51,437 bases of DNA from Bacteroidia bacterium (GTDB lineage: Bacteria; Bacteroidota; Bacteroidia; NS11-12g; UBA9320), in the NCBI GenBank assembly GCA_047620825.1, contig JBLHOC010000002.1, positions 1 to 51,437 of the forward strand. Reading direction: 5' to 3'. Made by a program: the position numbers and the translations under genes. This document shows positions 1 through 51,437 of the stretch, in pieces. Position 1 is the first letter of the stretch. Every line of letters begins with the position of its first letter. Below the pieces are notes generated by a model. That model was not told the DNA's origin. It ran no database searches and saw only the letters and a program-made list of their open reading frames with translations.

Positions 1-6
1 AAAATA

Positions 7-1425
7 ATGTGTAATTCGGCATTGGAGGTGTGGTGTGTTTTCAACCCCAAAGGTATTTGGGGAAACCTCATCTCCATTTTGCTATTTAGGACGCCATTGA
101 TTTCAAATCAACTATCGGCTCAATGGTCGCAGGTAGGTACCGACTTAGGAGTAACTTCCAGTCAAAGTACAATTTCAGTTGCTTTCAAGCCCTCTACAAA
201 CGAGCCGCATGTGGCATATTACTCTTATACAGATAACACCTTTAAAATTCAAAAATTCAACGGATCATCTTGGTCCCAAGTTGGCGATGATTTAGGGGTT
301 GCTCGTTTCCAAAGAGTAATTTCCATCGCTTTCAACCCAAACACAAACGAACCATATGTCGCTTTTCAATCTATAGAAGATGACGCTTTTGAAATCCATA
401 AATTCGACGGAACAACATGGTCGCAAGTTGGGGCAGATTTGGGCTATTCTTCCTCTTTTGACGAAATTTCAATTATTTTCAATCCATCAACCAATGAACC
501 TTACGTTGCTTATTCAGATGGAGCAGATAGTGCCTTTAAAATTCAAAAATTCAACGGTACAACTTGGACCCAAGTTGGTTCAGATTTAAGTGTTGCTAAA
601 AACCAAAGTTATTGGTCAAGCAGTACAATTGCCATCGCTTTCAACCCCAGTACAAACGAACCTTATGTTGCCTATCGTGATTTTCCGTCTAGTACGTATA
701 CAATTCAAAAATTCGACAACACATCTTGGACCCAAGTTGGTGCCAATTTAGATTATGCTTCCGATGGAAAGGGTATTTCAATCGCTTTTAACCCATCCAC
801 GAACAAACCATATGTGGCCTATCCATCTTTCGATGATTATGCCTTCAAAATTCAAAAATTCGATGGCACATCCTGGGCTCAAGTTGGTACGGTCATAGGT
901 TATGCCGGCCGTGGACTTGGAGTTTCATTGGCTTTTAATCCTTCCACAAAAGAACCTTACGTTGCCTATGCAAATCCACTGGATTATGCTTTTAAAATTC
1001 ATAAATTCAATGGAACATCATGGGCTCAAGTTGGTGTTGATTTAGGGTTTACTAGTTTTGATGAAGGGATATCACTTGCTTTCAACCCATCTTCCAATGA
1101 ACCGTATGTTGCTTATTCAGATAAGCAAGAAAAAACGTTCAAAATTGAAAAATTTGGTGACATTTTAAGTCTTCCAGATTTAAAAAACACATCAATTAAT
1201 ATGAAGGTCTATCCAAATCCCACTATAGGAAATGCTCAGGTAGCCTTTGATGAAAGTGCATTCGGAGTCCAGTATATACTCTTTGATTTGGTTGGCAAAG
1301 AAGTGCTGCGAGGAAACATCAATAAGCAAAACGAGATAATCAATCTGGAAAATCTTACCAAAGGCTCATATCTGCTGCGTATTGAAGGATCATACAGTCA
1401 AGGTTTAAAACTGATAAAATTGTAA
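7..1425 (+). CDS. Secreted repeat protein: seven tandem ~49-aa repeats (probable 7-bladed beta-propeller) plus a C-terminal T9SS (Por) sorting domain
   Basis: 472-aa ORF. The unit W[ST]QVG.DLG...IS[IL]AFNPSTNEPYVAY....FKIQKF[ND]GT[ST] recurs 7 times. The last ~75 aa (KVYPNPTIGNAQVAF...GSYLLRIEG...LKLIKL) fit the Bacteroidota T9SS CTD pattern. The start is uncertain: the ATG lies 6 nt from the window edge. A hydrophobic stretch ending LSAQ/W looks like a signal-peptide cleavage site. Confidence 0.75.
   Translation: MCNSALEVWCVFNPKGIWGNLISILLFRTPLISNQLSAQWSQVGTDLGVTSSQSTISVAFKPSTNEPHVAYYSYTDNTFKIQKFNGSSWSQVGDDLGVARFQRVISIAFNPNTNEPYVAFQSIEDDAFEIHKFDGTTWSQVGADLGYSSSFDEISIIFNPSTNEPYVAYSDGADSAFKIQKFNGTTWTQVGSDLSVAKNQSYWSSSTIAIAFNPSTNEPYVAYRDFPSSTYTIQKFDNTSWTQVGANLDYASDGKGISIAFNPSTNKPYVAYPSFDDYAFKIQKFDGTSWAQVGTVIGYAGRGLGVSLAFNPSTKEPYVAYANPLDYAFKIHKFNGTSWAQVGVDLGFTSFDEGISLAFNPSSNEPYVAYSDKQEKTFKIEKFGDILSLPDLKNTSINMKVYPNPTIGNAQVAFDESAFGVQYILFDLVGKEVLRGNINKQNEIINLENLTKGSYLLRIEGSYSQGLKLIKL
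124..1167 (+). repeat. In-frame tandem coding repeat, 7 units, period 147 bp (one unit 162 bp)
   Basis: The TGG of the W[ST]QVG motif recurs at 124, 271, 418, 565, 727, 874 and 1021. Spacing is 147 bp five times and 162 bp once. Confidence 0.85.
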
Positions 1426-1600
1426 TTTTTGCATTTACCCCATTTTGCAGTCAAAATAATTAATGTGACAGAACCATTTACTTGAGCAAACAAGGGTTTT
1501 GTCGCATCTGGCAAATTTCATCAATTTTTCTGCCAAAACAAGATTCACAAGAAGATTGTACAAAGTGATTTTGAGCAGTTTATAATTTCAGTAAATTCAA

Positions 1601-3245
1601 GCCGTTATTGAAATTTGTCTATTATCACTCAGAGGCAAACAATCAGAGGCACTAAAAACAGAAAATTAGAAGTAAAAACGAAACAAACTGAGTATTGACG
1701 GTATGTAAAAGACCTAGAAATCCTCATATCGGATGTTCGTTATAACGGACGCCTTGATATATAGCATATTACGAAAACGTGCTTTCTGATTTTGAAGTCG
1801 TTTTAAAAGGAAGTACTTTCGAGATAGGAATAACGAAAAAGTAGGATTGAAGGGTTGTTTTTTAAAAGATAACTCTAAGATTAATGCCTCAAAATTGAAT
1901 TAACAATTCAAATCGCAGCTTAACGACTTATTTGCTATTCTTCGTTCTTTAACAGCATTTGAAATAAAATTAGGACTAATCTTTGGCCTTGAATTGGTAT
2001 GAACCTCAAAGGGTGTGTAAATACCTAGGGAATAATGAGGACGAATGTGGCAGTAATCCTGAACATCTTCTTGTAGATGAAGGTCCAGATGGTCTCAATT
2101 GTATAAGGGCTTTCGAAAAAGGTAACTATGTTTTATAATCTTGTTATTCGCTTCAACCATAGAATTGGATTGAACAATGTCTTTTAAGGCAATCTTCTTG
2201 GTAATATCTACTTGAGAATCTTTGATAAACTGCTTTATAGTTTTGTTATTGTTTTCTGATCCACCATCTACGATCAAGTCAATCGAACTGGTTTGATTTA
2301 TATCATCACCAAATTCTTGATAGACTGCCTCCTTAATCGTTTGTGTACGAATCTTACCATTACACCTAGAGGCCACCTTCGAATTCAGAATGTGCTTAGA
2401 GTAATTATCAACGATAAGATACACATAGTGTTTCACCCTATCCAAGGTTGTAACAACAGTAATATCAGCATGCCAAGTATGATTTGGTCGTGGTGCAGTT
2501 ATTGGGTCGTAAACTTTCTTAAATCGACCTTTCTTGTCTTTTTTACGAAACTCAAATTTTTGATTGTATCGGTACCAAGAATTAAGCGATAAAGAAACAT
2601 GGCCTTTTCGAATAGCATATCCCCATACTGAACAAATTGGCCAATGTTCAAATCGTTTTCGATTAAGCAATCGCTTCATGGTTGATATTTCAGCTTGCGT
2701 AGCTTGATTGGGTACCTTTTTAACACAGAGACCTAATGGAGACATATTACATTTGAACTTAGAAACGTTTTTCCAGTATCGGAATGTATGGGTCTTGATA
2801 TCAAGAAAGGAACAAAGGGTTTTGACTCCCTCACCAAAAGATACCTGAGTGGATTCAATCAGTTTAACAACCATTCTAAAATTATCACGAAAAGCATCGC
2901 GAATCGTATCCTTACCTATAATATGAATCAGGGTAAGTTTAATCTTGGTGTAGGTAATGAATAACTGTTTTTCTTTAGATACTTTGTGATCATACAAAAG
3001 CTTTAACTCATCAATATTTTCACCAATTCCATTGGCCAGTTCATAACCAACAAACTTATCATGTGTTTCATTTTTCCATCCATGAGTCGTAGAGCGAGGA
3101 ATGGTTTCTAGAAACTCCTTAGGAAGCCAGTTTTTGTGAATATCAAGAGCAAAAGCAAGTTTAATCGTAGAATGATATGATTTTCTTGTTGTCATAAGCC
3201 AAAATCAAAGCCATTATATTTTATAAATGCCGTTATTGCGAACTT
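1601..3245 (-). mobile_element. Insertion sequence carrying an rve/DDE transposase; boundaries only approximate
   Basis: A single transposase gene is flanked by ~300 bp and ~50 bp of non-coding DNA. Candidate ends: a 10-bp direct repeat GCCGTTATTG at 1601..1610 and 3229..3238, or an imperfect inverted match GTTCG(TT/CA)ATAACGG at 1736..1749 versus the reverse complement of 3232..3245. Neither is strong enough to fix the ends. Confidence 0.35.
1900..3195 (-). pseudogene. DDE-type (rve integrase-core) transposase interrupted by an in-frame TGA at 2095..2097
   Basis: The 366-aa ORF 2095..3195 contains HTWHADIT (first D), LIVDGGSEN (second D) and MVEANNKIIKH (E). The same frame reads on past the TGA for 64 more codons to a TAA at 1900..1902: DHLDLHLQEDVQDYCHIRPHYSLGIYTPFEVH... 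This is the conserved (Y/C)x..RPH.sLg..TP tail of rve transposases. Confidence 0.7.
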
Positions 3246-3340
3246 CTTTAGAACCCCAATTTTACAACACCTTAAAAACATAATCGCCTATTAATGAGGC
3301 AAATATACTTGAAAAATGTTCGACATAAGGCTCCTAAGGG

Positions 3341-3664
3341 CTACCCCACAAGTAACATCATGGCCACAAACCCCATAAAAAAATATAGAAACATGAACAA
3401 AAGCCAAACATTCGGATTCGTTCCATAAAGTCCACGAATTAGTGTGCCCTCGTCAACTTCTTCAAAGTTTAAGGTTAATTGAGGCGACCAAAAATGAGCC
3501 TGGTCTAAGGGAATGTTAACCGTTGCATGTCGGTGTACAATAGAACCTAATATCTGATCTTCGTTGTTGTCGAATATGAGCTGCAATTGTGATAACAATG
3601 CCTCCAAAGATTGTTGGCTCTGTTTCCTAAACCGAGGTCTAATTTCAAGGAATTCTAATGACAT
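3341..3664 (-). CDS. Hypothetical small membrane protein, possibly 3'-truncated
   Basis: 107-aa ORF. Its C-terminus (NVWLLFMFLYFFMGFVAMMLLVG) ends at a TAG inside a hydrophobic helix. It lies directly beside the IS-like element. Confidence 0.4.
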   Translation of the reverse strand: MSLEFLEIRPRFRKQSQQSLEALLSQLQLIFDNNEDQILGSIVHRHATVNIPLDQAHFWSPQLTLNFEEVDEGTLIRGLYGTNPNVWLLFMFLYFFMGFVAMMLLVG

Positions 3665-3992
3665 GTTCGCGAATATTCAGTTTTCTTATCGTATTTGAAC
3701 TGATAATTATCAGATATTGATTTTATTTCCAAATCAATGCAACATATTGCGATTGTAATCGTCTAATACATATAAAGTATACTTAAGAAAGCATCTAATC
3801 TAAGCTGAACATTGGCTTAATATTGATACGAAATAGAAATAAGCCTCTGCCAGTAACACTTTATACTTAATTACACACTACAGATATTACCACATGCAGG
3901 GATGCATAATGGTAGCGTGAAGTTGGTGGAGGCTTTTTTCATTTATTCAAAATCATCTTTTTAGTAAATCACATAATATTTCCTTAAAAAAA

Positions 3993-4030
3993 GGCATAAA
4001 AAAAAGGTTGAGCAGAACCCAACCTTTTTC
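3993..4030 (-). terminator. Rho-independent terminator downstream of the lipoprotein gene
   Basis: The minus strand reads AAAAAGGTTG-ggttctgct-CAACCTTTTTTTTT, about 17 nt after the stop of 4047..4559. Confidence 0.6.
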
Positions 4031-4046
4031 AAATATCGTACGATTA

Positions 4047-4559
4047 TTAAATCTCTACGTTAAATGTCGTTGTAACCGTTACTGTATGATCAACAGGAAT
4101 AACGTCATCATTCGTTGCTTCTAATTTGAATGAAAATGAACCACCTTTGATGTAATCAGTTAATTCAATATCAAGTCCAGCAATGTCAATTACTTTAATA
4201 CCCAAGTCAACATTATCAACACCAGCTACTTCAGTTTCTGGTTGTCCTTCAGCAGTGATATAAACCTTTGCTGTTTTAGCCCAATCAAAATTTCCAGTTT
4301 CAGGAGATATTAAATTGATTTGAACAGTCTTAAGCGTCGCATTTTTAATTGCATCTGCAGAAACACCATTCTTTTCCATTTCACTTTTTGGATCAATTAA
4401 GCCAGATTCCAACACATATGAAGTATCAGAAGATGTTGTGGCGTCAATTGTTAACTCTGCAGTAGCAAAGTCCATGTCGTAATTAATAATGCTTAAATCG
4501 TCACAAGAAGTTACAATCGCCATAAAGCCTATAATAAGTGCTGCAATTTTAAATTTCAT
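4047..4559 (-). CDS. Hypothetical lipoprotein
   Basis: 170-aa ORF with a lipoprotein signal peptide MKFKIAALIIGFMAIVTSC/DD. A terminator follows it. Confidence 0.7.
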   Translation of the reverse strand: MKFKIAALIIGFMAIVTSCDDLSIINYDMDFATAELTIDATTSSDTSYVLESGLIDPKSEMEKNGVSADAIKNATLKTVQINLISPETGNFDWAKTAKVYITAEGQPETEVAGVDNVDLGIKVIDIAGLDIELTDYIKGGSFSFKLEATNDDVIPVDHTVTVTTTFNVEI

Positions 4560-4758
4560 TTTGTATTATTTTTTTACAAAAGTTAAAAAAAAACACTGAT
4601 TTAGCAAGAGATAACTCTGTTTTTAGCATAAGCCACTGACCAGAGTGTAAGCGAATTACATTTGAATACCATCAAAGTCGTTTTGAATTATGCCGATTAA
4701 ACAGGTTTAATTCGCATAACATAAGCGTTTGGACGACTTATAATTGTAACCAATTTGT

Positions 4759-6672
4759 ATGAAATGTATGAAAACCAGTTTTGCTTTTATCATAGTATTG
4801 ATATCATTAAACAGTTGCCAAGTGAATAAAGAACCTGAATTAGACGTACCAACTATACCAATAGTTGACTTTTTTAGGAATCCGGAAAAAAGCGGATATT
4901 CCATATCTCCAGATGGGACTCATTTTGCATTTATGTCACCGGTGAAACAACGCATGAATGTGTTTGTTCAAAAAATTGGTTCTGAAAACAGTAAGCAAAT
5001 CACTTTCGAAACGAGTCGTAGTATTGCTGATTTTTTCTGGAAAGGGAATAACCACATTATGTATTTAAAAGATGTGGGGGGAGACGAAAACTATGCGCTA
5101 TACGGAACAAAAATTGACAGCGGAAGTGTTCGTGCCTATACCCAGTTCGATAAGGTTATGACTCAGATAATTGATCGACTAAAAGATGATGCAAATCACA
5201 TAATTCTTGGATTGAACAAACGAGATTCAAGGGTTTTTGACGCGTATCGATTAAATATCAATACCGGAGACTTATTATTAATTGCCGAAAACCCCGGATC
5301 AATTTCTGGTTGGATGACCGACCATGAAGGCAAGTTACGTTTGGCCACAGTTACAGACGGGGTAAATACTAGTATTCTATATAGAAAGACAGAACTTGAC
5401 GTTTGGGATACGGTTATCACGACGGATTTTAAGGAGTCATTTAATCCACAGTTTTTTGATTTTCATGACACGGCAGTCGTTTATGGGGTGTCTAATATTG
5501 GTCGAGATAAAATGGCCCTTGTCCGGTTTGATATGTCGACAGGCAAAGAAGTTGAGGAGCTCTATAAAAATGACAACTACGACATTACTGGTGCTGCTTT
5601 TTCACATAAAAGAAAGGTACTCACATCTGTATTCTGGATTGGAGAAAAAGCAGAACGTAGTGGTTTTGATCCTGCCATAGAGCAGATTTATACTCAATTA
5701 CAGACGGAACTACCAGGTATGGAGGTTTATCTCACATCACGCAATGAAGCTGAAAACTTGTATATGGTTCGTACAATGAATGATAGAACGAGGGGTAGTT
5801 ATTATACCTATACCGTAGCAACCAAATCATTACAGAAGGTTGCGGATATTTCACCTTGGCTCAACCCTAATGTTTTATCCGAAATGAAACCGATTACCTA
5901 TAAAAGTCGAGATGGCCTCACGATCCATGGTTACCTCACCCTGCCAATAGGTGTTAAAGCGGAAAACTTACCTGTCATTATTAATCCGCATGGTGGACCA
6001 TGGGCAAGAGATGTCTGGGGGTTTAATCCAGAGGTTCAGTTTTTGGCAAACAGGGGTTACGCCGTGCTTCAAATGAATTTCAGAGGATCGACTTCATATG
6101 GTAGAAGTTTTTGGGAAGCGTCCTTCAAACAATGGGGTCAAAACATGCAGAATGATATTAGTGATGGCGTCAGATATTTAGTCAAAGAGGGTATAGCGGA
6201 TCAGAATAGAATTGGGATATATGGTGCAAGTTATGGTGGATATGCCACGTTAGCTGGAGTAACGCTAACGCCTGATTTATATGCTTGTGCGGTTGATTAT
6301 GTTGGAGTGAGCAATTTGTTTTCGTTTATGGAAACAATTCCACCATACTGGTCTCAGTATAAGGCCATGATGTATGAGATGGTTGGAGATCCTGTGGACG
6401 ATAAAGAGATGCTAGCAAGATATTCACCTGTGTTGCATGTCGATCAAATTAAAACACCACTGTTCATAGCACAAGGGGCGAATGACCAAAGAGTGAAACA
6501 GGCTGAAAGTGACCAGATGGTTGAAGCGCTAAAAAGCAGAGGTATTGATGTTCAATACATGTTGAAGGAAAATGAAGGTCACGGATTTAGTAACGAAGAA
6601 AATAAATTCGAATTCTACGAAACAATGGAATCATTTTTGGCCAAATATCTAAGACCTGGATTTAAAGAATGA
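4759..6672 (+). CDS. S9 family serine peptidase (prolyl oligopeptidase / dipeptidyl aminopeptidase-like)
   Basis: 637 aa. An N-terminal lipoprotein-like signal (LISLNSC) is followed by a beta-propeller-length N-domain. The C-terminal alpha/beta hydrolase carries nucleophile GASYGGY, acid GANDQRV and His EGHGF. Confidence 0.9.
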   Translation: MKCMKTSFAFIIVLISLNSCQVNKEPELDVPTIPIVDFFRNPEKSGYSISPDGTHFAFMSPVKQRMNVFVQKIGSENSKQITFETSRSIADFFWKGNNHIMYLKDVGGDENYALYGTKIDSGSVRAYTQFDKVMTQIIDRLKDDANHIILGLNKRDSRVFDAYRLNINTGDLLLIAENPGSISGWMTDHEGKLRLATVTDGVNTSILYRKTELDVWDTVITTDFKESFNPQFFDFHDTAVVYGVSNIGRDKMALVRFDMSTGKEVEELYKNDNYDITGAAFSHKRKVLTSVFWIGEKAERSGFDPAIEQIYTQLQTELPGMEVYLTSRNEAENLYMVRTMNDRTRGSYYTYTVATKSLQKVADISPWLNPNVLSEMKPITYKSRDGLTIHGYLTLPIGVKAENLPVIINPHGGPWARDVWGFNPEVQFLANRGYAVLQMNFRGSTSYGRSFWEASFKQWGQNMQNDISDGVRYLVKEGIADQNRIGIYGASYGGYATLAGVTLTPDLYACAVDYVGVSNLFSFMETIPPYWSQYKAMMYEMVGDPVDDKEMLARYSPVLHVDQIKTPLFIAQGANDQRVKQAESDQMVEALKSRGIDVQYMLKENEGHGFSNEENKFEFYETMESFLAKYLRPGFKE

Positions 6673-6740
6673 TCATAAAACTTGTCCGTAGTTGAAATAT
6701 GTCATCATTGTTTTCCTAAACAACTTGACCATATTTGTGT

Positions 6741-7328
6741 ATGAAACATTTTCATACTGGCTTTGTGGTGTTCCTGTTGCTTTTTGGGTTTTCATGTGGT
6801 TCAATTAAAAACATTGGATTAGAACCAGACTATAAACTTAAATACGATATAATTACGGGCCAAAAATCCGTTAGACTTGAGGTTCTAGTCGTAAAAGACA
6901 AACCTGAATGGATATTTGAGTATACGATCAAAGAGGAAAATTTGTCTGGCAGAATTAAGTCAACTGCGAAGGCCATAGACTCATCCAGTGAATTATTTCA
7001 TACGTTCAACGGACTTGATAAAACGCAAACTTCTGCGACGTCTCTAAAAATAAGCCGTCATTCCTACCAACAATTGAAGTTGGGTGAAAGCGTTGACCTG
7101 TCCTATCGGATTGGCTTTGTGAAAAACACATTGCCGTACAAAGTGGTCGAAAATAAAAGTCTTAAATATTTGATTGACGGAAAACTACGCATGCTCAATG
7201 TGCTTTATATTGAGGATACGCTAAACAAAGGTCATAGTTTGTGGGTGTGGGATAATCCAAATGCGCCAATAATCCTGCGTTTGAATTTTGGAAATGAAAT
7301 CGTTATTAAAGAAATTGAAACACAATAA
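6741..7328 (+). CDS. Hypothetical lipoprotein
   Basis: ORF with signal MKHFHTGFVVFLLLFGFSC/GS. The ATG at 6741 is preferred over the TTG at 6735. Confidence 0.6.
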   Translation: MKHFHTGFVVFLLLFGFSCGSIKNIGLEPDYKLKYDIITGQKSVRLEVLVVKDKPEWIFEYTIKEENLSGRIKSTAKAIDSSSELFHTFNGLDKTQTSATSLKISRHSYQQLKLGESVDLSYRIGFVKNTLPYKVVENKSLKYLIDGKLRMLNVLYIEDTLNKGHSLWVWDNPNAPIILRLNFGNEIVIKEIETQ

Positions 7329-7330
7329 AT

Positions 7331-8221
7331 TTAACGAATAAGCTTGATCCATTTGGGTAGATTATCCTGGATGAGAACAGGGTAGTTCTGCTCAACACTA
7401 CCAAAACTTTCGAAATAGGTTTTTACCCCCGGAATCTCAGAGCCCTCAAAGTCGAATGTGACAGGTTGCTCACTGTGGTGTTCCATGACCTTGGCCAAAA
7501 GGATGGACATAGTGTTCGAGTTTGTTTTAGTACTCTTGCTAGCGCCAAATACGTTTACCAATCGGTTGTACTTATTCAGAAACAATCCCATGGCCAAAGT
7601 GGTTTCGTTATCCTTGATCACATACATTTTAGCGCATTGATGGGTCATTGCATAACTAAACAAATCAAACGCTACATCGTAGGCTTTCTGTCCCAATTTA
7701 ACCTTGGCTTCAAGTTGGGTTTGATAGAACTGGATTAAGGCGTTTACATCTTCAAATTCAGAGAAAGTTAAGGCTGCGGATTTTCTAAGTCGTTTACGTA
7801 AAGACGATGAGAATCGAGCTTGAGTTTCACTATATGGAACTGATAAATCAATCACTAAGTTAGTTTTAGTGAGATTGCTGCTACCTGCGTTTTGATAGTT
7901 CAACGGGTAATATATGCGACGGTATTTCTTTGGAATAGTGTCAATAAATGGTTGAACATCAATTGAAGTCTTTTGAGAAAAAACGCCCAGCTGCTGTGAA
8001 AATAGTGGCTGATAAATCTGGTAGTAACCAAATAGTTTACGGTTATAAGGCAATGGCATCACGACTTCGTAGTCACCTAAAATCAAAGCATCCCATTGCT
8101 TGTTTGTACTAATATCGAGATACCAAGCGTCTGCGTATATCACGGCATTTGATGCACCAGCAATTGCCTCATTCCATAGTTGTAGGTCAATATCCTTATG
8201 TAATACATGCCTGATGCTCAT
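7331..8221 (-). CDS. Hypothetical protein, possibly a FemAB/GNAT-like acyltransferase fold
   Basis: Long ORF. The ATG at 8221 (MSIRHVLHKDIDLQLWNEAI...) is preferred over the upstream start at 8290. The family call comes from weak resemblance only. Confidence 0.5.
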   Translation of the reverse strand: MSIRHVLHKDIDLQLWNEAIAGASNAVIYADAWYLDISTNKQWDALILGDYEVVMPLPYNRKLFGYYQIYQPLFSQQLGVFSQKTSIDVQPFIDTIPKKYRRIYYPLNYQNAGSSNLTKTNLVIDLSVPYSETQARFSSSLRKRLRKSAALTFSEFEDVNALIQFYQTQLEAKVKLGQKAYDVAFDLFSYAMTHQCAKMYVIKDNETTLAMGLFLNKYNRLVNVFGASKSTKTNSNTMSILLAKVMEHHSEQPVTFDFEGSEIPGVKTYFESFGSVEQNYPVLIQDNLPKWIKLIR

Positions 8222-8508
8222 CCATGCAAGAATACAACAATTGTATTTTTGATGTGTATATTTCGTTTGGTATTGAGTTTTTCGATGCACATACAGTTTT
8301 GATGAGTAAAGATGGTACGCTGGATATGAGCCAATTGATCAGGTCGTTTACCTTTTATCTAATTCTGAGTATCAACACCTTAAAGTGGTTGTTTTGAAAT
8401 GACGTCTCAATTGAGTCTGCGTTGTTATTTACTTAGGTAACGGTGACGTTACTAGTCTCAAAACAGATTATTTTTGATACTTACAATTTTCATTTTAAAA
8501 CATACAAC

Positions 8509-10050
8509 ATGACGTTACGAAAAACCCTCTTCCTACTTATAATTATGGCTATGCTGCCACAATTAAGCTCTGCTCAATTAAAGACTAAATACGTGACTAT
8601 TTTCAAAAACGGTACGGCGTTTATTCAGAAGTCAGGGGAGGTAAAAACGAAGGAAAGCAGTTTTGTATGGACAGAAAATTTACCAGAAGCGATTTACGGT
8701 ACTTTTTGGTTTTCGTCTCCAACGGGGACCATCGTGTCAGTTAAAAGCAAGGCAGATACAATTGTTAAACAAAGAGAATGGGTGTCGTTTTTGGATTTGA
8801 TTCAATCAAACGTGGGCAAAGAAGCTGATATTGTTATGGAAGAAGACAAAAAGGTTTCCGGGAAAATTGTAAATGCAAAAGGAAACGGCTTAGATGCAAT
8901 TGTTCTACTTGAAACAACCACTGGCTACTTGATCATTAAGTCATTCGACATAACACAAGTGTCTATAAAAGGTGATTTAAATCAAATGGTAGAGTCCAAA
9001 AATGTTCAAACAGCTATATCTATTAACTTTCAAAAACCGAAAGACAAACAAACACTAGAATCTACGTATTTGTCTAAGGGATTTAATTGGACACCTATGT
9101 ATCAATTGAACTTAAATGATGAAACAAGTGGCACGTTATCTTTGAAAGCCTCGATAAAAAATAATGCAGAAAAAATTGAGAATGCCCAAGTAAATCTAGT
9201 AGTTGGAAGTCCCAATTTCCTCACAACAACCCAGCTCAGTGATCTGATTTCCTTTCAGTTTAATGTGTTTAATAATTTTAAAAATACAAACGGATTGGCA
9301 TTTGCTAATAATGCAGCAGGAAGGTTTTATGAAATGGATGCAAAAGGAAACGATAATGGCAATGTGAATATCACAGCAAGTGGTTTAGCAGATTTATATC
9401 TCTTTAAGCTGGACAATTTTTCAATGGATAAAGGTGAACGCGGGTTTTTCCCATTGTTTGAAACAAAGGTAAAAGTGGAGCATAAATACGTATGTAATTT
9501 GGCGGGAAATGCCGTGGTTAACAACAATAACTACTTAAAGAAGTATGCCTCTTTTTCCGATGTCTCACAGTTTTATCATCAGTTAAAAATATGGAATAAT
9601 TCAGCCAATCCATTTACGTCTGGAACACTAATCATCAATAAAGATTTGAATGGTGTCAAACAAGCGTTAGCAACAGCAAAATTGGATTACACGGCGATAG
9701 AGAATTGCTCTTACGCGACCATCTCCAATGCCCCAGATCTTGAAATTAAAGAGGAAGAAATTGAAACGTCTAGAACGTCTGCCTCAAAATATTGGAATAA
9801 GAATAAATATGTAGCGATCAACGTATCCTCAACGATTACAGTGCATAATTATAAGTCGAAAAAAGCCCATTTAGAAATCAAACGAATGATTTATGGGGAA
9901 CTAAAGAAAAGTGATCTTCCTTGGAAAATCACTGCCATTGCCAATCATTATTATGTGAATGAAGGTAGTAATGTGACTTGGTCCATGGACGTTGAACCTG
10001 GAAATGAAAAAACAATCACGTATTCGTACGTGGTGTATGTTAGAGGTTAG
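8509..10050 (+). CDS. Exported DUF4139-like protein
   Basis: The ATG at 8509 gives signal peptide MTLRKTLFLLIIMAMLPQLSSAQ. The central motif STYLSKGFNWTPMYQLNL resembles the DUF4139 signature (..W.P.Y.l.l). Confidence 0.55.
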   Translation: MTLRKTLFLLIIMAMLPQLSSAQLKTKYVTIFKNGTAFIQKSGEVKTKESSFVWTENLPEAIYGTFWFSSPTGTIVSVKSKADTIVKQREWVSFLDLIQSNVGKEADIVMEEDKKVSGKIVNAKGNGLDAIVLLETTTGYLIIKSFDITQVSIKGDLNQMVESKNVQTAISINFQKPKDKQTLESTYLSKGFNWTPMYQLNLNDETSGTLSLKASIKNNAEKIENAQVNLVVGSPNFLTTTQLSDLISFQFNVFNNFKNTNGLAFANNAAGRFYEMDAKGNDNGNVNITASGLADLYLFKLDNFSMDKGERGFFPLFETKVKVEHKYVCNLAGNAVVNNNNYLKKYASFSDVSQFYHQLKIWNNSANPFTSGTLIINKDLNGVKQALATAKLDYTAIENCSYATISNAPDLEIKEEEIETSRTSASKYWNKNKYVAINVSSTITVHNYKSKKAHLEIKRMIYGELKKSDLPWKITAIANHYYVNEGSNVTWSMDVEPGNEKTITYSYVVYVRG

Positions 10051-10103
10051 TCTTGTTTTATACGTGCTACATAACCGGACGTATTGCGGTTAGTGTTTTA
10101 CGT

Positions 10104-13100
10104 TTATAGTTTCACCACACGTGCCGTAGAAGACAAGTTGCCAGAAGTCACAGTGACAAGATAAAGACCCTTTTGCCAAGCATGACTAGAAATGGGTTGA
10201 TTACCGTCTTGAGTAAACACCACCTTTCCTGTTAAGTCGGAGACAATAACGCTCAGTTTACTTAAATTAGTTTGAATATAGAACAGATCATAACTCGGAT
10301 TATGGTGTATAATTAACTTTATATTATTGACGCTAAATTATTGAATATTATATGTCTATTTCTAATTTGGTACAGTAGAAGAAGCATTCTTGTAACTTGT
10401 AGATGTTTGAACATGAGCTTCAGTCCATATGCTTACAATAGCAGCGTCAACATCTGCACATGATAATAGACTTCCGGAGGTGGGACACCCCTAATATTGG
10501 ATTTATAGTGGGTGCTGCTGGACTGAACAAATATTGTTAAACAAAACACCAGGCATATACTCGTTAGTATTAGTCTCATTTGTTGGTTTGTTTAGGCGTG
10601 TATATTAAAGTACCAATTTGCCCTTGTTCTTTCTCCACCTCGACTTCTACTCTATTTTCATTGGCATAAGGGTCTTTTCTAATTCCAGTTACCTGCCAGC
10701 TCAGCTTGACATTGGGCTTGTCGGTTTTAATGGTGAACTGATTATCAGTGATTTCTTCATATATAATGGCTTGGGCAAAAGTGCCAACGCAAGTCAATTG
10801 ATATCGGAACTCCATATTAAGAGATTCGAAATAAGACTGAAGAGTTATAACTATCTAGCTGTTTTCATCTGTTTGAGCATTTCCGTTGTAAATGTTCATC
10901 ATGTCGGGTGATTCGATAAATGAGTGATACAGGTATTTGTTGTAAGGATCTTGGGGATGATCGATTCTAAATGTTCCACCACCTTTACTAATATTCCCGT
11001 TTACCTGGAGGTTCCCGCTTATCTGCATGCTACCATTTACCTGAGCAAACTTGTTAATATAGGCCGTATCCTGAACGAATAAGGAGTTGCCCGCATTGAT
11101 AAAACTTGCTGAGAATGTGGTTGGATTTCTGCCAGCATCCAACGCCATAAACCCTTGATATGGTATTATCTGTAACCCGAGCTGATTACCACTGGAATCT
11201 ACCGAATTTAAGAAAAGCTCATCTGAATTTGGAGATTCTTCAACCATCAAGCAGCCCGTGTTAAACACAACTTGTGACGATGATACACCTAATGTTGTTT
11301 TGCTTGATGTTGCATAATCCCAATCTGTACCCATTTGACGAGAGCTGTTATCGTATAAACTTTGGAATGAAGTCGTAGGTACAAATACCACGTACCTACT
11401 ACTTCCAATTAATGAGATTGTGGAGTCGAATTGCGTAAACCCAAGTGCCATAGTGTGATCATTTGTATCTCTGGAACCGAACAAGCTCACACCATTTACA
11501 TATTCATAACCCGTTTAAATGCCCTCTGATTCAAAACCAGTGGCGATCCACTATAAATGATGTTGCTGTCTTTTGGGTCTACTGTTGTTGTTATTATACG
11601 ACCGTTATCGTCCTCAACGGTTTCTGTTTTTTTACCATCAGAAAGTCGATCTTCAATAGTTAGCTTAGCAGTAAATCTCCCGAACGACTCAAATCTTGGG
11701 CTAACGTCTTCTCCTATTTTATGCCCAAAATCATCTTCAAAGTCCCAAACGATTGTTGTGTCAGTGGCATGGGTTTTAGTTTCTTTTGTTTTATTCCCTT
11801 CGTTAGTAACAGCACTCTTCGCCCCATCGTAGTCCCATTTAAACTCAACAGTTACTGCGTCGTCTGAAATGCGATTTTTGACTTTTGAAGTATCTGTAAT
11901 AACAATATGTTGCCAATCATTTTGGCCATATGTGTTTGTACCAATGCCTTCAAACGCTTGCAGACCTTCTTTAGGATCTAATTTTAGGTCAATAACATTC
12001 CCATCTGTATCTGTCTAGACAAACTGGATGGTCGTATCCTTGGTATGTGTTTTCTCTTCTTTTGTTCCACTGCCTTCAGTCTAACTACGTTATCGTTTCC
12101 GTCGAACTCCTACTCGAATCGGACTGTGCCACCTGTATTGGTAATACTGTTCTTTTGCGTTCCAGAGTCCCGGGTTGTTATATATCTTAAATCACGTTCG
12201 TCGTATACAAGCCTATCGAACCCATCGTAAGTCGCAGTTCCAGTCTCCGGGTCTCTATCTTCTCTCATTTCCGAACCTTTGCTTCGATTTGTTTGCTTAG
12301 AACCGCCAGTGCTGTCGTATTCTAAAACGACATTGTTGTTGCCGTCGAATTCATATGTTTCAAGTCTTACACCTTCTTTTTTAACTTCATCAGTTTCTGG
12401 CATATGTGTTTCGCTCATTGCCCGATCTAAATCGTCGTAGTATTCCGTCCTACTATTTCCATTTGTGTCACCTCGGATGACAACTCTACGGTTACCGTCG
12501 TATTCAGCTACAAAACTGTCGGACTTAATGCCATCTGATATTATTACATCATTAAACTCAAATCCAACATTGCTCATATAAAACCAGAAAGTATCCCCAT
12601 TCCCCAAATCAGTTCCGAAACATTGTTGATTTGTAGTAGGTACATAAATCTGGAAATCTTGGTTTTTCCGCGTTGCGCTTTTTTTGTCTGGATTAACAGA
12701 TGTCGAGGAAGTCTTGCCTTTGGAGTCGTTAGTATAAGTAGCAACTGTTTTGCCACCTTCCATGCCAACAACGTGTCTAATCCACCGTTTTTGAATTGGA
12801 TATTTCGCCAGTTTTGGGATTTATTTTGGTGTGAAAAGTGTCTTTACCAACCCTATGTATGATGAGGTGTTCATCATTATTCACGAATTCGGATTTTGTG
12901 ACTTCAGGATTCTCGAATCTCGTTTCTAATAAATTTGGATCAGTATGTACAATACGCCCGAGCAATCTTACCACCGCTCTTCTACGTCGATTCCCTCTGA
13001 ATAGAAAAGGCCTTTAATTACAGGATCTCTCTCGTATCAAGTTGTAATTTTCGAATATTCTAATAGATTGCCACCTGGACAATATATTAAATACAAAGAG

Positions 13101-13811
13101 ATATTACATACACCACTACCATTGTTAGGAGGCACTGTCATGACTGTAGATATAACTTTTCCTTTGTTATTTCCATACTGCAGTGTCGAAACAATCTGGA
13201 TAGATCCGTCTGCGAATGGTGTTTTCTCTATGGATAGAAAACCGCCATTTGGGGTTTTTTCAACTTGTTTGGTAGGTGAATTCGTACTCAAATTATACCA
13301 CACGGTATCGTGTGCAACCATTTTAAATTCCCCAGTATTTGGATTTAAAACCATTCTTACATCTCCGTTTTTATCTCGAAGCACCAAACTATCGCCAAAA
13401 CGAAATTGGCTTTGTTAGATGCACTGTCGGCATAAGCAGCACGTACAGCTAGGGCACAGCTAATATCCGCACATTCGGTGTCAGGGGTTCTTTGCCATTA
13501 ATACCGTCGTTAAATGGAATTTCGAGGTACATCTCATCGTTGTCAAAAATTGATTTGGCAATAGCAGGTTGACTGCCACTTCCTAGACTTACGGAATAAT
13601 TACCATTGTTAACAGAAACGGATATTAGACCACTCGCCCAAAGGTAAGAAGCGTTATTGTCTAAAATTCTAAATTCAAAGTCAAAATCTCCATCAAAACC
13701 AAGACCGGAGGTGTCTGTAATGGACCCCTGATAAGGAATGATATTTGGTATTTGAGCATGAACTACGGCACTAATACCAACAGCCAATAAACAAAGTATA
13801 AATCGTTTCAT
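10104..13811 (-). pseudogene. Heavily eroded gene for a large T9SS-secreted surface protein (tail-fibre-like N-module, YD-like repeats, IDHP..NKYLYHSF module, T9SS CTD)
   Basis: Fragments on the minus strand join into one reading. Signal peptide plus IIPYQGSITD module at 13449..13811. Then VPYAVRAAYADSASNKANF and LRDKNGDVRMVLNPNTGEF (13037..13387). Then 12777..12974. YD-like repeats YEFDGNNNVVLEYD / ATYDGFDRLVYDE at 12110..12763. Unlisted frames cover 11500..12110. RIDHPQDPYNKYLYHSFIESPDMMNIYNG at 10855..11490. FRYQLTCVG...SWQVTGIRKDPYA at 10576..10815. A T9SS CTD (IIHHNPSYDLFYIQ...VSDLTGKVVF...KGLYLVTVTSG...ARVVKL) at 10104..10320. About 18 stops or frameshifts separate these pieces. Confidence 0.7.
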
Positions 13812-13990
13812 AGTGGAATTTTTATGCTGAAAACTAAAAAAAACAAGAGGACGCCTATAGAAGTATTGTCATATCTGGAAACGTCAATTGTCTTATAATG
13901 TGAATCCTTTGTCTAAAACGTTCATAATCAATCCACCGAAATAGGTCCAACCACATGAATCCCCGTTACATTTGAGTCTGTAAATTCAAC

Positions 13991-15469
13991 TTGAAAAATA
14001 AGATATTACAAAAACTAGCTGGAGAAACGGCTATCTATGGTATTACCCATACCATTGGGCGTTTGATAAATTTCATTCTGGTCCCTATTTACATCCTTCT
14101 ATTTCCGCCAAATGAATACGGGGTTGTCAGCACATATTATGCTGTAGCTGCGTTTGCCATTGTGGTGCTCATGTACGGAATGGAAACGGCCTTCTTTAAT
14201 TTCTCACGAGAGGAAAAACCTGAAAAAGTTTTTGCAACGGGCCAGATTTCTTTACTAGTTACTACAGGCATTTTGATGCTGGTCGGCTTGACCTGTCAAC
14301 AGGGAATTGCTAATTTTTTAGAACATCCTGACCAAACAGAATACGTTCGAATATTTGTGTTTATTTTGGCTTTAGATGCCTTATCAAACCTACCATTAGC
14401 ATGGCTCCGTTTTAAGAAAATGCCGTTGAAGTTCGGCTTTATTCGTATCACAAATATTTTGGTCAATGTTGGAGCCAACTATACTTTTCTGTTTCTAATA
14501 CCTTGGCTAATCCGAAAAGGTTATTCGATCCCTTTTTACCAGCATGAATTTGGAATCGGGTATATTTTTCTTTCTGGTTTAATTGCCAGCCTGGTCATGT
14601 TTTTAATGCTATTACCTCAGTGGAAAGCTATTTCTGAAGGTTTTGATGCTAGGTTATGGCAAAAAATGTGGCGCTATGGACGCCCTTTGGTTATTATTGG
14701 CTTAGCTGGAATTGTCAATGAAATGATTGACAGACTTCTATTGTTGAAAATGTTGCCAGAGTCAGTCGCTGATTTTGAAATTGGGGTCTACAGTGCTTTT
14801 TACAAACTGGCTATGTTCATGACCATTTTTGTACAAAGCTTCAGATTTGCAGCCGAACCGTTCTTTTTTGAACAATCCAAAGGGCAAGATCCGAAGCTCA
14901 TATACGCCAAAGTGATGCATTATTTTGTCATCGCACTGTGTCTAATATTCCTTGTCACGCTAGTCTTTTTAAAACAAATTGGGCCGGTAATTATCACACG
15001 AGAGATTTATTTTAGACATCCCCAAGCCTTAATGTTAACACCCATTTTATTATTGGCGAATTTGTTTCTTGGGGTAATGTACAACCTCAATATTTGGTAT
15101 AAACTAAATAATAAGATGCATATCGGTATGTGGATCGCTATAGGAGGTGCGTTGGGGACAATCATTCTTAACGTGATATTCATACCTATCATAGGAATTT
15201 TGGGATCTGCGTTAACAACCTTGGTCGTTTATTTTGGTATGGCAGTGGCGAGCTATATTTTGGGTCAGAAGCACTATAGGGTTCCATATAACTTAAAAAT
15301 GATTGTATTCTACATCATTTTCTGTCAGGTGTTATATTGGATTTACGCATTTTTAAACCAAATAGCGGACAATTATGCATTGCTATGGTCGGGATTAACA
15401 CTAACGGCCTTTATTGCCGTGGTGTACTTTATAGAACGTCCAACCAAAAATCGTAAGTTTGCCGCTTGA
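13991..15469 (+). CDS. Polysaccharide/oligosaccharide flippase family protein (MOP superfamily, Wzx/MurJ-like)
   Basis: 492 aa with about 12-14 hydrophobic helices and a TTG start. It sits directly upstream of dut, as in many Flavobacteriia. Confidence 0.75.
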   Translation: MKNKILQKLAGETAIYGITHTIGRLINFILVPIYILLFPPNEYGVVSTYYAVAAFAIVVLMYGMETAFFNFSREEKPEKVFATGQISLLVTTGILMLVGLTCQQGIANFLEHPDQTEYVRIFVFILALDALSNLPLAWLRFKKMPLKFGFIRITNILVNVGANYTFLFLIPWLIRKGYSIPFYQHEFGIGYIFLSGLIASLVMFLMLLPQWKAISEGFDARLWQKMWRYGRPLVIIGLAGIVNEMIDRLLLLKMLPESVADFEIGVYSAFYKLAMFMTIFVQSFRFAAEPFFFEQSKGQDPKLIYAKVMHYFVIALCLIFLVTLVFLKQIGPVIITREIYFRHPQALMLTPILLLANLFLGVMYNLNIWYKLNNKMHIGMWIAIGGALGTIILNVIFIPIIGILGSALTTLVVYFGMAVASYILGQKHYRVPYNLKMIVFYIIFCQVLYWIYAFLNQIADNYALLWSGLTLTAFIAVVYFIERPTKNRKFAA

Positions 15470-15916
15470 ATGAAAAACATCCTTAACATAAACACTGTAA
15501 ATACGACGGATTTAGAAATTCCGAAGCACGAATCAGATTTTGCTGCTGGGGTGGATTTAAGGGCAGCTATTGAGGATACTGAAATCATTCAACCGATGGA
15601 ACGGAAACTTATTGGTACTGGATTAAAAATTGCTTTACCCGAAGGGTTTGAAGCACAAATCCGACCAAGAAGTGGTCTGGCTTATAAAAGTGGGGTAACA
15701 GTTTTAAATGCGCCAGGAACTGTAGACGCCGATTATAGAGGAGAGATAAAAGTGTTGCTGATTAACTTAGGACAAGATGTTTTTGAAATTCATAGAGGAG
15801 ATCGCATTGCACAAATGGTCGTTGCACCATACCAAAAAATAAGATTAGTAGAAACACCAAGCCTTGAGGATACCGAACGTGGATCTGGAGGTTATGGAAG
15901 TACAGGAAAAGGTTAA
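15470..15916 (+). CDS. dut: dUTP diphosphatase
   Basis: 148 aa with motifs AAGVDLRA, IRPRSGLA, GTVDADYRGEI, RIAQMV and ERGSGGYGSTG. Confidence 0.95.
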   Translation: MKNILNINTVNTTDLEIPKHESDFAAGVDLRAAIEDTEIIQPMERKLIGTGLKIALPEGFEAQIRPRSGLAYKSGVTVLNAPGTVDADYRGEIKVLLINLGQDVFEIHRGDRIAQMVVAPYQKIRLVETPSLEDTERGSGGYGSTGKG

Positions 15917-15927
15917 ATAAAGTAAAG

Positions 15928-16938
15928 ATGAATATTATTATTCCAATGGCCGGGATGGGGAAAAGAATGCGGCCACACACATTAACAACACCCAAACCAT
16001 TATTGCCAATTGCGGGTAAGCCAATTGTTCAAAGACTGGTAGAAGACATTGCAAGCGTTTGCGATGAAACAATTGAAAATATTGCTTTTATTATTGGTCC
16101 AACTTTTGGCAAAGAAGTTGAAGCGGATTTACATGCGATTGCAGCGTCACTTGGCGCAAAAGGACATATCTGTTTTCAGGATGAAGCACTTGGTACTGCA
16201 CATGCTGTGTACTGTGCGAAAGAAATCCTTACAGGAAACGTGATTGTCGGTTTTGCTGACACCCTGTTTCGAGCGAACTTTACTATTGACCCTGAAAAAG
16301 ATGGTGTTATTTGGGTGAAGCAAGTAGAAGACCCAAGCGCATTTGGCGTGGTAAAGCTTACGGAAGACAATGTGATAAGTGATTTCATCGAAAAGCCAGA
16401 AACATTCGTATCAGATCTTGCTATAATTGGTATCTATTATTTCAAAGACGGCGACAGATTGAAACGTGAAATTGAACATTTGCTTGATAACAATATTCGA
16501 GATAAAGGCGAGTTTCAGTTAACGAATGCCCTCGAAAACATGAAAAACGATGGATTACAATTCGTTCCTGGTGAAGTTATTGATTGGATGGATTGTGGCA
16601 ATAAAAACGCAACTGTTGACACGAACAAACGTGTACTGATGCATGCCGGTGATGAGAAAATGCTTTCTGATACTTACAAAACAGTCAATGCCACTATTAT
16701 CGAGCCTTGTTTTATTGGTGAAAATGTTCAGATAGAGCACTCTACAATCGGCCCCTATGTTTCGATAGGAGACAATACCAAGGTGACAAATTCCGTTATT
16801 ACGAATAGCATCATTCAGTCTAATTCCAACATAAAAAACGCAGCATTCGAAAACTCTATGGTTGGAAATTTTGTAGAATATGATGGGAAATCCAATCAGC
16901 TGAGTATCAGTGATTATAGTACAGTAAAAAACAATTAA
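15928..16938 (+). CDS. Sugar-phosphate nucleotidyltransferase with a C-terminal left-handed beta-helix
   Basis: 336 aa. The N-terminus MAGMGKRMRPHTLTTPKPLLPIAGKP is the G-x-G-x-R-l NTP-transferase signature. The C-terminus has hexapeptide-like repeats. Confidence 0.85.
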   Translation: MNIIIPMAGMGKRMRPHTLTTPKPLLPIAGKPIVQRLVEDIASVCDETIENIAFIIGPTFGKEVEADLHAIAASLGAKGHICFQDEALGTAHAVYCAKEILTGNVIVGFADTLFRANFTIDPEKDGVIWVKQVEDPSAFGVVKLTEDNVISDFIEKPETFVSDLAIIGIYYFKDGDRLKREIEHLLDNNIRDKGEFQLTNALENMKNDGLQFVPGEVIDWMDCGNKNATVDTNKRVLMHAGDEKMLSDTYKTVNATIIEPCFIGENVQIEHSTIGPYVSIGDNTKVTNSVITNSIIQSNSNIKNAAFENSMVGNFVEYDGKSNQLSISDYSTVKNN

Positions 16939-18611
16939 TGAAAAATTTACCCCAGTCGTTACTCATTGGATTAGTAGTTATTTTAACGGCTACTTCCTGT
17001 GCGAACAGAAAAGGGGTAACCGAGTTGAGTAAATTGAGCTTCCAGCAAAGAGCACAATTTGATCAACTATACTTCAAAGCATCCAAACAGAAAGTCTTAG
17101 GAAACTATCCTGAAGCAGCAAGATTATTTGCTGACGCCTTAAAGATTGACCCACGTAGTCATGCGACGATGTATCAATTGGCTAATCTAAACATGGCCGT
17201 TTCTGGATTTCACGACGCTGTTTATTGGGCTGAGAAGTCAATGTTAGATAATCCAGTCTACAATTATTGGTATGCTGGTCAATTGGCCCAAGCATATAGT
17301 AAAGTAGGGGAGTTTCGTAAATCAGCTCAAGTGTTTGAGGTAATGGCCGAAAATGAACCTGAAAGACCTACGAATTATCAGGAGGCTAGCCGACAATACA
17401 TCAATGCGCAGGAGTTTAAAAAAGCTATTAAGTTACTTGAGGTTTATGTAGACCGTTTTGGGATTGATGAAGAGGCGGCAAGAATGATAGAAGGCTTGTA
17501 CTTTGAGCTGGGTAAATCTAAAGACGGCATATCGTGGATGCAGAAGTTGACGGATTCGGATCCAGACAACGTGAGGTATATAGGCCTGTTAGCGGAATCT
17601 TATGTTCGTGATCGTCAAAACGATAAGGCTAAAATGCTGTATCTACGGATATTGAAAATGGAGCCTGACAACGGATATGGTCATTTTGGTTTGTCGGATA
17701 TTTATAAACGTCAAAAGCAAGAAGACAGCAGTTTCTATCATTTAACCAAAGGGTTTGATGATGTCATCATACCCATTGAGACGAAAATCAAAGTAGTTGG
17801 AAGCTTCTTCCCCTATCTAAGGTCCAATGACAAAATGAGAGACAGGGCACTTGTACTGACCAAAAAGCTAATAACGGTACATGATAAAGAAGATAAAGCT
17901 TACTTGGTAAGAAGTGACGTCTTACATGTGCTTGGTGAACAAGAAGATGCTAGAAAGCTTATTATAACCGCCAGCGAATTAAATCCCGGAAACATAGGCA
18001 TTTGGAAAAAGCTACTCGGTATAGACGATGAATTGGGTAATTACGCGTGGTTGGTAGATGACTCAAAAGAAGCGCTGTCTTATTTCCCAAACCAACCGTT
18101 TTTATACATAATTAACTCATTTGCTAACTACTCTACTTATAAATATGAACAAGCCATTTCTATGGCAGAGGAAGGCCTTGAGATCGCGCTGTTACCAAGC
18201 GATAGAATTGACTTACTTGTTACGATTGCAGATGCGTCATATGAATTAGGACAATACGAAAAGACCTATGAAACGTATGATGAGGTGTTGGAATTGGATC
18301 CAAAGAACGATGGGGCCATGAACAATTACGCATATTATTTATCTGAACAGCAAGTACGGTTAAACGATGCATTGGTCATGATTGACAAGGCGTTATTAAT
18401 CAATCCTAATCGACCAACATACTTAGATACAAAAGGATGGGTGCTTTTTCAATTAGAGAGATATAGTGAAGCGTTGCCAATTTTGGAAAAGGCTTATAGT
18501 CACTTTATAAAAGATAAAGAAGTGGCAAACCATTACGCAGATTGTCTAGAGAAATTGGGCAAAAATGGGGATGCTCAAAAAGTGAGAGATGCCTTAAACA
18601 AAACAAATTAA
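16938..18611 (+). CDS. TPR-repeat lipoprotein
   Basis: 557 aa with signal LVVILTATSC/AN. Several 34-aa TPR-like units are present (e.g. GNYPEAARLFADALKIDPRS, GQYEKTYETYDEVLELDPKN). Confidence 0.8.
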   Translation: MKNLPQSLLIGLVVILTATSCANRKGVTELSKLSFQQRAQFDQLYFKASKQKVLGNYPEAARLFADALKIDPRSHATMYQLANLNMAVSGFHDAVYWAEKSMLDNPVYNYWYAGQLAQAYSKVGEFRKSAQVFEVMAENEPERPTNYQEASRQYINAQEFKKAIKLLEVYVDRFGIDEEAARMIEGLYFELGKSKDGISWMQKLTDSDPDNVRYIGLLAESYVRDRQNDKAKMLYLRILKMEPDNGYGHFGLSDIYKRQKQEDSSFYHLTKGFDDVIIPIETKIKVVGSFFPYLRSNDKMRDRALVLTKKLITVHDKEDKAYLVRSDVLHVLGEQEDARKLIITASELNPGNIGIWKKLLGIDDELGNYAWLVDDSKEALSYFPNQPFLYIINSFANYSTYKYEQAISMAEEGLEIALLPSDRIDLLVTIADASYELGQYEKTYETYDEVLELDPKNDGAMNNYAYYLSEQQVRLNDALVMIDKALLINPNRPTYLDTKGWVLFQLERYSEALPILEKAYSHFIKDKEVANHYADCLEKLGKNGDAQKVRDALNKTN

Positions 18612-18615
18612 TTCA

Positions 18616-19383
18616 ATGTCTAAAATATTAACCCTGTTTTTATTTGGCTGTATTACGATAGCTAATCTGTGTGGTTGTAAATCACGTAAACCACATTCGG
18701 ATTGCACAACGTCTCTTACCAAACACCCGTCAAATGTTTTGAGTCAAGTCACAGAAAATTTAGCGGACTATGATTATTTATCGTTGGGTATTAAGGCAAA
18801 TTACACCACAGGTCAGAACAGTACTGGTTTTGCAATGAATGTTAAAATGCAGAAAGACTCATTCGTTTGGGTCCGTGTTAGTGTACTTATTGAGGTCGCA
18901 AGAGCTTATATCACCCCTGATAGTTTCACAGTGTTGGATAGAATTAACCGTAAATATTATGAAGGGACGATTGCAGATTTGAAGCAATTTACTGGACAGG
19001 AATTAAGTTTATCGCAACTCCAAGACCTTTTTGTTGCTAATCCATTGTATGCTGTTGAACTGTTTAGATCATCCAATGATGATTTACGAAATGACCATTT
19101 GCAACATCAAGCCTCTGGCATCATAAATAGAATTCAATTGTCTGGATGTTTTAGGTCAAAAATTACGGAGTTTAGTTCTCCAACCAATGAGAACAAGGTG
19201 AAGATTGAATATGCTAACTTTACGAAAGAAAAAGGAGTGGGTTATATACCTAGTATGGTAAATGTGGATGCTGAAGGTAACGGGAAAAAGTACAACCTAG
19301 TAATGGAGTACACCTCTGTTTCTACAACGCCGTTCGAACCCATAAGATTTAAAGTGCCATCAAAATATGAAAAGGGTAACTAA
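18616..19383 (+). CDS. DUF4292-like (LolB-like) lipoprotein
   Basis: 255 aa with lipoprotein signal FLFGCITIANLCGC/KS. It occupies the conserved position between the TPR protein and the M23 peptidase. Confidence 0.6.
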   Translation: MSKILTLFLFGCITIANLCGCKSRKPHSDCTTSLTKHPSNVLSQVTENLADYDYLSLGIKANYTTGQNSTGFAMNVKMQKDSFVWVRVSVLIEVARAYITPDSFTVLDRINRKYYEGTIADLKQFTGQELSLSQLQDLFVANPLYAVELFRSSNDDLRNDHLQHQASGIINRIQLSGCFRSKITEFSSPTNENKVKIEYANFTKEKGVGYIPSMVNVDAEGNGKKYNLVMEYTSVSTTPFEPIRFKVPSKYEKGN

Positions 19384-20506
19384 GATTGGATTATTTTTTG
19401 GTGCATTGTTCGTGTTTACGGTAGGGTTTGCCCAAACCAAACAAGAATTAACCAATAGACTCAACGAAAACCAACGCCAACTTGCACTATCCAAAAAAGT
19501 GTTTGCGGAGACTTTAGCCCAAGAAAGAACGACCTTAAAAACACTGTCGATTTACGAAAGCCAAATTGAACTACGAGAGCAAGGTTTGGACAATATCCAA
19601 GACCACCTTGACGCATTGGACGTAGATATTGATGAGGCAAAGAAGGAAATTAGCGGCATCACAGTTGAAATTGAACGGATAAAAATCGAGTTTTCTGAGG
19701 CCATTGTTCTAAGCTACAAAAGCAATAAGAAAATGAGCAAGATGCATTACGTCTTCATGGCGAGCAGTTTTAATGACCTCATTCGTCGATTGAATTACTT
19801 AAAGCGCATCATGGACTTTAGGAGGCTTCAACTCCAGTTGATTGAAAATAAGAAGCAGGAAAATTCTGTACGAATCAACCAACTTGTAAAAAAGCAAAAC
19901 CAAATGGCATCGTCTCTTAGTGAGCAAGAAGATGAGGCAAATGAATTACGAAAAGAGAAAGACGAATACAATGGGTTGATAGAAAACCTCAAAGCGAAGG
20001 AGGATCAAATTTTACTTGAAATACAACGCAGGGAAAAGCGATCCCAAAAGTTGGAGGCCAGCATCAGGAGGGCGATAAAAAACTCAACAACCACAAACCG
20101 GATTCAGGAGTTTGTTCCTGGGAATTTACCATGGCCCGTGAAAACTGGATATATCTCAGAAAGGTTTGGTCGACATAAACACCAGGATTTCAAAAATGTA
20201 TCAACTCAAAATAACGGGATCAATATCATTTGTGAGGATAAAAGTACAGTATACCCAGTATTTCAAGGTGTGGTAAGTGCCATTATTGAAGTACCAGGAA
20301 TGCATACATCTGTGTTGGTCAAACATGGGGGATACTACTCTGTATATGCTAATTTGGCCAGTGTAAGTTGCACACAAGGCGAACCTCTCACGCCTTCATC
20401 CGTTATTGGTCAGGTTGGGAAGAATGAGGACAACGTTACAGAACTGCATTTCGAAATCTGGAAAGGGACAACCAAGTTGGACCCTCAGTCTTGGATTCGT
20501 AGGTAA
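19367..20506 (+). CDS. M23 family peptidase / murein hydrolase activator (EnvC-like) with an N-terminal coiled coil
   Basis: 379 aa. A signal peptide is followed by a long heptad-rich region. The C-terminal LytM-type domain contains GINIICEDKSTVYPVFQGVVS...VLVKHGGYYSVYANL...ELHFEIW. Confidence 0.85.
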   Translation: MKRVTKIGLFFGALFVFTVGFAQTKQELTNRLNENQRQLALSKKVFAETLAQERTTLKTLSIYESQIELREQGLDNIQDHLDALDVDIDEAKKEISGITVEIERIKIEFSEAIVLSYKSNKKMSKMHYVFMASSFNDLIRRLNYLKRIMDFRRLQLQLIENKKQENSVRINQLVKKQNQMASSLSEQEDEANELRKEKDEYNGLIENLKAKEDQILLEIQRREKRSQKLEASIRRAIKNSTTTNRIQEFVPGNLPWPVKTGYISERFGRHKHQDFKNVSTQNNGINIICEDKSTVYPVFQGVVSAIIEVPGMHTSVLVKHGGYYSVYANLASVSCTQGEPLTPSSVIGQVGKNEDNVTELHFEIWKGTTKLDPQSWIRR

Positions 20507-20651
20507 GACATTTTTACTTTTCCTGTGCGTCACAGCATTGTCTGAAGGGATAATTTCACTTATTTTCGTTTACTTTATCATCTGATAGTGAATCAAATGT
20601 CAATATATGTGATTCAACACATTGATGTATTGACTATATAAAGCAACGAAA

Positions 20652-22105
20652 ATGAAGGCATTAAGGAGCTTGTTTGCAGCAGGGTTTGTTTTGATTGGAG
20701 CCCAAATGGGATACAGCCAATCCTTGCGTATCGTTTATGATTTTATTCAAGATGAGGTACATTATTATCGTACCAAAGCCGGTGACCCAATCGGAAAAGA
20801 AATCAGTTCCCCAGTTGTTGGCCGAGACAAAATTGTGAGCGTTGAAGTAATAAATTTCAACAAATTTGTTTACGCCGCGGATGCCACTTATACATCTAAA
20901 ACAGTTGAAAAACAGTCGGACATGGTTTTTTGGATATCATAAGCCCTTTGGTTAACCCATTGGGATCTGGTAGTTTTTTTACTGCACTGGGCGGCAGCCT
21001 ACCTGATGAAATAGGTAGAGGAGGCTTGATGGCTTCAAGAGGAGCGAGCTCTGCGTATGATGACATATTAAATGCCTACAAAACATTGTCTATCTTGGAA
21101 AACGACATGAAATCAGTGTACTATGCTATTACTAAACTCAACAAACTGAAGTATAATCCTTACTTGCCATCGGATACCATTGTCAATATGTCGAACAGGA
21201 TTGTGGCTCAAATTTTCATCAAATCCGTCATGAATCCAAGTGACTTCTCAGAAGTTATTGTTCGTTTTAATAAGAACTATATCTCATCTTTATCCAACTT
21301 AAAAACATCAACGATATCGTTTTTGAGGGAATATGACTCTTATGCAAGTAGAAACGAGGGAAGTTTTGAAGGTCGGGGTTTAGATGCTGCTGTTCGCCGT
21401 TTTAACACAGAAGTAAGTCAGATTACAAAGACATTCAATTCAGATTTTATCACAGAACAAATCGATTATTTGGAAACGGTTTACTCTTCTATTATATCTA
21501 CACGTTACAGGTTTAATTCAAGCCACGGGGCTAAAGACGATGAAATTGATTTGACTTTGAACTTCTATAAGGTACCTATGGACGAGAAAGGAAATCATTT
21601 GTCTGTAGATCGAAGCAAGCTAAGGGAGTTGTCAAGAATTAAAGAGAAACGGATTAACATCACGGTTAGAGGAGATATTAAAGTGTCTTCAAGTATTGGA
21701 CTTGCCTTCCCTAAGTATCAAACGACTAACGAATATATCTATCGCGACAGTTCTATCATATCAGTTGATGGCAGCAAATTCTCACCAAATTTAGGGGCTT
21801 ACATCAATGTTTATTCTTACACCGGTCGTACCGTTCAATTGGGAGGTACATTTGGAGTAGGGGTGCCAATGCAGGATGAACAAAAGAACGTGAACATGTA
21901 TCTGGGTTTAACAGCACTGTTTGGTTCAGACAGCAGAGGCGGTTTAAATGCTGGGGCAAGTTTAGGGCAAGTTAAAAAACTAGGTGCGGGTTACGAAATC
22001 GAAAATTCGCTGCTACCCGGGGATCTAACTATACCAACACGAAATGTTTGGGAGTGGGGGACTTTTATCGGCATATCATTTAACATCGCAAAAACAGGAA
22101 CTTAA
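20652..22105 (+). pseudogene. Hypothetical exported protein split by a 1-nt frameshift in a T6 tract (20926..20931)
   Basis: ORF 20652..20942 (signal MKALRSLFAAGFVLIGAQMGYSQS) and ORF 20930..22105 overlap in different frames. One extra T would read ...KQSDMVFLDIISPLVNPLGSG... continuously, giving about 484 aa. Confidence 0.6.
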
Positions 22106-22347
22106 TGGGTTGGTTTTGGTACATAATTCTTGGAGCTCTTTCGGGCTGGTTAACTCAAAAGTTACTAAAGCGTGAATCCAAAGGGTTCATTAAAAACTTA
22201 CTGCTTGGCGCAATAGGTGGGTTTGTAGGATCTTGGATTTTTAAATTGTTGCGACTATCTCCAGAACCGAGTAAATTAGGCTTCGTTGTTACCGCCGTTG
22301 TTGGTGGTGTAGTTGTGGTTTGGTTAGCCGACAAATTGAAGTCATAG
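22105..22347 (+). CDS. GlsB/YeaQ/YmgE family (transglycosylase-associated) small membrane protein
   Basis: 80 aa with Gly-rich helices: ILGALSGWLTQKL...LLGAIGGFVGSWIF...VVGGVVVVWL. Confidence 0.8.
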   Translation: MGWFWYIILGALSGWLTQKLLKRESKGFIKNLLLGAIGGFVGSWIFKLLRLSPEPSKLGFVVTAVVGGVVVVWLADKLKS

Positions 22348-22364
22348 GTACCGCATTTTTAATT

Positions 22365-22372
22365 TAAGTTTG
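22365..22372 (+). promoter_or_regulatory. Candidate Bacteroidota -7 promoter box (TAAGTTTG)
   Basis: Exact match to TAnnTTTG, 16 nt upstream of the TTG start at 22388. No well-spaced -33 TTTG was found. Confidence 0.25.
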
Positions 22373-22387
22373 CATTAAATCAATGCA

Positions 22388-24334
22388 TTGAAGCTCTCCG
22401 TAGTCATAGTCAATTATAACGTCAAGTATTTTCTTGAACAATGTTTGCTGTCCGTCCAAAAGGCGTTGGCCAATGTTGATGGCGAAATTTGGGTTGTAGA
22501 TAATGATTCTGTTGACGGTTCTGTTGAAATGGTTCGTGAGAAGTTTCCAAATGTCCATTGTATTGCCAATACAATCAATTCTGGATTCTCAGTCGCCAAT
22601 AACCAGGCGATTAAAAAATCAAACGGCGAATATATTCTATTACTAAATCCTGATACTGTGGTACAGGAAGATACATTTAGATCATGCATTGAATACCTTG
22701 ATGCACACGGTGATGTCGGTGGTTTAGGTGTGAAGATGATAGATGGAAAGGGGAAATTTCTACCTGAGTCAAAACGCGGACTGCCAACACCTGAGGTTGC
22801 GTTATACAAAATGGTAGGGTTAAATAAACTTTTCCCGCACTCAAAGAGATTCGGGAAGTATCACTTAGGTTTCATTGGTGAAGATGAAACGGCCGAAATT
22901 GATGTGCTTGCAGGTGCTTTCATGCTGATGAGAAGGACTGTACTGGATAAAGTGGGCTTACTGGATGAGACTTTCTTTATGTACGGTGAAGACATTGACT
23001 TGAGTTATAGAATTACACAAGCGGGTTATAAAAATATCTATTTTCCAGAAAATTCAATAATCCATTACAAAGGAGAAAGCACAAAAAGGATGTCGGTAAA
23101 CTACGTTTTCGTATTCTACCGTGCCATGGTCATTTTTGCTAGAAAACATTACAAAGGGACGTCAGCTAGTTTCTTCGTTGGGTTAATAAATGTGTCTATT
23201 TATGTACGAGCATTTTTAGCTCTTGTGCAACGCGTCATAGTAAAGACCTGGCTTTTTACCTTAGACGCCATCCTAATAGGAAGTGGTTTAGTGTTGGTGA
23301 AGGATTACTGGGAAGAACACTTTAAATACTTCGATGGGTATTATGCACCAGCATATGCTCAAACGCATTTTCCAATTTATACACTTATCTGGTTGGTCAT
23401 GGTTTTTTGGAGTGGTGGGTATCAAAAGCCCTATTCAATCGTTAAAGTGCTTCGAGGTATCATTGCTGGTACGATTGTGATCTCGGCGATTTATGCGTTT
23501 CTCCCTCAGGAATATAGATACAGTAGGGCTATCATTTTAGCCGGTACAGCTTCTACAGCATTTATGCTATTGACAATTAGAGCGATAGCACATTACAAAC
23601 AATACAGAAACTTCAAGTTTGGTCAAGTATCAAATGTCTCTTCAATTATTGTGGGACATAAAACAGAGCGCCATCGCGTTTTGAGCTTAATCAAAACTTC
23701 TGAATCACCGAATCAATTTATAGGCTTTGTCACGATAACTGAAGAAGAAGGAAACCAAATATTGGGCACATTAAATCGATTAGAGGACCTTTGTAATTTA
23801 TACAAGGTGGGTGAAGTTATTTTTTGTTCAAAGGATGTAAGTAGCACAGAGATAATGCATTGGATGTCAAAAATGGCGTCGACAAATGTTAGCTTTAAAA
23901 TAGTTCCTGACGACAGCGGCTTTATTATCGGAAGTAACGCTAAGGATATGAATGGGGAGCTGTATACGGAAGAAATACGATTCGCATTGGGAGATAAAAA
24001 TACGATTCAGAAGAAACGATTAATAGATGTCGTTTTAAGTGTATGTCTATTGCCACTGGGATTAGTTATTGGCTGGTTTGGTTCTGGTATTACAACCTAT
24101 TATAACCGGGTAATAAGTACGCTCGTCGGACGCAAAACCTGGGTGTCTTACGACAGCGCCATATCTACGGATGATTTACCACCTTTAAAAAATGGAGTGT
24201 TTCCTATCAGCCACGAATCAAGAGCGATTGAATTGACCGACTCAATCCGACAAAGGTTGAATTACTTCTATGCTAAAAATTACCACATCAGTGTTGATAT
24301 AGGCATCATTGCGAGAAACATACTCAAACCTTAA
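22388..24334 (+). CDS. Family 2 glycosyltransferase fused to a multi-TM region and a degenerate sugar-transferase-like C-terminus
   Basis: 648 aa. The N-terminus LSVVIVNYNVKYFLEQCL...VVDNDSVDGS...LLLNPDT...YGEDIDLSYR is GT2. The middle has 5-6 helices. The C-terminus has a Rossmann-like SIIVGHKTERHRV...EVIFCS followed by KKRLIDVVLSVCLLPLGLVI. Confidence 0.8.
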   Translation: MKLSVVIVNYNVKYFLEQCLLSVQKALANVDGEIWVVDNDSVDGSVEMVREKFPNVHCIANTINSGFSVANNQAIKKSNGEYILLLNPDTVVQEDTFRSCIEYLDAHGDVGGLGVKMIDGKGKFLPESKRGLPTPEVALYKMVGLNKLFPHSKRFGKYHLGFIGEDETAEIDVLAGAFMLMRRTVLDKVGLLDETFFMYGEDIDLSYRITQAGYKNIYFPENSIIHYKGESTKRMSVNYVFVFYRAMVIFARKHYKGTSASFFVGLINVSIYVRAFLALVQRVIVKTWLFTLDAILIGSGLVLVKDYWEEHFKYFDGYYAPAYAQTHFPIYTLIWLVMVFWSGGYQKPYSIVKVLRGIIAGTIVISAIYAFLPQEYRYSRAIILAGTASTAFMLLTIRAIAHYKQYRNFKFGQVSNVSSIIVGHKTERHRVLSLIKTSESPNQFIGFVTITEEEGNQILGTLNRLEDLCNLYKVGEVIFCSKDVSSTEIMHWMSKMASTNVSFKIVPDDSGFIIGSNAKDMNGELYTEEIRFALGDKNTIQKKRLIDVVLSVCLLPLGLVIGWFGSGITTYYNRVISTLVGRKTWVSYDSAISTDDLPPLKNGVFPISHESRAIELTDSIRQRLNYFYAKNYHISVDIGIIARNILKP

Positions 24335-25614
24335 TCTTCAGACATTAAAGCTGATATAAAGTCTCGTATGAGCCTAAATGAGCCATTGTACGATTTTGCT
24401 TCAAGTGTTAGATTTTCTCTAGTATCATCAATATCGTGGTAATGATTATAAGGTCCCATTAAGTAAAAGAAAAAGGCTGGAATTCCAGATTCGGTAAAAA
24501 AGTAATGATCACTATTGGCCGCCTTCCCACGTTTTTTGGTTTGAGGCAGATATTTCTTCGTTTCGTTTATCGACGAAAGCAACTCATATTCTTTATCAAG
24601 TATAGCACCATTCACCGCCATAATACCTTCCTGTCCAGAACCCATTAAATCCATGTTTACAACAAATCGGATTCGAGTAGGTTCTACAAATGACGAAAGC
24701 TCATTGACAAAAAAGTAACTTCCAACCAATCCGGCTTCCTCTGCAGCAAAGGCAACAAACACAACGGAATAGCGAGGAGGATTTTGGATATAATAGGATG
24801 CAAAGTCTAACATCATCGCAATGCCACTTGCGTTGTCATTCGCTCCAGGCATCACACATTTTTGTCCCATTTTACCTAAGTGATCATAATGACCGGTTAT
24901 GAAAATGAACGAGTCAGATTGCTCGGAACCTGGGATATAGCCAACCACGTTTCTCGCGGCATGTCCATGAATCATCTTAGCTTCGATTTGAAGTGATATT
25001 TGATCTAAATCGCTTAGAACACCAGGTAGAAAAGATATATGTGATTTACTGTTTTGATTTCTGCCTACAGACCATGTCAATTTTTTATGGTTCTTGAGCA
25101 ACACTGGATTTTTGTATTTTTTTAAGAATTTGTCATACTTCTTTTGGGTTGACTTGTCCACAGCCATCGTGTCAACGAGAACAACATGTTTGGACCAATC
25201 TAATTTGAGTAGTTTTTTAAAACGCTTTTTGTCAAGTATCAAAGCTTTGTCGAGCATGTGAACTGTTAAGTTTTGAACGATAGTCGTTGGACAATCTGGC
25301 GCCACGATAAAATCCCTGCCAGGTGTAAGGTCAATTTTATTCTTAGTAATGTTTACGACAGTTGGAAACGTATTGACATTAAGCTTAAAACGGTGATAGT
25401 AACTAGAAGTGTTCAACTTCTGAAGTCCAATAGTTTCATATTGACTTGCGATATAGGCTGAAGCCCTTTTATCTCCAAAGTCTACATATCCTCTTCCGCC
25501 AAAGTAAGGACTACACAAGGTGTCAATCGTGTACTGAGCGTTAACTACGTCTTGGGCAACACTTGTGTTGGCAAACAAGAGGTAGCAGAATAGAATGGCT
25601 ACAAATTTTTTCAT
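24331..25614 (-). CDS. M28 family metallopeptidase (aminopeptidase)
   Basis: 427 aa with a signal peptide. Motifs are ITGHYDHLG, PGANDNASGIAMMLDFA, FVAFAAEEAGLVGS and NMDLMGSG. Confidence 0.85.
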   Translation of the reverse strand: MKKFVAILFCYLLFANTSVAQDVVNAQYTIDTLCSPYFGGRGYVDFGDKRASAYIASQYETIGLQKLNTSSYYHRFKLNVNTFPTVVNITKNKIDLTPGRDFIVAPDCPTTIVQNLTVHMLDKALILDKKRFKKLLKLDWSKHVVLVDTMAVDKSTQKKYDKFLKKYKNPVLLKNHKKLTWSVGRNQNSKSHISFLPGVLSDLDQISLQIEAKMIHGHAARNVVGYIPGSEQSDSFIFITGHYDHLGKMGQKCVMPGANDNASGIAMMLDFASYYIQNPPRYSVVFVAFAAEEAGLVGSYFFVNELSSFVEPTRIRFVVNMDLMGSGQEGIMAVNGAILDKEYELLSSINETKKYLPQTKKRGKAANSDHYFFTESGIPAFFFYLMGPYNHYHDIDDTRENLTLEAKSYNGSFRLIRDFISALMSED

Positions 25615-25623
25615 AAATCGAAT

Positions 25624-25657
25624 TTAAAAAAAAGCCGTGGATTAATCCACGGCTTTT
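25624..25657 (-). terminator. Rho-independent terminator closing the protease island
   Basis: The minus strand reads AAAAGCCGTGGA-ttaa-TCCACGGCTTTTTTTT, about 20 nt after the reconstructed ankyrin stop (25679..25681). Confidence 0.75.
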
Positions 25658-25678
25658 GAACCTTATTGTTATTGTGGT

Positions 25679-26166
25679 TTAGAGTTTTCCTTTTTCTGCC
25701 TTCTTTAAGTATTTCGCAGCGTCTTTAAATTTAATACCTTTTGCAACTTTTCTCGGTGTTCTTCCTTCGTTGTTAGTTCTTTTTGGGTCAGCTCCTTTTT
25801 GAAGTAATGCTTCAATCGTTGCCATGGTTCATTGTGAAACGCCAATATGTAAAGGCGTTTTTTCCATTTGTTTTTCGCGTTAACATCAGCGCCATTGCGG
25901 AGTAACTCCTTAACAATGTCAATCGACCCCTTTGTAATCGCCCAATGCAATGCTGTGTTGTTTCGATTGTCTTTGATACTTAAATCATAGCCTTGTTTAA
26001 GGATATATTTTACGGCATCCAAATTTCCTTTGTTTATCGCATAATACAGCATGGTTTTACCTGCGCCGAGATCTAAATCAACCTTCATACCATTGTCAAT
26101 CATGTTTGTAAACATCTCTGTTCTACCATGCGTTATACCGTTTTGCGTTGTTTTTTCGGATCGCAT
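25679..26166 (-). pseudogene. Ankyrin-repeat module, disrupted; probably the C-terminal part of the upstream trypsin-like protease gene
   Basis: Classic ANK repeats are present: GKTMLYYAINKGNLDAVKYILKQGYD and NNTALHWAITKGSIDIVKELLRNGADVNAKNK. After an A6 run (plus-strand T6 at 25858..25863) the ANK pattern continues in another frame as PLHIGVSQ*TMATIEALLQKGADPKRTNNEGRTPRKVA...KGKL. That frame has an in-frame TGA at 25829..25831 and a TAA stop at 25679..25681. Confidence 0.65.
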
Positions 26167-27025
26167 ATTCTAAGTTATTATATACTGCTAATGCTTTTAT
26201 GCTTAGCGGCATCGATGTAATCCGCTGTACTTCCGTACTCATCGTTGATGGAGCGTAACCCAAATCGTCATAAATGGATTCAGCGTCCACGTTGTCGTAT
26301 CTAACTTCTTTTACGCAACTACAAGTTGAATCAACATAGTATCCCTTCGCACCTTTATCAACTCTACCTCTTACCAAAATACCTTCAATCATGTTTAATC
26401 CGGCAGTGTTGTAAACTGGTCCGCCAGAGTTTCCTCCAAAAGCGTCTATGTTAGTCCCGAACCAAGTCCCAGCCGAGTTCATCGTAACTTTTGCGCCGTC
26501 AGCAAGTTTTAACGGAAGACCAGCAGGAGCGCCAATCATAGCTAAGTTATCTCCTTTGGCAATTTTAGCGCCGGTTCTAAAACGGAACGGGGCACGATCA
26601 GTTTCTCGATCAAGTAGTATGACAGCGTAATCTAATCCACGTGCACGGTCAAGAATGCCAATAAGCACTTTTTTAACGCCATACTGTTTTGATGTTGGAA
26701 TTGTTGCAACGTAGTATCCTTTGCCTTCTTGGGTTTTTCTTGTCATCCTAATATCGTTTGTATAATCAACAACCCAATATTTTTCACCAAACTTCATGTT
26801 CTCTGGTTTATCATTATAACTCTTGTGAAACACAACTTTACCATCTCTAATTTCGTGCTGATCACCTGAAATACAATGACCTGCAGTGACCATAATATTT
26901 GGTGCAATTAAGAAACCCGTGCATCCACCTAAACTCGGTTGATTTTTAAACCTAAGGTTGGGGTCCACTTTATCAGCTTTGTAAGCAGATTTAAGCAATT
27001 CTTCCAGTGTCCAGCTATAGGCCAT
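26123..27025 (-). CDS. Trypsin-like (S1, V8/Trypsin_2-type) serine protease without a signal peptide; its 3' end is probably frameshifted away from the ankyrin repeats
   Basis: 300-aa ORF with the triad contexts MVTAGHC (His), LDYAVILLD (Asp) and GGNSGGPV (Ser). The last ~25 aa (KALAVYNNLEYAIRK) already look ANK-like. The ORF overlaps the ANK ORF out of frame at an A6 run (plus-strand T6 at 26151..26156). Confidence 0.8.
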   Translation of the reverse strand: MAYSWTLEELLKSAYKADKVDPNLRFKNQPSLGGCTGFLIAPNIMVTAGHCISGDQHEIRDGKVVFHKSYNDKPENMKFGEKYWVVDYTNDIRMTRKTQEGKGYYVATIPTSKQYGVKKVLIGILDRARGLDYAVILLDRETDRAPFRFRTGAKIAKGDNLAMIGAPAGLPLKLADGAKVTMNSAGTWFGTNIDAFGGNSGGPVYNTAGLNMIEGILVRGRVDKGAKGYYVDSTCSCVKEVRYDNVDAESIYDDLGYAPSTMSTEVQRITSMPLSIKALAVYNNLEYAIRKNNAKRYNAW

Positions 27026-27076
27026 CTCCTTTAAAATCTTTTTTGTTCATGCGCGTTATTACGGCACTCGTGTAAC

Positions 27077-28050
27077 CTATGCAATCATACGTTTTTGCTT
27101 CCTTTCGACAGTCGTATCAGTTGCATTAAATGTTTGAACACTTGACCCGTGTGTTTTTAAATAGAAGTTAAAAATAATGGTTTCAATATCTCCCTCAGCT
27201 ACAACGATTTGGTTTTTATACATCTGATAGGCATGTACTTTTACGGATTGATAGAAAGACTCGTAACTTATACTATCAGTTAATTCTTCCAGTTCTCTAG
27301 CAAATGCTAAGCTGAGTATACCATTCCCATTTAGTTCGTGTGCAACACTATGAATCTGGTTTGCAGACAAATGAAATAGATTGGCGTAACCTGTGCTTGG
27401 TATGGAAAACGGTTGATCATCCATAATGCCTATTTCGTTTTTTCCAGTATGTGCGAAAGTGTGCATTTGATAAGAGGGTTCTAATAGAAGATTTCCACCC
27501 CGAGTATATTTTTCATCAGAATGACTATCCCACCCAAAACCTGCGTCTACAATAACAATGAACTCTCCGAATTCCCCGAGTTTAATGCGAAATCTATTGA
27601 TAATAGCCCTGAGCTCTTCATCTAACAAGTGATTTTCATTTTTATATAAGGCGTCATATGTTTTTGGTGCCCCATAGCAGACAAGCGATTCGTCGTAGCC
27701 ATCCTTTTCATCCGCGTTGTAATCTAATACGAGTTGACGTGACCGCTAAAGTAAAATAGAACAATATCACCAACGTTACAACTGTCATACAATTCATTCA
27801 TAGCAGCAATAATTCTATCCTTAGTTTTCTGTGTATTAACGAGTTATGTAACATCATTGAATCCAACAGTTTTGATGGATTGCGACATAACATTAACGTC
27901 ATTATCACCATGCGTTTCACTCCAACCAGAATCCTCGGTATATGAACCAACCCCAACCAAAACGGCTCTTTTCTAAATGGCAAATATCAATTGAGTAAAC
28001 CCTATCAAGACCAGGATTAGTAACGAGATCTTAGCGATTCTCTTAAACAT
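27077..28050 (-). pseudogene. Exported caspase-like (peptidase C14) protein, disrupted (copy A)
   Basis: Hand translation gives MFKRIAKISLLILVLIGFTQLIFAI*KRAVLVGVGSYTEDSGW...GFNDVT*LVNTQKTKDRII...GDIVLFYFSGH. After a 1-nt shift it continues QLVLDYNADEKDGYDESLVCYG...FIVIVDAGFGWDS...HLSANQIHSVAHE...ISYESFY. Lesions are TAG 27973..27975, TAA 27844..27846 and a frameshift near 27738. The expected D-x-C-x-S-G reads DAGFGW. Confidence 0.65.
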
Positions 28051-28135
28051 ATTTTCAAATAGTGTCATGTGTTGTTATTTAACTATATATATGTTTATCA
28101 ACTACTTAGGTAAATGATTAAATGTCATTTTTGTA

Positions 28136-30128
28136 TTATCGTCTGATCTCAAATCCAATATATGATGTGGACGCTTCCATGCCTGAACTGCGCACTTTTT
28201 GAGTGATACCCCCCCTGTTTGCTTGCGAATATCCTTCTCGAAACAAAGTTTCCAGTTGATATTCTATATCACGCATTCGGGGTTTTTTCGTTAAAATTGG
28301 TGTAAAATCTATCGGCTCTTTACTGGCAAATAGTTTAAATACCTCCATTCCGTACGGCGCTTGAAAAGTGACAAAACTTCCTGGAACAATAAAGCTTTGC
28401 CCTGCTTTGATCCTAAAATCTTCGGGATTTTGCTTTAAGGTCGGATCTTCGGCTGGCAAAATACCGTTAATGCCGCCATCAGGTTGAATGTCGATTACAC
28501 TGAAATATGCATCGTTTGTTCCAATATGGCTTGCTTTGATGAGTATAGCTATTTGATCAGACTCTTTAAAAAACATTCGACCATTATCTGAAATATCTTC
28601 AATTTTCAATGTGTCTGTGACTTTATATGAATCATCTGCCAGCACTTCATAACGCACTGGAATAAATTCGAAAACAACATTATATCGTGGGTCAGTAAGT
28701 TCTAAGTTTTTCATGTAAGTGCCTCGCGAAAATGCTTTTAAGGTCTCCACAAGTTCAGCATAATTGTTGTCTGAAGACAAGTTTTCTGCAAACACTTTAT
28801 TATCGGTGCTGCGTATCATGTCTATGTTCCCTCTGCCACCAGCTTCAATGATAAAATCCACATCTTTTTTCATTAGCGAGAACTATGGAGAGTTTGATAT
28901 AGCTGCCGCGACACCAGCATTTTGGGCCTTATCCCAAATGTCTATTCTCAAACAGATGGTTATTTCTCCGAAACTATGTTCAGTGATAAAAAACCAATAA
29001 TCATCCAAAGAACCATCCAGATCTTTTTCAAATTCTACTTTACACCAGGTGCCTTCCGAAACGATAACCTTCCCAGCTGCGATTGGACTTTTCCCTTTTA
29101 TGGATGTTGTTCCAATAGGATAAGCCGCGATGGAAGCGTTATCAAATATTCCATGCAATTTTCCACCGTATAAGAATGCCGTATTGTCTCTTACTTTAAA
29201 GGCTTTATAAAATGGTTCTTGCTCTATCACTTGACCGGCGAAAAGCGCACGATCAATATTGCCTTCAATGGCTGGTTTTTGTGATGGAGCTAATACAGAC
29301 ATTTTCTTTTAAGATTTGAGCAAAAAAACCACGATACGTCATTGTGCTATTCATTTTGTCAACACTCCGACTAATTGCAGTAGATAAAGAACCTGCACCT
29401 TTATATTCATAATTGACCTCTGAAGCCTGTGCACCAGAAATTACAACCAATGGTGCCAATAAACTGGCATCTATATGTTTTGATTTTGATTGGAACACCC
29501 CTACGTCGTCAGTACCTTTTGTAGCCACATAGCCAGGTCGATGCATTTTAGGCATCCCGCCTCGACTTATTTCTTCACCGCGAGAAACAGTTCCAGAGTG
29601 ACATGCGTCAGCAAACATGATTACATCACCGGTCGGGACAATCTTTAATCTAGGAGTAATAATTCAAGTTCATCATCTCTTAAATGCTGCGAAAAATCAT
29701 ATCCATCTTTATAAGCAGGTGGTGCACCAAAGGTTACAAATCGCTTCATCATATCCATCTATTTCATTCCCATTGTCATCTTCAATTTGTTGTCCGTGCG
29801 ACGAAAAATGAATGATAACAACATCACCCTTTTGGCTTGTTTTTGTGAGACTTTTGATGGCCGTAACGATACCTTCTTTTGTAGCTTGCTCGTTTTTTAA
29901 TATATCAATATGCTCAGTTTGAAACCCTTGTTTTTGTAATGCGGATGGAATCAAAGGTATGTCGTTGACACTACTAATGTCTCGCCAATCGGGGGTTTGG
30001 CCAGATTCAGGGTAGTCCCCAATAGCGATTATCAAACCTTTTTTGGTTTGTGCTTGGAGCGAAAATGCGTGAAGAAAAAGCAAGAGACATGTGATGACGC
30101 TTACGAATAAATTTCCTTTCAATCTCAC
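28136..30128 (-). pseudogene. Exported caspase-like (peptidase C14) protein with a C-terminal DUF4384-like domain, disrupted (copy B)
   Basis: A signal peptide (LKGNLFVSVITCLLLFLHAFSLQAQ) is followed by KKGLIIAIGDY...VVIIHFSSHGQQIEDDNGNEIDGYDEAI (His box). About 26 codons then run in another frame (FGAPPAYKDGYDFSQHLRDDELE) before the original frame resumes with KIVPTGDVIMFADACHSG (Cys box). There is a frameshift in an A-rich run near 29301..29312 and an in-frame TAG at 28883..28885. ORF 28136..28873 follows, with AYFSVIDIQPDGGINGILPAE...IKAGQSFIVPG...YGMEVFKLFASKEPIDF (DUF4384-like). Confidence 0.7.
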
Positions 30129-30410
30129 TAAGTTTTCCTTTGTAATGACTTTGATACTTACATTTTGAAACGACCAATATAGTAAACGCTTTAATGTAAG
30201 GTTATTGTCAAAGTAACTTAAAGTGGACCAGAATTGCAATAGGTCATATGCCTTAATTTGACTAGCAATATATAACTTGTAGTAAGACGCGCTTAGGCAT
30301 TTATACCTAATGATAAGTAGAAAATTCCAAGTACTAAATGTAGGCGATTACTAGTTAAAATGAATTTCAATACTAATATTGTATATAGAATCAATTGAAA
30401 ATATAAGAGC

Positions 30411-30755
30411 TTGCTAAACCCAGCAGACATAGAATCCATAAGAACTAAAATTCTTGCACAGCTTAAAAAACTGGAAGTGGATATTAAGGAGTATAAAGAA
30501 TTAACAAAGCCGATATCTCCTGAAAATGCGATTGGAAGAATTAGTCGAATGGATGCGATCAATAATAAATCTGTTAATGAAGCGGCCCTGCATAATTCAA
30601 AAAACAAGTTGGTACGATTACAAAGATCTTTGTCGGAATTGGAGTCAAAATCCTTTGGTTTATGCAGACAATGTGGTGAGGAGATTGAATTAGCGAAACT
30701 ACTGGTCATGCCAGAAAGCATCAGGTGCGTTACGTGTGTTAAAAGTGCTCGATAG
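30411..30755 (+). CDS. DksA/TraR family C4-type zinc-finger protein
   Basis: 114 aa with a coiled-coil N-terminus and C-terminal CRQCGEEIE...RCVTC. TTG start. Confidence 0.75.
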   Translation: MLNPADIESIRTKILAQLKKLEVDIKEYKELTKPISPENAIGRISRMDAINNKSVNEAALHNSKNKLVRLQRSLSELESKSFGLCRQCGEEIELAKLLVMPESIRCVTCVKSAR

Positions 30756-31380
30756 GGTGAACAAAAACATAGATTTATTAGAAGAATACTTGCCAGATGG
30801 TGTGTCAGACGTCATTTGGGAAATGATCCAGCAAGATCAAGTACGCTTTAGAATAGCCAAACCAAGAAAGTCGAAGTTGGGAGATTACAGGCCACCACAG
30901 AAGCAAAAAGGGCATCAAATTTCGGTTAATTCGGATCTTAACCCATTTGCCTTCTTGATTACGGTGCTTCACGAATTTGCCCATTTGGAAACTTGGAAAA
31001 AGCATAAGAACTCCAGAAAACCACATGGATTAGAGTGGAAAAACGAGTTTCAAGTCATCCTAAACCCGTTTATTAGTGACCAAGTGTTTCCAGAGAATGT
31101 CCATTTAGCCTTAGCCCAATACATTCGAAATCCATCTGCTAGTAGCTGTGTCGATGAATCATTGATGAGAGCACTTGCGGGTCATGACGTCAATCCCCAA
31201 ATCTTTGTTGAATCGCTACCTGAAGGCGCCGTATTTAAATTATCGAATGGTTTGGTGTTTGAAAAAGGTCAGAAGTTGAGAAAACGGTACAAATGCAAAT
31301 GTATTACAAACAACCGTTGGTATTTTGTTTCCTCAACTGCTACTGTTATAGCTATTGAGGCACAAACTAAGTTGTTTTGA
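30736..31380 (+). CDS. SprT-like zinc metalloprotease domain protein
   Basis: 214 aa with HEFAHLETW (HExxH). The start is ambiguous: GTG at 30736 overlaps the upstream gene by 20 nt, and GTG at 30757 is the alternative. Confidence 0.7.
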   Translation: MLKVLDRVNKNIDLLEEYLPDGVSDVIWEMIQQDQVRFRIAKPRKSKLGDYRPPQKQKGHQISVNSDLNPFAFLITVLHEFAHLETWKKHKNSRKPHGLEWKNEFQVILNPFISDQVFPENVHLALAQYIRNPSASSCVDESLMRALAGHDVNPQIFVESLPEGAVFKLSNGLVFEKGQKLRKRYKCKCITNNRWYFVSSTATVIAIEAQTKLF

Positions 31381-31421
31381 TAAACCAACTAAGCAACGTT
31401 CTTTTGTAAAAAATTTCAAGT

Positions 31422-32531
31422 ATGAGAATAAGTTATATCATCCCTTTGGTTTTGCTCAGTGCAATGGCCTTTAGTCAAGCACCGAAATTTCCAGCAGGAT
31501 TCGAAACGATAAATATGTGCCAATCTACGAGCGTCAAGAGCCAGGATAGAACTGGAACATGCTGGAGTTTTTCAACGAGTTCATTTCTTGAATCAGAAGT
31601 CTTGAAAAAAGGTGGTAAAGCCATTGATTTATCTGAAATGTATACGGTTCGTATGATTTATATGGAAAAGGCCATAAAATATGTGCGTTACCATGGTATT
31701 TCAAATTTTAGTGAAGGCAGCTTAGCGCACGACGTAATTATTGCGTACACGAAATACGGAATGATGCCAGAATCCGCCTATTCGGGCAAGAATGGCGCTG
31801 AGAAACACAACCACAGTGTTATGGTCAAGGAATTGAAATCATATCTAGATACGTTGTTAAAGTCACGCCCTATAGAACCACATTGGAAAGCGGGATTTAA
31901 TTTAATTTTAGATAACCACCTCGGTGAAGTGAAACCAGTGTTTGAATATGAAGGGATGTCTTACAATCCTCAATCATTTGCTCAACAAGTATTGAAGCTC
32001 AATATGAAAGACTATTTGGGCTTTACTTCATTTACGCATCAGCCGTTTTACAGGGATTATATTGTTGAAGTTCCTGATAACTTCAGTAATGGAGAATATA
32101 ATAATGTCCCGTTAAATGAATTAATGAAAACTATGGATGTGGCACTAGAAAAGGGCTATACCATAGAGTGGGATGGAGATGTTAGCGAAAGAGGATTCAT
32201 GCGTCGAGGTGGGTATGCGTTTAATACAAACGATACGAATAAGCTAAAATTAGCACCAAATGTACCTTCAGAAAATGAGGCTAATCAAGGTGTGCGACAA
32301 GCAGGTTTTGACAATTTAACAACAACCGATGACCACTTAATGCATGTGGTTGGAAAAGTGAAGTATACAGATGGTAGGATCTTCTACGTGGTAAAAAACT
32401 CCTGGAGTACGCGAGCTGGTTTTGGTGGATATTACTTGATGAGTGCGGCTTACATGAAAATGAAAACAGTCTCAATTGTAGTCAACAAAAAATCGGTAAG
32501 TAAGAAGCTTTTGAAAAAGCTAGACGACTAG
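31422..32531 (+). CDS. C1 family cysteine peptidase (aminopeptidase C / bleomycin-hydrolase-like), exported
   Basis: 369 aa with signal MRISYIIPLVLLSAMAFSQA. Catalytic contexts are QDRTGTCWSFS (Cys), DDHLMHVVG (His) and VKNSWS (Asn). Confidence 0.85.
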   Translation: MRISYIIPLVLLSAMAFSQAPKFPAGFETINMCQSTSVKSQDRTGTCWSFSTSSFLESEVLKKGGKAIDLSEMYTVRMIYMEKAIKYVRYHGISNFSEGSLAHDVIIAYTKYGMMPESAYSGKNGAEKHNHSVMVKELKSYLDTLLKSRPIEPHWKAGFNLILDNHLGEVKPVFEYEGMSYNPQSFAQQVLKLNMKDYLGFTSFTHQPFYRDYIVEVPDNFSNGEYNNVPLNELMKTMDVALEKGYTIEWDGDVSERGFMRRGGYAFNTNDTNKLKLAPNVPSENEANQGVRQAGFDNLTTTDDHLMHVVGKVKYTDGRIFYVVKNSWSTRAGFGGYYLMSAAYMKMKTVSIVVNKKSVSKKLLKKLDD

Positions 32532-32552
32532 AATACCCTACAGTAGGCTATC

Positions 32553-32580
32553 TTGGTAGAAATGTCTTTTGATCTACCAA
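32553..32580 (+). terminator. Hairpin downstream of the C1 peptidase gene (possible terminator lacking a U-tract)
   Basis: TTGGTAGA-aatgtcttttga-TCTACCAA, 22 nt after the stop at 32531. Confidence 0.35.
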
Positions 32581-32601
32581 TTACCTAACATACTATTTTT
32601 G
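32568..32601 (+). promoter_or_regulatory. Candidate Bacteroidota promoter for mscL (-33 TTTG, -7 TATTTTTG)
   Basis: TTTG at 32568..32571 and TAnnTTTG match TATTTTTG at 32594..32601, with a 22-nt spacer. The ATG is at 32623. Confidence 0.35.
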
Positions 32602-32622
32602 CTCAACTAAAACGGAAATAAT

Positions 32623-33024
32623 ATGTTAAAGGAATTCAAAAATTTTATTATGACAGGCAATGTGATTGATTTCGCAGTGGCTGTTATTATGGCTGGAGCA
32701 CTTGGGATGGTTATTAACGGTTTCGTTAATGACATTGCTATGCCGTTTGTTGGCCATTTTGCTGGAGGTATTGACTTTGCAAACTTAAAAGTTGTTCTCG
32801 ATCCAGCAATTGCAGCTGCTGACGGTGTTGATGCTAAACCAGAAAACGCGATTATGTATGGCAAATGGATAAACTCAATCATAAACTTATTAATAGTAGG
32901 TTTTGTAATGTTTATGCTTGTTAGAGCTTACAACAAAACTAAAAAACCTGTGGAGGCACCAGCTCCATCAGGACCATCTGACAATGCTTTGTTGTCGGAA
33001 ATAAGAGATTTACTGAAGAAATAG
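32623..33024 (+). CDS. mscL: Large-conductance mechanosensitive channel
   Basis: 133 aa. MLKEFKNFIMTGNVIDFAVAVIMAGALGMVINGFVNDIAMPFVG is the MscL N-terminal signature. Confidence 0.95.
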   Translation: MLKEFKNFIMTGNVIDFAVAVIMAGALGMVINGFVNDIAMPFVGHFAGGIDFANLKVVLDPAIAAADGVDAKPENAIMYGKWINSIINLLIVGFVMFMLVRAYNKTKKPVEAPAPSGPSDNALLSEIRDLLKK

Positions 33025-33052
33025 ATTAGAACTACAATTACTATTACTGTTA

Positions 33053-33080
33053 CCCCGGCCTAACTAGCTGGGGTTTTTTT
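33053..33080 (+). terminator. Rho-independent terminator after mscL
   Basis: CCCCGGC-ctaacta-GCTGGGG followed by TTTTTTT. Confidence 0.75.
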
Positions 33081-33129
33081 ATTTCAGAACCTTTTGAAAC
33101 TTACATCTATTATTGCTGTTTAACATAAC

Positions 33130-34350
33130 ATGAAAAACAAACCGGCACTTGGTGTTATTTTTCTAACCACTTTTTTAGACTTGCTTGGTTTTGGTTTAAT
33201 CATTCCAATTCTGCCAACGTTTGCTGAAGATTTGGGTGCAAGTGACATGCAGATCGGCTTAATCGCCGCCATTTATGCCCTGATGAATTTTTCATTTTCA
33301 CCGTTTTGGGGCAGAATGAGTGATCGCCACGGACGACGGCCGATCATCTTAACCAGCATTTTAATCACAGCATCAGCATATCTAATTTTCTCCCAAACGG
33401 AAACGATAATAATACTCATTTTATCTAGAATCTTTTCTGGTATTGGCTCTGCGAATATTGGAGCCGCACAAGCATACATTGGTGACATTACAGAACCAAA
33501 AGACAGGGCAAAAAGTATGGGATTCATAGGTGCTGCGTTTGGATTAGGTTTTGTTTTTGGTCCACCTATTGGTGGATTTCTAAAGGCAGATTTTGGCATA
33601 GAAATACTTGGGTATGTTGTTGCAGGGTTGTCATTGGTCAACTTTATTGTCGCGTATTTTTTCCTACCTGAATCCCTGAAGGAAAAGAACATAAACGCCA
33701 AACGTACGAATATCATGACTGCGATTATGACCCAGCTGAAAAAACCAGATATCAGCAGGTTGTTTTTCATCAACTTAATTTTTATTTCAGCGTTCTCGAT
33801 GATGCAGGTAACGGCTGTCTTGTTATGGAGTGATCACAGTTTTTTTAACGAGAAGCAGATTGGCTTTGTTTTTATGTTCATCGGTATAAGCAGTGCGTTG
33901 GTTCAGGGCTTGCTCGTAGGTCGAATTGCAAAACGATTTGGGGAAAAGCAAATGTTAACCATAGGATTGTCATTGTTGGCTGTTGGACTGTTTGCCATGC
34001 CATTTTTTCAAGATGATTTGTTTATCCCTTGGGAACTGATGGCGATAGGATTAATCGCTTTGGCGAATGGATTTATCAATCCAGCGTTGATGTCATTAAT
34101 CACTAAAATGAGCAAACCAAATGAGTTAGGTCAACTTACAGGGTTATATCAATCTTTTGGATCGATAGGTCGTGTTTTAGGTCCTGCTATTGGAGGAGCC
34201 ATTTATGGCGTGAGTTATTATCTTCCATATATTGTTGGACCGCTGTTACTGATTATTGGCTTTGTTTTATCAAGATCTGTGATCATACCAGTTCTCAATA
34301 TTGACGCGACTACGAGCGAAGGTGATGAGGATCATTTAGTCTCAGATTAA
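33130..34350 (+). CDS. MFS transporter (drug:H+ antiporter / TetA-like)
   Basis: 406 aa with about 12 helices. MFS motif A is GRMSDRHGRRPIIL. Confidence 0.85.
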   Translation: MKNKPALGVIFLTTFLDLLGFGLIIPILPTFAEDLGASDMQIGLIAAIYALMNFSFSPFWGRMSDRHGRRPIILTSILITASAYLIFSQTETIIILILSRIFSGIGSANIGAAQAYIGDITEPKDRAKSMGFIGAAFGLGFVFGPPIGGFLKADFGIEILGYVVAGLSLVNFIVAYFFLPESLKEKNINAKRTNIMTAIMTQLKKPDISRLFFINLIFISAFSMMQVTAVLLWSDHSFFNEKQIGFVFMFIGISSALVQGLLVGRIAKRFGEKQMLTIGLSLLAVGLFAMPFFQDDLFIPWELMAIGLIALANGFINPALMSLITKMSKPNELGQLTGLYQSFGSIGRVLGPAIGGAIYGVSYYLPYIVGPLLLIIGFVLSRSVIIPVLNIDATTSEGDEDHLVSD

Positions 34351-34420
34351 AGCCATAAAGATTCAGGATTTTTGGGTCAATGAAGACTTTTTGGTACATT
34401 GTGACGACCAATAACCAAAC

Positions 34421-35386
34421 ATGAAAAATATTATTTTAGCAACTATTGCAGTCTTAACAATTTCTCCATTTAGCTTTAGCCAAACAACGTTTATAGATGG
34501 AAGCGAACATTATGTATACCGACAAGGATATAGTTTAGATCGTTCAACATATGCGTCTTTCTTTAAGGAAACCGTAAACCTAGATTCTGTAGTAGATAAG
34601 GTCGAGTTTTATAGCATCAACCGAGATAAAGAAAGACAATATCTTTCTAAAGTTTTGACGGATACATTAAGTTACCAACTGCGTGTAGTCGATCGCAAGG
34701 TTTATTTTTCAGGAAGTTATTATTCAGATTCCAACAAGGTTATTTCTACAGTACAAAATATATTGATGTATGATTATAATTTAAAGGCTGGAGACACTTT
34801 ATTTTTTGCTACGCCTCTAGCATATGCATGTATAATTGATTCTGTTAAAATGGAGACATATTTCGATGGTAAATCAAGGGTCACACAGTATGTTAGGGGA
34901 TTTGAAGGGTCAAAGATGTTTGATAACCCACGTCCAGATAAGTTTAGGCTAATTGAAGGTTTTGGATCCACATCTGGGATAATTTATCAGAATACAATTA
35001 ATAATGGCTATCCACCCGAAAGAGTGCTTATCTCAATTTGCCTTAAAGACAGCATGCGTTACTTTGATAGTTCATTTAATAGGATCTTACTTGGTGACTT
35101 TTGTGATGAACAGCACGTCCAGTCAATGATTGACAAACTTGCTAAAGTATCAGTCAAAAAACGACCTCATAAGCAGATGCTAGTTTTTCCAAATCCAGCA
35201 TCTGACAGGTTAAACTTACCTGATGGGCTTTCTGGTAAATATGTAGTAATGGATCACCTTGGACTTACTGTTAAAGAAGGGGACACAATTAACTCAATTA
35301 ACATTTCGTCATTATCTCCTCAATTGTATTTCATACAATTATTCACCGATGAGTTCATTGGCGTGTCAAAGTTTATTAAAGAATAG
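34421..35386 (+). CDS. Hypothetical T9SS-secreted protein (paralog of 49024..50052)
   Basis: 321 aa with a signal peptide. C-terminal CTD-like LVFPNPASDRLNL...YVVMDHLGLTV...LSPQLYFIQLFTD...KFIKE. Confidence 0.7.
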   Translation: MKNIILATIAVLTISPFSFSQTTFIDGSEHYVYRQGYSLDRSTYASFFKETVNLDSVVDKVEFYSINRDKERQYLSKVLTDTLSYQLRVVDRKVYFSGSYYSDSNKVISTVQNILMYDYNLKAGDTLFFATPLAYACIIDSVKMETYFDGKSRVTQYVRGFEGSKMFDNPRPDKFRLIEGFGSTSGIIYQNTINNGYPPERVLISICLKDSMRYFDSSFNRILLGDFCDEQHVQSMIDKLAKVSVKKRPHKQMLVFPNPASDRLNLPDGLSGKYVVMDHLGLTVKEGDTINSINISSLSPQLYFIQLFTDEFIGVSKFIKE

Positions 35387-35392
35387 AAGTAA

Positions 35393-36118
35393 CTATAGAT
35401 TTAAAAGGAAATCCGCATCTTCCTCCAACTTGTTGCCGATAACAACAACATCGGCACCAGCATTCCACGCCGCATGAATACCTTCCACAGTTCTTATGCC
35501 ACCACCGACCACAATCGGTTGCGAAGTGTGTTCCCTTACAGCTGAGATCATTTGTGCAGGAATGGCTTTTTTGGCGCCGCTGCCAGCATCCATGTAAATG
35601 ACATGGAAACCCAGTTGCTCTCCAGCTAAAGCCGTCATAGCTGCTAACCCGGGTTTGTTTGATGGTATTGGTGTTGTACCTGATATATATGAAACCGTTG
35701 TTGGAGCGCCACCATCAATTAAGATGTAGCCAGTTGGCAGTATTTCAAGTTTCGATTGTTTCAAACGAAGTGCAGCTTCAACATGTTTGCCAATAAGCAT
35801 GTCTGGATTCCTCCCAGAGATTAATGAGAGCAACAAAATAGCGTCGGCTTCATGTGATATTTGATCAGGACTACCTGGGAAAATGATACATGGTAAATCA
35901 CAAGTTCCTTTTACCGTTTTTATCGCATCGTGTATATTTCCAGAAGTTAAAACACTACCACCTATAAATATGACATCTATCTTGGCAACATTTTCTGGTC
36001 GAAGAACGTTTTTTATATGTTGAGGTGATGCTTTATCAGGGTCGATTAGAATAGCTAATAGTTTTTTGCCATTCTGCTTATTGCTGTTTAAGAAATTTGC
36101 AATTTTTGTACCCATCAC
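35393..36118 (-). CDS. Geranylgeranylglyceryl/heptaprenylglyceryl phosphate synthase family protein (PcrB/GGGPS-like)
   Basis: 241 aa TIM-barrel-like protein with motifs LLAILIDPDK, DVIFIGGS, YILIDGGAPTTVSY, VIYMDAGSGA and PIVVGGGIRT. Confidence 0.75.
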   Translation of the reverse strand: MMGTKIANFLNSNKQNGKKLLAILIDPDKASPQHIKNVLRPENVAKIDVIFIGGSVLTSGNIHDAIKTVKGTCDLPCIIFPGSPDQISHEADAILLLSLISGRNPDMLIGKHVEAALRLKQSKLEILPTGYILIDGGAPTTVSYISGTTPIPSNKPGLAAMTALAGEQLGFHVIYMDAGSGAKKAIPAQMISAVREHTSQPIVVGGGIRTVEGIHAAWNAGADVVVIGNKLEEDADFLLNL

Positions 36119-36479
36119 GGCTACAAAGAAAGTAAAATATTCACCAAGTAAGTTATTTTCAAACCGTTATGCTCGGTATAAATAAGCAAGTGAAAATACT
36201 TATCAAAACACGAGCGGCAAAAAAATAAATTGAGGTGATTTCATTGCATAATATTGGCTCTCAGTTCTTTAGGTTTTATGATCGAATAAAGGTCAAAAAG
36301 CAAAGGAATTGTTATCAACAGATGCAAGTCAGAATAAACGTACAATTTTTTTTTTCTGTGGAAAAGTGTAATCGGAAAGTCATGTAATGTGAAGCTATTT
36401 TTGAGCAAAAACCACTAGACTTTTTTTGAGTTTGGCGGATGTGTAGGTATCTCGATTGATAAAAAGTAAGAAGCATTGT

Positions 36480-39400
36480 ATGAGCGATAAGAAGGTAAAT
36501 TCAGGAAAAAATGGCGGTCTCCAATTTGATCGTTATTTCACCAAAGATGGTGTCCCAGCAAACGAACTATTTGACTACGAAGTCCGTAGTTCTGTAATTC
36601 AAAATCCAGGTGGAGACACTGTTTTTAGAATGGATGATGTTGAAGTCCCGAAGGCTTGGTCGCAAGTAGCTACTGATATCTTAGCGCAGAAATATTTTCG
36701 AAAAGCAGGTGTACCTCAACCAGATGGTAGCTTGGGTTCTGAGAATTCAATCAAACAAGTTTCTCATCGTCTAGCAGAATGTTGGAGAACATGGGGAGAA
36801 CGAAATGATTATTTCGCTACCTCGGAAGACGCACAGGTTTTTTATGATGAATTGGTCTATAGCATCACCGCTCAGCATGCTGCACCAAACTCACCTCAAT
36901 GGTTCAATACTGGATTACACAACTCTTACGATATTACTGGTAAACCTCAAGGTCATTATTTCTGTGACCATGAGACAGGAAAGGTAAAAAAATCGACCTC
37001 AGCTTATGAGCGTCCTCAACCTCATGCATGTTTCATTTTATCTGTAAAAGACGACCTCGTGAACGAAGGTGGTATTATGGATTTGTGGGTGCGTGAAGCA
37101 AGAATATTTAAATACGGCTCTGGTGTTGGGACAAATTTCTCAGCCATTCGAGGCGCCGGTGAAAAATTAAGTGGCGGTGGCACTTCAAGTGGATTGATGT
37201 CTTTCTTGAAAATTGGAGACAGAGCTGCTGGTGCAATCAAATCAGGAGGAACAACAAGACGCGCCGCTAAAATGGTAACGTTGGATTTAGATCACCCTGA
37301 AATTATGTCTTTCATCAACTGGAAGAAAGAAGAAGAAAAGAAAGTTGCTGCTCTAATTGATGGTGGTTATTCTTCTCATTATGAAGGAGACGCTTATCAA
37401 ACAGTTTCAGGACAGAATTCAAACAACTCGGTAAGAATCCCTAATAAGTTTTTCGAAGCATTGAAAAACGAAGAAAACTGGGATTTAATTGCAAGAAGCA
37501 ATGGCGCCGTGATGGACAGTATTCCAGCAGAAAAGATTTGGGATGATATCGCATTTGCTGCTTGGGCTTGTGCTGATCCTGGGGTACAATATGATACAAC
37601 AATAAATGAGTGGCATACATGTCCTCAAGGTGGACCAATTAACGCGTCTAACCCATGTTCAGAATATATGTTCTTGGACAATACAGCGTGTAACTTGGCT
37701 TCTCTAAACTTAAGACACTTTTTTAATGAAGCAACTTTAGAGTTTGATGTTAAAGGCATCAAATACGCTTCGAGATTGTGGACCACGGTATTGGAGATTT
37801 CTGTATTGATGGCTCAATTCCCATCTAAAGAAGTAGCGGAGTTATCGTATGCATATAGAACACTAGGTTTGGGTTATGCGAATTTAGGTTCTGTATTAAT
37901 GCTTAGCGGTATTCCTTATAACAGTGAAAAGGCAACCGCAATTTGTGGTGCGATTACAGCCATATTAACCGGAACAGCGTATGCAACATCTGCTGAGATG
38001 GCCGCACACTTAGGACCATTTAAAGAATACGAGAACAATAAGGAAGATATGTTACGTGTAATGAGAAATCATAGATACGCAGCATACAATGCCACAGATT
38101 ATGAAGGTTTAAGTGTTAAACCAGTTGGTATTGACCCTAAATTTTGCCCAGATTATTTATTGACTGCAGCTTGTGATCAATGGGATAAGGCGGTAATGTT
38201 AGGTGAAAAGAATGGATACCGTAATGCACAAACCACAGTTATAGCCCCAACAGGCACAATTGGTTTGGTAATGGATTGCGATACAACAGGTATTGAGCCA
38301 GACTTTGCGCTTGTAAAGTTTAAAAAATTAAGTGGTGGTGGATACTTCAAAATTGTAAATCAATCTGTACCAGGGGCATTAAAGAACTTAGGGTATAGTG
38401 AAATTCAAACGGAAGACATTGTGAATTACGCCAAAGGGCATGCGACTTTAAAAGGCGCACCAAGTGTAAATCACAAATCGTTAACTGCAAAAGGATTTAC
38501 TCCAGAGAATTTAAAAGCGATAGAAGCAGGTTTAGAAAGTGCGTTCGAAATTAGCTTCATGTTCAATCATTGGACATTGGGTGAAGAAACAATGGAACGA
38601 TTGGGCTTAGAGAAAGAAGTGTATGAAGGCGCTGATTTCAACCTACTCAAAATATTAGGATATACGCCGGCAGAAATTGCTGCGGCAAATGATTATGTGT
38701 GTGGTACCATGACCGTTGAAGGTGCACCACATTTGAAAGAAGAAGACCTACCTGTATTTGATTGTGCGAATAGATGTGGTAATATCGGCGAACGATTTAT
38801 CCATGCACATGGCCACATTCGTATGATGGGAGCGGCGCAACCATTTATTTCTGGAGCAATCTCTAAAACAATTAATTTACCAAACGAAGCAACAAAAGAA
38901 GATATTAAATCTTGTTACGAGCTAAGTTGGGAGTTGGGGCTAAAAGCAAACGCACTTTACCGTGATGGTTGTAAATTGTCTCAGCCATTGAGCACCAAGT
39001 CTGACACTAAAAAAGAAGACAAAGTTCAAGAGAAAATAGAAGAAGTACTTGCTGATAAAGCAGAACTGACTTTAGAAGAAATCACGCCTGATATGGTGTT
39101 AGACGCTGCACGTCGCATCATTGACGAGAGTAGTGATACCATATTCCAAATGCAGTTATCTAACATCGTAGAACGTAAAAAACTTCCAAGCAAACGAAGT
39201 GGATTTACACAAAAAGCAAAAGTTGGAGGACAAACTTTATTCATTAGAACGGGTGAATATAGCGATGGAAGATTGGGAGAAATTTTCGTAGACATGCACA
39301 AAGAAGGAGCAACGTTCAGATCATTGATGAACTGTTTCTCTATTGCAGTGTCTATCGGACTACAGTATGGTGTACCTTTAAGAGAATTTGTAGACAAATT

Positions 39401-39797
39401 TACTTTCACCAAATTCGAACCAGCAGGTTACGTTGAAGGTCACGATAACATTAAAAATGCAACATCAATTATTGATTTCATCTTCCGATTATTAGGATTT
39501 GAGTACTTACATCGTAATGATTTAGTACAAATACCTCCTGTAACGGAAACAGGAGATAATAATATTCAAAATGTAACTAATTCGCCAGCGATTGCGATAA
39601 CGAAAACAAAAGCCGTGGTTACTTCTACTTCGATTTCTGTTGAAGCAAGAGCAGCGTCTAATGCATCTGCTTCGGATATGCACTTAGCATCTATGCAAAG
39701 TGATGCACCAGCTTGTAACGAATGCGGGCATTTGACCGTGAGAAGCGGAACATGTTACAAATGTTTGAACTGCGGTAACTCATTAGGGTGCAGTTAA
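36480..39797 (+). CDS. nrdJ: Adenosylcobalamin-dependent (class II) ribonucleoside-diphosphate/triphosphate reductase
   Basis: About 1105 aa from the ATG at 36480. It has the active-site loop [42 protein letters not shown] and a C-terminal Cys-rich ribbon CNECGH...CYKCLNCG. Confidence 0.9.
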
Positions 39798-39848
39798 ATG
39801 AATATTCAAGCGAGTAAGCTTGAACTAGGTACTTAAACTCAATTGTAT

Positions 39849-39896
39849 AGCCAAGAGTTTGTTATGTTCACATATAACGATCTCTTGGCTATTTTT
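39849..39896 (+). terminator. Rho-independent terminator after nrdJ
   Basis: AGCCAAGAG-(23-nt loop)-CTCTTGGCT followed by ATTTTTGT. Confidence 0.6.
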
Positions 39897-39923
39897 GTAT
39901 AGCGCGATTCTCAATATCACCCA

Positions 39924-40166
39924 ATGAAATGTTCGTCTAACAAAAAACCGTATCACAATGAAAGTACCGCTGAGCGGGCTTTAATTGAAGCAAGAATTAG
40001 GTTTGTTGGGAACACAGCCATTAACGTGTATCAATGCAGTGAATGTGATGATTGGCATTTAACATCTCAAGGCCAAATGAATAACACCCTGCAAGAAATG
40101 ATTCAGTCTGGTGACCTGGATAAAGAAATTAAGCAGTATGAATGGAGAGAAAAATATGGGAACTAG
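39924..40166 (+). CDS. Small hypothetical protein with a Cys-rich (zinc-ribbon-like) motif
   Basis: 80-aa ORF with C3 ... CSECDDWH. Confidence 0.5.
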   Translation: MKCSSNKKPYHNESTAERALIEARIRFVGNTAINVYQCSECDDWHLTSQGQMNNTLQEMIQSGDLDKEIKQYEWREKYGN

Positions 40167-40167
40167 T

Positions 40168-40899
40168 CTAAAACAGGACACCTAAACCTAATTTTAAACG
40201 GTTCAAATGAACTGTTCTTTTGATCAATGTTCCACGCCAATCGGAAAATTCTCGTTTCAAAGTTCCCCCTCTGTATCCAATATCTATAAATGTTCCTTTG
40301 CTCGAATCATATCGATTTGCAAAAACGTGGCGATAATTGAGTCCGAAAACCTTGCCTGGCTCATACCCTTGATTTATAGCACTTGACAATAGAAATGACG
40401 TACCCCAATGCATGACTATAAAATTATTGTCGGTGGAACTATCTGGGTATAACCCAACAGCGAGCTCCAACGGTAATAAGACAAGATCGTAACGCGGCAT
40501 AACATTAACGCCTGTAATGCCACCAACTGAAAAGAAGGAGTTCCCCAATTTTCTAGCAATTTCTATGTCAGTGCCTAATGGTGAAAGGCTAAACCCTATG
40601 GCTTTATACCAAGTTGGCATGTTGTAAAATGGCCGACGTATCTTTTTGTAAGTGGTGTAACCGTAATCACTTTGAGGCTTCTTTGGCGTATTAAAAGTGA
40701 TCTTATCAATATCCGCTTTTTTTAACGTCAAGTCACCAAGCATTGTTGAAGAAAAGTGAATTACAGAATCGTTCATTTCCGTTACATGGCCATAATAAAC
40801 ATCCCCATTCTTTAGTACAACATAGTCTGTGCTCACTTGCGCAGAAATCAAGCTAACGCCTATAAAAACAAAAAAAGTAGACAAAAAATATCGCAACAT
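40168..40899 (-). CDS. Hypothetical exported protein, possibly an outer-membrane beta-barrel
   Basis: 243 aa with signal MLRYFLSTFFVFIGVSLISAQ. Alternating hydrophobic pattern and C-terminal ...LGLGVLF. Confidence 0.6.
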   Translation of the reverse strand: MLRYFLSTFFVFIGVSLISAQVSTDYVVLKNGDVYYGHVTEMNDSVIHFSSTMLGDLTLKKADIDKITFNTPKKPQSDYGYTTYKKIRRPFYNMPTWYKAIGFSLSPLGTDIEIARKLGNSFFSVGGITGVNVMPRYDLVLLPLELAVGLYPDSSTDNNFIVMHWGTSFLLSSAINQGYEPGKVFGLNYRHVFANRYDSSKGTFIDIGYRGGTLKREFSDWRGTLIKRTVHLNRLKLGLGVLF

Positions 40900-41025
40900 A
40901 GGCTTGGAATATTGGTGATTGGTGAACCCGAAAGTAGTAAATGAATTTTAGAATAGTGTCAATTTTTCATTGACCTTGTTGTAAAAAGTATCTTTAACGT
41001 AACTTTATCGAACATATTTTCACAC

Positions 41026-42279
41026 ATGAATCCAAAACTATTCCGCATCACCACCCTAATCATTGCATTTTCATTGGTATTTTTTTCTTGTACCGACAAA
41101 TGTTCCGATACCATTAAAGTTGTAGAACGAACCACAATATTTACGTCACTCGTTGATATTCGAGCGTCGTTTGATGTGCAAGCTCCAAAAGAAATCAAGA
41201 AGCCGGGCAAATTGTATGTGTTTGGCGACGTACTTTTTGTGGTAGACGAGTATACCGGATTTCACGTAATCGATAATTCAAATAAATCTGCACCAGTACG
41301 CACTCAGTTTATTCAACTGGATGGCTGTACAGACTTGGTAGTTAAAGGCGCCTATATTTATGCTAACAGTGCCAACGACTTAGTTACCATTCAAATGCAA
41401 ACGGGGAGTTTTTTATTGGTAGACCGTAATATAAATGTTTTTAATTTATTTGAGACCAAGTCGGATTCTGTTGCTGCGAACTATATCGATCAGGAGAAAT
41501 GGGTGACGTCGGAAGAATACAATTGTGAGGGAGGTAGTTTCAGATTTGGGATACAAGATGATGATGTACTGAATGTGGTAGAGCAGGGAACTACAAGTGG
41601 AACAGGTGGTTCTACAGCGCGTATGACTGTCGTAAATAATTACATTTATGCCGTGGACAATCAGAATCTATTGGCCATCGATGTTTCAAATGGTGCGGAT
41701 CCGAAAAAAGCTTCGATAAAGGATATCAGCAGTTGGACAAATGCGACGATAGAAACCATATTTCCGATGGGAGACTATTTGTTTATTGGAACGACGACTG
41801 GTATGCAAATATTTAATCACAAAGCAAACCCGAATAGCCCGATACATGAAAGCACATCAGAGCATTTCCGTTCTTGTGATCCAGTTGTCGTTCAAAATGA
41901 CATAGCTTACGTCACTACCCACGGAGGCTCTGGTTGTGGTGGAGCTAGAAATGCACTATATGTTTATGATGTAAAGGACGTGAAGAATCCAAAGTTGTTG
42001 GCAGGATACGATATGACCTATCCATTGGGTCTTGGAATAGATGGGAATACACTGTTCGTATGTGAAGATGATTTCGGTCTAAAGGTTTATGATGTAACAA
42101 ACCCTGAAGAAATAACGAGTAATAAATTAAGTGAGATTACAGCCATTAGTCCTATGGATGTGATTCCACTTGATGACGTGTTAATCGTAACGGCTAAAGA
42201 CGGCGTTTATCAGTATGATTATTCTGACCCGAGTGCTTTGACTCTTTTAAGTAAAATTTACGATATTGTAAGAGACTAA
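41026..42279 (+). CDS. LVIVD-repeat beta-propeller lipoprotein
   Basis: 417 aa with lipoprotein signal LIIAFSLVFFSC/TD. Repeated units are GDVLFVVDEYTGFHVIDNSN, NYIYAVDNQNLLAIDVSN, GNTLFVCEDDFGLKVYDVTN and DDVLIVTAKDGVYQYD. Confidence 0.7.
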   Translation: MNPKLFRITTLIIAFSLVFFSCTDKCSDTIKVVERTTIFTSLVDIRASFDVQAPKEIKKPGKLYVFGDVLFVVDEYTGFHVIDNSNKSAPVRTQFIQLDGCTDLVVKGAYIYANSANDLVTIQMQTGSFLLVDRNINVFNLFETKSDSVAANYIDQEKWVTSEEYNCEGGSFRFGIQDDDVLNVVEQGTTSGTGGSTARMTVVNNYIYAVDNQNLLAIDVSNGADPKKASIKDISSWTNATIETIFPMGDYLFIGTTTGMQIFNHKANPNSPIHESTSEHFRSCDPVVVQNDIAYVTTHGGSGCGGARNALYVYDVKDVKNPKLLAGYDMTYPLGLGIDGNTLFVCEDDFGLKVYDVTNPEEITSNKLSEITAISPMDVIPLDDVLIVTAKDGVYQYDYSDPSALTLLSKIYDIVRD

Positions 42280-42926
42280 AGCTCTGCTAAAACGGTTTCA
42301 CCACCTCTAGTGATTTCATCCAGTTTTACGTTGATTTTTGTACCGATTGGCAGAAAAACATCAATTCGACTACCGAATTTGATGAAACCCATTTCGTTGC
42401 CTTGGGTAACAGAATCACCTTTATCTACGTAATAACATATACGACGCGCAACTGCTCCTGCAATTTGACGAAACAAGACTTCAGTGCCTGCGTCATTTTT
42501 GATCACCGTTGTTGTGCGTTCATTAAGCGTTGATGACTTTGGGTGCCAAGCCACTAGGTATTCGCCCGGATGATATTTGAAATAGCTTACAACGCCTGAA
42601 ATAGGATTGCGATTGACGTGGACATTCAGCGGAGACATAAATATGCTTAACTGAATGCGCTTACCTTCAAAATATTCTGGTTCTTCAACTTCTTCAATAA
42701 CCACAACCTTACCGTCTGCAGGTGCAATGACGTGGTGGTCATTTAAAACCGTGTTACGTGTTGGGTTGCGAAAGAATTGAAGGAAGAGTCCAAAAATTAC
42801 AATACCAGCAGTTAACGTTAAGTACTTCAACCAGCCAATGCCGGTGTATTTAAAAACAAGAAATACTATTACACTGACAATGATCAATGTGGTAATTAAT
42901 ATCGTATATCCTTCCTTATGAATCAT
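42276..42926 (-). CDS. psd: Phosphatidylserine decarboxylase proenzyme
   Basis: 216 aa with two N-terminal TM helices. Motifs are FMSPLNVHVNR and the self-cleavage region GFIKFGSRIDVFLP. Confidence 0.85.
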   Translation of the reverse strand: MIHKEGYTILITTLIIVSVIVFLVFKYTGIGWLKYLTLTAGIVIFGLFLQFFRNPTRNTVLNDHHVIAPADGKVVVIEEVEEPEYFEGKRIQLSIFMSPLNVHVNRNPISGVVSYFKYHPGEYLVAWHPKSSTLNERTTTVIKNDAGTEVLFRQIAGAVARRICYYVDKGDSVTQGNEMGFIKFGSRIDVFLPIGTKINVKLDEITRGGETVLAEL

Positions 42927-44206
42927 TAGTAAGTTCCTCTTAAACGCTTGGTGCTAGCCACCTTATCAATTGCCACAATGTAGGCTGCAATACGCAAGTC
43001 TACTTTGTATTTTTGCGATGCCGTGTAAACGGTTTCAAAGGCTTGTTTCATAATTCGATCAGCTCTTCTGTTAACACGTTCTTCAGTCCAAAAATAACCT
43101 AAACGGTTTTGTACCCATTCGAAATAGGAAACAGATACACCTCCTGCATTGGCAAGGATATCAGGTATAACCATGATACCTTTATCATTTAAAATTTTAT
43201 CAGCGCCCGAAGACGTTGGACCATTTGCACCTTCAACTATCAGCTTAGCACGAATTTTTGAAGCATTATCAGCAGTAATTTGATCCTCCAAAGCCGCAGG
43301 AATCAATACATCAACATCTAATTCTAACAACTCATCATTGGTGATCATTTCACCTTTTGTAAAGCCGTCTAGTGTGCCGTTATTTTGTTCAGTATATGCT
43401 ATGGCGTCCAAAATGTCAATGCCATCCGGATTATAATATGCTCCAGAAACATCGGAGATTGCTACAATTGTAACACCTTGTTCTTCTACCAGCTTAGCAC
43501 TGATCGACCCAACATTACCAAAGCCTTGAACAGCTGCAGTACAATTACTTGGGTTCATTTTGAGTTTACCCATAGCCGACCTTGCGGAAACCATAACACC
43601 TCTACCGGTTGCCTCTATACGACCATTCGATCCACCCAATACAATTGGTTTTCCCGTAACAACAGCTGGACTTGATACCCCTTTTAATTTGGAGTATTCA
43701 TCCATTATCCAAGCCATGGTTTGAGGATTGGTTCCAACGTCAGGTGCTGGAATATCTCTTTCTGGGCCAAATACATTACTCATAGAGTTGGTATAAGCTC
43801 GAGTTAGTCTTTCTAACTCACCCATACTCATAGTTCTTGGATCACATTTGATTCCACCCTTGGCTCCTCCATAAGGAATACCAACGACAGCACATTTCCA
43901 TGTCATCCAGGCGGCCAACGCTTTTACTTCGTCAAGGGTTACACCCATGGAATATCGGATACCACCCTTCGATGGACCTAAATTCGCTGAGTGAATCACT
44001 CTGTGACCTTCAAATATCTTGATTGTGCCATTATCCATTGTTACAGATAAATTAACTGTAACACTTTTTTCGGGAGACTTTAATGCATCGTAAGTCGAGT
44101 CGTCAAGTCCTAAGATTTTGGTGGCTTCGGAAAATCTTTCCATCATCGAATCTAATGGGTTAAGAAGATCCTTGATTGGGGCTGGTTCTCTGTATTTAGA
44201 ACTCAT
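42926..44206 (-). CDS. Glu/Leu/Phe/Val dehydrogenase family (glutamate dehydrogenase)
   Basis: About 426 aa from the ATG at 44206. It has the catalytic Lys box GPSKGGIRY, GGAKGG and the Rossmann motif VQGFGNVG. Confidence 0.9.
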   Translation of the reverse strand: MSSKYREPAPIKDLLNPLDSMMERFSEATKILGLDDSTYDALKSPEKSVTVNLSVTMDNGTIKIFEGHRVIHSANLGPSKGGIRYSMGVTLDEVKALAAWMTWKCAVVGIPYGGAKGGIKCDPRTMSMGELERLTRAYTNSMSNVFGPERDIPAPDVGTNPQTMAWIMDEYSKLKGVSSPAVVTGKPIVLGGSNGRIEATGRGVMVSARSAMGKLKMNPSNCTAAVQGFGNVGSISAKLVEEQGVTIVAISDVSGAYYNPDGIDILDAIAYTEQNNGTLDGFTKGEMITNDELLELDVDVLIPAALEDQITADNASKIRAKLIVEGANGPTSSGADKILNDKGIMVIPDILANAGGVSVSYFEWVQNRLGYFWTEERVNRRADRIMKQAFETVYTASQKYKVDLRIAAYIVAIDKVASTKRLRGTY

Positions 44207-44292
44207 GTATTTACTCAAAAATTTAGCGCAAAGCTATCTAATTAATTAACAGGGATACAACAGATAATTGCTTTTTTTTAAACGTTGACTTC

Positions 44293-45135
44293 TTATCCGA
44301 CCGTGAAATGACACAGATAGAAAAAACAGGCAGGTGAAGCCATAATTATGGAGTCCATTCTATCTAAAAAACCACCATGCCCACCTAAGGCAGTTCCAGA
44401 ATCTTTGATGCCCAACTGACGTTTTATTCTTGACTCAAATAAGTCGCCTAATGTTCCAATTATGGAACAGATTAGTGCTAAGGCTATGAAGTGAATCACA
44501 TCAAACAATGGAAAAAATTTATGTAGTAAAATGGCGAACGCAATTGAAAATACAATTCCACCAACAAAGCCCTCCACCGATTTTTTGGGAGACAACTTCG
44601 GTGCTAGCTTGGTCTTGCCAAATTTTCGTCCAACCAAATAGGCAAAGGTGTCATTTACCCAGATGAGTATAAAAACCAATACTATTTGCATCCCGTTATA
44701 GGGCAACAATTCTGTACTATCAGTTTTAAAACCTAAGTTTCCAATGCGCAGTAAAAACGCAAATGTGACGGATATATATAACCAACCCAAAACCATTTTA
44801 CCAGCATCTGATATGAAGTTTTCTGAAGGATACGCAATCAAGTAAATTAAAAAGAAAACGAGTAAGGGAATCAGATACCAAAGTAATGCGCTAAGATTTA
44901 TCACGGCGTCTTGGTTGACGTAGGTAAAGAAGAACAAAATGCTACCAATAATAAGTGGTAATACGATGGCCTTTGCCGACTTTGGTTTTATCGTAATCCT
45001 ATAAAACTCATACAAACAAAACACTTGAATTAACCATATGTAAATGCCAGCCGTTACCATATGAGTTAAAACCGCGAGAACCGTAACGAGCACATACGCT
45101 GATCCAACAAGAAGTCTGGAATTGAAGTTACGCAT
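44293..45135 (-). CDS. cdsA: Phosphatidate cytidylyltransferase (CDP-diglyceride synthase)
   Basis: CdsA signature SRIKRQLGIKDSGTALGGHGGFLDRMDS in a polytopic membrane protein. The ATG at 45135 is preferred and overlaps the upstream stop by 8 nt. Confidence 0.85.
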   Translation of the reverse strand: MRNFNSRLLVGSAYVLVTVLAVLTHMVTAGIYIWLIQVFCLYEFYRITIKPKSAKAIVLPLIIGSILFFFTYVNQDAVINLSALLWYLIPLLVFFLIYLIAYPSENFISDAGKMVLGWLYISVTFAFLLRIGNLGFKTDSTELLPYNGMQIVLVFILIWVNDTFAYLVGRKFGKTKLAPKLSPKKSVEGFVGGIVFSIAFAILLHKFFPLFDVIHFIALALICSIIGTLGDLFESRIKRQLGIKDSGTALGGHGGFLDRMDSIIMASPACFFYLCHFTVG

Positions 45136-46042
45136 AGTCGAAATTATTATCGTTTGTTTGTTTCCAGAAGACATAACCCAACACAGCTAAAGAGATTAGG
45201 CTCACTGCGAGCACAATGGATGAAAAGGTATAGTCTTCGTCAAAAAGTGACGCGGTATTTCCGTTTTTAATATACCAATCGCCCACAACAACTATGGCGT
45301 TATTTATGGCATGGACGATAATTGGAATCCAAAGTGATTTGGTTCTGTAATAGAGGTATCCTAAAAACACACCAAAAGCCAACATGGGTAGGAATTTGTA
45401 TGGTTGAAAATGTATGATGGTGAATAGTACTGCAGATAACAAGATGCCGACGTGCACATTGTTTGCCCATTTGGATAACACCCGCATTAAAATGCCTCGA
45501 AAAAATATTTCTTCACCGATACCGGCCAGTAAGCTCATTATAACCAAATTCATTATGAAATGGCTGCCTTGATTGTGTTTTAAAAACAAATCGTAGGTGT
45601 GGTTACTTTTGGCTTCCAAATCTGTAAACATGATCTCGAACTTTCCAGGGAAAGTCCACGAAGCGTTAAACCGAACCAAAGCATCTACCGTTGGGATCAA
45701 GGCCAACAATAGTCCAAAAGCGATGATTAAGTGTTTTATCTTCACGTTGGATTTTAATCCAGTAAAACTCAAAAAGTCCTGACGGAACGTTTTCGTACAG
45801 ATAAATCCAGCAATCACAAAAGAGAGGGCAATTATAAATTGGGCTAATTTTAATGCAAACGCCTTATGGATGGTCAGTTGATCTAGACTAATGTTTGTCA
45901 AATCTCCCATCTGTAACCCCATGCCTGTCTGAATCACAAAGAATGAGATACCAGTCATAGCAAACAAGGATAGAATAAGTATGCCTATGGCAAGAAAAAA
46001 ATGTGAGATTCCACTTACCCTAGATTGTAGTCTGTTTTGCAT
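45128..46042 (-). CDS. CPBP family intramembrane glutamic endopeptidase (CAAX protease-like)
   Basis: 304 aa, polytopic, with motifs GIGEEIFFRG, FTIIHF and HAINNA. Confidence 0.8.
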   Translation of the reverse strand: MQNRLQSRVSGISHFFLAIGILILSLFAMTGISFFVIQTGMGLQMGDLTNISLDQLTIHKAFALKLAQFIIALSFVIAGFICTKTFRQDFLSFTGLKSNVKIKHLIIAFGLLLALIPTVDALVRFNASWTFPGKFEIMFTDLEAKSNHTYDLFLKHNQGSHFIMNLVIMSLLAGIGEEIFFRGILMRVLSKWANNVHVGILLSAVLFTIIHFQPYKFLPMLAFGVFLGYLYYRTKSLWIPIIVHAINNAIVVVGDWYIKNGNTASLFDEDYTFSSIVLAVSLISLAVLGYVFWKQTNDNNFDYA

Positions 46043-46063
46043 TGATGAAGTATCTTTGCAAAG

Positions 46064-47053
46064 GTGATAAAAATCGGTGATATAAACCTTGGGGATTTCC
46101 CATTGCTATTGGCCCCAATGGAGGACGTCAGTGACCCGCCATTTCGTGCGGTTTGTAAGGAACAAGGGGTCGACATGATGTATACGGAATTTATTTCGTC
46201 GGAAGGGCTTATAAGAGATGCTGCTAAAAGCAGGCAAAAACTCGACATATTTGGGTATGAACGACCCATGGGTATTCAAATATTCGGGAGTGATATCGAC
46301 GTGATGAAGGAAGCAACTGAGATTGCAACGGAAGCGAACCCTGATTTAATTGATATAAACTATGGTTGTCCGGTAAAAGCGGTGGCTTGCAAAGGGGCAG
46401 GTGCAGCCTTACTACAAGACGTGCCAAAGATGGTTGCAATGACTGCCGAAATTGTAAAATCTACACACTTACCCGTTACAGTAAAAACAAGACTGGGTTG
46501 GGACAATAACACGAAGTATATCAAGGATGTTGCTGCTCGACTTCAAGATGTAGGTATACAAGCCTTAAGTATTCATGGACGAACCCGAGTACAAATGTAT
46601 AAGGGAGAAGCCGATTGGACTTTGATAGGGGAAATTGCGCAAGACCCAAAAATTCATATCCCAATTTTTGGAAATGGCGATGTTAATTCTCCTGAAAAGG
46701 CAAAGGAAATGCGTGATCGATATGGGGTGCAAGGGCTAATGATTGGTCGTGCAAGCATTGGGCATCCATGGATTTTTAGAGAAATAAAACACTATTTTAA
46801 AACTGGCGAATTGTTACTAGGGCCAACCATGACCGAGCGCATACAAACGTGTGAGCGACATTTTGATGAGAGTATAAAATGGAAAGGTGAGCGATTAGGC
46901 ATTTTTGAAATGCGTCGTCACTACGCCAATTATTTTAAAGGCATCCCAAATTTTAAACCAAATCGAATGCGATTGGTCACAGCTAGTTCACCTCAGGAAG
47001 TGCATGACATTTTAAACGAACTTAGGCATATGTATACCGAGGTGTTGGTTTAG
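46064..47053 (+). CDS. dusB: tRNA-dihydrouridine synthase
   Basis: 329 aa with LLLAPMEDVSDPPFR, INYGCP, TVKTRLGW, IHGRTR and GNGD. GTG start. A TATCTTTG (TAnnTTTG) box lies at 46051..46058. Confidence 0.9.
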   Translation: MIKIGDINLGDFPLLLAPMEDVSDPPFRAVCKEQGVDMMYTEFISSEGLIRDAAKSRQKLDIFGYERPMGIQIFGSDIDVMKEATEIATEANPDLIDINYGCPVKAVACKGAGAALLQDVPKMVAMTAEIVKSTHLPVTVKTRLGWDNNTKYIKDVAARLQDVGIQALSIHGRTRVQMYKGEADWTLIGEIAQDPKIHIPIFGNGDVNSPEKAKEMRDRYGVQGLMIGRASIGHPWIFREIKHYFKTGELLLGPTMTERIQTCERHFDESIKWKGERLGIFEMRRHYANYFKGIPNFKPNRMRLVTASSPQEVHDILNELRHMYTEVLV

Positions 47054-48906
47054 TGAATTACAATCTTTCTGGTAACTGCATTCATTTCATCTTTTATTAC
47101 AGCCAAGTACATTCCGGGTTTGATTTTACTTACGTCAATAGCATCACGTGAATTTTTTAGTTTATCAGACCATATTTTCTTTCCATTTAAGTCATAAATG
47201 GATATAGAACCGTTGTTAAAATCATGATTGATATAGAGCTTGTCTATTGTTGGATTAGGGTAAATTGAGGCATAGGTAACCTGCATTTCATCAACAGAAA
47301 TCATTTTGTCTATAGATACTGGAAATGTAAAAGTATCAGAACCACAATCGTTGTAAGCAATGAGTGTTACATCATAATCTCCGATGGCTGGATATTTAAA
47401 TAATGGATTTAAATCAGTTGAACTGGCTGAACCAACTCCAAACAACCATTTGTAGGTAACGCCACCAGACGAAAAATTGTAAAACTGCACTTTTTGTGCG
47501 GTTTGGTCCAACGTGAAAATCGCATTTGGAAAACAATTGTATTTTGCGATGACGCTTTTGCCATCATACGTTAACGGATTAAACTGCCACTCATACCGGC
47601 CTGGATCAAGGTCCATCCAACTTTTTAATGTTGACTGAAAATATTGGGCATTTGAATCTGCATAAAAATAGAATGGACCAACTCCGGTACCTACATTACC
47701 CGCAATGTGAGACAGCCATTTTAAACTATCATTCACAATAGGGCCCCAAAATCGAAAGACTTGGTCGTCTTTAAGTATATAAGGATTTCCATTAAGGAAA
47801 TTGATATTTACTGGTTTATAATCCGGACTGACAACATGCCCATAGAAGTATAGTTGCTTTGATTTGTCTAGAAACAGGTTTGCGTCATTCAGATATGCTG
47901 AACTTGAATCGACGAGTACTCCATTAACCCATTTTGTTAGATACATGATGTTTTGATCAAACTTATATTGACCAACTGAATAACCCATTGAATCGATTGT
48001 TTGAAGTACTAAATATAGGGTGTCAGCAATACTCACAGCGCACATAACGTCTGTATTTTTCGAACAAATTAGTGAATCTTTTAAATTGTTAATCTCGCCA
48101 TTATATCTAATCATACAGGAAGCCGAATCTGGAACAGGTTGGCCTTTAAAGCTTTTGATATAGTTAATTTCTACGTCAAATGATGAGAGCGTTTTACCGT
48201 AAAAGTATTCATACGCATTAGTTTTAATTTCTGATATTTTTAGGTCAGAACAAGCGATTTTAAAGCTTGCAGTGCGATTTGCAAATTTCGAACCGATTAG
48301 TTTTTTAGTTGTGCCTGGGATATAATTTGTAGAATCAGCACTATACATAATGACTGGAATAGTGTTATCAATGTGAACAGGATATAAGAAACTCAATTGA
48401 TTAGAATTATAATAACCAAGAAATAAGTGGTTTTGATACTCTCCAGTTTTATTGAGTTTGACTAAAAAGTAGCACAGGCCAATATTACCTTGCTCTGGTT
48501 GCTGTATCAGAGCCGAGTTGCCCTCACCAGTTATTGAAATTGTATCTGCTGCGCTCGATGATAAAACAATAAATATGTCTTCATCAGCCGAAACCCACAT
48601 CCTTTCAATCTGCTGAATACTATCTCCAGCAAATCGAATGTGCTTAACATAGTCGTGATTTTGCGCTTCCTGCCAAACCACATAAGCATCCTTTGTATTG
48701 TCAACATAAGTATTAAAATCTTGATGGTCAGGATAGAACTTATCGTCTTCCGACCAACTCGTCGCGATTAAATCTGTTTTGGTGTCGAGAGGAATAATAG
48801 CTGAATAACTGTTATAAGTCAAATACAAATCAGCCAACTGCATGTTTTGGGCGAACGAGACAATGGGAGCTACAAATAATAGCGTTAGCAGTGAACGTAG
48901 AATCAT
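47050..48906 (-). CDS. T9SS-secreted protein with a PKD-like domain and a C-terminal sorting domain
   Basis: 618 aa with signal MILRSLLTLLFVAPIVSFAQ. PKD-like FKYPAIGDYDVTLIAYNDCGSDTFTFPVSI. CTD SIYPNPTIDKLYIN...ISIYDLNGKKIW...PGMYLAVIKD...RKIVIH. Confidence 0.8.
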   Translation of the reverse strand: MILRSLLTLLFVAPIVSFAQNMQLADLYLTYNSYSAIIPLDTKTDLIATSWSEDDKFYPDHQDFNTYVDNTKDAYVVWQEAQNHDYVKHIRFAGDSIQQIERMWVSADEDIFIVLSSSAADTISITGEGNSALIQQPEQGNIGLCYFLVKLNKTGEYQNHLFLGYYNSNQLSFLYPVHIDNTIPVIMYSADSTNYIPGTTKKLIGSKFANRTASFKIACSDLKISEIKTNAYEYFYGKTLSSFDVEINYIKSFKGQPVPDSASCMIRYNGEINNLKDSLICSKNTDVMCAVSIADTLYLVLQTIDSMGYSVGQYKFDQNIMYLTKWVNGVLVDSSSAYLNDANLFLDKSKQLYFYGHVVSPDYKPVNINFLNGNPYILKDDQVFRFWGPIVNDSLKWLSHIAGNVGTGVGPFYFYADSNAQYFQSTLKSWMDLDPGRYEWQFNPLTYDGKSVIAKYNCFPNAIFTLDQTAQKVQFYNFSSGGVTYKWLFGVGSASSTDLNPLFKYPAIGDYDVTLIAYNDCGSDTFTFPVSIDKMISVDEMQVTYASIYPNPTIDKLYINHDFNNGSISIYDLNGKKIWSDKLKNSRDAIDVSKIKPGMYLAVIKDEMNAVTRKIVIH

Positions 48907-49023
48907 AGTTTGGTATTCATAATATCAAATATAAAGATTTTCTGAAAGCAGAAACCAGTGTTTCATCCATTGATATCAATGGAGTATTTCGAAATCTTGG
49001 TTATGATTTGCTTAACTTCGGGA

Positions 49024-50052
49024 ATGCCTTTCAACCAGATCATAATCATTCTATGCCTTTTATTATCTCAAATCACTATTTGTGAGGCACAGTCGTTTTA
49101 CAAGGACACTACGAATGTCGTAAGTTTAGTTTATACCTTACATGAAGGCTTTGATTATAGTACGCCAGCTTTGGTCAAGGAATCCGTTTATTTGGATTCA
49201 ATGGTTAAAGGAATCAGCTATTACAAATACCACAACAGTGGGTGGTATAGATTCCGGCATGAATTAAATCTTCGGGTAGAGAATAAACGGGTTTATCTTT
49301 CAGGTAGTTATCGTTATAGCCTTGATGAGTATCACTCGTTTGATACAAGTGTATTTCTGTCTAACTATTTGTTGTACGATTTTAACCTAGCTAAAGGGGA
49401 TACTTTTTGGTTTAAAGACCCATTTGGGTTTGGTATTGATAGATTCAACAATCAGGATCGATTCTTCTGTTCCGGAAATGATTCCTTTTACGTGGTGACA
49501 AAAGCAAACACGGCATTTGACACTATTACTGGAGACTCTTTTTATACACAAGAGTGTTACAGAAATGAATCAGGTAAAATGATTGCCAGTAGCCAGTTTG
49601 GCTCAAGTATTGGTTTTATGAGTCATATTAATTTGATTGAAGCGAATTTAATAAGGTATCTCTGTTTACACAATTCGCCACTCATTTGTTGCGTCAATTC
49701 TAATCTAATTTTTGAAAATGTATCAAAGAGTTATAACGGATATCTTACAAAATACTTCAAAGGTGATTTGTGTGATTCTAAGAACATAGCTACGGGATAC
49801 GAAATGTTCTTGAGCACTGGGGTTAAACCTAAAATGGCACAAGTACAACTTACACCTAATCCGGTTGTAGGCATATTGAACATAGTGTCCGAAACGATGT
49901 TTCAAATACGTGTTCTTAATAGCAATGGGGAAATGGTTAAAAACATGGAATGGAAAAAAGAAATTGATATGTCGGAATTTCCACCAGGGGTTTACACAAT
50001 TTTATTATCGAATCACAAACAGTGGTTAGCACGAAAAGTTGTAAAGATTTAA
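49024..50052 (+). CDS. Hypothetical T9SS-secreted protein (paralog of 34421..35386)
   Basis: The ATG at 49024 gives signal MPFNQIIIILCLLLSQITICEAQ. It shares RVYLSGSY, LLYDFNLAKGDTFWF and the CTD (LTPNPVVGILNI...RVLNSNGEMV...PGVYTILLSN...RKVVKI) with the 34.4 kb gene. Confidence 0.7.
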   Translation: MPFNQIIIILCLLLSQITICEAQSFYKDTTNVVSLVYTLHEGFDYSTPALVKESVYLDSMVKGISYYKYHNSGWYRFRHELNLRVENKRVYLSGSYRYSLDEYHSFDTSVFLSNYLLYDFNLAKGDTFWFKDPFGFGIDRFNNQDRFFCSGNDSFYVVTKANTAFDTITGDSFYTQECYRNESGKMIASSQFGSSIGFMSHINLIEANLIRYLCLHNSPLICCVNSNLIFENVSKSYNGYLTKYFKGDLCDSKNIATGYEMFLSTGVKPKMAQVQLTPNPVVGILNIVSETMFQIRVLNSNGEMVKNMEWKKEIDMSEFPPGVYTILLSNHKQWLARKVVKI

Positions 50053-50056
50053 ATCG

Positions 50057-51437
50057 CTAGGCAGGGTTTCTCGACGGCAAACCTTTGCTTTCTAAAAAGT
50101 CTTGCCAATTTTGCAAGGTTTCTCCTTTCATTACTCGAGGAAATTTGTGCTGAGATCCTTCTTTACCATTTAAACGCATCCATTCCAAGAACCATTCAAT
50201 AGGGATAAGATTTACTTTTACATCTTTCAAGGCATGGTCGCGCTCAACAGCATAATCGTCGTTTAAATCCCGAAGGAAATTGTCCAGTTCTTCGCTGTAG
50301 TCTAAACTTGTGATTTCGTGATTATGACAACCAATATACCATTGGTGCCCAAAAATGTTCTGTTCTTTGGTGCCGAAAACCATAAACTCTTCCAAGTTCT
50401 CCTCAATCGATTTGGCAAGTATGTCAACAGCTTGTGTCATGTTATCGACGCTCAGGTGTTCCCCGACCAAACTCAAGAAATGTTTGGTTCTACCAGTTAT
50501 AATTATTTCACGTTTTTTAATGTTCGTAAACCGAATGGTGTCACCAATCAAATAACGCCACGCACCTGAACAGGTAGATAGGAGTAACGCATAATCGACT
50601 CCTTCTTTAGCCTCCCACATCGGTATGGCTTCAACGTTTGGTTTGAGTTTATAGTTTTCGTCGAAATTGTCTTCATTGAATGGGACAAACTCATAAAAAA
50701 TACCGTTCCGCATCAACATACGCATACCTACATCTTCGGCCTGTCTGTTTTGAAAAGCAATAAACCCTTCAGATGCCAAGTATGTTTCAAAATATTTAAT
50801 GGGTTTGCCAAGTAGCGCGTTTATGCCTGACTTATAAGGCTTTATAGCAACGCCACCATGTATATACACCTCAAGGTTTGGCCAAATTTCATGGATGTCG
50901 GACAATTGATAGCGATCAATGATATTCTGAAACAAAAGCTGAATCCATGCAGGTACACCAGCCACCATGCTTACGTCCCAGTTGGGTGCTTCTGAAGTTA
51001 TTCGTTCAATCTTCTCAGCCCAATTGTCACTAGCTTTGATCTCTGGATCTGGTTTCGATACGCGTTGTAAAATGGGGGGAATTTTTGAAGTCGTGATGCC
51101 GCTTAAATCACCTGCATAATATATACCGTTGTAGTTTAACGAAGTACTACCACCAATCATCAACCAATGTTTAGTCATATGATCTTTTGGCATATCGGTT
51201 CTTGCAATTGCCAATACTTGGCGCATACTCGCTCGGCGAATAGCCCTTACCATATCAGAAGAAACGGGAATGTATTTTGAAGCGCCATCAGAGGTTCCTG
51301 AACTTAACGCGAAATGCTCAATTTTCCCTGGCCAACAAACATCCGGCTCTCCCGTCCGAGTGCGTTCCCACCAAGGCAGCATATGTAAATAGTCGCCCGA
51401 GGGTACAGTGTCCTTGAAATTTTGATAGATGGATCCA
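50057..51437 (-). CDS. GH3 (auxin-responsive promoter) family acyl-adenylate-forming enzyme, 5' end outside the window
   Basis: The ORF stays open to the window edge (GSIYQNFKDTVPSGDYLHMLPWWERTRTGEPDVCWPG...FALSSGTSDGASKYIPVS). This matches the GH3 N-terminal SSGTT..K.iP motif. Confidence 0.8.
   Translation of the reverse strand, partial: GSIYQNFKDTVPSGDYLHMLPWWERTRTGEPDVCWPGKIEHFALSSGTSDGASKYIPVSSDMVRAIRRASMRQVLAIARTDMPKDHMTKHWLMIGGSTSLNYNGIYYAGDLSGITTSKIPPILQRVSKPDPEIKASDNWAEKIERITSEAPNWDVSMVAGVPAWIQLLFQNIIDRYQLSDIHEIWPNLEVYIHGGVAIKPYKSGINALLGKPIKYFETYLASEGFIAFQNRQAEDVGMRMLMRNGIFYEFVPFNEDNFDENYKLKPNVEAIPMWEAKEGVDYALLLSTCSGAWRYLIGDTIRFTNIKKREIIITGRTKHFLSLVGEHLSVDNMTQAVDILAKSIEENLEEFMVFGTKEQNIFGHQWYIGCHNHEITSLDYSEELDNFLRDLNDDYAVERDHALKDVKVNLIPIEWFLEWMRLNGKEGSQHKFPRVMKGETLQNWQDFLESKGLPSRNPA

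Follow-up and report, generated by a model that had tools for sequence, protein, structure and literature searches.

The protease island at 25.68-30.14 kb on the minus strand of the window, the 51,437-nucleotide stretch of Bacteroidia DNA analysed here, represents a four-gene module conserved in Bacteroidota, in a copy that was inactivated recently. We think it reasonably probable that what has decayed here is an undescribed module of exported, Arg-directed proteases, whose role may be envelope defence or regulated lysis. Pfam matches and alignment to intact orthologs define three pseudogenes in the island, where the earlier note had allowed three or four; the matches, to Peptidase_C14, Trypsin_2 and Ank in the gene fragments, bear out the C14, S1 and ANK domains that it had named. 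Its treatment of the island as a whole unit does not hold, since the fourth partner, c2, lies 3.6 kb away, outside the island coordinates, and is likewise broken.

Copy B (28136..30140, minus strand; family c1) is identified by Pfam and ortholog alignment as an exported C14 protease of metacaspase/orthocaspase-like type with a C-terminal DUF4384-like domain, ~660 residues long if intact. Peptidase_C14 is matched on the fragment 29712-30239 (-) with 42.4 bits (cut-off 21.4) and DUF4384 on the fragment 28139-28873 (-) with 25.6 bits, slightly under the cut-off of 27. Copy B shares 67.5% identity over 662 aligned residues with the intact ortholog in locus L012, and frameshift-aware alignment to that ortholog places frameshifts at 29738, 29653 and 29303 and a stop at 28885; the start is also lost, the orthologous ATG being AGG at 30139-30137. 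Both catalytic motifs, HFSSHG for the His and DACHSG for the Cys, can still be read, and the His-Cys dyad is kept in all long c1 proteins. An AlphaFold model of P0161, a close ortholog of copy B (pLDDT 86), gives its best Foldseek matches to metacaspases 9 and 4, GSU0716 and MALT1 (E about 1e-12 for metacaspases and MALT1). Metacaspases and MALT1 cleave after Arg or Lys. The c1 proteins share their dyad motifs (SHG ... D[AS]CHSG) and metacaspase fold with C14 orthocaspases and metacaspases such as GSU0716, and the combination of C14 with DUF4384 is already listed for cyanobacterial orthocaspases (PMC7475262). They differ, however, in being exported, in having ~350 extra residues of beta-rich domains and in their genomic coupling to a trypsin-Ank protease and c2.

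Copy A (27077..28068, minus strand; ~355 residues if intact) is a short caspase-fold paralog with a still legible signal-peptide-like N-terminus. It is 50% identical to its ortholog at L012 8904-9974, and a copy A ortholog matches Pfam C14 at 41.3 bits. Stops at 27975 and 27846 and a frameshift at 27738 interrupt it, and its last ~34 codons are deleted. The catalytic Cys is replaced by Gly (DAGFGW) in the window and in L009, L010, L011 and L012, and the L011 ortholog has lost the His as well. Since the Cys is absent from every ortholog, copy A is, judged from its sequence, a clade-specific, Cys-less pseudo-caspase; both genes are indeed caspase-fold paralogs, but to speak of two caspases was an overstatement. 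Orthocaspase pseudo-variants without catalytic residues are known (PMC6426788), although those of cyanobacteria are of the Tyr/Ser type, whereas copy A has a Cys to Gly change (DAGFG).

The third pseudogene (25679..27116, minus strand; family c0) encodes an S1 trypsin-like protease fused to ankyrin repeats, identified by Pfam and by alignment to L012 10001-11659, to which it is 68% identical; the intact protein would have ~510-550 residues. Trypsin_2 is matched on the fragment 26126-27025 (-) with 45.3 bits (cut-off 27.6) and Ank on the fragment 25708-26166 (-) with 64.8 bits. A deletion of ~255 nt fuses copy A to this gene, whose first ~42 codons are gone, including the signal peptide and the region of the conserved R38; the other lesions are frameshifts at 27026 and 25863, a frameshift with a deletion of ~28 residues at 26128, and a stop at 25831. 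The gene still encodes the catalytic H/D/S together with the Asp at -6 relative to the Ser. Homologs number 1684, nearly all of them Trypsin+Ank fusions of ~500 residues. The family consensus begins with a signal peptide and has as invariant residues R38, H123/D206/S274 and D268, the last lying six residues ahead of the catalytic Ser, as in trypsin, in 45/45 c0 proteins. The S1 fold, the H/D/S residues and this Asp at a trypsin-189-like position recall zymogen cascades of the trypsinogen type, as does the invariant Arg ~14 residues past the predicted signal-peptide cleavage site, which by analogy could mark propeptide removal. The segment after this Arg is not an Ile16-type sequence, however, and an ankyrin-repeat fusion is unusual for an exported S1 protease. 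By a crude test, 40 of 43 intact trypsin-Ank proteins carry a signal peptide, contradicting the contrast that had been drawn between exported caspases and a cytoplasmic trypsin-Ank protein. The window gene does lack a signal peptide, but through secondary loss by the ~255-nt deletion and not as its original state, and all parts of the module are therefore normally exported.

All protease fragments lie on the minus strand, with gaps of 67 nt (28136 to 28068) and 51 nt (27077 to 27025), close to the ~50-85 nt given in the earlier note. The strong terminator that it had placed at 25.62-25.66 kb is likewise recovered, as an intrinsic-terminator-like hairpin at 25657-25630 (-) with a 12-bp stem (6 GC pairs), a 4-nt loop and a T-run, which closes the island 21 nt downstream of the trypsin-Ank stop. 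At the other end, 30141-30410 is a divergent intergenic region adjoined by a dksA/traR-type gene; this much of the divergent promoter region proposed at 30.13-30.41 kb stands, but the exact motif TAnnTTTG does not occur within 30141-30410. A conserved non-coding element, TTACTTTGACAATAACCTTACATTAAAGCGTTTACTATATTGGTCG, is located at 30171..30216 (-), ~30-75 nt upstream of the copy B start. It hardly varies among the window, L012, L010 and L009 and is partly kept in L011, in contrast to the proteins of the same loci, which are only ~50-70% identical, and is presumed to be a promoter or operator of the cluster.

The fourth partner gene, c2 (20652..22105, plus strand), is 78% identical to L012 15233-16690 and is broken by a single frameshift, at 20922. 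Intact c2 proteins have ~480-485 residues; their signal peptide is followed by an N-terminal beta domain, a flexible loop with an [ST]RG[SA] motif, a long helical bundle and a C-terminal beta region. No family match is found in Pfam, NCBIfam or PADLOC, and the family itself comprises 196 clusters at E<=1e-30. In the AlphaFold model (pLDDT 77.6, pTM 0.51) the loop 87-123 is disordered, and Foldseek gives no significant structural match, only weak ones to FadL, porins, Ail, OmpA and ClyA. Because of this pTM and the lack of a significant match, the reading of the C-terminus as outer-membrane-barrel-like is provisional. In 24/24 c2 proteins an [ST]RG sequence is found at the same alignment position, where the low-pLDDT loop ends on its C-terminal side. 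Distant relatives of c2 (22-26% identity) adjoin exported C14-TPR/WD40 or TPR-CHAT genes, and the strict [ST]RG[SA] motif is absent from them.

The architecture is real and conserved, since intact syntenic orthologs exist in L012, L009 and L011. Among 38 Bacteroidota trypsin-Ank loci, a long C14-DUF4384 gene lies within 10 kb in 32, so that the locus does lead to intact orthologs that lie close together in a conserved order; c2 lies within 10 kb of c1 or c0 in 24/38, the other 14 being without it. Neither C14-DUF4384 nor c2 occurs at any of 42 trypsin-Ank loci from other phyla. An independent scan from c2 finds the same synteny (L093-95, L098), and the gene pair or trio is kept across several Bacteroidota families in two arrangements. 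The trio is not obligatory, since Spirosoma, Flavobacterium and Fodinibius have C14-DUF4384 relatives but no accompanying trypsin-Ank. TPR-CHAT, CHAT and C14-TPR genes extend the module in Winogradskyella, Leeuwenhoekiella, Seonamhaeicola and Bizionia. The combination has no model in PADLOC or NCBIfam and no counterpart in the literature searched, in agreement with the earlier view that it is not a described system.

Frameshift-aware alignment finds about 14 lesions in the three island genes (frameshifts, stops, two deletions and a lost ATG), more than the ten or so stops and frameshifts first counted; that this is a dead copy is confirmed. Between 15.9 and 38 kb of the window, each of the 13 other syntenic genes has one near-full-length match when compared with L012 and L010, the damage being confined to c1, copy A, c0 and c2. 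Joint loss of these genes is also seen in related lineages: in L004-6 both caspases and c2 are deleted and a truncated trypsin-Ank alone remains, while in L096, L103 and L104 c2 is split, c1 is reduced to a 196-residue remnant and c0 is absent. A second fragmented gene of the window, at 10.6-13.8 kb, indicates further pseudogenes in the genome.

How might the module work? Signal-peptide-like N-termini are found in 130/141 of its proteins by a crude test, and both c1 and c0 are predicted, from structural models and sequence motifs, to cleave after Arg. The motif [ST]RG[SA] occurs at 0.5-1.7 per 1000 residues in c2, c1 and the accessory CHAT/C14 proteins, compared with 0.06 per 1000 residues in 371 unrelated neighbour ORFs, a 10-30 fold enrichment; its strict form is found in 0/11 DUF900 partners. 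In the low-pLDDT linker of c1, R189 and R195-G196 are invariant; this linker site is unconserved within the window's own clade. We purely infer that cleavage would fall at [ST]RG sites. The proteins would then form an extracytoplasmic proteolytic cascade, located in the periplasm or on the outer membrane, with c1 and c0 cutting one another as well as their partners at [ST]-R-G sites that are exposed. Cutting might take place at R38 near the N-terminus of trypsin-Ank, in the linker that follows the caspase Cys, in the disordered c2 loop and, in marine Flavobacteriaceae, in the linkers ahead of the accessory CHAT/C14 protease domains. Cleavage may switch c2, the accessory enzymes or both from a latent to an active state, serving, in what is the weakest step of the scheme, envelope-level conflict and defence or regulated lysis.

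Could these instead be ordinary secreted nutritional or housekeeping proteases, neighbours by chance and lost through routine genome streamlining? All products are exported hydrolases, M28 and C1 peptidases are encoded nearby, other pseudogenes occur in the same genome, and the partner genes are absent beside trypsin-like relatives in predatory Bdellovibrionota. We regard this as rather unlikely, however, given the conservation of pair or trio in two arrangements, the shared and enriched [ST]RG[SA] motif, the presence of interaction-type domains (Ank, TPR) and the retention of a Cys-less pseudo-caspase. The non-adjacent c2 is broken or deleted along with the others, whereas the M28, GT2 and Transgly_assoc genes in between are intact, and both a T9SS C-terminal sorting domain and a SusC/D context are absent. 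Envelope conflict and defence or regulated lysis is favoured over housekeeping because the module seems dispensable, is often lost and has sometimes been expanded into paralogs.

Ankyrin repeats typify effectors that act on eukaryotic cells, and the module might thus direct secreted ankyrin-bearing proteases against grazers, hosts or competing bacteria, with c2, outer-membrane-protein-like in its model, exporting or anchoring them. Many carriers are marine, surface-associated Flavobacteriaceae, and the Ank matches in NCBIfam are all to Legionella Ank effector models. These matches are weak and far under cut-offs, however, no secretion signal beyond Sec is found (T9SS CTD, TPS and POTRA domains are all absent), and the conserved Arg sites sit inside the partners themselves, which suggests internal processing. 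We consider such targeting unlikely.

A classical intracellular abortive-infection module, of the gasdermin-protease or Avs/CHAT-effector kind, is quite unlikely. Proteases of the caspase and trypsin folds typically serve as activators in such systems, integrases or transposases adjoin some c1 relatives, and marine loci add a DUF900 alpha/beta-hydrolase and genes of the CHAT-TPR type; that latent effectors, alpha/beta-hydrolases included, are cleaved at specific sites is established (PMC12642450). The protease-effector modules described there (gasdermin/Pepco/EACC1/MBL/alpha-beta-hydrolase) also resemble ours in pairing caspase- or trypsin-fold proteases with a non-enzymatic or latent partner, in a conserved candidate cleavage site in that partner's flexible loop, and in patchy distribution with frequent loss. 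Here, by contrast, all proteins have Sec signal peptides, and with every component predicted to be exported a classical cytoplasmic effector is disfavoured. STAND/NTPase, Avs or CRISPR sensors, gasdermin, Pepco and EACC1 are found neither in nor beside the loci, as had been noted for NTPase/STAND, gasdermin and CRISPR at the window locus, and c2, with its barrel-like C-terminus, is unlike gasdermin, Pepco or EACC1. PADLOC gives generic domain-level matches only and no system model, and the NCBIfam caspase_w_EACC1 model scores 22 bits, far under its cut-off of 140. The TPR-CHAT, CHAT and C14-TPR extensions recall Csx29 of type III-E CRISPR and the multi-caspase/CHAT conflict islands of Kaur et al. 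2020 (PMC7159879), but our loci have no CRISPR, NTPase, vWA-MoxR or effector-associated domains, and their CHAT/C14 proteins carry signal peptides; that survey makes no mention of signal peptides, secreted forms or ankyrin.

That the organism carries intact genes, which sequencing or assembly errors make look interrupted, is highly improbable: some frameshifts do lie at short homopolymers (A6 at 25863, T5 at 20922, A4 at 29303), and two at GGG runs in the related MAG L010 are possible errors, but four lesions are substitution stops and two are multi-codon deletions, including the ~255-nt deletion that joins copy A to trypsin-Ank, and indel errors give rise to neither kind; a Logan short-read assembly and two JGI assemblies have the sequence with 100% nucleotide identity; and random error would not spare the 13 other syntenic genes. 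These three assemblies may sample one population and are to that extent not fully independent.

We therefore favour an exported, Arg-directed protease module, and its dead copy in this genome leads to intact versions in other Bacteroidota genomes that can be tested.

Between 25.68 and 30.24 kb the minus strand of the window carries only short, overlapping open reading frames (ORFs), as is evident from both the ORF listing and a reading of the sequence itself. Counted against intact orthologs these fragments represent three genes, rather than the "three or four" of the earlier note, and frameshifts, stops and deletions in all three bear out its view that the island is a dead copy. The C14, trypsin and ankyrin assignments also hold, each with a significant Pfam match. 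Peptidase_C14 (PF00656) is found at 29712-30239 on the minus strand (42.4 bits, cut-off 21.4, E 8.8e-11), rising in intact orthologs to 70 bits for the long C14-DUF4384 protease (copy B; family c1) and 41.3 bits for the short caspase paralog (copy A). Trypsin_2/Trypsin is found at 26126-27025, minus strand (Trypsin_2 45.3 bits, cut-off 27.6, E 1.9e-11), and ankyrin repeats at 25708-26166, minus strand (PF00023 64.8 bits, PF12796 66 bits, E about 5e-18; 113.8 bits on an intact ortholog), together making up the trypsin-ankyrin (trypsin-Ank) fusion, family c0. The proposed DUF4384-like tail of copy B (PF14326; 28139-28873, minus strand) is borderline, scoring 25.6 bits in the window, just under the cut-off of 27, and 21.8 bits in the ortholog at L012, the closest intact locus; a precomputed PF14326 match is present in many homologs.

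The terminator that had been placed after the last gene is seen as a hairpin with a 12-bp stem and T-run at 25657-25630 (minus strand), directly following the last stop; terminators show no enrichment over the whole region (4 versus 5.2) and only this hairpin stands out. The other end is marked by a divergent intergenic region (30141-30410), beyond which lie a dksA/traR zinc-finger gene and a SprT-like gene. A 142-aa ORF at 30293-30721 (minus strand), antisense to the dksA/traR-type gene (30411-30755, plus strand), is most likely spurious. The GC content of the island (about 0.37-0.40) is the same as that of the flanking DNA, so that the island bears no mark of foreign origin, and tRNA and Rfam scans of the window gave no match.

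Individual lesions were located by a custom frameshift-aware protein-to-DNA alignment to the intact orthologs. Copy B (28136-30140, minus strand) has frameshifts at 29738, 29653 and 29303, a stop at 28885, and AGG in place of the orthologous ATG. Copy A (27077-28068, minus strand) has stops at 27975 and 27846, a frameshift at 27738 and has lost its last ∼34 codons, while the trypsin-Ank gene (25679-27116, minus strand) lacks its first ∼42 codons and has frameshifts at 27026, 26128 (with a deletion of ∼28 aa) and 25863 and a stop at 25831. A single deletion of ∼255 nt accounts at once for the truncated 3' end of copy A, the missing spacer and the absent signal peptide of trypsin-Ank. Assembly error is excluded as the cause of these interruptions, since the island sequence is 100% identical at the nucleotide level in one Logan assembly and two JGI assemblies, datasets that may represent a single population, and since the lesions include substitution stops and deletions. 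The identity of the pseudogenes to their L012 counterparts (68-78%; 50% for copy A) falls within the range of the intact neighbours (56-94%), implying that inactivation is recent. The protease module is not the sole decayed locus in the window, since a second large gene is fragmented at 10576-13811 (minus strand). It comprises at least six ORF pieces, including a signal-peptide piece (13449-13811), a YD/RHS-like piece (12110-12763) and a C-terminal piece (10855-11490), all on the minus strand, and a Pfam search of the pieces gave no match.

Intact, co-localised orthologs exist elsewhere. Homologs of the 300-aa trypsin ORF number 1684 and are, with few exceptions, trypsin-ankyrin fusions of ∼500 aa, which are found in Bacteroidota (for example Winogradskyella, Leeuwenhoekiella and Salinimicrobium) and in many metagenome-assembled genomes, and a genome scan with the trypsin-Ank homolog alignment gave 79 loci. 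Of the intact loci, the nearest collinear one is L012, on the chromosome of an uncultured Bacteroidia member (OX044357.1); it encodes a 667-aa C14-DUF4384 protein, a 356-aa short caspase paralog and a 552-aa trypsin-Ank protein; the same three genes, in conserved order, are present at L009 and L011. Their proximity is probably not accidental. The long C14-DUF4384 gene lies within 10 kb of trypsin-Ank in 32 of 38 Bacteroidota loci, and a further gene, c2, in 24, compared with none for either gene among 42 loci from other phyla, mainly Bdellovibrionota. The neighbourhood is conserved over several families in two gene orders: c2, C14-DUF4384, trypsin-Ank; and trypsin-Ank, DUF900 hydrolase, c2, C14-DUF4384, the second extended, in marine members of the Flavobacteriaceae, by additional C14, CHAT and TPR-CHAT genes.

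The unit extends beyond the island delimited in the earlier note. Clustering of the ORFs of all fetched loci brought out c2, which in the window lies outside the island at 20652-22105 (plus strand), is syntenic in relatives, is 78% identical to the L012 protein, and is likewise split by a frameshift, at 20922. In this clade three genes (M28 peptidase, GT2 glycosyltransferase and Transgly_assoc) lie between c2 and the island. When intact, c2 encodes ∼475 aa and sits beside the C14-DUF4384 and trypsin-Ank genes. By a full-library profile search the family has 196 cluster representatives at E<=1e-30, a number that rises to 439 at E<=1e-10; a metagenome scan starting from c2 returned the same synteny (L093-95, L098), and relatives at 22-26% identity adjoin exported C14-TPR/WD40 or TPR-CHAT genes (L112, L115-L120). 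The 80-aa Transgly_assoc gene (GlsB/YeaQ/YmgE-type; 22105-22344, plus strand) is intact, its start overlapping the c2 stop; it adjoins c2 in many loci (L092-L104), including some with no protease gene close by (L099-L101).

Comparison of 15.9-38 kb of the window with L012 and L010 gave one near-full-length match for each of the other syntenic genes compared, and broken matches for c1, copy A, c0 and c2. At L004-6 both caspases and c2 have been cleanly deleted, leaving an N-terminally truncated trypsin-Ank gene without the catalytic His region, and at L096, L103 and L104 c2 is split, a 196-aa caspase remnant persists and trypsin-Ank is absent. The C14-DUF4384 gene of L010 has two frameshifts (6949 and 7824), both at GGG runs, which may be real or errors. 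The joint decay of four genes, one of them non-adjacent, while the intervening genes stay intact provides an independent argument for functional coupling, and we conclude that c2 belongs to the unit.

What kind of protein is c2? It has no family match in Pfam (E<=0.1), NCBIfam or PADLOC. In its AlphaFold model (pLDDT 77.6, pTM 0.51) a signal peptide is followed by N-terminal β-strands and then by a disordered loop (residues 87-123); long helices take up a further ∼160 residues, and a run of ∼11 β-strands makes up the C-terminal region. In Foldseek the β-part matches FadL, porins, Ail and OmpA only weakly, as the helices do ClyA; against the PDB, FadL alone reached E<=1e-3, with a TM-score of about 0.11, too little to assign a fold. 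Given the weakness of these matches, the description of c2 as outer-membrane-barrel-like is provisional. A TpsB component of two-partner secretion fits poorly, as c2 has no POTRA or ShlB domain and such resemblance as it has is to small barrels and FadL.

A scan for σ70 promoters was uninformative, giving 24 sites against 20.4 ± 5.1 expected with a consensus ill-suited to Bacteroidota. The Bacteroidota -7 motif TAnnTTTG, under-represented across the window overall, has no match in 30141-30410, and the divergent promoter placed there in the earlier note is therefore only putative. The sequence preceding the C14-DUF4384 gene does contain a non-coding element of ∼45 nt (30171-30216, minus strand; TTACTTTGACAATAACCTTACATTAAAGCGTTTACTATATTGGTCG) that is almost invariant across the window, L012 (∼6715-6760), L010 and L009, where the proteins are only 50-70% identical. 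The element probably serves the cluster as promoter or operator; it fits neither the σ70 nor the TAnnTTTG consensus.

Both genes described as caspase-like do have the C14 fold, but only copy B has the catalytic residues of a protease. It retains the motifs HFSSHG and DACHSG, and the His-Cys dyad is kept in all long c1 proteins aligned over the catalytic region. In copy A, DACHSG is replaced by DAGFG(W/S), both in the window and in each of the four orthologs (L009-L012), and in L011 the His is gone too; by its motifs it is a predicted pseudo-enzyme with a caspase fold. The AlphaFold model of P0161, a close ortholog of copy B (pLDDT 86), matches AtMC9 (E 1.6e-12) and GSU0716 (3.4e-12) most closely, followed by AtMC4, TbMCA2, Yca1 and MALT1. 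Metacaspases, orthocaspases and the paracaspase cleave after Arg or Lys. From these fold relatives and from conserved Arg-Gly sites, c1 would be expected to do the same: R189 and R195-G196, in a low-confidence linker after Cys182, are invariant, as are R626 and R645-G646 in the tail. Remoter C14-DUF4384 relatives without trypsin-Ank occur in Spirosoma aerolatum (L088), Flavobacterium sp. N502540 (L089) and Fodinibius salsisoli (L090), next to large C14-WD40 or TPR-CHAT genes; two of the three also adjoin transposase or integrase genes.

The trypsin ORF of the window preserves TAGHC, DYAV and GNSGGP, corresponding to the family-invariant H123, D206 and S274. An Asp six residues before the catalytic Ser, the source of the trypsin preference for basic residues, is invariant in all 45 trypsin-Ank proteins. 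The family consensus opens with a predicted signal peptide that ends in AQ, beyond which lies the invariant R38; the absence of a signal peptide from the window protein, which the earlier note had taken as a feature of the system, is a secondary loss due only to the deletion. At five loci (L025, L026, L028, L030 and L045) two or three tandem trypsin-Ank copies follow a single C14-DUF4384 gene, an expansion by paralogs of the serine-protease partner; c2 is absent within 10 kb there.

By a crude test, 130 of 141 system proteins have signal-peptide-like N-termini, and every component of the module is thus predicted to be exported; the Por_Secre_tail domain of the T9SS was not matched by Pfam in c0, c1, c2 or DUF900. 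The motif [ST]RG[SA] occurs at 0.5-1.7 per 1000 aa in c2, C14-DUF4384 and accessory CHAT/C14 proteins, against a background of 0.06 per 1000 aa in unrelated ORFs of the neighbourhood (n = 371). In c2, [ST]RG falls at one aligned position in 24 of 24 proteins, at the C-terminal edge of the disordered loop, and in the accessory proteases [ST]RGSK[AS]K lies just N-terminal of the protease domains. Neither DUF900 nor the distant relatives of c2 have the strict motif, which restricts the claim to the subfamily linked to c0 and c1. The intact module may, we suggest tentatively, be an extracytoplasmic, Arg-directed proteolytic cascade, which would process c2 and the accessory enzymes at exposed Arg sites.

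Profile searches of window fragments and representative system proteins (Pfam, NCBIfam, PADLOC) returned no sensor NTPase family, the neighbours' precomputed Pfam lists show no NTPase beside the system genes, and no gasdermin or other known pore-former was seen at any locus, in agreement with the earlier note. PADLOC-DB 2.0 gave only generic "caspase", "Ankyrin" and protease-domain matches, with none for c2 or DUF900, and neither PADLOC nor NCBIfam gave a system-level or equivalog match. C14 with DUF4384 is already recorded for cyanobacterial orthocaspases (PMC7475262), and DUF4384 is fused to various proteases (bioRxiv 10.1101/2022.08.17.504292); a survey of conflict systems (PMC7159879) makes no mention of signal peptides, secreted forms or ankyrin. 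The literature searched, on DUF4384, exported Bacteroidetes orthocaspases and conflict-system surveys, contains no description of the cluster, and the architecture can still be considered undescribed. The nearest concept is that of protease-effector modules, where a latent effector (gasdermin, Pepco, EACC1, MBL or α/β-hydrolase) is licensed by being cut at a specific site (PMC12642450). The module of c0, c1 and c2 differs in being fully exported, in having no sensor NTPase or CRISPR, and in drawing its partner from a new family. We regard it as a variant akin to protease cascades and protease-effector modules, and the locus itself as a dead copy of a conserved architecture.

The weakest step concerns its role. 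Dispensability, repeated loss, tandem duplication of trypsin-Ank and the mobile-element neighbours of some relatives would fit conflict or defence, or regulated lysis. A more specific proposal, which we consider unlikely, is that c0, c1 and c2 form an envelope-located death or defence switch with gasdermin-type logic, operating wholly outside the cytoplasm. An Arg-Gly cut in the disordered loop of c2 would then free the N-terminal domain, leading to opening or remodelling of the outer membrane, perhaps in response to phage, periplasmic predators or grazers.

Finally, many immune and cell-death systems of bacteria are now known to be triggered by caspase-like or trypsin-like proteases, and to our knowledge all characterised examples are cytoplasmic and sensor-coupled. 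What the locus points to is a module, conserved in Bacteroidota, whose parts are all predicted to be exported and whose partner protein belongs to an unnamed family with an outer-membrane-like C-terminus. It comes with a concrete prediction open to experiment: a flexible loop should be cut at [ST]R-G. Although the copy in the window is non-functional, it thus provides leads that can be tested in cultured strains with intact copies, such as Winogradskyella thalassocola DSM 15363 and Leeuwenhoekiella blandensis MED217.
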